A stretch of 64,000 bases of DNA from the NCBI RefSeq assembly GCF_048593235.1, contig NC_133617.1, forward strand, positions 524,376,958 to 524,440,957. Reading direction: 5' to 3'. Both the position numbers and the translations under genes were made by a program. Position 1 is the stretch's first letter; each line of letters opens with the position of its first letter. Below, piece after piece: positions 1 to 64,000 of the stretch. This DNA is from Sminthopsis crassicaudata (taxonomy: Eukaryota). Under the pieces are notes generated by a model that was given only the letters and a program-made list of their open reading frames with translations, had not been told where the DNA came from and ran no database searches.

Positions 1-1053
1 ATTCTGAAAACTTTTCCCAACTACACATGCCACTTTTTACTGTTTGTCCAGCAGAACAAGAATAAATTGAAGCTAAAGATTGGAGATTCCCCAACTACAT
101 TATAAAAAAAAATATTACAAGTTAAATAAAATGTTAACTTAACCTAGTATAAAAATAATGATACTTTAAGCTGCCTTTTATTAAGTTCTAAGATATGCCC
201 ATTGGTTTTAGAGAAATATTCTAAGGAAAATTAATAGATTCTATACATATATAGCTCCCAAAAGAACCTTAAGGTCACAAATTCTATTGTTTCATTTTTA
301 AAAAATACCAACTATAACAAAACATCTCCAAACTATTTCATGAGAAATATTAAAATTAGCAAACTAATTAACATCACTGGAGAAAAAGCATACTACAAAA
401 GATTATAATTATTATCCTAATTTACACACATTTGCATAGCATTTTATAGTATATAAAATGTTTCTGCATACATTATTCCATTTGATTATCACAAGATGGC
501 AGATAAGACATAAGTTATTTTTAGTTCCATTTTTATAGGTGAGGAAATTGAAAGCCATAGAATCTGAGTGACTTGTCCAAGACACAGACAGACATAACAG
601 AACTAAATAACTCCACTAGACTCTTAGTCCAGTTTTATTCTCATTAGACTACTTTGCTTTTGTTATTAAAAAACAAACAAACAAATACAATTTAATACTG
701 ATTTATCCAATACATCTAAGAATACTGGACTGAATAGGCAAAACTGGGAACTTTCCACGTATGGCCCCAACTCAACCTTTTTTTTTTTTTTTTTTTTTTT
801 TTTAGTAATGGAATGATGACATTTTAAGGAAAATTCCTATCAGTCAATATTCTTCCTTCTAGAGTCACAGTTCTGAGCTCCTGTTTCTTATACATTAGTT
901 TTTGAAAATAAGAGGTCTTAAGACATGGCAAAATCTTGTCCAGTTTAAGCCTATGTCATTCCAGACTTCACTTGCGGGTGTTAGTCTAAAATTTTAAAAT
1001 TTTACATTCCAAAGCAAATTTTAATATCTTGCTTCAATTCCAACTTTACTTAC

Positions 1054-1165
1054 AGCCAAAAGGATTGGTACTTTTAAAGGTGATATCAATAGGGAAGTTC
1101 CACACCAAGCTGTGCTGTACATCTGCACTTTTAGAAGTAATTTGGGATATTCCCTCTTCTAAGCC
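1054..1165 (-). CDS. B9D1: B9 domain-containing protein 1, coding exon 3 (gene continues left of the window)
   Basis: Minus strand ttttcccctag|GGCTTAGAA...TTTGGCT|gtaagt; 112 nt; [37 protein letters not shown], matching the B9D1 sequence as I recall it. Confidence 0.96.
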
Positions 1166-1629
1166 CTAGGGGAAAAAAATAGCAATTTACAAACTTAGTG
1201 CTATTCCAAACTACCAAGGGGATACTTTACAGAAATAGTCAAAATAAAATGAACCTTCATTTGGAGAAATACAGATCTAGAACATCATAGGAAACAATGA
1301 AAATAAGTAAAAATAAAGAGGAAAAATATAGCGTTTCTACACCTCTAATTTTCTTATAAATTGGAAACTATAAAACTTTGGTACTAATTTTAAAAAGCCA
1401 TGCAAAATTAATCTTATTGCCTTTTTAAAATCTAAATTGGAAGATTAGAGATGCAAATCTCCCTAGATTTTTAACAAAGCCTCATATATTTTTCTTGAGG
1501 AAAAGGTGGAAAACTATGAGCTAGGTCATGATAAAACATGGCTAAATGACCAGACCCAAACAATAGGCATGGATTAGTGGAACACAAAGAAAAAATATTA
1601 AATAACTGAACTGGATAGCTTAGGGTTCA

Positions 1630-2450
1630 GTTCAGTAAACTTTCAAAAATGGAAGAACTCCTTATTTGACAAAAATTATTAGAAAATTAAGATTGGAGAA
1701 ATTAATTTTAGACCAACATCTTATACCATTTCAAAAACTAAGCTCAAAATGGAGACACAACCTGAATATTAAAGATCATCTAACAATCACTGAGAAAAGA
1801 AATGTAAAAAAAATTTTAAAGTTTGAAATTCTACCTTACATACAGCAAACTAGAAGAGGTAATAAAAGTCAATATTGGAAAGACATGCACATAAGGCATT
1901 AGAGGCAGAAATAAATTGTCAACCATTTTGGAAAGCAATTTGGATTTATGGTAAAGAAGAAACAAAATATCCCTACTCCTTAGCCCAGAGATTCTGTTGG
2001 TAGGAATATATTTCAAGGTCAGTGATAAAAACAAAGGCCTCATATGCAAAATATTTATAATAGCATGTAGAATGGCCATGTAAGTTTGGTCCAGGAATGT
2101 AAAATACTGTCATTGTGCTATAAATCAGAACAATGTAATGAATATATAGAAGCACATGAATGTCCATGTGAACTAATATAAAGTAAGCAAAACCAAGAAA
2201 ATAATATAATGACTATAAGAATACAATATATGGAAAGAACATTAACAATAAAAGAATTTTTTTAAAATGCTGTGAAATTACAATGACCTAGTTGGCCTCA
2301 AAATTATATGAGAAGGTATTTTATTACAGAAGTACACACTGCAAATGTTAGACATGTTCAGTGTGTCAAGTTTGTTTTACAAAACTTATTTTCTTATAGT
2401 TTCCTTAAAAGAATATATCTATTGGAAGTGATACAAAGACACCAATAAAA
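1630..2450 (+). mobile_element. Old degraded L1 ORF2 3' fragment in B9D1 intron 2
   Basis: Remnants such as aaccattttggaaagcaatttgg and ttagcccagagattctgttggtaggaatata typical of the L1 3' region; boundaries approximate. Confidence 0.55.
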
Positions 2451-3039
2451 AGAAATTTTAAAATTACAATGCATTTTTATAATTCTAGGATAAATGGAAT
2501 AACAATTCTTAGTACTTGCACTGAGTTGAAATTAATCTGGATAGATAAGATCTGTGGGTGAGAGGTTCACTATTTCTGGTTGTTCATGAACAGAGCCTTA
2601 AGCATAAGGATGTCTAATAAATATTTGTTATGTCATTTCAGTCATGTTGGTTTCTGTCATTCAATTTGTGTTTTCTTGGCAAACATAGTGAAGTGATTTG
2701 CCATTTCCTTCTCCAGATCATTTTACAGATGGAGAAACTGAGGCAAAGTTGTCCAGGGGCACACAGTTAATTTTCTGGAAATTAGGTTATATTTAAACAA
2801 AGGAAGAGGAGGCTTCCCACCTTCAGACTTGGCACTCTATCCACTGTGCCACCTAACTTCTCCTTTAATAAATATTACCTGTTTACAAATAGTCCATTTT
2901 TATCATGTCATGTTAGGACACTGAAATTGGATGTTTTATCTCTTTACAAGGTGGGGAGAAAGAAAGGGTAGAGGGAAATGAGAAGAGGGGAAAGTGTAAA
3001 AAACAAGAGAATTGAAAAAAGTTTTACATTTCGACTTAC

Positions 3040-3108
3040 AGATGTTGGTGCCCAGTCTTGGCCATAAACGAAACAATACTTGCAGTAGAGGTCATCAAAT
3101 TCAGGAAA
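3040..3108 (-). CDS. B9D1: B9D1 coding exon 2
   Basis: tttttaaag|TTTCCTGAA...ACATCT|gtaagt; 69 nt, phase 0/0; [23 protein letters not shown]. Confidence 0.96.
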
Positions 3109-4073
3109 CTTTAAAAAGAAAAATAGTTGCTTTATTTCGGTCCAACACTTCCTTCCTATATTAAGTGCATCACCAACAAGGTGGACAAAGAAAGCACTGA
3201 TTATTGAATTAAATGAAGTTGAGAGGTTTTTAGATCACCTAGCTCAGAGTCACACATATAGCCTCTTCTAGTGTTTCCAAAATGAGGGTTGTGGAATGGT
3301 TCTAAAGGGGCCTTAGCCTAAAAGGTGTGGGATCAGTCTTGGACTTCTCTCTAATACAACCATCCAGCTTCTTTCCACATTGCTCTATTGGGCCATCTCC
3401 TATTGACAAATCTCCTAAGGAACTCCTGGGTTGTGTGTCACTGAGGGAGTACAATCTGACCTAAGCCCAGTAAATACTGTGGTTCAGGAACAGTGACTAG
3501 GGAGTAACTCATCCCGTTCTTTACTTTTCATTTATTAGTTGGAAAGAAAGTAGCATAGGATAAATAGGCATCAATGATTTGCAATAATATAACTCCACTC
3601 CCCTCAAAATCACCTATTTACAAACTTTCCTATTTTTTCATCTTTCCAGGGTATCAGGTCACCAATCTCTTTATCCCTGACTCTGTGTAAAACTGCCGTC
3701 TTCAAAGTTACCAATAATCCCTTAATTGGCAAATGTTTTAAAATTTTTATTTATTTATTTATTTTGTAACTTTTTTTTTTGACAATACATATGGGTGATC
3801 AATTTTTTACAACATTATCCCTTGCACTTCTGTTCTGAATTTTCCCCTCCTTCCCTCCACCCCCTCTCCTAGATGGCAGGCAGTCCCATATTTAATTGCC
3901 AAATTTGATCGTCTTTTTTTCAATCTTTATCTTCCTTGACTCGGAAGTATTTGATGCCGACGACTACCTTTGCTTTAGATACTCTCTCCTCTCTGCGCTG
4001 CAGTAACTATATAATGGTCTCTGCATAAGAGGAACATATTCCTCCGTGGAGTTTGGAGAAAGAGGACCGAGAG

Positions 4074-4076
<3 letters not shown>

Positions 4077-4130
<54 letters not shown>

Positions 4131-4141
4131 ATATTTATATA
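4077..4141. repeat. (TA)n microsatellite
   Basis: Long TA dinucleotide run with a few TT interruptions. Confidence 0.95.
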
Positions 4142-4329
4142 TAAGAGACCGTTTTTTCAAGAGATTAAGTGATTTCTCCAAGACTAGGCAATGCAAAGCT
4201 GAGAATAAAATCCGGGTCTCCTCATTCCCAGGCTGGCAAGTCCAACCTGGGTCCTTGGAAGAGAACAGCCGGGTTTGGGTGGGTGGGAGCGGGCCTTCAG
4301 TCTCTCCTGCCTCCTCAAGGGGGCAGCAT

Positions 4330-5210
4330 GGGACAACAGAAAGTACAGACTTCAGTCAAAGGGCGCAGATTCCAGTCCGCTCCAATTCACTTTCCGCATC
4401 TCAGTAACACGGGGGCGTCGGTCTAGCTGCCCTCCAGGGCTCTTTCCAGCTCACATCTATGATCCTATCACTGCTCCTGTTTAAGGAGATGGATCCCGTC
4501 CGTCGGAGGGGGTGCTTAGAGGGGGGGGGGGGCAAGTTCCCCAGAGAGACGAGAGGAAAAGACAAGAGGGTCCCTTACAACTTGGGGGGGAAGGGAGGAG
4601 GTCGAGGTGATGTGATTTACGTTAGGAAGTCTCTCTCAGCAGGGAGGGGGTGTGTGTGAGACACTTGTGTGAGTATATACATGTTCGCGTACTTGGGGCT
4701 CCTGTGTGGATGTAAATGAGACGGAGATGGGGTGGGGTGGGGCTCCGGCCGAAGCTGTGACGAAAACTCCTCCCGCGAGGCGTGGGGGCGTGGCCGACGC
4801 CTCGCATTCCTTCGTCCCCTCTCCTCCCTGTTCCCTCCCCCCTCTCCTCTAGGCCCGCTCCGCAGCCGATCGGGGTTCCCCCTCACCTGGGCGCTCTCCA
4901 CTTGCCCATTGACCATCAACAGGAAGACCGTGGGGTTGGCTGTAGCCATGTCTCTGCGAGGGCCGCGTTGCTAAAAGTCTCTAGAACGCCCCTTAGAGAT
5001 GACGGTGCGCTGGGTGGGACACACTTCCTTGGAACGGAGCCTTCGCGCCTGCAGATGCTCTCGCGGCTGCCTAGTTGGCAAGGACCTTGCGGGAGCATGC
5101 GTGATTGCTTGGTTTGAGTGAGCGGTGGAACGCGAAGTGGGCGTTTGGAAAAGAAGGAGAAGAGTACGGGGTCCAGGCTCTACTAAGGCCGGGTTATGGC
5201 AAAAGGGGTG
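4330..5210. promoter_or_regulatory. CpG island / promoter of B9D1
   Basis: Locally high GC and CpG density around B9D1 exon 1 in an AT-rich background; boundaries approximate. Confidence 0.8.
4887..4949 (-). CDS. B9D1: B9D1 coding exon 1
   Basis: ATG at 4949; MATANPTVFLLMVNGQVESAQ then CAG|gtgagg donor; 63 nt; lies in a CpG-rich region. Confidence 0.96.
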
Positions 5211-5295
5211 AGGGGCAGAGACACTATAGTCCGGCCCTCCAACAGTCTGAGGGACAGTGAACTGGCTCCCTATTTAAAAAGTGTGAGGACCACTG
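5170..5295 (-). mobile_element. Partial non-autonomous hAT (OC1/OposCharlie1-like) element
   Basis: Reverse complement begins CAGTGGTCCTCACACTTTTTAAATAGGGAGCCAGTTCACTGTCCCTCAGACTGTTGGAGGGCCGGACTATAGT and contains TTTTGCCATAACC, shared with the MITE at 45680-45859; second TIR not recognisable. Family name from memory. Confidence 0.7.
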
Positions 5296-7325
5296 CTAGA
5301 GCCACAGGATGCTTAATTTTTGTTGTAATCTGAGCCTTTTGGGCAGTCTGCTGAAACTTCTTAACCCATCTAGAAGTGGTTTCTAGAACTGCTTTTGCCA
5401 CTCCCTTCACTACCTCTCAGAGCCACACTTGCTATTCCTAACTACAGATCTGACCATACTAGTTTTCTCTGTCCTCGAACCTTCCTCTTTCCTTTAGGAC
5501 AAAATACAAACTGTCTTTTTGGAATTTTAAAATCGTTAATTACCCGGGTCCATTTTATTTTTATAAATATTTTGTCCTTTGTGCTCCTTTATGCAGCCTC
5601 TGTTCTAATCAAACAGGCTTATTCAGAACGTTGGGAGTTCATACCCTGCCTCTGGGTCTGCAAGAGCTATCCTTCTGGCCTAGGATGAACTCCCTTCTCA
5701 CTCTCAAACCGTAGAAGCTTTAACTCCATCCTGAACCCAGCATCTAGCCAGTGGTCCATCCTGATACCCTGTGTTAGTGCCAGCTAAACTTTGGCTGCCA
5801 GGATGCATTCCACAAGGTCTAGTTCACACCAACTTTTCCATAATGCATAGAAGGATATACTGGCTATTTAAGGCTTTTGGAACCGAAAATGAAATCCTTT
5901 TTCTGTGAATGTAAATGGACTGATCTCGCTTGTATAATTGGAGATTGGTCTAGGGTCCCAGTCCTTAGAACTGCATTCCTGGTAGATGATAAATGAACAA
6001 CATTCTCTGCCTCTTGTTCTCAGGCATGCATAAATGTAGGGGCCCTTTGTCTGACTTCAGAGTACTCACAAATACTCTATTTATTGCGAGGTAACAAAAA
6101 AACTTTTTAATTGACTATTGAATAGAAAAGAATCACTAAGAAATGTGTCACTATATTCTGGTGAATTTCAAGTGGGAAGGATTGACTACCCTGAACTATC
6201 AGATACCAGGGAAAAGGCGACACCAGATGTATCAAAATCGTCTGTGATCCTATCAGCAACATGAGACCTGGAGTCAGCGTTAACTGAGTCTGGTGAGGAA
6301 CTTACAGGGCCACCAAGCACCCTGCTAGACCAGACTTAGCAAGTGGGCTGACACATCTTTAGCCAAGACACCACATCCTGTAAGGAGCGAGGCCAGCTGA
6401 GCAAGAGAAGTGCTTCTTACATCTGCAATTAACTTGATGAAAGGAAAGGGCTTCCAGGACCAGAAATTTCACATTCCCAAGATGTTCTCAACATGAATGT
6501 TTCAATACTTTTGTGTTTCAAGCTTGAGCCCACTCTCCTCAGGGACCAAATTTGTGCTGAAGAGAAAGTGTGTTCCTTTCTCCCCACTTAGAAGATGTTT
6601 TTTGTAACTTCTATCCTTGCTGTATCTCCTCAGTAAAAGCAAATTTTGTAAAAGTTAACTGCTATCGACTGATTCATTGGAATTGGGGAAACACATCCAA
6701 TAGGGGATTTGAATAGTAGTATTATAATACCTCAACCCCTCAATGATATCCAAAGATAGAATCTTGAGAGGGAAACTCGCCATCTCCACTCTGGGGACAC
6801 CATAAGCCTATATGATGAGAATTTGGAGATTGAGCCCCAAAGGGATGCTTTACTTGTCAGAGAATTTGATACATTCACATACCAATCAATTAACAAATAT
6901 TTAATAAATAAGTACCTACTGTATACTATGACCTGCAATAGAGTTACCAGGAATCTAAGTATAAGGATATGAAATAATTCCTGCTCTCAAAGAACTTCCA
7001 TCCTTGTTGATCCTTCATTCCTCCAAGAGGACCAAAGATATCACAATGTCTTCACTTGCATGTGAATTGGATTTAAGAGGGGCAGAGCTAAACAAAGTCA
7101 GCAGCCTCACTATCTACCTTCAAGGATACTGGCCACCTTGCCAATTGGCCTTATTATGAACTCATTAGAATCTCTTTTGTCCTTGATCTGTCCTGCAGCC
7201 AAACTTTCCTAAATGTATTGTCTCTTCCAATTAGAGTTTAAGATCTTTGAGAGCAAAAAAAATATTCTTTTTGTTTTTTTTTCTGTTTGTGTCTCCTGTA
7301 TTTAGCATAGTGTTTGGCACATAGG

Positions 7326-7539
7326 NNNNNNNNNNNNNNNNNNNNNNNNNNNNNNNNNNNNNNNNNNNNNNNNNNNNNNNNNNNNNNNNNNNNNNNNNNN
7401 NNNNNNNNNNNNNNNNNNNNNNNNNNNNNNNNNNNNNNNNNNNNNNNNNNNNNNNNNNNNNNNNNNNNNNNNNNNNNNNNNNNNNNNNNNNNNNNNNNNN
7501 NNNNNNNNNNNNNNNNNNNNNNNNNNNNNNNNNNNNNNN
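7326..7539. other. Assembly gap (N run)
   Basis: 214 N. Confidence 1.
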
Positions 7540-7624
7540 AGTTTATTACAAAATTCTTTATTTAGTTTCTAAAGCCAGAAAGTAATATGGATGAATCAGA
7601 GCATATCCCCTTTTCAATTAATTC

Positions 7625-8006
7625 TGATGAGAGTTATGGAAGGGGAACACTCTTTTGGGTCGCATGATAGTTGCATGACAGCCCAGAGTCCCCTATAAAA
7701 GGAATTTACAGGCCCGAAAACCTAGATTGATAAAAAGGTTTATTGTAGGGATTTGGAAGTAAAGTTTAATGTAGAAAGACATCAGGGCCAGAGATGGTTG
7801 CTGGACAGGCAGGAACCCTTACATGGCCAGAAGGATACCATGTTTGGGGGGAAGGGCTCCTGCAAAGAAAGAGCTCCATTTTGGCTCTTTTATATCTAAA
7901 GGGGCTTGTGGATGGTATCCCAAGTTGGCTCAGATCCTGTGGAGGCTAGGGGACCAGGATTTGTGAATCAAAAGATCCTAGCTTAAAGGGACCTCAACCC
8001 CTATCA
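7625..8006 (-). mobile_element. Solo ERV LTR (same family as 35990-36641)
   Basis: TG...CA termini (minus: tgataggggttgaggtcccttt ... ctctcatca), TATA-like and AATAAA motifs, long stretches shared with the LTR at 35990-36641. Confidence 0.75.
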
Positions 8007-9474
8007 ATCTCAAAAAGAAACCTAACCCATTTGATTAAAGAACTAAGAAACTAAATTATACTCTTAGTTTCTAATGCCTTCTCTCCCCAAATGACTTTGA
8101 GTATATTTTTTGTGTCTGCTTTTTCTGTGCATATGTTGCTTTCTTCAAATAGAATACAAACTCCTTGAAAGCAGTAAATATATATTTTTACATTCTTTTT
8201 ATTTCCTAGCATGTAGTGTAAGGTTTTGATATATTCTTATTGAGTAAATGAATCCCCCTCATTTTAAATTTGAGAAATTAAAGCCCAAAGGGATGAAATA
8301 CCTTGTCTATGTTATAAAGAGTAAAGCCAGGATTTTAAAATATATCCTTGACCTCCAAATTTAATACTTAATCTTTCTTTTAATTTTTCTTTTATTAATC
8401 ATGAATTTAGTAGATATCAACAATAATGAACATTTTAATATATAAGGTACAGAAAAAGCGATTGTACATTAATCTATGAATCTATTACATATACAGATTG
8501 ATTTTTTTTTTAAGTTTACAGGATGTCCCAAGAGGCTGAATATAGTTTTAAGTTACAAAATGTACAGTTTTTTGGGATACCCTGTATATTAAATTTAACA
8601 TGAAAGTACCATCTCTGTCCTGCTTAACTGTGGATTCTTGTAAACTTCCTTCTGTTTTTTCTGTGTAATTTTTAATTGATACTCTTTATTTGCTTCTTTT
8701 TTTGCATCATCATCACTACTCATCCACTTCTCTCCATTTCCCTCAAATTAAACCCCTTCCTTGTGACAAATATATACAATTAAAGCAAATTCACATAATC
8801 CTATGCTTTTTTTTGCCATACCATGCTGCCTCTCCAAAGTAAACAGCATGATGATTAGAAGACCAAGAATTGAGGCAATAATAATAGCTTACTCTGTGCC
8901 AGATATTATGCTAAGTTCTGTACATTTGATCCTTACAACTGTGAGGAAGGTTCTATTATTGTCTGTTTTACTGATGAGGAAAATAAGGGAAACAAAGTTT
9001 AAGTGATTTGTCTAGAGTCAGATAGAAGGGTCTGAAGTTGGATTTGAATTCAGGTCTTCCTGTCTTCAGACTTAGCACTTTTCATAACTATGGTACCACC
9101 TAGCAAGGAAATCCACCCCAAACCTTGCCGGCAGGGTCTATTATAGATTTCTGATTATATGTATGGAATTTGTTTTTCTTTTTTTCCTTTCCAATGGGGG
9201 AGAAGGAAAGGAAAGAAAATATTTGTTAATTGAAAATAATTTTATTTTTAAAAAACCCAAAATTTCCATGGTTCTAAGTTATATTCATCTGAAGTATGTG
9301 ATTCTATAGCTCTATTACTTTGAGATTTATCTTGAGCTTAGGAAAATATCAGTGATCTCTTGATACTTCCTGTTTTGAGGTCAGTGTGATATTTTTTTAA
9401 CTATGCTGAGTTATTTATGTCAATCCTTTTTTTCCCACAGATTTTTCAAATAATGTACCAGTGAACCAGATGTT

Positions 9475-9480
9475 TTTATT
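9475..9480 (-). terminator. Candidate polyadenylation signal of the pseudo-protease gene
   Basis: First canonical AATAAA on the minus strand downstream of the stop codon at 10413 (about 0.93 kb 3' UTR). Confidence 0.45.
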
Positions 9481-10412
9481 TGCATGAATAAATATAGATG
9501 TAGAGATGCAGGTTTCCTCTTATATTGGGGGGAAGTAACATTTGGGGTGAATAGTTGGAATGGGGGGTATTGTTTTTCATCACCCCTTTTTCCTTTAGCC
9601 TAGGGTCAGGGTTAGAAGGGATGTGCAAAAAGAATTATTTCAGTGTCCCCCGACTTTCTCCAGAACGACCTATGAGATCAAGAAAGTGATGTCATTTGAT
9701 TAAATTGAGGCAGAATCCTCAATCTCATTCAGAATGGAGACTGATGAATAGCTCAAAATCTTCTGATGCCTCCAGCTTTTCTGGGATCCTGTCTTTAGGC
9801 ATCTAGGAGCTTTCAAAGGTAAGCAGAAAACCAAGCAAACTTGAAGACTGATAAGTCTCAGTATGTCACGATACACAGGTATGAGAGGCCAACCACATTA
9901 TAGAGGTTAGAGACCACCCTACCTTACTAAATAGCTGGAAATTTTCAGATCAGAGTAACCATATGATCATATAGCAAAGATATAAACTTTTTTTAAAGGG
10001 AAAAATGTACTTTTGTGAACTAGAAAGGATCAAGAACCTCCAGCTTTTTCCCATGATTCCCACTAGCATGGATTAATTGATCAGATTAAATAGATAATGA
10101 TTGTGCTCCTTAGATAAGATAACATTGCCTATATTTATATAACTAGCAAGTGCCAGAGGCACAGAAAGACCTGGCTTCAGATATTTGTTTCATGAAATGG
10201 TTCTAGGATTCTACCAAGAATAGTAGGATGATGAGTTTGGAGTTTTGAAGATTTAAATTGGGGGAAAGTAGAACTTTGCAATAACAAAGCTTGGGTGACA
10301 TCAGGAAGAAAAAGCATAGAATAGAAGGGCAAACCCAAAGGGGCAGTACAATATGGCAATATGAGGGGGAGCATGAGGGAGAGTGGACCAAAGAGAAAGG
10401 TCACTAAAACCT

Positions 10413-10613
10413 TCACTTGCTTTTCAAGTTGGCTTTAGAAAAATCCTTGACAACTCTGACACTAGGAAATTTGTCCTGGATCCAGGTGCTGATGGGATGG
10501 ATTGGGATGTAAACTTCAGGGAGGCCATTAGAAGAGCAAGGTCCCCAGGTGATGACCCCTAGTAGCACCCACTGACCAGCATATACGCAAAGGAGAGGAC
10601 TACCATCTGCCAC
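10413..10613 (-). CDS. Pseudo-protease exon 5 (Ser195 region, C-terminus)
   Basis: ctctctttttag|GTGGCAGATGGTAGTCCT; VADGSPLLC aligns with GDSGGPLVC; W..LGVITWG.C...PEVY....ISTWI matches the S1A C-terminal pattern; TGA at 10415-10413. Confidence 0.9.
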   Translation of the reverse strand: MADGSPLLCVYAGQWVLLGVITWGPCSSNGLPEVYIPIHPISTWIQDKFPSVRVVKDFSKANLKSK

Positions 10614-13600
10614 CTAAAAAGAGAGAGGAGAGTCACTGAGTCAATGTGCAGCATGCATGGGGAGAAGTGGGGAGGAAGGGGAGATCAAAACAAATTGGGG
10701 GACAGGCTTTGAGCCTGCATGAGCAGAGGGGAGACAGCTCTAGGCAATGAGTCCTAACCGTGATCTCTGAAGAACCAAGAGGAGGGCCAGTGCACTGAGT
10801 CCCATTTGGCATGCTTATCTCTGGACTGGGGCAGTCAGGCTGAAGTTGGAAGATGACTTGACAATTGGTTGGAGATATGAGAGGCATTTTAGCACTCCAC
10901 AGCTCATCAGGTGGGATGTTAGGGTCTGGGGAAAGGTAAGAGAAGAGAAGCACAGGGTCAGGGTTGGAAGGGATGTACAAGGAGAAAAAAAATGATTTCA
11001 GCTCCCATCCTCAAGTCCAGTTCTCAGTAGCTTTAAGGAGAGATAGAAAAATCTTGGAGAGAGAAAAAAGTTGAATAATCCTTCACTTCTATATTGGTCA
11101 GGAACACCTCTGAGAAGGCCTTGGGTTATTTAGCTTCTACCCTTCTCCATTCACAGTATAGGGATAGGCTGGTCAAAAGAGGAGGGTGTGATCTAAAAGT
11201 CCCCACTGAGTGACATTAACTTCCACTGTGACAGCAACATCTCACCAGCTTGAGTTCCACCTCCATTTTGAAGTTAATGAGTGCACTTCCTTTAAAAAAA
11301 AAAAAAAATTATTTTACTTAAAAAAACAGGAAGAAAAAAAAAAAGAAAAAGAAAAAATTGAGTATACCTTCTTTAGACCATTGCTCCCTTACTTCTGGCT
11401 TCAATTTCTATATCTTGTGCCTTCACTAAGGTCTCTAAAAATAATGCCACCCCTGTTCATAACATATTTTATACTTTTTCAAAGTACTTCCCATCCATTA
11501 TCTCATTTAATTTTCATAACATTTCTGTAAAGCATTTATTCTTATTTTCAGAAAAAGCTAAGGCCTATGAGAGATTTGCTAAAGGACAAACGAGGCTAAA
11601 GATTATCTAGTTCAATAACCACATCTTAAAGATAAAGAAACGGAAACCCAGAAATGACAAATCATTTACTTGAAGTTGCACAGTGAATTAGTAAAGGCAG
11701 AGGGGACAAGAATCCATGTCTCCCAATACCTCATCTAGTGTTCTATAACAACCTCCTGTGTCTGTGAAACTTGCCAAGAACCAACTGTATCTTCCCCTTA
11801 CACTCTTAGCCCAAAAGAAATGAGAGATGAGTAAAATAAGAGAAGCCACCCCAAATGTTCATATGGTCGATTTGTGTCCAACCTGTGGCAGAGCATTCCG
11901 AGCTCATATTGGTCCGATTAGTCATAGTCAGACACACTATGATGTCATTTTGGTCCTCTTAAAGAATGAAGAACAAGAATCAACCAACCTCCCTTCTGGG
12001 GTCCCAGTGTGGTCCCAACCCCTGCAATCCAACTCCAACTCTAACGTCTCAGTCATGTGATCTCCTGACCTCATCAATTGTCCTTACCAAAATCTGCTTT
12101 AAATCCCTGAGCCCAGCAGATCCTCTTCCAAGGGAAAAAATCGGGGCCCTTGATGAGGGATGTGGGGTAGATAGAGTTGCTGATAGAAGGGGGCTGTGTT
12201 AACTTCACCAGAACCAGACTTCCAGGCCTATTATCCACAAGGCTCCTGGGAACTGGGATCAGCTCCTCAACAACAGACAAGGCTTCAGCATAGTTCAGAT
12301 TCAGCCGTCGCTGACCCATGCTCACAGTGAAATGGGAAAGAGGAAAGCTGTCAGGAAGAGGCAGATAGTGAGAAAGGCAGATTAACAAACAGAACAGTGA
12401 TGCTGTCCAAACCCCCCTAAGCTCACCCCTCCTCCTGATTTCCTGACTTCTGTTGAGGATATTACCATTCTTCCAATCATGTAGGATCCTAACCATATAT
12501 CCTCCACTTTCCACTCTTAAACTCCGTCCCTCTTACACAGTCAGTCTCAGTATTGCCTATTTCATTTTCCTGATATCTCTTGCATGTCTCCTTTTTACTC
12601 ATGGCACTGGTTCAGGTGCTCATCATCTTTGCTTCCTGTGAATTATTGGGAATAATCTTTTAATTGGCTCTCCCTTGATCTATTTTCTCCCTTTTCTAAT
12701 TCATCCTTCACATAGCTGACAAATGGATATCCCTAAAGCTTCAGGGGCTCCCCCGGGGTCTTTAAAATAAAACACAAATTCTTGTTTGTCATTTAAAGCC
12801 CTTTATAAGCTGGTTTTAGTTTTTTTCCTCGATTTCTGCACATTATTCTTAAGTAGTCTATATATTTCACTCAGACTGATCCTCAAATGGCATCTGATGT
12901 AGATTCCTCATACTTGATATCCTTTCTAAACTTTTCAACAATCTCTTTTCCAAATCACCAATGCTCTCCTTCCTGACATTGATTTTTTGGAATCCCTAGC
13001 TACATGCAAGATTCTACCAAATACCAGCTTTTTTACAGATCCTTTTCTAATCCCCAATTATTAGAGATTCCATCCCCAATTACTACACAGTTTTGTATTT
13101 ATTTTATCTGTATACATGGTCCCATCAATAGAATGTATGTTCCTTAAGGGGGAAAGGGTAGGGAATGGAACTGCTTTTCTCTGGGTAACACACAGCACTC
13201 AGCACATAACAATGTGTAATAATAAATCATGCTAATTAACTGATCTAAATTATCTCAAAGAATCTGAGGCCTATNNNNNNNNNNNNNNNNNNNNNNNNNN
13301 NNNNNNNNNNNNNNNNNNNNNNNNNNNNNNNNNNNNNNNNNNNNNNNNNNNNNNNNNNNNNNNNNNNNNNNNNNNNNNNNNNNNNNNNNNNNNNNNNNNN
13401 NNNNNNNNNNNNNNNNNNNNNNCTGTGATAAGACTTGATACTAGAATCAAAATTGCTGTTGTAGCTGACTGTTGGTGGGAGCAATTGTGATCAACTAAAT
13501 GAATATTCCTACCAGGCTTCCTTTTCTAACTATTTCCTTGGCACTCACCTTCCAAAGCAATCGCTTATAGTTATCACACACTCTGAAGAGATGAGAGCTC

Positions 13601-15694
13601 CTTCACAGCGATACCTATCATCCAGGAAAATACTGGCTAGCCAGGGCCATGAACTAGGAATGGCTTTGTTGGTAAGGACTTCAGTGGAACCATATCCTAA
13701 TCCAGAAAGAACAAAGCATTAGGGGATCTATTGCTTAGGTACTTGAGGAGAGAGCTTCAGGAAAGTTATCCTCAGGCTGCTTTAAAAGTAAAGCTTTGGG
13801 GGGGGGGGGGGGTTGGGGTCTTGGTCACTTGAGGAGAGAAACATCTGAGGTCCGGTCCAAAGGCCTTGGGAGAGCAAAGTTCATATATAGTTATATCATG
13901 AAGACAAATGTAATTTCTTGGGACGAGAGGGGACTGTATCTCCCCACAATACCCTGCCTTTTTCATCATGGCATATCATTCATTCGTTTATGCATCATTC
14001 TTTTGTTAATCTTCAAATATTTATCATTCTTTTATTTGTTAATTAATTTATTCCTTAACAATAAATTCAAACATTCTATAAGCATCTATGCTGCACACCC
14101 CCATGCAAGTGCTATAGGGAATACAATTGTATAAGACATATCCTTGCCTTTAAGAATATGTAATATACTTAGGTAGATAGGGCACAGAAGGTATAAATGC
14201 AATTAAAATTCAAATGGGGGCAAATGAAGAGTACACACATTATAGATCATGAGGTCAAATGATTTTGGGCTAGGACAGTCAAGAAAACTTCATAAAAAAG
14301 TAGGGAACTTGTGACAGCTAGATGGCACAATAGTTAGGGCACCAACTCTGAAGTCAGTAGGACCTGAATTCAAATGTGCCCTCAGACACTTCACATTTCC
14401 TAGCTGTGTGACCATGGGCAAGTCACTTAATCCCAATTGCCTTAGGGAAAAAAAAGTAGGGAATTTAATACAAACGTGTGAGGATATAGAATTTCTATAT
14501 GTGGAGATGGGGAAAGAAGAGGAAAGTATTTTAATGAGAAGAATATGAGGCAAGGCATAGAGGAAGAAATCAGAAGATGTGCTTTAAGACTGAGGAATAA
14601 CTTGCTGAAACAGAATATTTTCATAGGAAGAAGACCTTGAGTGACAGAATGAAGCATTTAGATTTTATTCAACTGAGAATGATGAACCACATTTTAGGAG
14701 AATTTATCTGGTGGTAATTATTCTGCAACGGATAGAATATTGACCATGGAATCAAGAAGGCCTGATTTCAAATACCATCTCTATTTTGTGACCTTGGGTA
14801 AATTACTTAATCCCCAAATTGCCTTTAGACAGTTTCCTAAAACAAAATCATAGTTCTTTCAGACATTCATTCAGTAATAAGGTTGAGGTTGGTAAAAATG
14901 AGAAAGAGGTAAGAGACACTGGAGATAGCAAGAGCAAAAAGGAGATTTATGGCAAAAATCTAGGTATTAAATTGTTTTGACAGAATTTTCAATTTTCTTT
15001 TTTGGTGTTTTTAAATTTTTTTTTTCTCATTTTCTAAACTTTTTTTTTTTTTTTTTAAACTAAGGAAATCCACCTTCTCTCCTTTCCACCTCTTCCCAAC
15101 CCCTCATGGAAAAACAGAGAAAACAAAACCCTTTTGATAAATATATATACTCAAACAAAGAAATTCCCATGTTAAATATGTCAAAAATAAATAAATAAAA
15201 ATCTCAGTCTTCATCTGAATTCTTCACTAGGCTTTAGATTATGAAAATTTTGGGAATTATTTTCCCTCTGAGTTTTGGTTGTTTTGGTTTCTTTGTTTTT
15301 AATACTTGCACTACCTATTTTCAGGACTGTTGTTAGGAAACTAATTTGTAAATTGTAAAACACTGTATGAATATAAGTATCTAGTACTGTAATAGAAAAG
15401 TGATCATGGAGAAGGGATATAGGACCAGGACTAAAACATTCCAAGCAAATATATATACTCTAAAGAAATCAGAAATCCCTGAGAATGTCTGTGGAATTGT
15501 ATGGAATTACGTTGCACAAAACTCTGGAATTTGCTATTCTACCAATCTCCTCAGACAGAAATCTTAGAATCATAGCTAATTTCTTCCATTATAACATAAA
15601 CAATTTCTGCTTTTCCTCTCTTTCTACCCTTTGATGAGAAGTCACATTTATAGATCACTTCTTCCAACTTTAAGACCACCAGTGTTCTTCTTAG

Positions 15695-15776
<82 letters not shown>

Positions 15777-16963
15777 GCCACAGTCTCCTTGAGCTGTTCT
15801 ACCTCAGTTTCCCTGCACTAGTTTCCCTCATTGTCCTGACTGAGTTTCCCTGAATTGTTCTATCTCAGTTTCCTTAACTGTTCTGCCTCAGTCCCCTAAG
15901 TCATAAAACCCCCCTGGTTCATTAAGACTGAGGACCATTTGCTCTAAGGTTATAAATTGTCCATGGGAGATGAGGAGCAGATCAGACTTCCTGACTCCTA
16001 GTTCCTTCTGCCTCCAAGAATTTATGACACTGCCCCTCTAAAATATTCCAAAAGATAAGTCTATCTCGGATACTTCACTGACATCTTTACTTCTGTTATT
16101 CAAACATTCTGACTCTGGCTTTTAGTAAAAATTTACAACATCCTTTCCCCCCCCCCACCCCCATCCTGAAAAGGCTTCTAATTTTCCCGATCTTTTTCCT
16201 TTCCTTTGTCTGAAGAGCTATAAAAGTGTTTATTGTTCCCCCATTCATTACTGGATACTTTGAGACGAGAGTCCTGTCCAGTCAATTAAACTCTCCAATT
16301 AATAAAATATTAAAAAAAACTCTCTAATCTCTATCTTGCCTCAGTTTCTCTGGCATTACACTCTCTCTCTCTGTTTTCCTCCCTCCTTCTTTTTCTCCCT
16401 CTCTCTCTTTCTCCTTCCTTCTTCCCTTCCCTCCCTCTTTCTTTCCCATTTGATCCTCATAATAATCCTGAAAAAAAATATATATTATCTTTATGAAAAA
16501 AAATTGAGGCAAATAGGGATAAAGTGGTGCACTCAATCTGCCTATTCTAAGGTCAGTTTTTAATTTAGGTCTTCTTGCTTTCATGTCCAGTATTCTGTTT
16601 TCTGCATTACTTAGGTCCTTAAGTACTTTTGTACTTTGTTATCTCTATTTTTCTACCTTATTACTCTTGCAGGACTCCAAAAGGAAATTGAATTAATTCC
16701 CAATTTAAATGTGAATCTGATTCTCAAATAAGATTGCAAACTCTGGGGTTCTGACCCTAAGGCCTTCAGCACTTCCATTATAATCCATCCATTATAATCC
16801 TGGCAGGATCATTAGCATCAGCTTTCTGCTGTACACAATTTCGCTTCTAAGAGCTCCTGTATCTTGTCCCTCAGGGTCCCATACTCATCACCCAACCTCC
16901 CATACCTGGCAACAGCAACAACAGCAGCAGCGACAACAGGAGTACATATAGTACAGCTCCCAT
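10413..16963 (-). CDS. Secreted catalytically inactive trypsin-like (S1A) serine protease homolog, 5 coding exons, 277 aa (gene span)
   Basis: join(16963-16906,13696-13549,12347-12088,10925-10759,10613-10413) = 834 nt, no internal stop, all GT-AG, phases 1-2-1-0. Protein: MGAVLYVLLLSLLLLLLLPGYGSTEVLTNKAIPSSWPWLASIFLDDRYRCEGALISSECVITISDCFGSFPLSHFTVSMGQRRLNLNYAEALSVVEELIPVPRSLVDNRPGSLVLVKLTQPPSISNSIYPTSLIKGPDFFPWKRICWAQGFKADFDPNIPPDELWSAKMPLISPTNCQVIFQLQPDCPSPEISMPNGTQCTGPPLGSSEITVADGSPLLCVYAGQWVLLGVITWGPCSSNGLPEVYIPIHPISTWIQDKFPSVRVVKDFSKANLKSK. Confidence 0.88.
10759..10925 (-). CDS. Pseudo-protease exon 4
   Basis: ctttccccag|AC CCT ... ATC ACG|gttagg; 167 nt, phase 1/0; LWSAKMPLISPTNC resembles LQEVKVPLI...C; contains C168 and C182 equivalents. 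Confidence 0.85.
11835..11990 (+). mobile_element. 3' end of an RTE-clade LINE (or RTE-derived SINE) in pseudo-protease intron 3
   Basis: Encodes CPTCGRAFRAHIGPISHSQTH, the C-terminal C2H2-like motif typical of RTE ORFs, followed by a short 3' tail; boundaries approximate. Confidence 0.75.
12088..12347 (-). CDS. Pseudo-protease exon 3 (Asp102 region)
   Basis: cttcctgacag|C TTT ... TTT G|gtaagg; 260 nt, phase 2/1; SLVLVKL aligns with DIALLKL; CWAQGF aligns with CWVTGW. Confidence 0.88.
13275..13422. other. Assembly gap (N run) inside pseudo-protease intron 2
   Basis: 148 N; the flanking exons join in frame without an extra exon. Confidence 1.
13549..13696 (-). CDS. Pseudo-protease exon 2 (His57 region)
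   Basis: tttgttctttctggattag|GA TAT ... GGA AG|gtgagt; 148 nt, phase 1/2; SWPWLASI..CEGALISSECVITISDCF aligns with WPWQASI..CGGSLIS..WVLTAAHCF. Not in the ORF track. Confidence 0.9.
14308..14450 (+). mobile_element. Marsupial CORE-SINE (WSINE1-like)
   Basis: cagctagatggcacaatagttagggcacc...gggcaagtcacttaatcccaattgcc + A tail; flanked by the direct repeat aaaaaagtagggaa. Confidence 0.8.
15697..15770. repeat. (CT)n microsatellite (resumes after the LTR at 16361)
   Basis: CT run on both sides of the LTR at 15771-16360. Confidence 0.95.
15771..16360 (+). mobile_element. Solo ERV LTR, copy A (in pseudo-protease intron 1, antisense to the gene)
   Basis: (c/t)gttatgcca...tggcattaca termini, TATAAAA and AATAAA, inserted in (CT)n; near-identical reverse complement at 19282-19846. 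Confidence 0.9.
16906..16963 (-). CDS. Pseudo-protease coding exon 1 (signal peptide)
   Basis: ATG GGA ... MGAVLYVLLLSLLLLLLLP + G|gtatgg; 58 nt, phase 1, joins exon 2 in frame; Leu-rich hydrophobic core. Confidence 0.8.
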
Positions 16964-17311
16964 ATCTCTCTGTTTCACCACAAATTTTGCCTCTTTTTTG
17001 GAAATGACTACTCTCCAATCCTTTCTATTACCCTACCCATCTTCCCCTGAGCACACACAATCTGCGTCACTAGGAGAAACAAAAAGGAGAACTGAGAAAC
17101 TCTTTTAAAAGAAAAGAAAAATCACTTTCCTGTGGGGGAGGTCATAGAATTATAAAGAAGGTGAAAGAGATCTTTGAGACCATTTGGTCAGTTTTATTAT
17201 ATAGATGAGAAATCTGAGGCCTGAAGAATTGTCCAAAGTTACACAAAATGTCAGTAGTAAAAATGGAACTCATGGAAGTCTTGTCCTCTTACCTCTATCA
17301 CAAGCCTTATT

Positions 17312-17564
17312 TGCTATACAGTTATTTCAATCATGTTTGACTCTTCATGATCCTATTTGAAGTTTTCTTGGCAAAGACACTAGAGTGGTTTGCCATTTCC
17401 TTCTCCAGCTTACTTTACAGATAAGGAAACTGAGGCAGTTAGGGTTAAGTGACTTGCCCAGGGTCACACAACTAATAAATGTCTAAAGCCACATTTGAAC
17501 TCAGGAAGATGAATCTTCCTAACTTTAGCCCTGGCATTCTATCTACTCTGCCACCTAGCTGTCC
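17312..17564 (-). mobile_element. MAR1-like CORE-SINE
   Basis: Reverse complement of the MAR1-type consensus (ggacagctaggtggcagag...gagctggagaaggaaatggcaaaccactc...). Similar copies at about 2625-2855, 26690-26970, 32320-32560 and 33605-33835. Confidence 0.8.
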
Positions 17565-18012
17565 ATAAGACTCATCACTGAGTTACCTTTCATGAAGATG
17601 TATTTCTCCTAAGCATATTCAAAGAATCTCATGATTTAGATCCTTTAAGTTTATCCATCTAAGCAGATTTTGCTCAACAATTTTCACTAGATTGATCCTT
17701 CTTTGAAAATAGGATTGTAATTTATAGAATGACAGAATTATGTGAGGGAATTAGAAGCTATGTAATGTGTATCAAGAAAAAGAATTAAGGGTATTTCAGT
17801 TGGAGTGGGAAGACTTTGTTGTGACCTGATCCTATTCTTCAAGAATTAGAAAGATGCTCATAGGACTAAATAGGAAAGATGCAGGACTAAACTTGTTTTC
17901 TTGGGCTCCAGAGGTTAGAACTAGGATGGAACAAAGGGCCCATGGAACATAGAGATTCATTAACTCATCATAAAGAAAAATTAGGGTTGTCCAAAAGTGG
18001 AATGGACCACAC

Positions 18013-18510
18013 TGTTGGGGATTTCCAGGCTTTTGATTTGTGAGACAAGGCTCGGGTGAAGTAAAATAATTTACTAAATTAAAAGTAAAAGTAGAAGTTT
18101 ATTTTAAATCATCGAGAGATCTCAGTGGAGCAGAACTCTCCGATGGAATTTGAGTTCTGTCGTTCTGCTCACCTGCCCATTCTTCCCACCCTCTTATATA
18201 GGATTTGAGACAATACAGAGCTTTTGGGTTTAAATAGGCTTCAGTAAGGCTATAGAAAGTTTGATTAGTGATAGTTCAAATTATATAGAGCTTAAGTGGA
18301 GGTACTTAACGTGAATTCAGTTCTATTGAAAGTTAAGTATGGGTACTTAGCTTTAGTTCAGCTCTATAGAAAACTTGGGTAGTGTCAGTTGAACTCTATA
18401 GAAAGGTAAATTAGTGGTACTTAACAGAGGTGGGGTTAGCTGACTTCTAGGTCATAAGGTTAATGTGGAAAGTGACTTTTTAGGGTCTCCAACCTCAGTT
18501 TCCCTCATCA
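18013..18510 (-). mobile_element. Solo ERV LTR (sense to the pseudo-protease)
   Basis: Minus termini tgatgagggaaactgagg ... ccccaaca; TATATAAG at 18200-18193; flanks ACAC/ATAC as an imperfect 4-bp TSD. Confidence 0.75.
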
Positions 18511-18590
18511 ATACCAGAAAGCAAATTGGTTCCCTCTTATTGGAGATTAGTTGATGACTGCTGTATGGTCTCCTATGAGATGCATGATTA

Positions 18591-18898
18591 TGATGAGGGA
18601 GAAACCAGACAGCCCAGTATGTAAATGACCAACAAAATCTTACATCCTTTGGAGAAAAATTCCTTTCTTAAAAAGACTTACAGTCTCTGGAGAAACTCCT
18701 TTGTTTATAAAAACTTCTCCAGATCCTCTGGAAGCAGAAAAGTCTATTCAGATACAAACTTAGGTATTCTTACCTATTCTGTTCTATTATTCTGTTTTTG
18801 TATAAAATAAAGTTTTCAAATTATGGTTCTTGGCAATATTGCTTCTCTCTTGAAGCTGATATTACCCGCCAAGACATCTTGGTGTTCTTTCCTAATCA
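18591..18898 (+). mobile_element. Short solo LTR
   Basis: tgatgaggga...cctaatca termini, TATAAA and AATAAA motifs, flanks ATTA/ATAA. Confidence 0.65.
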
Positions 18899-19281
18899 AT
18901 AAAGTCTTCCTTATCACAGCTTTGAGCACTGACTCTGGAGTCAGAGCACTGGATTCAAATCCTCCCTTAGACGTTTCCTTACCTATAAAGTAAAAATGTT
19001 AGATTGGTTGTCAGATGGGGTCATGAAGAGTCAGAAGTGACTAAACAATAATAACTATAGTCACATCACTCCACTAGTTATGCATCGTATTGCTATTTGT
19101 AAATATGATAAGTTTTATACCTTTTATAGACCTATCAATGTAGTATTGCATTGTATTACAGTTTGCATTTTTTTTTTGCCATGATGCATATGTGTTTTGT
19201 ATATGAATATGCAGGCACTGTTTGATATGCATATAGTGCATACAGTTAAGAGGTAGTAACAGGAGCTTTACCGTGTGCTAA

Positions 19282-19846
19282 TGTAATGCCAGAGAAACTG
19301 AGGCAAGATAGAGATAAGAGAGGTTTTTTTTAATATTTTATTAATTGGAGAGTTTAATTGACTGGACAGGACTCTTGTCTCAAAGTATCCAGTAATGAAT
19401 GGGGGAACAATAAACACTTTTATAGCTCTTCAGACAAAGGGAAGGAAAAAGAGCGGGAAAATCAGGATGGGGGAGGGGGAGTTGTAACTTTTTACTAAAA
19501 GCCAGAGTCAGGATGTTTGAATAACAGAAGTAAAGATGTCAGTGAAGTATCCGAGATAGTCTTATCTTTGGAATATTTTAGAGGGACAGTGTCATAAATT
19601 CTTGGAGGCAGAAGGAACTAGGAGTCAGGAAGTCTGATTTGCTCCTCATCTCCCATTGACAATTTATAACCTTAGAGCAAATGGTCCTCAGTCTTAATGA
19701 ACGAGGGGGTTTTATGACTTAAGGACTGAGGCAGAACAGTTAAGGAAACTGAGATAGAACAATTCAGGGAAATTCAGTCAGGACAATGAGGGAAACTAGT
19801 GCAGGGAAACTGAGGTAGAACAGCTCAAGGAGACTGTGGCATAACA
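19282..19846 (-). mobile_element. Solo ERV LTR, copy B (sense to the pseudo-protease, about 2.3 kb upstream of the ATG)
   Basis: Reverse complement of copy A; TATAAAA at 19424-19418, AATAAA at 19342-19337; flanks CTAA/CTAT. Confidence 0.9.
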
Positions 19847-20324
19847 CTATGATGTATATTATTTGTGAATGGCATTATGAGAATAATAGTGGGGCTATAA
19901 TAACTCTTGTTATTTTAAATGTTGTTGAACATGTTGATGCTTGTTTCACATATTTGCAGATTTCAGTTATACTTTGGTCAGTTTCTCAAGGAACTTCAAC
20001 ATTTCTAGCCTTAAGTGTGAGAAATAAACCTCTTGCACTTAGAAAAGGATGAAATTAAATTTAATGTCTATTACCCATCTCCAGAAGAGAATAGGCACAA
20101 ACTAGGAGAGAGGAAGATTAAACATTGTAGCTCTATTCCCTGACACAAAATCCTTTCCTTACTACATACTGCCCATTCTCCAACTCCAGAGGTTGCAACT
20201 TGCCAATAAGCCTATTACATGCTTATCTCTAAATATGTTCCCTTTCCCATTATATACATTGCATGACCATTAAAATGAGCCTAAGCTCCTCCAGGGGAGG
20301 AGAAGTTAGTATTTATAAGCTAAT

Positions 20325-20353
20325 TGAGCATGAGCATGAGCATGAGCATGAGC
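20325..20353. repeat. (TGAGCA)n short tandem repeat
   Basis: About 5 consecutive copies. Confidence 0.9.
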
Positions 20354-20836
20354 TTAATCTTTACTCAAGTATCTCCTATCCTTGAAGAGGACAGAACCAG
20401 TTACATTTTATCTAGTCCTTCTACTAACTACTACTCTGAATTTATAGAAACAAACACTGTTTTATCTCTCATTAGGGAGAATGTAGCCCACTTTTTGGCA
20501 TGATCATGGAATCCTTGAGGGAAAAGAGACTTGCTTACTAACCAGGTTGTTAGATTCTCCAGATTTCGTGTTCTTACCCCTCACTTTGACCCTGATAGAT
20601 TTCTGGGACAAAGGAGGAGAAAATATTGTTGGTAGCTGAAGTAGAAGCCCTCAGAGCTAACAAAGAGTCAGACTAGCATGGATTTGGGTACTATGGAGGC
20701 ATTTAGAGTATGAGTTAGGGTTTGTACTGCAGCTGTACTGGGGACCAATCATGAGTAAAATTGTTACCTTCTTTCCTTTCCCTAGGGAAAAGAAGTCAAG
20801 AGTACTGTTTTTTGGCTAATTCTTTCCTTATCATAT

Positions 20837-21371
20837 TGATGGGGGCGGTAGCCCCTTGATATTCCTTGTTTGATCTCCAACTTCCTTTGGGACTTGGACC
20901 TTTGATACAAGATCTGGTCAAACTAGTTTGGGCTATCTGAGCTGGCCAGGGTTTTACAGCCCCCCCATTCTAATCTGCTCAAACAGACCAAATGCCAGCA
21001 GGAAATTCCTTTTTGGGGAAGAGACTTCTGTCTCTACCCACAAGATAACAAGAGAATCCTTATCTTATTTACATCACTCCTCGGAACCTCCTTACATCAC
21101 TGCATCTGAATGATTGTGCTTTTGTATAAAACAGAGTCCTCAAAAATGTATTCTTTGCAAAATTGGCCTTGTACCTTGCAGCCATTTTGCCCACCGACTC
21201 TCCAGTGTATCCATTCTAATCAATAAAGACTTTGTTTCTACACAGCCTTGAGTAGCGAAATTCATTCGCTAAAGGACCCACCCATTGGGACTTTGGGAAG
21301 GAGAGAAATTATTAAACATCCTGAAAGGAACTGACCCATCTCGGTTTAAACCCTCAGTTTACTCCTCATCA
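20837..21371 (+). mobile_element. Solo ERV LTR
   Basis: tgatgggggcgg...ctcctcatca termini, TATAAAA and AATAAA, exact 4-bp TSD ATAT/ATAT. Confidence 0.85.
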
Positions 21372-22855
21372 ATATCTTTACCCTTTGCCTCTTCTTGTCT
21401 GTTTCATCCAAAACTGATTTTTAAAGTCCTCCTTTAATTTTATGTTCTTTAATAAATTATTTATAAACAACTTTCTGACCAGTTAGGGCTATTAAATATT
21501 TGAAGAGACAATGAAAGAGGGGGATTCCATTCCTAAAGAAGGGAAATATTTCAATGAAATCTGACTAAGTGGGAAGGGAGCAGGGAAGGGAGGAAGGGGA
21601 GAGAAGAGGGAAAAGGAGAAGGAGGAAAAGAGAGGATGAGGAGAAGAAAAAGGGAAAGAGAGAAAGAGGGAGAAAGAAAGCTAATTTTATTTTCCATAAA
21701 CTTTACAAGGTTTACATAAACCTTGCAAAGTCACCATCTGAAACTCATAGAAATACCTTCAGATGATGAGTATGGAAAGTCATTCCATGAAGCCAAGAAA
21801 AGCTGCTTGGTTACCTGAAAGAAATGCCTGGCAAGAATGTGGTAGGGATAGGGCAAGGGAGGGAACCAGGGGAAGGAAAGCAGAGATTAAAGAAGTAGAG
21901 AGCACAAATGCACTAAGCTCCAGTTCCAATGACTCTCTCAGTGCTCAAGATAGGACCAGCAGCTTTGTTTGAGTTAAAAGGACTGTTCTCTTTGCCCCCT
22001 GTTGGTTCAACATTTAAAAGAAAAATTCTTAGACCAGGTAATCTAGTGTTTGGTTTGAAGACGATTGTCATCAGAATTATTGAGTAGCTTTGTACTTTCT
22101 CTGAGGATCAGAGGAATTTAATGTATGGAAAGAAACAAGGACACATCACAAAGACATTTTGAATATTACATTCTTTCAGATTCTGATATGTGAAGTATCA
22201 GGGAAATTTATATCATTTTGCTAGGCCTAGTTTCTTTCAATCATGTTTTTATCCTGGGTGATTTTGGGTAAATACATGCAATGTGTTTTCATGCTACCCA
22301 AACTCATAGTGAAGTCTGATTATCTAGATGGGACTGTCTCTCAAAAGGGAGTCCTTCCACCATTTTTGTATATATACTTTTTCTCATCCTTCTCTCTGAT
22401 CCTAGACATACATGGGACCATGGGGCCATGTCAATAATTATATTAACTATTTGACATCAGGATAATTATTTGAGAATATCTTTCCTTAGTACTCCATTAA
22501 GTAACATACCAACTGGTTGGTAGGATTCTAGAAAAGAACCAGAGGTCATTGATTAACCTTTGGGTGATCTAATATTGGACTGAGAAATTAAATTATTTGC
22601 CTCTCATTTCAAATCCTCCTCACACTGTAGTTACTTGCTCTTCACCATCTTGAGTTATTTTTTTCAGATCTTGCTTTCAGGTATTTATTAAATAATATCC
22701 CTTTCTCAAATTTTAGCTAAAAAAAGATAAAGTTCTGTCTCTAACCTGCCTCTCACAATCTTTTGGAGAGAAATGGCTTTAAAATGGTGAGAAATGAACA
22801 ATAAATGATAGAATTTCAGGCATTGTAGTAAACTGAGATGAGAAATATCCCCAGG

Positions 22856-23015
22856 GGGCAACTAGGTGGCGCAGTGGATAGAGCACCAGCCCTGAATTCA
22901 GGAGGACCCCAGTTCAAATCTGGTCTCAGACACTTAACTAGCTGTGTGACCCTGGGCAAGTCACTTAACCCCAGCCTCAGGAGAAAAAAAAAGAAAAAAA
23001 GAAAAAAAAAAGAGA
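22856..23015 (+). mobile_element. Young WSINE1-like SINE with intact TSD
   Basis: gggcaactaggtggcgcagtggatagagcacc... + A-rich tail; 16-bp direct repeat gagaaatatccccagg at 22840-22855 and 23016-23031. Confidence 0.9.
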
Positions 23016-25993
23016 GAGAAATATCCCCAGGTGTTGTCCTTTTTCAAACCACACAACATCAGCAACCATCTATCAGCCTTTGTATATATAAGACACATCT
23101 TAGGACCTTGTCATCAGGTCAGGTCAAGACTGAGGACTAGCAATCAATGAAAAAAATGACAGGACTTTCCTGCACTTATTCACTCACTCATTCATTCAAG
23201 CAACAAGTATTTATGAAATAATAAGTGTTAGGTCCTGTGCCAAGTGTTGGGGACTGGGAAATACCATAGCTACAGCTGACAGTTATCTTTAGCTCCTGTT
23301 CTCTGGGCATGTTGTCAAGTGAAGCTCTGATAGCTTGATGTTTAGAACTGAAACAGAATAAGGGAGGAAATACTAAACCAGAGACAAGTGAAGAACCTGA
23401 ATGGCAGATCCAGATAGTCATGGTTCTAGCCAGGGTGATTCAAATGGCTTCCAGCTGATTTCTGGAGAAAGATCATCAACACTCCTAAAGAGACTTACAA
23501 CCATATCATATCCCTCTCACATACAAAAGGAGTCAACAAGTTCTCCTTAGTAACCCCCTACTTTCTCTACCCACCCACCACCAGACTAGAAGTAACGTTG
23601 GAATCCATTTTACAGAAGAGACTGAAGCTATGGAAAGGGTTGAGTAGCTATCCCATAGTCACATGCTAAATAGAGGAAAGATTCAAATCCAGGTTTCCAT
23701 TCTTTGTGTTTAGATAATTAGCTCTCATGTCTCTAGAACAAGAGCACGATGTTCCCTGAACAATGTTAGATATACACTAACAAATTCTTATTCTTTGACT
23801 TTCTTTCTTCCAGACTACTTGCTATCCAACCACACCCCCTCTTTTCCTGTTGTTATTTTTCACACATCATTCTTTCCAAGATTACATTTTGTTTTATATA
23901 CTTAATATAAATGCAAATTGGTATCTAATTCTTGGTGGGGTTTAGCTGACACCCTACATTTGGAAAGCACCCTATTCTTATCGCTATTCACAAACATCTC
24001 CAAGAGTGGGTTGTTTCTATGGTTGGCTAATCCCATTCTTTTTTGTTCATTCTTATTAGCTTCAGTTTCAGAGTATGACATTTCCTGACTTTATTCCCTG
24101 ATTTGGCCCTACGTGTGGCCCTGTTTGAAGCCTGAGGTGTCCTGTGCATTGTCAGTTCAGATTGGTTATGTGGAACATCTAATCTACTTGCCTCATTTAA
24201 AAATGAGGAAACCAAGCTTCAGAAATATGAAGTCACTTGCCTAAGGTTATATATCTGCTTCATAATAATAACTGATATATAGATTTAAATTTAAATTTGC
24301 AAAGTATTTAATGTACATAATTTTATTTATAACTTACAAGGAAGGTATTTCTCCTCCATTTCATACATGAAGAGAATTTTAGTAATTTGTTCATGGTTAT
24401 AACTTTTGGACATAAGGATTTGAATCCAGGTCTTCCTGACTTTGAGTTCGATACTCTATCCAAAGCATCACTATGTCTCTCAGTCATGTAAGAAAAAACC
24501 TCCTGACTGAATCAGGTAAATTTTTCAATAGCTGACACTTGAAGAGAATGAAATAAAATTGAGTCCTAGCCAGCAAACCAGATTCTTTGGTTAGAATTTC
24601 AAAAATAAAGTGGACATGGCTGAGGGGTTGTGGAGTGCCTGAAGGCAGTGACTGGGAGAAGAAACATTAAGGTCAACAATCACCTTAACTCTATCAGTTC
24701 TTTAGGAGTGTTGAGTTTCAGAAAAAAAATTGAGTCAAGAGATCTGGATTTTATCCAGTCTTGGCTCTGCTCCTAACCAAGTGGATAACTTTTGGCTTTT
24801 CAAGTCCTTACTCTTTATTTCAGTCTTTTATTCTATAATCTGCCCATCCACAGGTGAGCTAACAGCATCATAGCAGCTATTCAATGAATGCATGACAAAT
24901 CTAGTTAATGTTTATTAGATGAATTTTAACTGATAGCTCAAGGTGTTTTTGTATTATTATAACAAAAAATTCTAGGGAGCTGAAAAGCCTTTTGGACTTT
25001 TTTCTGGCAGATCTAGTGGTGAAATCTCAAGCACCATGACAGGAAGTGGGGGAGACAATTTTGGGTGGAGACTGGACAAACTTTTGGCACCTTTCAAAAC
25101 CATACAATATTGGTTCTTCCCACAACTAAAGCTGGTGCTTATTAAAGGAAAAGGAGGGGAGGGACATGGAGGAAAACACAAATGGTGCTCAAACCTGAGC
25201 CATCTGGCTCTGAGATCAGCTGACCACACCCAGTGTTCATAGATGCAGACAAAAAACATTTCCTGGTCAGGATCCTTAATGTACCCACTCTACCACAAAA
25301 GACACAACTCAGCCAATGTGTGGCAAGGGGCTTCAGCTGGTGTCTCTGAGGGGAAGTGAATCAAATAAGCTAGCCCAGATGTTACTACGATATAACAATC
25401 AGCAAGATTTTTTTTTAAGACAATTTTCTATGTTCCCAGCTATGGGTCCATTAAATAGATGACATGATTATTGTCTTTGACATTCTTTTTAAAAAAAATT
25501 TTATTGATATATTTTATTTCTATATTATCTTCATTTCTAAATATGACCCTTCCCACTCCCCTATACAGCAAACCATCCTTTGAAACAAGGAAATAAAACA
25601 AGAAGAGATTGGGGAATGACCAAATAATTGTGGTATCTTATTACTGTATTGTAAGGATTTTACCGTACTGTAAGAAATGAACATAAAGAATTCAAAGAAA
25701 CATAGAAACACATGAAATGATAAAAAATGAGGCAAGCAGAGTGAGGAAAACAATATACATAATAAGTAAAACAATGTGGATGAAAAGAACAACTACTACA
25801 AAGCAACTTAAAGTCAATGTTGTTAAATTATACAGAAAATATCTAAGAAGACACTTTTCCTATCTCAACTTTCTTCCTTTGTCAGAGGCTGAGATTCATG
25901 AGTATGGAACAGCTTATATAACATTAAATTTTTCCAAAGTGTTGATTGATTTTTATTGATTTCTCCCCAATCTCCCTTCCTCCCTCCCTTTAT

Positions 25994-26134
25994 NNNNNNN
26001 NNNNNNNNNNNNNNNNNNNNNNNNNNNNNNNNNNNNNNNNNNNNNNNNNNNNNNNNNNNNNNNNNNNNNNNNNNNNNNNNNNNNNNNNNNNNNNNNNNNN
26101 NNNNNNNNNNNNNNNNNNNNNNNNNNNNNNNNNN
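25994..26134. other. Assembly gap (N run)
   Basis: 141 N. Confidence 1.
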
Positions 26135-28351
26135 GGACAAATCTTTGAAGGAAAGAGGGGAAGGATATAGGGGGAAGTATAAGTTATATAAAAATAAAAG
26201 AGATTAAGAAAATCTGTTTTTAAACAAAAAAGGGAACAAAGGAATTAAACAAAACTAACCAAAGCATCAACTAATTCTGAAATATAAGCAGTATTCCAAT
26301 GTTTCCCCAACACTACAAGAAGCATTTATTTCATCTCTTCTTTAAGACCAAGCTTAGTTAAAATTAAACAACATCAATTTTCTCTTACAAAAAAAATTTC
26401 CATTTATATTTCTTTAGTCGCTATATCACTGAAATTCAAATACCAACTCATCATTTCTGTCATTCCACTGTTACAAATTTACACAAATTATTTCATATAA
26501 CCCTTAGAAAACCTGTTTAGGTAAATAGCTAATAGGGACAGTAGGTGGTACTATGGACAGAGTGCCAACTCTGGAATCAAGAGAATCTGAGTTCAAATCT
26601 AGCCTACCATGCTTGCTAGTTGTGTAACCCTAGGCAAGTCACTTAACTCCAATTTTCTTTAAAAAAAGGTAAATAACTAATTATCCCCATTTTGTTGTTG
26701 TTGTTTGGTCATTTCAATCTTGTTGGACTCTTCCTGACCTCATTTGGGTGGGTTTTTTTGTTTTTGGGTTTTTTTTGGCAAAAAATACTGAGTAGTTTGC
26801 CATTTCCTTCTCCAGCTCATTTTGTAGATGAAGAAACTAAGACAAATAGGGTTAAGTGATTTGCCCAGGGTCACAAGCTAATAATTCTTTGAGGACAGAT
26901 TTAGATTCAAGAAAATGAATCTTCCTCATTTTAAGCTCAGCACTTTGTTCACTGTACTACCTAGCTATTTCTAAATTGTTGTTCTAAATTTCAGTTGTGT
27001 CCAACTTTTCATGACCCAATTTGCTGTTTTCTTGGCAAAGATACTGTAGTGATTTGCCATTTCCTTTTCCATCTCACTTAATAGATGAAAAAACTGAGTT
27101 TCAGAGAAAATAAGAGACTTACCTAATGCCATATAACCTTTTAGGCGCAAATCAAAATTAAACTCTTAAGTCTCCTTAATCCCAGCCAAGGATGGTTATG
27201 ATTACAGTGGAAATTCTGCAATTCACCTCATCAAATGATTATCCCAGAAGTCCTCATTGTTTTTTTTTTTTTTATTGTTTTCTTTCTTTCCCCTGGTTAT
27301 ACATGTACATTAAAAATTTTAAATACACACTTCTTTATGAATCACATTGGATGAAAAATCAGAACAAAAGGGAAAAATCATGAGAGAAAATAAAAACAGA
27401 AGAGAAAGGAAAAAAAAATAAACATAGCATGTGTTAATTTACATGCAGTCTCCAAAAAGTCCTAATTGTAGAAGCACTTCTTGTGTTGCTGGTTTGGGTG
27501 GCAGATAGGACAGATAATGGTTGAAACACTGATTTGCAGCCATCTGATGGTAGAAAGAAAACATCATTTACATTATGTATAAACTGAAGGATTGGCCTTG
27601 TGCAAAATGAGAGGCATTTGGAAGACTAAAAATGAGAGGTCTTTGGGATTGACTGAAGATATTAACAACCAGACTGTTTTAAACACTTGAATTTCCACCA
27701 TTAACAATAATACTTCACTTATGTTTAATAGTGTAAATATAAGAAGAGTTTCCTGAGCAATGTGAAGCTACATGTAGGTTATCTCCCACTGGAAAAAAGT
27801 TCAATAATGCTCTCGGCAGTAGGCCATGACTGAATCAGACCAGCCCTATGATACAGGTTCTGATTTGGAATAAAAGGAGATACTTTTAGATCATCTAACA
27901 GTCAACAAAAAGTACTTAGTCATTTCCCAGAAGGCAGTTTGATTTATTTGAGTGCAGCTTTTCTACTTTTATGTTGGCCACAGAGGCTTTTGTGAAGCCT
28001 GAAGGAGGCTACTGACTCTTCATCATCTCATCTGTTCATTACCCCATGATGACTTTTACACTTAGGCAACTGAAAAGTTATATCAGTGGTTTGAATCTTA
28101 GTCCTTTGAAAAAACTATCCTAATCTATATGGGGTAGATGATTCTTCTATGATACATTGGTCCTTTGCAACAATATTCTAGAGATCTTCTAGAAAATCTT
28201 CCATTTCTTAATTATCTCAGAACGATTACTGGATAACCCTGAACTGAGGATGTGAAAAGCCTAGGATAAACAGCACTGTAAGAGATAGGGGAAAAAAAAC
28301 TGAAGCAAGTTAACCAACCAGTCAATTAACACTTCCCCTTCCTAAACAGCA

Positions 28352-28402
28352 AAAACAAACAAACAAACAAACAAACAAACAAACAAACAAACAAACAAAC
28401 AA
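28352..28402. repeat. (AAAC)n microsatellite
   Basis: About 12 tandem AAAC units. Confidence 0.95.
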
Positions 28403-28859
28403 AAGCAGTGCACTTGTCCCCTGAAGAAATGTCAGGAGAATGAAGACCAGAAATACCAGACTTAAAATCCTATTAATATTGTAGATCACACTTGATGCAG
28501 GCCAATCAATGATTCAAGTTGGGACCAATTCACAATTCTATTAATAATGTGCCTATGTGCCTATATTTTCACAGTTCCTCCAATGATTGTCACTTTTCTT
28601 TTTGGTTATCTTTGTCAATCTGATGGATATGAAGCTTGACCTCAGAATTGTTTTATTTATTTTTTTTTAATTAGATTTTGAGCATTTTTCTTATGACTGT
28701 TGGGTTCCCTTTTTTGAGAACTGCCTATTCATATCTTTTGACCACTTATTTATTGGAGAATGGCTCTCTTTTTTTGTGTAATGGTTCAAAAGTCTTAGTG
28801 TAGATTTAAGCTTTAAAAGTTTTTCTGATCAACTCTGATGGATGTAGTTCTTTTCAACA

Positions 28860-30010
28860 ATAAGGTGATTCAGACCAATTCCAATAGGTAGAGGTAGAGA
28901 GCCATCTGTATAGAGAAACTGGGGAATGAATGTGAATAGTATTTTCACTTTTGTTGTTATTGTTTGCTTGCCTTTTTTTTTCTTCTCATTTTTTTCTTTT
29001 TTATCTGATTTTTCTTATGTAGCATAATAAATGTGGAAATATGTATGGAAGAATTGCACATGATTAAAATATATTGGATTATTTGCTATTTAAGGGGGAA
29101 GGGGAGGGGCAGGGAGAAAAATTTGGAACACAAAGTTTTGCAAGGGTGAATGTTGAATACTATCTTTGCATGTGTTTTGAAAATAAAAGCTATTTTTCAA
29201 AAAGCTTATCTGAATTATCCCCTCACTCACATCAGATTGGCTAACATGACAGAAAAGAAATGATAAGTGTTGGAGGAGATAAGGGAAAAGAAGAGCTGTT
29301 GATAGAGTGATAAACCATTCTGGAGAATGATTCAGAACTATGCCCAAAGTGCAATAAAACTATGCATACCCTTTGACCCAGCAATACCACTACTAGGACA
29401 ACTATCTCTTAATACTATCTCCTAACTACAATTCCTCAAGAAGAACAATAAAAAAAGGGAAAAAAAATACCCATATATATCATCTATAGCAGCTCTTTTT
29501 GTGGTGGCAAAGAATTGGAAATTGAGGAGATGTTCATCAATTAGGGAATAATTAAACAAATTATGGTATATGAATTAGGATGGAATACTTATTGTGCTGT
29601 AAGAAATGATAAAATGGATAGTTTTAGAAAAACTTGAGAAGACTTAAATTACTGATGAAAAGTGAAGTGAGCAGAACCAGGAGAATAATCTATAGAATAA
29701 CAATAATATTGTGAAAATAATTAACTGTGAAGGACTTAGTAACTTTAATTAATACAGTGATCTACCTCAATTTCAAAAGAATCATAATGTAAAATGCTAT
29801 CCATCTCCAGACAGAAAAGTAATGGAGTCAGAGTACAGACTGAAGAGGATTTTTTCTTTCCTTGTTTTTTGGTCTTTTTCAGAATACCAAAATATGTTTT
29901 CTGTAACTTCATATATATAGTGGTTATCATATTTCTTGCTTTTTTCAGTGGGTTGGCAGGGTGGAAGGAGAGAGAAAATGTGGAACTGAAAATAAAAATG
30001 AAATTTTAAA
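28860..30010 (+). mobile_element. Degraded marsupial L1 3' end / 3' UTR fragments
   Basis: Shares motifs (catgactttgacccagc-like, gcagctctttttgtggtggcaaagaattggaa, gaattgcacatg...aataaaagct) with L1 copies at 38220-39882 and 60522-61380; boundaries approximate. Confidence 0.65.
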
Positions 30011-33000
30011 AACCTTTAATAGTTTAAATCTTCACTAAGACTTTTAAAATATCCTGAATATTTGGATCAATTCTTTATATCTCTTGGATATCAGGTCTTT
30101 ATCACAGAGATTTGCTGCAGAAATTTCCCCTTCATTTAGCCTTTTTCCTTCTAATTTTAATTACATTAATTTTTATAGTACTTTTCAATTTAAGTAATCA
30201 AAACAATAAATTTTCTTTTTTGTGAGTCTTCCTATCCCTTCTTTAGTCACAAACTCTTCCATTATCCATAGCTGAAGAATTCATTTTCTTTCTTACTCCC
30301 TCTAATTTGTTTATGATTTAATCTTTTCTATCTAGGATGTGTATCTACTTAGCCTTATTGTGGTAGATTGTGTGAGATCTTGGTCTGTATCTAATTTCTG
30401 CCAAACTATCCTCCAGTTTTCCTAGAAGTTAAAAAAAAAATTAGTGAGTCCTTATACCAGTACATGTCTTTTTGTTGTTAGAAACTCCTAGTTGATGGCT
30501 CACTTAAAATTTCTGTTTTTTCTTTTATCTGTTTCTCTTTTTGTTTATTGGTTTTCTAAACTTTTTTAGTTGCTTGCCTACTTTTTGCTCTTTTTCCTCT
30601 TTTTTTGATGATGCAAATGTTTAAAGATATGAAGTTTCCCCTAAGTATTAAAAAAGTAAACAAGTCAGCAATTGCTCTTTCCACTATAGTGAAGTGCTTC
30701 TCCTAAACAAAATACCACAATTCATCCCATCATATTTAGCCATTCTTAAGGTGTACAAGTAAGTTGAATACTTGGGGGAAAAAATACAAAATAAGCATTA
30801 GCCACCAAACTAGGTGTGTAGCTTTGGCAAACAAGCATGATTTATCACTTCAGATTTTCAAGGTAATTATTTCTGGTATTTTATTCACGGTTCTTTGCCC
30901 AGTCTAGGTTATCTGTCACCTGGTAAACAAGTGTCTGGGCTACAGTTTCATGATCCAAACAGCTCTGCTTTCCATATGTGTATTTAGTTGGAAAAAAAAA
31001 GCATAGCGTAATAAGAGACATACCAAACCCAACCCTTATGAGCATTGGCAGATGCAATTCCCAAGAGGACTTTGTAAAATACACAAACATTTTTTTTAAC
31101 TATTTTTGGTCCACTAACCATGTGATAAAAGAATGGACTTTTGAGTGGCTACTGAATTAGAACTAAAGTCCACTCAAAAGGTACTAAGTGTCTAAAGTAA
31201 GCCTCTTTCCCCGTTTTCCCTGACTGTTTCAAGTGAGAAAAATGTGCTATAAACTTCTGAGTAACTAGAGAGGCCTCAGGGCCTACACAACTGGGGCAAC
31301 ATGTGACTCCTGCATACAGGGCTCTTTTCTGCTTCTGATTTTTCATTTTAGATGGAAAAAAAAAATCTTAGAAATCACTATAACCTTGTGTGCTTCAAAA
31401 GGTTATAATGACAAGTTGTTAAAAGCTCAGAATCCAGAATCCAGGCCAGTTTTTATTAGCATTTAATCTGGATAAGGTGCCAGTAACAGGAGCACAAAGG
31501 TAGGCAAGGATACTACTCACCAAGCCCCTATACTACATTCAGACTGTGAACTTGAGGGGGCAAATGACTTGTAGGAATTGCTTTAAAATTGAATCCACTC
31601 TTACCAGAAATAGAGGTGATTGATAGGGAGTAAAATGTGCCTCCAGTCCAGGGGAATGATTTGTATTCTTCATGTTATACCTTCTCAGTAAATTTCCTTT
31701 TGTAAAAATTAATTGATGCTATCTAGAATGAAAAGATATCAGGGCACTAATCATTAGCAATTAACATTGGCATTAAAGAAAACCTTACTGTCCCTTGGAG
31801 TACTCCTAGAATATTTTTTTTCAAGTTAATCAGAGTTAAGTGTGCCTAGTAAATGTCAAGTGTTTTAGGCTAGATTTGAAAGATCAATGCTGTATCCAAT
31901 GTGCAAACTAGCTACTCATCCCTAGAATCTTAAACAGAAGATGTAGTCAGAATCTGGTGAAATAACCTGCTATTTTCCATGTGGACTGGGAGAACAAAGT
32001 CCAGAGTATTTAACTGAAATAGTAGCATTGAATGTTAGAGTGATTTTGAACTCATCTAGTTCAATTTTCTCATGGGAAAATTGAATTCCTGAGAAGTTGA
32101 AAGAGTTATCTAAATTTCATTTTAAGTTTTTTTTCTCCTCAAACAGAACTCTATTAAAGCATAGCATTTATCAGAGAGAAATTAATATGTATAGACATGA
32201 TACACAATACAATATTTTTCCAATTTTTATTCTTAATTTAATGAAGATTTAAAAACCTTTATACAAAATAAAATAGAAAAGGATTGTGCATGAAAACACA
32301 AACATCTATAATAATTTTGTTGTTCAGTTGTTTTAGTATGTGTGATTCTTTGTGATCCCATTTGGAGTTTTCTTGGCAAAGAACTGAAGTGTTTGGTATT
32401 TTCTTTTCCAACTCAGTTTACAGTTGAGGAAACTAAGGCAAATAGAGTGAATTGATTTGCCCAGGGTTGCATAGCTAGTAAGTGTCTAAGGTCAAGACTT
32501 GAATTCAGGTCTTTCTGATTCCAGGACAGAGCACTATCCACTGTGCCACCTATCTGCCCAAACTCTATTACCATAGAGATTGCCTTTTTTTTTTTTTAAG
32601 TATATTTTTGTGGGTTTTTTTTTTTAAATCTGATTTTTCTTGTGCAGCATGGTAAATATGGAAATATGTTTAGAAGAATTGCACATGTTTAATCTATATT
32701 GTATTACTTGCTGTGTAGGAGGAAAGGGAGGAAGAAAAATTTGAAACACAAGATTTTGCAGGAGTGAATGATGAAAACTATCTTTGCATGTATTTTGAAA
32801 AATAAAAGCTATTATTGTTATTATTTAAAAAGCATATCATAAATTCAATGTTACTTTTACAGTTGTCCTGAAAGCAACATTTTAATTACATAACCATTTA
32901 AAATAGAACATAATAATATTCAAAATGTATATAAAGTAATTTCTCCACAGAGGACAAGATGTCTTCAGGAAGTTCCTAAAGAGAACTTTAGGCAGTGTGG

Positions 33001-33096
33001 GATATAGATGGAGTTAGGAATTAGGTTCAGATCCAACCTCTAATAATATATAGACTATGTGAAGCTGGACAAGTCATTTCAGTGCTCAAAGCAACT

Positions 33097-33253
33097 TTTT
33101 TTGTTTGTTTGTTTTTCCCTGAGGTAATTGGGGTTAAGTGACTTGCCCAGGGTCACACAGCTAGGAAGTGCTAAGTGCTAAGAGATCACATTTGAACTCA
33201 GGTCCTCCTGACTTCAGGGCTGGTGTTCTATCCACTGTGCCACCTAGCTGTCC
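33097..33253 (-). mobile_element. WSINE1-like SINE
   Basis: T-rich tail followed by the reverse complement of the SINE body ending ccactgtgccacctagctgtccc. Confidence 0.8.
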
Positions 33254-34579
33254 CACAAAGCAACTTTCAAAGGCTATAAATATAAATATCAGAGAAACTA
33301 TTCACCTGTATTGTTAGATGTGGTTTCTCATCAGAAGCTTACTACACCAATTAAAGCACAGGTTTTGTTCCTATCCTAGTTGTTCCCATCTCTATCTTAC
33401 CAAAAAGATGCTATAGCAATGCACTAACACTTATCATTTAGAATTAGTTTCTCAGATTTGATTCTGTTACTTTACAAGTTCCTAAGAAAATGGGTCACAG
33501 AACATGTAAGATCATGAGACTGGATATTAAGTTCCTAGTTTCAGTTCTGCTACATAATAATGATAGCTGACTTTTATATAGCATTTGTCCGTAGTCATAT
33601 ACTAGATAATACTGTGGTTATTCGGTTATTTCAGTTATGTTGTAGTCTTTGTGACCTCATTTGGGATTTTCTGGGTAGAAATACTGGAGGGATTTGCCAT
33701 TTTTTACAGCTTTTTACAGATGAGGAAATTGAGGCAAACAGGGTGAAGTTATGTGTCCAGGGTCAGCTAGTAAGGGTTTAAGGTCAGATTTCAACGACTC
33801 CAAATTTGGCTCTATCCACTGTGCCACTTAGCCATTCCAACAGCCAGTACACAAGCATTTTTAAGTACCTCCTCTGATTCAGGCATGGATCTAACCCACA
33901 TTTCCATAATACCACTGGAGTTTAGAGGCTAAATAACTTGACCAAGATTACAACTAGCTATGTGATATTGGGGAAATCTTTTCTGGGTTTCTGGTTCCTT
34001 CTTTGCAGAATTTTGTAAGATGGATTGATGGCGTCTAAAGGGTCTTTTATAATTCAAAGTTTTGATGAGGGGAATGAATCAAGAAAGGTCCAAAGCAGGA
34101 GGCACTGTTCAGGAGGAGAGGCCCCAAAACATTCCCAGTGGGAGATCCTGGGAATCTGGGAATAAAGCCAGGAACATGAGGGCCCTGGATGCCTGAGGAG
34201 TTAGGGTGCTGAAAAGGGTGGTGGTGATGGTGGTGTTGAAGACAAACTGCTTGTTGCACAATTGTTCTTCTCTTGCCACCCCACCCTCCGACAGAAACCA
34301 CAGCACCACCTCCCCATTCCTAGAACAATATACAAAACAAGGAGAGATGAAAGGAACAGATAGTTCTTCTAATCCTGATCCTTCTGCTGATGTAAGATTT
34401 GGATCTTTTCCCAAATCTCCTCTTCACCACTACCCCCTGCCCCATGTGTTTTTGACTTTACTGTAACGCCTTATATTTCCTAGACAAAAATAAATTATCA
34501 CTTTTTAAAAATCTGGTATCTAAACTCCATGTTCTAAAGCTTATAGAGATCAGGGAGATAGATCAATATCTTTAGATAG

Positions 34580-35315
34580 TGATACTTGAGGATTAGATAT
34601 ATAGTATATAGCTGAGTATCTGTACCTTAATTCTTAATTCCACTGATAAGTCAGGTATTAAGAGTTTGACTATGTACACTTCCCCCCCAAAGGTTCTAAG
34701 AGGGCAATCTTAAGAGATAGGGGGTGATTAAAGCCATTGGCTTGAATTCCTACCTGGGTGCTTAATCCTCTAACATTACCATTTGAAAATAAACTTTAGT
34801 CAATTAGCTTTAAATAAGGAATATTTAGTAAATTAGCACAACAAGAATAGTTGGGATAAGTAACCCTAAAAGTTTGATACCCTCTTCCACAAATATATAG
34901 AGTTCAGGGGAAAAGTGGGATCAAGTTCACTGACTATATGTGAAAGGGGTCATTCCAGGGGTTTGTCCCAGCCTCCATTCTGACTTGCTTGGTCTGCCCA
35001 GCGCTGACTGGTTCTGATCTGCTTGGGCTTCCCAACCCCCACTAAGACACTCAATATAATAAGCTTCCATCAACTAAAGTCTGTGCAGATGGATCTTGGT
35101 AGCTCCCTTTTTGCTGCCAGGACTTTCTGTCTAATGAGAATTGCATTCTCAGTGCAAAACTCCATTTTTCATAGATCTGCCATTATAGAAATCAGTCTCT
35201 GCTTAAACTGATTTCTATCTAACAATAAATTTTCATTTTGCAACTAATATTCGGGAATGAGTGAATTCTTTCACTCCTAAAACCTGCGACCAATTTAAAG
35301 GGGATTCTTAATAAC
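34580..35315 (+). mobile_element. Probable solo LTR
   Basis: LTR-like composition with TATA-like and AATAAA motifs; termini and TSD not cleanly resolved. Confidence 0.45.
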
Positions 35316-35989
35316 TATCTTATAGTCACTAACCTCTAGACCACCAGGAATCTAGACCACTCTAAACCTAATCATTACCTAATTTGGGCTTTAATTACAA
35401 TGGAATAGGGGTTCCAGTCCAATCTTTATATTTCTGTGCTAGGTATAACCACTGGTAAGACCCTTATGAATTTCCCTTGTCTCCATAAACACACACACAC
35501 ACACACATTTTTGTTTAATCAGAAAGATTTACTTTCTCAACCTTCCATTCCAATCTTGCCCCAATCTCTTTCTGAAATTGAGAACACGAGAAAACCAACC
35601 ACTGCAAACACATATAGTCAACCAATACAAATGTTCACATTGGCTATGTCCAAAAATATTTGTCTCATTCTGCAAGCTGGAACCTTTACCTCTTTAACAG
35701 ATGATGAGCATTGTGGTTCATCATTAATCTTCTGGAATCCTAATTGTTCATTATGTTGATAAGAGTTCAAAGAGTTTAGCACAATAGTATTACATACTAT
35801 AATATGTTTAACTGTTCCCCAATTTGTAGGCACTTCTCACATTCCCATTCTTTGTCATCTCTTAAGAAGTTGTAGATATTTTTGCATATCCTTAAATTTG
35901 TTTTACTTAGAACTAATCCCCCTTTTTCCTTCTCTTAAAGCAGCATTAATTTCCTTTCATAAGGTTAGTTCTTTAATAAACTATGAATT

Positions 35990-36641
35990 TGATGGGGATT
36001 GAGGTCCCTTTAAGAACCTCCCCCCACCATGGCTGACCTTTTTTTTTTTTTTTTCCCCTGAGGCTGAGGTTAAGTGACTTGCCCAGGGTCACACAGCTAG
36101 GAAGTGTTAAGTGTCTGAGACCAGATTTGAATTCTGGTCCTCCTGAATTCAAGCTTGGTGCTCTATCCACTTCGCCACCTAGCTGCCCCCATGGCTGACC
36201 TTTGATTTACAAATCCTAGTCAGTGGGTTTTCTCCATCCCCCACCAGATCTGAACTAATTTGAGTTTTCCCAACCCCCACAGTTTAAACCCATTGAATTC
36301 TATTCAATGCTGACCCTGGCTGAAAATCCTCCAGGAGCCTTCGACTCTACCCACAAGCCCCTTTAGGTATAAAAGAGTCAAACTGGAAATCTCTCTTTGC
36401 AGGAGCCTTCCCCACAAACATGGTATCTTTCCAGCCATGTAAGGGTTTCTGCCCTCCCAGCGACTACCTTTGGCCCTGGCGTCTTTCCACCTTTAATTTT
36501 ACTTCCAAATCCCTACAATAAACCTTTTTATCAATCTAGGTTTTTTGGCCTGTAAATTCCTTTTACAGGGGACTCTGCACCATCACGAGACTATCTTTGT
36601 GCCAACCCAAAGGGGGTTCCCCCCTTCTGTAACTCTCATCA
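35990..36641 (+). mobile_element. Solo ERV LTR with a nested SINE
   Basis: tgatggggattgaggtcccttt...ctctcatca termini, 4-bp TSD AATT/AATT; WSINE1-like copy (minus, about 36040-36190) inserted with the duplication ccatggctgaccttt. Confidence 0.85.
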
Positions 36642-37054
36642 AATTGACCTGGCCCTGCTTTCTTCCCTTGCTCCTTTAACATCACATTTAGGATGACTAA
36701 TTTACTCATAGTCCACCCTGAGCTCCACCCTTTAGACATGGTCTCCAGAGAGAGATTGATGGATAGAACCAAAGTTGAGAGACATGGAGTGAGAGGAAGG
36801 ACTTTACACAGATTCAGATTAATTCCTTGGAAGGAGAGCCTATTTATCTCTTTCTAGGAAACATCTTATCTCAGGAGAAGAAGCAGTATAGTAACAGTGG
36901 AGAAATAGCAGCTGTGGGGGGGGACTGAATGGGAGCCAGGATAGAAGAATAGCAAGGAATTGAACCACAGTGTGGAGGAGCCAACCTAGAACATTCTATT
37001 CACTGGTACTGTGAATTACTTAATCTGTGCAGATAAATGCTGAACATTTTTTCT

Positions 37055-37500
37055 TTCTCTTTTTTTTTTAAAAGCTTTTTATTTTCAAAATATATGCACA
37101 GATAATTTTCAACACTGACCTTTGCATAGTCTTGTGTTTCAGATTTTTCCCTCCTTTTCCCTACCCCTCCCCCTAAATGGCAAGCAATCCAAAATGTTAT
37201 ACATGTTAAAATGTGTTAAATCTAATATGTGTAAACATATTTATACAATTCTCTTGCTGCACAAGAAAAAGCAGATCAAAAAGGAAAGTAAATGAGTAAG
37301 AAAACAAAATGCAAGTAAATAACAACAAAAAGAATGAGAACGTTATGTTGTGATCCACATTCAGATCTCTCTGGGTGTAGATGGCTCTCTGTTTACAAGA
37401 TCATTGGAACTAGAATTAATCATCTCATTGTTGGAAAGAGTCATGTTCATCAGAATTGATCACCTACAATATTGATGATGCCATGAACACTTTCTTCTTG
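37055..37500 (-). mobile_element. L1 3' UTR fragment
   Basis: Reverse complement of the L1 3' tail seen at 60900-61380. Confidence 0.7.
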
Positions 37501-38219
37501 CAAGGAGATTTCAATTAAATCTAGAGCACTCTTGGGAGAAGGAAGGCTCAATGAAGCAGTGAGTTTCTTGGCTTTAGCTAGTTCAAGCATTTTCTTTCAA
37601 CTCTTGAAGGTGAGCCTTAATCTCAGAGAAAGAACATAAAAACACATAGTTATTTAGGTGTTTAGGGAGAGTGAAACCCATCAAAGAGGGTTGGAGGGTT
37701 GTCTTGGCTGTTAGAAGGTTCCAGAATGAATCTGCATTTAAAAACCATTCTGTTTGGTTTATTGTTAATCTGAATGCTTGAAGGGGATTCAAATCTTTTA
37801 TCTTTTGTTGTGGAGATCTAGTCAATACTCCTTGGGAAAAAACCTGTAGTGTGAACATGAGGCAAAAGACTGTATTGTATTAGAATCTGACCTTTCATTC
37901 TAAATAGGTAACTATTTGAAAGTCAGAGGGTTGATGATATAAGATGCTCCTTCTTTCTTCCAGTCATTTTTGCTCAAAATCTCAGTCATCTTTGACTCTT
38001 CCCACTCTCCTTTTTATTCTGCTATTCCAATTTCTATTCAAGTTCAGTTGATTCTTTCTTCGTACTATTTTTCTCATATTCTTTTTTCCTTTGCTTTCTC
38101 ACTGCTATAACTTTAGTACCTCATTTCCTCTTTCCTAGACTACTTTAATAGCTTTTCTTCTAACTCATCTTCTTGCTCCCAATTCCTCCCTTATTCCATC
38201 CTTTCAAATATCACTGTCA

Positions 38220-39882
38220 GACTATCAATAAGCATCATATGTAATGGGGATAAACTGGAACCATTAAGATAATAACCAATAAGATCAGGAGTGAAACAAG
38301 GTTGCCCACTATCACCATTATTATTCAATATTGTATTGGAAATGCTACCTTTGGCAATAAAAGATGAAAGAGATGAAAGGAATCACTCTTTGCAGATGAT
38401 ATAGTGGTATACTTAGAGAACTCCAAAGAATCAACTAAAAAAGCTATTATAAATAATCTACAACTTTATCAAAGTTGCAGGATACAAAATAAATCCACAT
38501 AAATCCTCAGCATTTTTATAATCATTAACAAAATCCAACAGCAAGAGATACAAAGAGAAATTCCATTTAAAATAACTGTTGATAGTATAAAATATTTGGG
38601 ATTCTATCTGCCAAGGGAAAGTCAGGAACTATATGAGCGAAACTACAAAACACTTTCCACACAAATAAATTCAGATCTAAACAACTGGAAAAATATCAAG
38701 TGTTCTTGCACAGGTCAAGAGAATATAATAAAGATGACAATACTACCTAAACTAATCTATTTATTTAGTGCTATACCAATCAAATTCCCCAAAAAACTAT
38801 TTTACTGACCTAGAAAAAAATAACATCAAAATTCATTTGGAAGAACAAAAGGTCAAGAATTTTAAGGGAACTAATGAGAAAAAAAATCAAATGAAGGTGA
38901 TCTGGCTGGACCAGATTTTAAATTATATTATAAAGCAGTGGTCATCAAAACCACTTGGTACTGGCTAAGAAATAGACTAGTTGATCAGTGGAATAGGTTA
39001 AGTTCACAGGACAAAATAGTCAATAACTATAGCAACCTAGTATTTGACAAAGCTAAAGACACCACCTTCACTGTTTGACAAAAACTGCTGGGAAAATTGG
39101 AAACTAGTATGGCAGAAACTAGGCATTGACTTACACTTAACACTGTATACCAAGATAAGGTCAAAATGGGTTCATAATCTAGACATAAAGAATGATAGTA
39201 TAAATAAATTAGAAGAACATAGGACAGTTTATCTTTCAGATGAGGAATTTGGAGGAGAAAGGAATTTGAGATCAAAGAAGAACTAGAGATCATTATTGAT
39301 CACAAAATAGATAATTTTGATTATATTAAGTTAAAAAGTTTTTGTACAAACCAAACTAATACAGACAAGATTAGAAGGGAAGCAATAAACTGGGAAAATA
39401 TTTTTACATCCAAAGGATCTGATAAAGGCCTCATTTCTAAAATAGATGGAGAATTGACTCAAATTTATAAGAAATCAAGCCATTCTCCAATTGATAAATG
39501 GTCAAAGGATATGAACAGATAATTTTCAGATGAAGAAATTGAAACTATATCTAGTCATATGAAAAGGTGTTCCAAATCATTATTGATCAGAGAAATGCAA
39601 ATTAAGACAACCCTGAGATACCACAGCACCTCTCAGATTGGCTTAGATGATAATAACGAATGTTGGAGGGGATGTGGGAAAATTGGGACACTGATACATT
39701 GTTGTTGGAACTGTGAACAAATCCAACCATTCTGGAGAGCAAATTGGAACTATGCTTAAAAAGTTATCAAACTGTGTATATCTTTTGACCCAGCAGTGTT
39801 TCTACTGGTCTTCTATCCCAAAGAGATCTTAAAGAAGGGAAAGGGACCCACATGTGCAAAAATGTTTGTGGCAGCCCTTTTC
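38220..39882 (+). mobile_element. Degenerate L1 ORF2 fragment (RT C-terminal region)
   Basis: Frameshifted pieces such as NIIKMTILPKLIYLFSAIPIK, CWENWKLVWQKL, MKRCSKSLLIREMQIKTTLRYH and CWRGCGKIGTLIHCCW. Confidence 0.95.
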
Positions 39883-41074
39883 GCCACTGTCACTGCGAAC
39901 ATCTGAATTTTACTGAGGTCTCTGAACATGCAGCAGGTCTCTGTTCTTCTGCATCTTACAAGCAATGAGCTAAACACTGGAGAATAGTGAGAAATAGCAT
40001 TGAATAAATAAAAGTCAGATCTAGGAGGACCTTGAATGCTAATGTAACTTGGACTTTACAGAATATTCACAGAGATTCTCTATTTGCTTCTGTTTGACCA
40101 CAAAGGAATTCTGAAGATGGCTTCTGGCCATCTATGACTCAGGGCTAACAAGCTTAATCTCAGACATTAGGAGTTCTCTAATTGTCTGCTGAGCTAGAGG
40201 AGCTGATAATTCAGTGGACTAACAAAAATGATTGACCTGCCTCTCCAGCTCTCTTGTTTTCCTTCTTTAGAGAATTGTTTTTGAACTGCATATAAAGTAT
40301 CAAGTAAGGAAAAGATTGCCCTTGGTTTCCATGTGACCATGATCACATATCCAGCCTATGCAAATATGAGGTTGGTATTGGACTTCCCTTCTTTTCTGTT
40401 TCTTTTCCTTGTGTAAGTAAGTTTGTGAATTCAAAAGGGCTATGAGAATAGGCATAGAAGCTGAAGTTCTCTGAGCCCAGGGTCCACTGGAGCAGTTAAT
40501 TATGGTTCAGCATCAGTAGGAATAGGCTAGCAGCAAGGGAAGTTTCTACATCAGAAAGCAGCCATTGTAAGACTGACCCAAACTTGGCTATTGGAATATA
40601 TAGTGCTAAGCCAGGGTGAAATATAAAAATGTCCAATTAGCAGTGTCATTTACCTCTGTACTATAGTCTGAATCAGGAGGGACTGAGTTGTATGATCTCC
40701 AAAAACTAATTATAGACAACTTGCAACAGAAAGAGAATGGGCTTCCTTATTCCTCAAGCAAATAAAGGAGGAGGCTCCAGGTAGTCATTTCAGATTGCTG
40801 GTTATGCCCCCATGACAACTGGCTTATGTTAAGGACCTCACTGGTGGAGACCAAAGGGAGTTGCTCAGAGTATCAGACCCCTTACATTTCCAACGTTAGG
40901 CTTTATACTCAAAAAAATGGGTGCCCCAAGTCCAGACCTGTGCTATTCTTTGTTGTTCTATTCCATTCTTTTACAGCTGTCCAATGCCTGCTGTGTACCA
41001 CTCCCTGAAAAAGTAGGTCTCCATCAGATACTGTGCCCTTTGTCCAGAAGATGCTGCAGAGCTCAGTCCAAGAG

Positions 41075-41106
41075 TGCTGTGTTATATCTGGGCCACCAGA
41101 TGGCAG
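41075..41106 (+). promoter_or_regulatory. Candidate CTCF-binding site
   Basis: GGCCACCAGATGGCAG at 41091-41106 matches the CTCF core; preceded by TGCTGTGTTA, resembling the upstream module. Confidence 0.6.
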
Positions 41107-43492
41107 ATGGGGGTAGGGCTAGGCTTGCATCTTTGCAGAGGAGACAGATGTGGAATTATCAGGAATTATACAGTGCAGAAATACTGGGAGACAAAGTAAT
41201 TTGGGTTTGAATTTATCAGATTCTGTTTTTTTTTTTCTCAAATTGATCCTATTTACAATTAATTGTTTTTGTCCTGCAACTCCCTAAGTCAAGATTCTTT
41301 AGATTCTGAACTTAGTTAAGAAATTCAGCTGTTTTATAATGACTAAAGTTTAGAAATCCAATTCACTTGTTAATCACTGTACTATTTTTGTGTCAAAGAA
41401 ATCCATTACTATTAAGGGGTGCAGGTAGACATTAGGGAGGATGGTCTTGTATCTTCCTATCACCAAGCTATCCTTCAAGGATGTCTAGTTTGGTATCCAA
41501 AGAAGTCCAGGCTACTATCTCCAACCTTGAATGTAGATTCAAACAATTCAAGCAATGATTCTTAGTTACAGAATGGAAAAAGGAAGTTGTAGCTAGCTCC
41601 TTATTCCCAATTTCCAAACAATCATGTTGTCTCCATTCCCATGTAAGCAATCTATAAGCTTGTAAAATAATCTGAAAGCAATCACATTGTTTTCCCCTCC
41701 TACCCAACTCCATTCTTTGTTCTCTCATACTTTCCAAAACTGTATAAAGGCTAATAAGTTTTACCTCTTGGACTTTGATCATTGAGAGAAGTCATTGACC
41801 CATTCTATTGGTTATTTCTAGCCAAACTAATATATTGATCAAGCTCAGCCCATTGTCTTTCAGTTTGCCTTTAAATTTCAAATATAAATCAGCATGACAG
41901 GAAGTTATAGGGTACTGGATTTGAAGCCAGTAACTCCTAAATCTGAATTCTCTCTCAGATACTTACTAGTTGTGAGACCCTGGCAAGGCACTAAACTTGA
42001 ATGATTTTTCTCATTACTAAAATGAGGTTAGTCTCAATGACCTAAAGCTCTTCTAGGTTTAACTCTATGATCCTATGATCACATATGGGCCAAAAGTAGC
42101 AGTAGGCATATCTCTTGCTCTCCATCAATATTTCCAGATAATTTCTCTATCCCCATCCCTTTCTTCCTTGAACTCATTCAATCTACATTATCTGAGTGAG
42201 ATCCTTGATGCTAGTCTACTGGCTTCAAGGTTGATCTCCCTCTCTTTTAAAGGAGTTTTGTATCTAAGACAGCACCTAGGCTTTCTAATCCAATCCTTAG
42301 TTTTATATTTTGGGACTGATGTCTCTGTTAATGCTCTGACTTCCAATTTATCAACCTCTTCAAGTCCCATGACTTATTATGGCTTATTCTATCTTAGCCA
42401 CCCAGGAATAGTTATACATTAGACTTCATCATTATCAAGAATTATTCCAATTTTATGATCTTATACTTTGAAATTTCCTTTTATGACCATAAACAAGCTC
42501 TTCCATGTTTTCCATTGATGCACTCTTAAATCAATTTTCTGTCCTCACTGTGACCTTCAGTTCCTCTATTTCTCCCTATTCTAACAGATTATCATCTCTG
42601 CTTTGCCCTGACTTTCCTTTCTTCAGTCTTGACCATATAGTTATATATAACTATATATCTGTCTTTGATCCTTGATTCTCTCCTCCAATCATCATTCTTG
42701 TCCAGATAATCTTCAAATTTGAATAAGTTCTGTGCTCTTTCTCCTAAATTATTAAAGGAAGTCATGTTATTGTGGGGACCTGTTCAACTATTAATGAATA
42801 TTATCTCATTTCAACTGGGTACTTCATTGTTACAGGAAAAACTTATTTTTTCTTCATTGCCCATCTGACTCTCAATGGTTTTTCCGAACCTTTTCTTCTC
42901 TTCTCAAAAAGTGTATAATGCCTCCCTCACATCTCTTTAACTCAGATGTGCTCATTATTTACTGAGAAGACAGAAGTCATCCAATGTGAGGTCCCTCACA
43001 TAAATGTCCTTCTCCCTTAGTGTGGTATTCACTAAGATTTTACTTTTTTTTCTTTTTGATACTTCTCTGGTTTCCTTAGGCTTATAATATCTCTACAAAT
43101 AATCCCCAAATCTCTATATCCAGCATCAATTTTTCTGTGTTGTAATTACATTTCATCAAGTATGTACTGAATATGTCTTTCTTGCAGTCCAAAATAGAAC
43201 CATTTGTCTTTTCACTAAACCCCTTGCATTCTAGAGAAACTACAATCCTTTTGGTTGAGTTACATAAACACAAAAATCATCCTTGTTCCTTTTTCCTCAT
43301 CCACCATATCCATACAGTTGCTACATCTTGCTGATTTCACTGCCCAACATTTGTTATCATCTTTTTTCTTTCTATGCATGCATCTACCATCCTAGTGCTA
43401 AACTTAAGAAAACGTTCAAGATCTTCTGGAATCAGTTTCTGCTGCTGAATGCCAAGCTCAGTCCACTCCATATCTTACTCAGAACCTCAATC

Positions 43493-44153
43493 TGATGTGG
43501 TTAGTGACAGTGCAAAGAGTTGTGAAAATCCCCTTCTTTGATCGGACTTGTAAAGAACGTGAAGAGAATTCACGTACCTGAAAAGTTTGAACAGCAAAGG
43601 GAAGTTTTATTGGCATTGAGGAGTCAGCTTTGCTAGGAAGACTGACTTCCTCAGTGACAAAGTTCTGGCAGAAAAATAACAAAAGGTTTACTGAGAAGAG
43701 GGTCTCTTCACAGCGGGCAGGAGTCCTGGCAGGCAGCTATGCCAAGGAGAGAGGTTACTTGACTAGGCATAATCCTGCTTCTGACGTTCTGCAAGAAAAT
43801 GAGTTTAAAATTGCCTTTTTAATAAGAGATCTGAGACTGGGGTTTCAATTGAATGAGATTCCTTCAATGTTGTCACTGCCCCCAGGCCTAGATTTTCAGT
43901 TGAATGAGACCACAAGTTCAAGCTAAGTAGGAGTAGTCCTGGACTAATTTTCAACTCAATAGAGGGTGCAGCTAGTCACCACCAAGATAACAGAATGAAA
44001 CCACTTTATCTTGTCCCAGAGGCGGGCCTCTCCCAGAGGAGTTTCTAAGAGTTCATCCCTATGGCTTCCCCCCATAATCAGGGAGGACAGTTTCAGGGTT
44101 CCCCCTATAACCCCCCCAAAATGTACTCAAAGGTTCTTTCAAAGTTTGTTACA
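43493..44153 (-). mobile_element. Probable solo LTR
   Basis: Minus strand starts tgtaacaaactttg and ends ...cacatca; AATAAA present on the minus strand; TSD not clean. Confidence 0.55.
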
Positions 44154-44189
44154 TCTCTTGCTCCCCCTTTTTTTTTTATAGTGGTTTTT

Positions 44190-44705
44190 TTTTGTCCTAT
44201 TTTTTAAAAATTAATTTTATAATTTTTTTTTGACAGTACATATGCATGGGTAATTTTTTTACACTATGCCTTGTATTCACTTCTTAAATTTTCCCCTCCC
44301 TCCCTCTACTCCCTCCCCTAGGTGACAGGCAATCCCATATATGTTAAATGTGTTACAGCATATCCTAGATACAATATATGTGTGCAGAACCGAATTTCTT
44401 GTTGCACATTAAGTATTAGATTCCGAAGGTATAAGTAACCTGGGTAGAAAGACAGTAGTACAAACAGTTTACATTCACTTCCCAGTGTTCCTTCTCTGGG
44501 TGTAGCTGATTCTGTCCATCATTGATCAACTGGAAGTGAGTTGAATCTTCTTTATGTTGAAGATATCCACTTCCATCAGAATACCTCTTCATACAGCGTT
44601 GAATTGTACAGCGATCTCCTGGTTCTGCTCATTTCACTCAGCATCAGTTGATGTAAGTCTCTCCAAGCCTCTCTGTATTCCTCCTGCTGGTCATTTCTTA
44701 CAGTC
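44190..44705 (-). mobile_element. L1 3' UTR fragment
   Basis: T-rich tail and reverse complement of the marsupial L1 3' UTR (ctgatgctgagtgaaatgagcagaaccaggagatc). Confidence 0.8.
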
Positions 44706-45679
44706 TTGCTCTCTTCTTCAATCATGTGATTTTTCCTCTTTTCCTGGATTTTCTGGCATCTTTTATTTTCCTTCTTGAAACCCTCATACCCTTCAGAATC
44801 TTCTTTCAAAATCTACCTCTCTTTAAAGAATTTATGAAGGACACTGCCAGTCAATTCAACTTCTTCTCTACTCCCTCTTCAGGTTATACATATCCGATGG
44901 AGAGAGGGAAAGTGGGGGGTCAGAGCAGTATATCTGACAGTCTAATGAAAAGACAAGACATATAATGACAAGATTTTAATAGGTAAAGGAATTTGGGGAA
45001 ATGAAGGACATTTGGGAGAGGTCACCATGGAGGACCCACTTGTATTTATTTTGGTATGTGTAGGATCTGTCTATTGACATTAGTTAGATTCAGAATCTAG
45101 GTCTTTCCCTCTCTTTCTTTTCTCACTAAATGCCAGATCAGTTAAAAATGAGCTAATAGCTAGCTCTCTACTTGACTCTACATTCGTTTCTTTCCTCCAA
45201 AGAATATATCCTTTTGCCCCACCCAAGGAGCTATAATCCTAAATGTCCTGATCTAGGGAAGGGCTTTTTTTTTTTTGCCTTGGAAATTTTTACATAATTC
45301 TGGGGATAAAGGTATACAAAACAGGTTTACAAATCAAACATTTACTGATAATAAATAATAACTTCCTAATCCCTACAGTCTGTTACAAGACCTCATATGG
45401 GATGATGAACTGCAGTTTTAAGAAGCTGGGCTCTAGGGTATCTACCTTCTTATAACTGCCTCTTTCTCTACTCCCAAGGCTTTCATGGATAAAGTTTCAA
45501 AAAAAAAAAAATGCCCATTATATTTCTGTTCCCCCACTCACAGAATTTGCTTCCTTTCGGTTCCTTGGAAGGAAAGAAAAATTCAAATGTACCGAGGGGA
45601 ATTTCCTTGATATACCAAATATCTTATTCTTGGGGTAATTGCTCTCTTTTTCTTCCCCAAGAGAATTTACCTTCTAAAT

Positions 45680-45859
45680 CAGTGGTCCTCAAACTTTTTA
45701 AATAGGGGGCCTCAGACAGTGGGAGCGCCTCACACTGTCTCCGCCCTCTCAGCCCAGCACTGGAAGTGTGCTTCAACATCACTTCCGGTCTGATTTTGCC
45801 ATAACCGGGTGGGCCACATAAATGTCCTCAGCAGGCCGGCCGTAGTTTGAGGACCCCTG
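45680..45859 (+). mobile_element. 180-bp hAT MITE (OC1/OposCharlie1-like) with TIRs and 8-bp TSD
   Basis: TIRs CAGTGGTCCTCAAACT / AGTTTGAGGACCCCTG (15 of 16 complementary); exact TSD TTCTAAAT at 45672-45679 and 45860-45867. Confidence 0.92.
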
Positions 45860-46419
45860 TTCTAAATCAATGCCTAAACAAATGCTTTATATTCCTAAGC
45901 TAATTTCCCAGGCCCCTTAAGAAATACCCTCTTTCACTACGAGCAAGAATCCCAATGCTAACAGAGGAGCCCACTAACAACTTCAGGGAAAGGAGAAATA
46001 TTTAAGACTGAGAGAAACTATTCTTATTTAGGTTTTCCATCCCGCCCACATTCGGGAGGCTGCGGGCTACACCACTGCCTTTTGGATGCCTATCTCAGCT
46101 ATCACACACTGTTACTGATGCTAACGCACCCGTACACTACGGAAGTACAGAGAGAGAAACGTGCTGTACCTCCCATGGCGTTGATCTGAGAGTCAAATAG
46201 ATCTACGTTCTAATGCAGTTATGCGACTGTCACACGTTGTCTTGGGGCTTCCTCTGTAAAATGATGGATCTAGATCGAATGATCCTCTATGGACTGGGCC
46301 AGCCACCAATATTCTCCCATTTCATTTCTCACATAATTAGCAATTAGCATCTCATATTAGGGAGAAGTTGAAACAGAAGAAATGGTCCAGGACGAACTCA
46401 ACTCCAGAACCCTGGTTCC

Positions 46420-54270
<7,851 letters not shown>

Positions 54271-56199
54271 GGACAAGATATTACAAACCAGGCTCAAACT
54301 GGGGACAGGGGAACTAGATTCTTCATTTTAGGTCAAAGACAAGGTCTAGAAAGGAAGCTTCAAAAGACTGAGAATCCATGTTTTGATCGGGAGAATAAGA
54401 GCATCAATGTATTCTTCAGGTTCATCTCAAATTCACCCTGCAACCTTAGGTGGAAACCTCAGTATCTATAAAACTCTGGGGAAATTAAGAGGTCTTCAGG
54501 AAATTCTGTTCCCTATCACCTCTCAGAGCTGCCACTTCCAGTATTGAATTGTTTGTTTGTTTTTATATTCCTATTGTTGTGGGAACAGTGAAATATAAGA
54601 TGATCCTTACTTCTGTCTCTAAAGTGTCATTTTGGGAATTGAGGGAAACATTTGAAAGGGAGAACATTGAGAGAGCAGGTTGCCTAGTGTTATGAGTCAT
54701 TTGAAAGTCTATAGCCAAGTTCTTTCAAGCTGTCAACAGAAGAAACGGTTTCTTTAGATTAGGTATTCCTTTAGGTTTATTGACAAATTGTGGTTTTCAC
54801 TTTGCTGTGTTCTTAGCTGGTCTACTCTTCATCCTATTTCTTCTCTACTTCATGCTCCCAGTAAACTGCTGTAGTGATGGGTTCTGTTTTCTTTCCTGAA
54901 GAACTCAATCTGAAGGAATGTAGTTTCTGCTGACTAGGAGTAGACTTAAGGTACTGTAGTAAGATAGTTTTATCCCATCAACGAATCATTTCCCTTCCAC
55001 CTTTCCTTATACTTGCCACTAAAATGTACTTGATTGGATGGGGTGGGGTGACTGGATCTAATACATAGTATACAATATAAACTGGGAAATAGAACAGAAA
55101 GCAACTAACTAGCTTTGGAAGTAATAAAGGTTAGGAACAGCTGGTATTGGAGTGTGGCCATTTCTTATACTCACCTCTGAAGTAGAATGAGGTTTCAGGA
55201 AAGGATATGATGACACTAGTAGAGTTCTAGGGTAGGAGAATTGGCAGCCATTATAGATAAACATTAGAGTGGAGTTGGATCTGCAGTGGGACATAGCAAC
55301 AGCTCATTGCAACAGCACGATATTAGGCCCTGGAGTAAAGAATTGACAACTGAGGAAGACGGCCAAAGGCAGCTGGCTCCAGGTTGGAATTTAAGAGACC
55401 ACAGTTAATGAACTACTGACTCTTTGGTGATCCAATGACAATCATAATCATATGTGGCAAACCAACCATTTCAGGAGTGAGTATGTAGTTTGCAGCTGAG
55501 TATGATAGCCAAACTAAGCTGATTCCTTGGGTAGTCTAAGGGCACAGCTCATTATAAAATCCAGGAGCACAGTTAGGAAGCATCTCTACTCGGATGACAG
55601 AGGTTAATGGTTCATTTAGCCTCTTTAGGGAAAGAGAAACACTATGTAATTTGGCTTTAGGTTGGAGATAGTGGTATTACTGGACATAAAAATAAATTAG
55701 ATCTGGGGTAAGGCATTTAACAACTAAATAATAGCAAAGTTTTGTTGGGTTTGGGTTTTTTGTTTGGTTTAGATGAGTGATTTAATTGATAAGGGAAATT
55801 TCGTGTAAAAAAAATCCCATTCCTGTAGGTCAGATAATTTATCTGTAGTTGTCATTGGACACAGATTACATGATGTCACTAGCATAGTTTAAGTAATCTG
55901 TATTGGAGAACTTGCATCCAGTTCGTCCTAACTCCAAGGCTGCCTTGTATCCAGTATACCACTTTCCTCAGTGTTATCTGGGCATAAAAATGAATTAGAA
56001 CTAGGTGGGATAGATACTAGCTGAGTAAAGCCAAAGGTCATTAGCTCAGGATCCAGGAATAAGTGTTAGCTGACAAATAACAAAAATACAAAGACAAGGG
56101 AGTTGATAGAAAAATGAATAGCCACACAAGTCAGTAGCTAAATAGCCAGGTGAAAGAAAAGAACGAGGATTATAATCGTTATATAAAGGGATGCTACTC

Positions 56200-56447
56200 T
56201 CAGATACGACGAATTTTCATCTCAGTACGCTTAAGGGAATAATAGAATCCTTTCCACTGGGCCCAGTTGATACCATTGGCATAGGAAACATGGTTCCCCC
56301 CCAAATAGAAGCCATTGAGATTGGCAAAGTGACAACTCCGGAACCAGAAGGCTCCAGATGAGAGTACTGCACAGTTCTGCACAAATTGGTCCTGGTCCTG
56401 GTCAAAGGTGGAGAATTTCTGGCCACTGTGGTAGGAAAGAGAGTCAC
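56200..56447 (-). CDS. MFAP4: MFAP4 exon 6
   Basis: cttcccag|GTGAC; [15 protein letters not shown]...[14 protein letters not shown]. Confidence 0.97.
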
Positions 56448-58758
56448 CTGGGAAGAAGGGAAGAGAGGAGAGTACAGGTTGGAGAATTGATTGTAAAGAT
56501 TGAATGGCTGTGGGTGGAGAGTGACTGCAGTAGAATATGACCAGAACTATATGGCACATTGCGGGCAAGGGAAGATAGCTGCCTCCCCCACCCTTGCCAG
56601 ATGTTAGACAAATGTGCTTCTGAAATTAAGGGAAACATCTGTGATGGGGAGAGGGAAGCTGAAGACTTGGAGCAAAACGGACTAGCTTCCTTTTGGTGCC
56701 AAGGCTGAGGCTGAAGTTTGGCCCTGCTTCAGCTGTGGATTCTGCCAGATGTGGGAGGGGAAGGTGGGTGGGACCTCAGAGGGAATGTGAGGGCCTCAGG
56801 CTTGGGGACCAGTCTGGTAGTGCCAGCGTCTAATCACCTCTCCTTCCCCAGGGCCCTCATCTCCAAATGACCAAAACTGGTGAATGGCGGGGAAATAGCC
56901 AAGAGGAATGGAGACAGAGTGGAGTATTACCTGCTCCCCCATCTTCAAAACCAGTTACATAGAGAGTGTAGCCATCTTCCTCTGCGTTGATAGCATTGGG
57001 GGAAATAGAGAATTCTGTGTACTTGGCATGGGCTGTATTGTTCTCAAAGTCTTCCAAGTCTACACGCAGCTCATACTTTTGCTTCAGAGTGAGGAGGTGG
57101 ATATTCTGCAGCCCTAGAAGGCCAAGGGAGGTTAGGAGCCCGTCAGTCTCCCAATGCTCCCACCCCAGAATTCAAGTCATCAGTCCCTGGCTGTCTCTCA
57201 GCCTCCACACCCTTGCTAGACGTCTGCCCTCCAGGCCCCGGTTCCTTTCACCTTACCTAGCCAGTACTCCCCATCAGCTCGACCAAAACCCAGCTTGTAG
57301 TCATTCCAGCCTCTGAAGAAGCTGACAGAACCATTGAATCTCTTCTGGAAAACCTAGAGCCAAGAAAGTAGGAAACTGAACTGGGTAAAGCCTGATGGAG
57401 GTAGAGAGTATGAGTTTTGTTTGAAATTGATCCTGGTATCCCTTGAATCAATTTTTGTTTTCAGGTTTTCCTTCACTTACTAGTCTCTCCTCAATCAGCA
57501 TGTTCTTGTTACCCACTTTCTCTGATCCTCCTTTTTATAGAATCCAAAAGTCAACCAAAAGTGATCTTAGAGCTCATCTAGTACAATACTCATTTTATAG
57601 ATGGAGGCATAGGGATCTAAAGCAATCAATCATACAGCTTAGATGGCTGTCTAGTCTCCCTGCCTTGCGACTGCTTAGTAGCACTCTTATGTGTCTTACC
57701 GTCCATTTGCCCTCATCAGTGTTCATATCACAGAAGACTGGCACGGGAACACTAGGTCCTGACGGATAGATAAGGTAAACCCCATCAGCTCGGTAACCTT
57801 GCGCATAGATGTCATCACAGTCCAGGGGCTGCTGAGCGCAGGGTTTTTCCAGAGCTAAGAGAAAGAGAAGAAGGAACATCAGTTATTCTCTGGGGTGAAT
57901 GAATTCTCGACTCCCATCCTGATTTTCTACAGGGGTGGGAAATCTTGCTGTTTTATAGATCCAAGAAGCTAAAAGAGATCATGTTTTCCAAACTTGCCAT
58001 TTTGCTGACATACCGAGGTACAAAGTTCCTCAGCAAGTCAGGGACAGAACTGGGATTTGCATTTACGTCTCCTGATTGCCTGTTTAGTGCACTATCTCTC
58101 TATTCTCACAACTAACCTCTCTACCCCTAACTAGATGCTTTTGATGTCCTTGGTTCAGAACTCTCTCCACCCATCCTATCCCTCTGATTCAAAGGAATGC
58201 TTTTCCCGGCATCACCTTAGCCCCTTCTGTCAAGGGATTGGGGTGTGAATGAACTTACCGTCTCCCCGGATTCCAGAAGACTGAGAGGAGCAGCAGGGAG
58301 TATGAAGGAAGAGGAAGAATAGCAACAGAGCGACCTGGAGAGCATAAGAGAGTCACATATACAGATCCCCGGAAGTTTCCAACATCAGCCCTAAAGTCAA
58401 TTTGGTGTATTAAGATTCTTACTTGAGAGACAGTATTTTAGAATCCCCCCCCCCAAATTTCCTTCCTTTGACTAATTTCCAAAAATCTAATACCCCTGAC
58501 CAACTTAATAGTGCCCCTACATGATAAGGCCTCCTTCCATCCCAAATCATAATGGAAAACAACTACTTTCCATTCCTTAGTTTTATCTCCCTCCAGCATC
58601 CTCTGCATCCTCTCAGTTTATTGTACCCACATAAAAAGGTAGTCATTTCTAATTGTGTAAGAGTCTCCCTTGGGTGACAGATTCATGCTAGGCCGTAATA
58701 GTGGCCTGTGTGGTAGGAGATTCCTGTCTGGGGCCAAGTTTTCTCCCAATACCTTCAT
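56200..58758 (-). CDS. MFAP4: Microfibril-associated glycoprotein 4, 6 coding exons, 254 aa (gene span)
   Basis: join(58758-58753,58334-58259,57854-57700,57353-57257,57113-56931,56447-56200) = 765 nt in frame; signal peptide, RGD motif and fibrinogen C-terminal domain. Confidence 0.97.
56931..57113 (-). CDS. MFAP4: MFAP4 exon 5
   Basis: tag|GGCTGCAG; [31 protein letters not shown]...FEDGGA; G|gtaata. Confidence 0.97.
57257..57353 (-). CDS. MFAP4: MFAP4 exon 4
   Basis: [32 protein letters not shown]; G|gtaagg. Confidence 0.97.
57700..57854 (-). CDS. MFAP4: MFAP4 exon 3
   Basis: [21 protein letters not shown]...[10 protein letters not shown]; ACG|gtaaga. Confidence 0.97.
58259..58334 (-). 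CDS. MFAP4: MFAP4 exon 2 (signal peptide and RGD)
   Basis: ctctccag|[25 protein letters not shown] + G|gtaagt. Confidence 0.93.
58753..58758 (-). CDS. MFAP4: MFAP4 exon 1 coding part (MK)
   Basis: gacaacATGAAG|gtattg; the 2-codon first exon matches the mammalian MFAP4 structure as I recall it. Confidence 0.85.
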
Positions 58759-60521
58759 GTTGTCCGCTCAGCTCGGAGGCTGTTCTCTCTCTGCAGTGCT
58801 GGGACAGGACAGAGTTATTTGTCTGAGCACCAGCCAGGTCTTCCCAGATCCCTCCCCCCATCCCCTTGTCTGCAATCTCCCCCTCCCCCTTCCCTTACTG
58901 AAACAGGATCAGTTTACACTAGAAGGAGGAGGGGGTCAGGGGTGGGGGTGAATGGGAATAGGGCCAGTGGGACACCTGGCTCTCATTACAGGCTGTCTGA
59001 GAAAAACCACAGCAGACGTTAACTCATTGCTGGACCCAGCGATCTAGCCCCCCAACCTATGTGTTCCCTTGTGAGACTCTACTTCCCTCTCAAGTTAGAG
59101 ATGCTCTGATCTTGTTCTCAGCTTATCATTGCAGTTCCCACTTTCTTCTCTTGCTCTCGGCTACCCTATTTTAGTCCTCTCCATATTCCTTTTCCCAATG
59201 GTTCCCCTTACAGACATCTGTTTATTTTCTCTTCTTTTTTTCTGATCTGCATTTAATCAGTCATCCCCCCCCCCGGGGGGGGGGGGAGTTGGAAGGGAAT
59301 GGAGTCCAATAGGGAGAAATGAGGGTTTTGAGGTAGTATGCCTGAATTCTAAAAAGGGAAAACAATTGGAGAGTGGAAGGCAAGGTGCCAAGGTTATATG
59401 AGGGGAGTGGAGATTGGAAAAAGACAAGATACCTAATTTGTGAATCCCTGTCTTAGGACTTAACTCTGTCTCTTGGGAATCTAGTAAGGATGTCGTGAGG
59501 GGGAACAGATTGCCGGAGGTTAGAGGGTGAGTGAGGAGGGGTAAAGGGGGCTGAGTCGTGTTTGCTGGCTAAGCTGGGACATTTCTGAGCTGTGAGCACA
59601 GACTCTGTCCCCACTCCAGCCTCTCTGTCTGTCCCCAGTTTGAGCCAGCAGCACCCCCACCTCCGTCTCCTTTTTGTGCCCAGTCTCTTTCTCACGGCTT
59701 TTCACTCAGTTTATCCCAGTCAATCCCAGTTCACATGATTCCTCCATTTCTATACATAATGATGTCTTGTTACCTCAGATCAGTATCAGTCTTAGTCTCT
59801 CCTGTGTTTTTTCTCAGTCTCTTGGTTTCTCTAAATTACTTTAAAGAGGATTTCTTCTTTCAGAGAAATTCTTCCCCATAGCTTTCAGGAACTTTTGCCT
59901 TTTGAAGGGCAAAATGACAGAGGGGATGGTATATGGCAAGGATGTGTGAGGACACCTGAACAGCAAGGTCAGTCTCAAGTTTGCAGAGCTGTGTGAGAGA
60001 TTGAGATGAAGATAGCAGAAAAAGAAAGGTTGGCTTTGTATAAAACTGGTCCCAAAACAGAACTAGGGTCATCGAGGCCAAACAAGAACCTACTTTGGAA
60101 CTCCCACTGCAGAAATTCAAGGCAGGTCTGGTGGTGAGCAGAATCATTCCGGGAAAGGCACTGAAGTGTAGGATTGGAAATCAAAGCAATCCACTCCAGG
60201 AAAACGCCTGGAAACACAGGGCTGCATTCTGCAATAATTGTGCCCTAGAAGCATACTTGATTTTCCAGTTACATGTAAACTAAATTTTTAACATTTGTTT
60301 TCTAAAAAAATTTGAACTTCAAATTCTCTCTCCCTCTCTCTCCTCCTCCTTCTTTGAGAAGGAAAGTAATTTTATATAGATTATATGTATACAATCATGC
60401 AAAATATCTCCATGTTAGCCAAGTTGTGAAAGAAAAAACAGACCAAAATAAACAAAAACAAAAACAAACAAACAAAAAAGTGGTTTTGTTTTTGTTTTTG
60501 TTTTTTTAAGGCATGCTTCTA

Positions 60522-61093
60522 GTGGGACACTAATACATTGTTGGTGGAACTGTGAACGGATCCAACCATTATGGAGAGCAGTTTGGAACTATGCTCAAAA
60601 ATTATCAAATTGTGCATAATCTATGATCCAGCAGTGTTAACTACTGGGCTTATATCCCAAAGAGATCTTAAAGAAGGGAAAGGGACTTTTATGTGCAAAA
60701 ATGTTTGTGGCAGCCCTCTTTGTAGTGGCAAGGAACTGGAAACTACATGGATGCCCATTGGAGAATGTCTGAATAAATTGTGGTCTATGAATAATATGGA
60801 ATATTATTGTTCTGTAAGAAATGACCAGCAGGATGATTTCAGAAAGGCCTGGAGAGACTTAAATGAACTGATGCTGAGTGAAATGAGCAGAACTAGGAGA
60901 TCATGATACATGACAACAACAAGACTATACAATGATCAATTCTGATGGATGTGTCTCTCTTCAGCAATGAGATGATTCAAACTCGTGACAAAGACAGCCC
61001 TTTACACCCAGAGAGAGGACTGTGTGAACTGAATATGGTTCACAACATAGCATTTTCACTTTTTTTTGTTGTTGTTTGCTTGCATTTATTTTG

Positions 61094-61130
<37 letters not shown>

Positions 61131-61380
61131 CTTTTTTTTTTTTTTACTGGTTTGATTTGATTTTTCTTGTGCAGCACAATAATTGTATAAATATGTATGC
61201 ATATATTGGACTTAACATGCATTTCTACCATGTTTAACATTTATTGGACTACTTGCTATCTAGGGAAGGGCATGGGGGAAGGGGGGAAAATTGGAACATA
61301 AGATTTTGCAAAGGCTAATGTGGAAGAATTGTCCATGCTATATGTTTGAAAATTAAAAAGCTTTAATAAAGGGGGAAAAA
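60522..61380 (+). mobile_element. 5'-truncated L1 (ORF2 C-terminus + 3' UTR)
   Basis: WMPIGECLNKLWSMNNMEYYCSVRND...LMLSEMSRTRRS, then 3' UTR and AATAAA with an A-rich end; internal (CT)n at about 61096-61125. Confidence 0.9.
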
Positions 61381-64000
61381 AGGTTTAAAAAGCATGCTTC
61401 TATCTGCATTTAGATTCTGTCAGTTCTTACTCTGAAGGGGATAACATTTTTTATTATAAGACCTTAGGCAGTGTCTTGGATCATTGTATTACTGAAAACA
61501 ATTAATTTTTTCACAATCGGTCATTGCTGTTACTGTATACAATGTTTTCCTGGTTCTGCTCATTCATTTTGTATTAGTCACATACTTTACAAATTTTTCT
61601 GAAACCATTGGATGCATACTTGAATCTGGATATACTTGGGAAATTATTGTGGTATTGGTATGCCAAAAGCTAAATGTGATTAAACTGGCTTCAGGAAATG
61701 AGAGGGATGAAAATGGAGGTCTTCTCATACCCAGAAATCTATCTTTCCTTGGCCTTTTCTATCTGGACTTATAAGATAGTGTGTAATTTCTCCATGTTAA
61801 TCTGTGTCTGAATATTCAGGATGATATTTTTTCAATATTAATTGTTCTAGATTCCGGAAATGCAGGCTAAGTTTAGTGCAAATCTAAGAAAACACAATTA
61901 GGAAGGTAAGCTACTGCTCAAAACATTATACATTCTAAAACTCAGCCATGAAAGACTTTTGAACTCTTGCCTATTTGGAATCATTTGAACCACTGTTTCT
62001 CCTCTAAAGTCCTATTCTTAATCTGGATTTCTCATCAGTGACCTTGGGTTCTTAGGCTATTCAATAACTGAATAACTTAACTATTCTCAGTAATACACAA
62101 TAATGCACGACAATTCCAAAGGACTTATGATGAAAAATGCTGTTCATCTCCAGAGAAAGAACTGATGGACTCTGAATACAGTTGAAACTCACTTTTTTTT
62201 GTCTTTGTTTTCTTTCAAAACATAGTTAATAGGGAAATATGTTTTACCTGACTGCATATGTTTAATCTATATCAAGTTGCTTGCCTTCTCAAGGAAGGGA
62301 GAGGAAAAGGAGGGAGAGAGAGAGACAGTTTGGGAGGGGAAAGCTATTCCCAGAGAGTGCTGTGGTTTGATAAATCTCTTTAAAAGCTTTGAGATTGATA
62401 ATAGAACATGTCCTCAGAAGTCTTGGTATGGTTTTAAACTTTGGCAAGCTTAATGCAGTTTTTAGTTTTAGTAGCTTAAAACCACAGCTAGGTGTTACAG
62501 TGGATAAAGCATCCACCTTTGAAGTCAGGAAAACCTGGATTCAAATCCAGCCTCAGACTCTTACTAGTGTGTGATTCTGGACAGATCCCTTAACTTTGTT
62601 TGCTTCAATTTCCTCCTCTTCCTCACAAAGAGTTGGACATGACTGAAAAACTACTAAACAACAAAAGTTTAAAACCACACTAAGTCTTTTGAGACCACTA
62701 TATGTTCATTGTTCAAGGACTAGCCCACATAAATTTGAAGAGGATCATCACAAAAATACTGATTTTTGGTCCCTGACCCTAGAAGCTCTACACAAATGAG
62801 ATCTCTTCCAATTGCTTCTGTTTACATGTGTGCCAGGGAAGATGGGATTAGGGGCTGAGGCAGAAAACCAGATGGTTCACATTCATTTTGATACTTGCTT
62901 TGGGAGAATTTAACAATATTCTATCAAAAAAATTATGAAAACAAAACTTCAGGTTATCTTGAACCCTCCAGTTGTTAGAAATCCAAGTTACAGAAAAGTT
63001 TCTCTTTTATGTAGTTTTCCATAGTCTTCCTCTCTTACCTTTGAGCAAAGGAAATACAGATCAATAATGCATTGAGTTAACCACAGTTTTCTCTTAGTAC
63101 TCAGTTTTAGAGACTAGGTGGACAGAAAATAGACTCTAAAGAAGCAGATGTAAATGTTGTTCTGAAGAAGGAGAGAATAATTTAATATATGGAAACATAG
63201 TTATGCTGGCTATCTCTCTTATCCCTTATATCCTTACCTCCTCTTTCTTTTCTTTCTTAAAGGGAAAGACACTGGATTTGAAGTCAGAAAACTCAAGTTT
63301 GAATCTTAGCTCTTTCACTTAATATTGGATGATCTGGATTGTCATAATCTTTGCCTCAGTTTCCCCAACCACAAAATATGTAAATTAAATTAGGTAATCT
63401 CTGAGGTTTTTCTTTAGTTCTTATTCTTATTTTCCTTTCTTTTTTTCTAATTCTTCATTTTCCCACTCCTAACTCTCCCTTTTCTGTCTCCTTTTACTTC
63501 AACAAACATTTATTAAGCATCTCCTATTGGCAGAACATTGTGCTAGGTGCTGAGAAAGATATAATTAAATAAGTAATAGTTCCTACCCTAATGGAACTCA
63601 CAATCTAATAGAGACAAGGCATATACATAAATTGTGATACAAAATGAGATAGGATCAGTAGATGTGAAATGAAAAACCAGCGCTGTGGAGTGCTGAAAGA
63701 TGAAAGGTGGGGAGATGAGAAAAAGCTTCATGAAAGAAATGAAATTTGAGCTGCACCTTAAAGGATAGGTAGAATAGGAGACAAAAGTGGAAATAGAGGG
63801 AATAGGCTGAATTAAGTCAAAGAAGTCAAACAAATAGAGAACAGCAAATGGTCCATTCTGGTTGGAGCATAGGAGCCCTAAGGACAATAATGTGAGTAAC
63901 CTTTTTCCCTCTCTCTTCTTTCTCAGTTCGTCCTTTCAAGGCTGAGTTTTTACGCTATGGTAGAAACTGGAAGATGATTCTTTACCTCCATGCTGAGAAT

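What the first reader, a model, noticed from the sequence alone, without database searches (positions are those of the whole stretch)
10413..16963. Intact 5-exon gene for a secreted trypsin-fold pseudo-protease lacking the whole catalytic triad
Seen in sequence: five exons splice with canonical GT-AG sites into an uninterrupted 834-nt ORF (277 aa) with a Leu-rich signal peptide and S1A scaffold motifs (WPW, C42/C58, C136/C201, C168/C182, WG, P.VY, WI). Established: intron phases 1-2-1-0, with His, Asp and Ser regions on exons 2, 3 and 5, are the classical trypsin/kallikrein/tryptase-family layout. By eye (chymotrypsin numbering) His57 is Asp (TAAHC to TISDC), Asp102 is Ser (DIALLKL to SLVLVKL) and Ser195 is Asp (GDSGGP to VADGSP). 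Inference: frame, splice sites and fold cysteines are preserved despite heavy divergence, which argues for a selected non-catalytic secreted protein (binding, decoy or scaffold) rather than a decaying pseudogene. I do not recognise it as a named gene. Reproductive-tract, sperm, milk or pouch/immune roles are untested possibilities.
Basis: partly seen in the sequence, partly recalled or inferred. Interest (0 to 1): 0.92.

Follow-up and report, generated by a model that had tools for sequence, protein, structure and literature searches.

The report
Conserved secreted trypsin-fold pseudo-protease gene
This is a real, intact five-exon gene of the fat-tailed dunnart for a secreted trypsin-like protein that cannot cut anything; evolution has kept it next to the B9D1 gene in marsupials and many placental mammals, it carries only an automatic name, and nobody has studied it.

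Summary
On the minus strand, five GT-AG exons (16963-16906, 13696-13549, 12347-12088, 10925-10759, 10613-10413; phases 1-2-1-0) splice into an 834-nt ORF. Its 277-aa product is identical to NCBI's automatic model XP_074137813.1, "serine protease 33-like", of Sminthopsis crassicaudata.

The N gap (13275-13422) lies inside intron 2 and removes no coding sequence.

The protein is an S1A trypsin domain nearest to prostasin and tryptases. It has no His57, Asp102 or Ser195, no IVGG activation site, Glu in place of Gly226, and no Cys191, but it has a new invariant Cys.

Intact orthologues with the same exon sizes sit just upstream of B9D1 in opossum, wallaby, glider, wombat, Dromiciops, Antechinus, cats, horses, rhinos, pig, bats, mole, tree shrew and sloth. 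All of them lack the triad, so the loss predates the marsupial-placental split.

Omega is 0.44 (LRT against neutrality p=3e-20), so a pseudogene is excluded.

RNA support is indirect. Fourteen dunnart runs hold exons 4 and 5 without intron 4, and intronless cDNA contigs exist in placentals. The junction-read step failed.

Verdict: a selected, non-catalytic secreted binding protein, and a new, unnamed member of the pseudo-protease kind. Its partner and tissue are unknown. The "PRSS33-like" label is a misnomer.

The parts
16906..16963 (-). Exon 1 (58 nt). ATG at 16963-16961, G at -3 and +4. Encodes the Leu-rich signal peptide and ends in phase 1.
   Evidence: No in-frame upstream ATG before a stop. 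The same 55-58 nt exon is found in wallaby, glider, wombat and Dromiciops. The AF2 model shows an N-terminal helix at residues 2-16.
13549..13696 (-). Exon 2 (148 nt). Holds the WPW motif, the invariant D-x-RYRCEG loop (Cys42 equivalent, Glu in place of Gly43), the dasyurid-specific Cys59, and Asp65 at the His57 position followed by Cys58. No R|IVGG activation site.
   Evidence: Pfam Trypsin E=6e-4 on the exon alone. Alignment columns; codon coordinates.
13275..13422 (.). Assembly gap (N), wholly inside intron 2 (13548-12348).
   Evidence: The protein is collinear with orthologues across the exon 2/3 junction.
12088..12347 (-). Exon 3 (260 nt). Holds Ser112 at the Asp102 position (GSLVLVKL), Ser in place of Cys122, Cys136 and the CWAQGF motif. 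An alternative in-frame acceptor at 12320 is not supported by the orthologues.
   Evidence: Prostasin and tryptase hits on the exon alone. Exon 3 is 260 nt in 8 other species. Exhaustive HMMER search.
10759..10925 (-). Exon 4 (167 nt). Holds the conserved DFDPxxPPxEL autolysis-loop segment, Cys168, the family-specific invariant Cys187 (QPDC), Cys182 and an NGT glycosylation sequon.
10413..10613 (-). Exon 5 (201 nt including TGA 10415-10413). Starts with VADGSP (Asp214 in place of the nucleophile). Then Cys201, TWGPC (Cys220 kept, Cys191 lost), LPEVY (Glu244 in place of Gly226), WI and a basic tail.
   Evidence: Pfam Trypsin E=1.8e-4 and plasma kallikrein E=6e-7 on the exon alone. Residue columns.
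4617..4949 (-). B9D1 first coding exon (MATANPTVFLLMVNGQVESAQ...), 5.4 kb downstream on the same strand. This is the positional anchor for orthology.
   Evidence: ORF, recognised by eye. B9-C2 genes lie directly downstream of the orthologue in leopard, rhino, sloth and opossum.

Best explanation
The locus is a functional gene for a secreted, permanently non-catalytic member of the prostasin/tryptase branch of S1A serine proteases. Shown: it has a signal peptide and a complete trypsin domain, and it has lost every element needed for proteolysis. These are His57, Asp102, the Ser195 nucleophile, the R|IVGG activation cleavage site with its Asp194 partner (under the intron-anchored alignment), an open S1 pocket (Gly226->Glu, invariant) and the Cys191-Cys220 bridge. 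It belongs to an unnamed orthologous family fixed immediately upstream of B9D1 in marsupials and in placentals of at least six orders. Every member lacks the triad, so the inactivation happened in the therian stem lineage, and the gene has been kept under purifying selection since. Inferred: the protein works by binding rather than cutting. The segments that line the former substrate cleft carry family-specific residues that are invariant across marsupials and placentals. These segments are the 37-41 loop D-x-RYRCEG, the 60-loop GS-x-P, the autolysis loop D-x-DP-xx-PP, V-x-DG-x-P, TWGPC and LPEVY. The new invariant Cys187 in the 170-loop probably pairs with the orphaned Cys220. I therefore propose that the remodelled, acid-rich pseudo-active-site face is a recognition surface for an extracellular protein partner, as in HGF beta-chain, haptoglobin or insect serine-protease homologues. 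The partner and the tissue are unknown.
For: Gene structure and product identity with XP_074137813.1. Trypsin domain: Pfam E=2e-20; profile against prostasin 1.6e-32 and tryptases about 1e-31. The AF2 model has pLDDT 80.6 and pTM 0.79, and Foldseek matches tryptase and prostasin at E about 1e-16 and TM 0.65-0.75. Across 21 family sequences, the His57 position is N/S/D/K, the Asp102 position is G/S/A, the nucleophile is absent, Gly43->Glu, Gly226->Glu and Cys187 are invariant, and Cys191 is lost. Orthologues are found in marsupials and placentals. B9D1 lies directly downstream in four other loci, and bat models are even fused to B9D1. Exons 3 and 4 are 260 and 167 nt in all nine species threaded. 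Pairwise dN/dS is 0.19-0.64 with every upper bootstrap limit below 1. GY+F3X4 omega is 0.44, with 2dlnL=85 against omega=1, p=3e-20; for marsupials only, omega is 0.54, p=1e-9. Dunnart-unique changes are 15.5 synonymous to 15.5 non-synonymous, against a neutral expectation of 1:3.4, p about 1e-3. Expression evidence: 14 dunnart runs from 5 studies hold 0.63-0.65 of the sampled words of exon5+intron4+exon4. That is the value expected (308/483=0.64) if both exons are present without intron 4, and four other runs hold none. An intronless 976-nt contig codes a 274-aa orthologue, and intronless pig and bat contigs exist.
Against: No junction-spanning reads were seen, because the single read-laying run was rejected by a filter, so splicing in the dunnart is inferred from word shares only. 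Omega of 0.44-0.54 indicates only moderate constraint. The binding mechanism, the Cys187-Cys220 bond and the signal-peptide cleavage are inferences; model coordinates could not be inspected. No orthologue appeared among annotated primate, rodent, ruminant or canid proteins, and tiger, lion and cheetah models are only 138-140 aa, so the gene may be dispensable in some lineages. There is no canonical poly(A) signal within 930 nt of the stop. Tissue and partner are unknown.
Confidence: 0.85

Rival explanations
1. It is a decaying unprocessed pseudogene of a tryptase/prostasin-like protease whose open frame survives by chance.
For: All catalytic residues are gone and the sequence is only 22-27% identical to active relatives. 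Omega is not very low (0.44-0.54). No orthologue is annotated in primates or rodents.
Against: The frame, all eight splice sites and the exon lengths are intact in nine species threaded here, spanning the marsupial-placental split. Neutrality is rejected at p=3e-20. There are 64 invariant columns across the family. Antechinus has the same length at 93% identity. Spliced transcripts exist in placentals.
Confidence: 0.02
2. It is the dunnart orthologue of PRSS33 or tryptase gamma, as the automatic names say, that is, an ordinary named protease gene.
For: NCBI names are 'serine protease 33-like' and 'tryptase gamma-like'. PRSS33 and tryptase gamma appear among the structural neighbours (ranks 24 and 28).
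Against: PRSS33 is not the best structural match and shares only 25% identity. The locus sits between B9D1 and MAPK7/MFAP4. From my own knowledge, that corresponds to human 17p11.2, not the 16p13.3 tryptase/PRSS33 cluster. PRSS33 and TPSG1 are catalytically competent, whereas this family never is.
Confidence: 0.03
3. It is still an enzyme that uses unconventional chemistry. For example, the invariant Asp214, Glu51 and Glu244 could form a new acidic catalytic or metal-binding centre.
For: Three acidic residues invariant across 21 sequences replace small residues around the former active site. That is stronger conservation than a mere scaffold would need.
Against: There is no precedent for such a mechanism in the S1A fold. 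The oxyanion-hole and activation machinery are gone. Glu226 should fill the S1 pocket.
Confidence: 0.05
4. It is not an independent gene but an upstream, alternative 5' part of the B9D1 transcription unit, and the protease-like ORF has no function of its own.
For: It lies on the same strand, 1-5 kb upstream of B9D1, in every species examined. NCBI bat models are named 'B9 domain-containing protein 1 isoform X1-X6' although they encode the protease-like protein. There is no nearby poly(A) signal in the dunnart.
Against: The ORF has its own start, signal peptide and stop, and it is under purifying selection at the codon level. Stand-alone intronless cDNA contigs end shortly after the stop. B9D1 has its own CpG-rich promoter region in the window.
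Confidence: 0.05

Closest known systems
Prostasin (PRSS8) and mast-cell tryptases (TPSAB1/TPSB2), the tryptase/prostasin branch of S1A
   Same: These are the best sequence and fold matches. They share the WPWQ(A/V)S motif, Cys42-58, Cys136-201 and Cys168-182, and the five-exon layout with phases 1-2-1-0.
   Different: Identity is only 22-27%. This protein has no triad, no activation cleavage site, no Cys122 tether, no Cys191, Glu at 226, no GPI or transmembrane tail, and a different chromosomal neighbourhood.
PRSS33 / tryptase gamma (the automatic names given to this family)
   Same: Same S1A branch and similar length.
   Different: They are not the closest match. Those proteins are active proteases located elsewhere in the genome (my knowledge). 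The name reflects best-hit transfer only.
Mammalian testis-type inactive proteases of the same branch (inactive serine protease 45; PRSS54, PRSS37)
   Same: They are secreted or membrane S1A homologues that have lost catalytic residues. PRSS45 is among the top structural neighbours (ranks 3, 8 and 23).
   Different: They are different loci and different orthologous groups. Identity is about 20-24%. Those proteins are annotated in mouse and/or human, whereas this family is not found there.
Classical vertebrate pseudo-proteases that act by binding: HGF/MSP beta-chain, haptoglobin, azurocidin, protein Z
   Same: A trypsin fold kept as a binding module after triad loss. The zymogen HGF-beta/MET complex is among the fold hits (rank 39). 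The proposed use of the remodelled cleft and activation domain as an interface follows the HGF-beta precedent (my knowledge).
   Different: There is no close sequence relationship. Several of those proteins still need activation cleavage or retain part of the triad. This family has lost all three residues and the activation switch, and it is a stand-alone domain.

Membership tests
Peptidase family S1A (chymotrypsin/trypsin fold, Pfam PF00089) | Full-length match to the trypsin domain profile and the two-beta-barrel fold | tested here: met
   Pfam E=2e-20, profile positions 6-220 of 220. The AF2 model matches tryptase and prostasin at TM 0.65-0.75, probability 1.00.
Active S1A serine peptidase | Catalytic triad His57, Asp102, Ser195 | tested here: not met
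   Asp65, Ser112 and Asp214 (or a deletion) stand at these positions in the dunnart. Across 21 family members the positions are N/S/D/K, G/S/A and no Ser.
Active S1A serine peptidase | Zymogen activation: basic residue|I-V-G-G N-terminus and an Asp194 salt bridge | tested here: not met
   The N-terminal segment is G-S-T-E-V-L-T-N-K, with no basic-IVGG motif in any member. Position 194 is Ala or Ser under the ungapped alignment. HMMER instead keeps Asp194 and deletes Ser195.
Active S1A serine peptidase | Open S1 pocket (Gly216/Gly226) and the Cys191-Cys220 bridge | tested here: not met
   Gly226 is Glu244 in 21 of 21 members. The Cys191 column is V/T/M. Cys220 is kept and a new invariant Cys187 appears.
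Tryptase/prostasin-type gene architecture | Five coding exons, intron phases 1-2-1-0, with the His, Asp and Ser regions on exons 2, 3 and 5 | tested here: met
   for this family. That this is the canonical layout is from my own knowledge and was not tested on a canonical gene here.
PRSS33 orthologous group | Best reciprocal similarity and shared synteny with PRSS33 | tested here: not met
   PRSS33 ranks 24th among reviewed structures, at 25% identity. The neighbours here are B9D1, MAPK7 and MFAP4. The location of PRSS33 elsewhere is from my knowledge.
Unnamed therian 'B9D1-adjacent' pseudo-protease family (defined here) | Position directly upstream of B9D1 on the same strand; exons 3/4 of 260/167 nt; motifs RYRCEG, CWAQGF, V-x-DG-x-P, TWGPC, LPEVY | tested here: met
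   Window. Other species. Motif columns.
Non-catalytic binding pseudo-protease (works like HGF-beta or haptoglobin) | A demonstrated protein partner bound through the protease-like domain | not testable with these tools
   Inference only, from family-specific invariant residues concentrated in the cleft-lining loops.

The most novel reading that the evidence does not exclude
This is the dunnart copy of an unrecognised, therian-wide extracellular protein family. The family is a stand-alone tryptase-like domain that lost catalysis, activation and its S1 pocket before marsupials and placentals split. It rewired a disulfide and evolved an invariant acidic pseudo-active site as a ligand-binding surface. 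It has escaped study because annotated human and mouse proteomes lack it. If so, it is a signalling, adaptor or decoy protein with an unknown partner that the standard biomedical model species cannot reveal.
Probability: 0.35. Interest if true: 0.65.

Novelty: new member of a known kind. Interest (0 to 1): 0.5.

Why it matters
Pseudo-proteases are a known kind, but each characterised one (HGF, haptoglobin, azurocidin, the sperm PRSS proteins) turned out to have a specific, important binding role. This is a whole orthologous family that has been conserved since before the marsupial-placental split, at a fixed genomic address. It carries a misleading automatic name, I found no literature on it, and I found no annotated copy in human or mouse. 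The family offers a natural example of how a protease fold is converted into a binding module: triad, activation switch, S1 pocket and a disulfide all changed and were then frozen. It also marks a lineage-specific loss that could be relevant to differences between model and non-model mammals. For annotation, the 'PRSS33-like', 'tryptase gamma-like' and 'B9D1 isoform' labels should be replaced.

Tried and rejected
1. Read laying on window:10350-13760 with four runs was rejected by a filter at 11482-11528 and still counted. No junction reads could therefore be obtained. I substituted the indirect word-share test.

2. The first AF2 model, from the 12-sequence family alignment, was poor (pLDDT 54) and I did not use it. 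A 40-sequence alignment with added polyserase domains gave pLDDT 80.6. Model coordinates are not exposed, so I could not measure the proposed Cys187-Cys237 bond.

3. The third homologous-protein search at a looser E-value added only one unrelated protein. The word index did not bring in active paralogues, so I could not build a family tree with PRSS33, TPSG1 or PRSS8.

4. The look-up of encoding contigs found no record for the pig, Tupaia and Hipposideros isoforms, so these are missing from the codon analysis.

5. Literature searches for the automatic names, accessions, the SRA run and the gene neighbourhood returned nothing relevant.

6. The protein atlas gave only generic trypsin clusters.

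7. I rejected the alternative acceptor at 12320 (268-aa product) because exon 3 is 260 nt in all orthologues.

8. A tblastn self-search found no paralogous protease exons elsewhere in the window.

9. I did not type the spliced protein into any tool. Full-length searches became possible only after the database returned it as P0028.

10. The Logan-only fragments P0006, P0015, P0019, P0023 and P0042 look like ORFs on unspliced genomic contigs of unidentified placentals. I did not use them as evidence.

Full report
**What is in the sequence.** The feature lies on the minus strand. I located the boundaries by motif search and spliced them in a script. This gives five exons:
- exon 1: 16963-16906
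- exon 2: 13696-13549
- exon 3: 12347-12088
- exon 4: 10925-10759
- exon 5: 10613-10413

All introns are GT..AG and the phases are 1-2-1-0. An AG 27 nt further in (12320) would also keep the frame and give 268 aa. Because exon 3 is exactly 260 nt in eight other species, 12347 is the conserved acceptor. No in-frame ATG lies upstream of 16963 before a stop.

**The assembly gap.** The gap at 13275-13422 is inside intron 2. The peptide across the exon 2/3 junction aligns without loss to every orthologue, so the gap hides no coding sequence and does not affect the frame. Continuity of the two sides is supported by the identical exon order in five other marsupial loci. It is not supported by reads.

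**Identity of the protein.** An exhaustive HMMER search with exon 3 returned a 276-aa wallaby protein, which led to P0028. P0028 is NCBI XP_074137813.1, 'serine protease 33-like' of Sminthopsis crassicaudata, and it is identical over all 277 residues to the window's product.

**Domain and fold.**
- Pfam Trypsin matches the whole domain at E=2e-20.
- Single exons already hit Trypsin, prostasin, tryptase and kallikrein.
- A family profile finds prostasin (1.6e-32) and tryptases first among solved structures.
- An AlphaFold2 model from a 40-sequence alignment reached pLDDT 80.6 and pTM 0.79.
- Foldseek matched that model to tryptase and prostasin (E about 1e-16, TM 0.65-0.75, 22-27% identity).
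- Among reviewed proteins, the model matched the tryptase, PRSS27, PRSS38, PRSS41, PRSS45 and prostasin group.

**Loss of the catalytic machinery.** In the 40-sequence alignment the dunnart residues are as follows.
- His57 position: Asp65. Across the family this position is N, S, D or K.
- Asp102 position: Ser112. It is Ser in marsupials and Gly or Ala in placentals.
- Nucleophile: absent. The invariant motif is V-[AS]-D-G-x-P.
  - HMMER and MAFFT align the Asp with Asp194 and delete Ser195.
  - The ungapped alignment makes it Ser195->Asp and Asp194->Ala/Ser.
  - I prefer the ungapped reading because exon 5 starts exactly at this motif. As I recall for trypsin, kallikrein and tryptase genes, the phase-0 intron lies immediately before G-D-S-G-G-P. 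I did not test that recollection here.

Other changes are invariant across the family:
- Gly43->Glu
- Trp141->Phe (CWAQGF)
- Gly226->Glu
- Ser214->Thr
- loss of Cys191 with Cys220 retained
- a new Cys (residue 187) in an insertion of the 170-loop
- loss of Cys122

There is no basic residue followed by IVGG after the signal peptide. The dunnart's ninth cysteine (Cys59, Trp in other species) and its Asp65 are shared with Antechinus. They are therefore dasyurid traits, not sequencing errors.

**Orthologues and position.** Database searches show the family in two groups.
- Marsupials: Sminthopsis, Antechinus, Notamacropus, Petaurus, Trichosurus, Vombatus, Dromiciops and Monodelphis.
- Placentals: cats, equids, rhinoceroses, pig and warthog, rhinolophoid bats, a mole, a tree shrew and a sloth.

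Marsupial-placental identity is about 45-49%. In the window the next gene downstream on the same strand is B9D1 (exon 1 at 4949, recognised by eye). MAPK7 and MFAP4 follow on the other side. A B9-C2 gene lies directly downstream of the orthologue in leopard, black rhino, sloth and opossum. Bat gene models are even labelled as B9D1 isoforms. This is positional orthology across therians.

No member was returned from primates, rodents, ruminants, canids, monotremes or non-mammals. That is absence of evidence from annotated proteins, not proof of loss. The sloth's exon 5 is intact, although its longest NCBI model reads through the exon 4 donor.

**Selection.** I threaded each protein exactly onto its locus to recover the CDS.
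- Pairwise Nei-Gojobori dN/dS over 249 gap-free codons is 0.19-0.64, and every bootstrap upper limit is below 1.
- A GY+F3X4 codon model gives omega 0.44. Fixing omega at 1 costs 42.5 log-likelihood units (p=3e-20).
- For six marsupials alone, omega is 0.54 (p=1e-9).
- At codons where the other five marsupials agree, the dunnart shows 15.5 synonymous and 15.5 non-synonymous changes. The neutral expectation is 1:3.4 (p about 1e-3).

Constraint is moderate but unambiguous, also on the dunnart branch. The pseudogene reading is excluded.

**Expression.** The indirect evidence is this.
- For the stretch exon5-intron4-exon4, 14 dunnart runs from five studies all hold 0.63-0.65 of the sampled 31-mers. 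The expected value is 0.64 if both exons are present but intron 4 and its boundaries are not.
- Four larger runs from one study hold 0.88-1.00 of that stretch, which looks unspliced or DNA-like. Four other runs hold none.
- In the longer stretch, five runs cluster at 0.17-0.18, close to the 0.19 expected for exons 3-5 alone.
- In placentals, a 976-nt intronless contig codes a complete 274-aa orthologue. Pig and bat contigs of 1.2-1.4 kb code 288-303-aa forms.
- The tissue is unknown because the run labels are coded.

**Mechanism.** Shown: this is a secreted-type, selectively maintained trypsin-fold protein that cannot be a conventional serine protease and cannot be activated like one. Inferred: it acts by binding. 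The family-specific invariant residues lie mostly in the segments that, in the standard S1A numbering, line the substrate cleft and form the activation domain. These are the 37-41 loop, the 60-loop, the autolysis loop, residues 192-198, 214-220 and 225-228. They include three new acidic residues (Glu43, Asp at 194/195, Glu226) and a probable replacement disulfide, Cys187-Cys220. By analogy with HGF beta-chain, haptoglobin and insect serine-protease homologues (my knowledge), I propose that this remodelled face recognises an extracellular partner. A basic C-terminal tail is conserved in charge in both clades and may add a second interaction. I put 0.85 on 'functional non-catalytic secreted protein' and about 0.5 on the specific interface.

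**Comparison and novelty.** The protein belongs to the S1A fold family, tryptase/prostasin branch. It fails every test for an active peptidase and fails the tests for PRSS33 orthology, so the automatic name misleads. Full-text searches for the names, accessions and neighbourhood found no paper on it. It is therefore a new, unnamed member (indeed a whole orthologous family) of the known kind 'pseudo-protease'. It is not a new kind of system, and it is already present in databases as a prediction. The earlier scan note on the same stretch (s1-153610: loss of the activation switch and S1 pocket, odd cysteine count) agrees with what I found. I score interest at 0.5: solid and worth a bench follow-up, but not a surprise in principle.

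Noticed in passing
window 4617-4949 (-), and the GC-rich block 4001-6000: First coding exon of B9D1 (MATANPTVFLLMVNGQVESAQ...), with a GC-rich promoter-like region. The rest of B9D1 runs off the low end of the window.
   Followed up: partly
window 49513-51421 (+) and the GC-rich block 46001-48000: Large MAPK7 (ERK5) exons, matching human MAPK7 structures at E=1.8e-195, preceded by a CpG-island-like region (GC 0.56).
   Followed up: yes
window 56200-57879 (-): MFAP4 exons (fibrinogen C domain; MFAP4 structures at E=9e-51). The order B9D1, pseudo-protease, MAPK7, MFAP4 matches the human 17p11.2 neighbourhood as I recall it.
   Followed up: yes
P0040, P0060, P0061, P0066-P0069 (Hipposideros models): Bat gene models named 'B9 domain-containing protein 1 isoform X..' actually encode the pseudo-protease with a divergent C-terminus. 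This suggests read-through or chimeric transcripts between the two tandem genes, or annotation fusion.
   Followed up: no
runs X3 and X4 against window 10413-13274 and 10413-10925: Two small RNA-like runs hold 0.54-0.62 of the intron-rich 2.9-kb stretch but only the exon-only share (0.63) of exon5-intron4-exon4. Introns 2 and 3 seem to be represented while intron 4 is not. This could be intron retention, an overlapping transcript or repeat-derived words; it is unexplained.
   Followed up: no
window 8400-10412 (-): No AATAAA or ATTAAA within 930 nt downstream of the stop codon; the first is at 9480. Either the 3' UTR is long, or a non-canonical signal or read-through toward B9D1 is used.
   Followed up: partly
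P0119, P0121, P0122 (tiger, cheetah, lion): Several big-cat models of this gene are only 138-140 aa, whereas leopard, clouded leopard and domestic cat have 277 aa. This may be lineage-specific damage or an annotation artefact.
   Followed up: no
window 15694-15772 and about 14310-14440: A roughly 75-nt (CT)n microsatellite and a marsupial SINE-like element lie inside intron 1. None of these overlap coding sequence.
   Followed up: no
L008 9627-9845 (sloth): The sloth's exon 5 is intact (VADG..., TWAPC, LPEVY), although both NCBI sloth isoforms seen here omit it. The sloth gene is probably complete and mis-modelled.
   Followed up: yes
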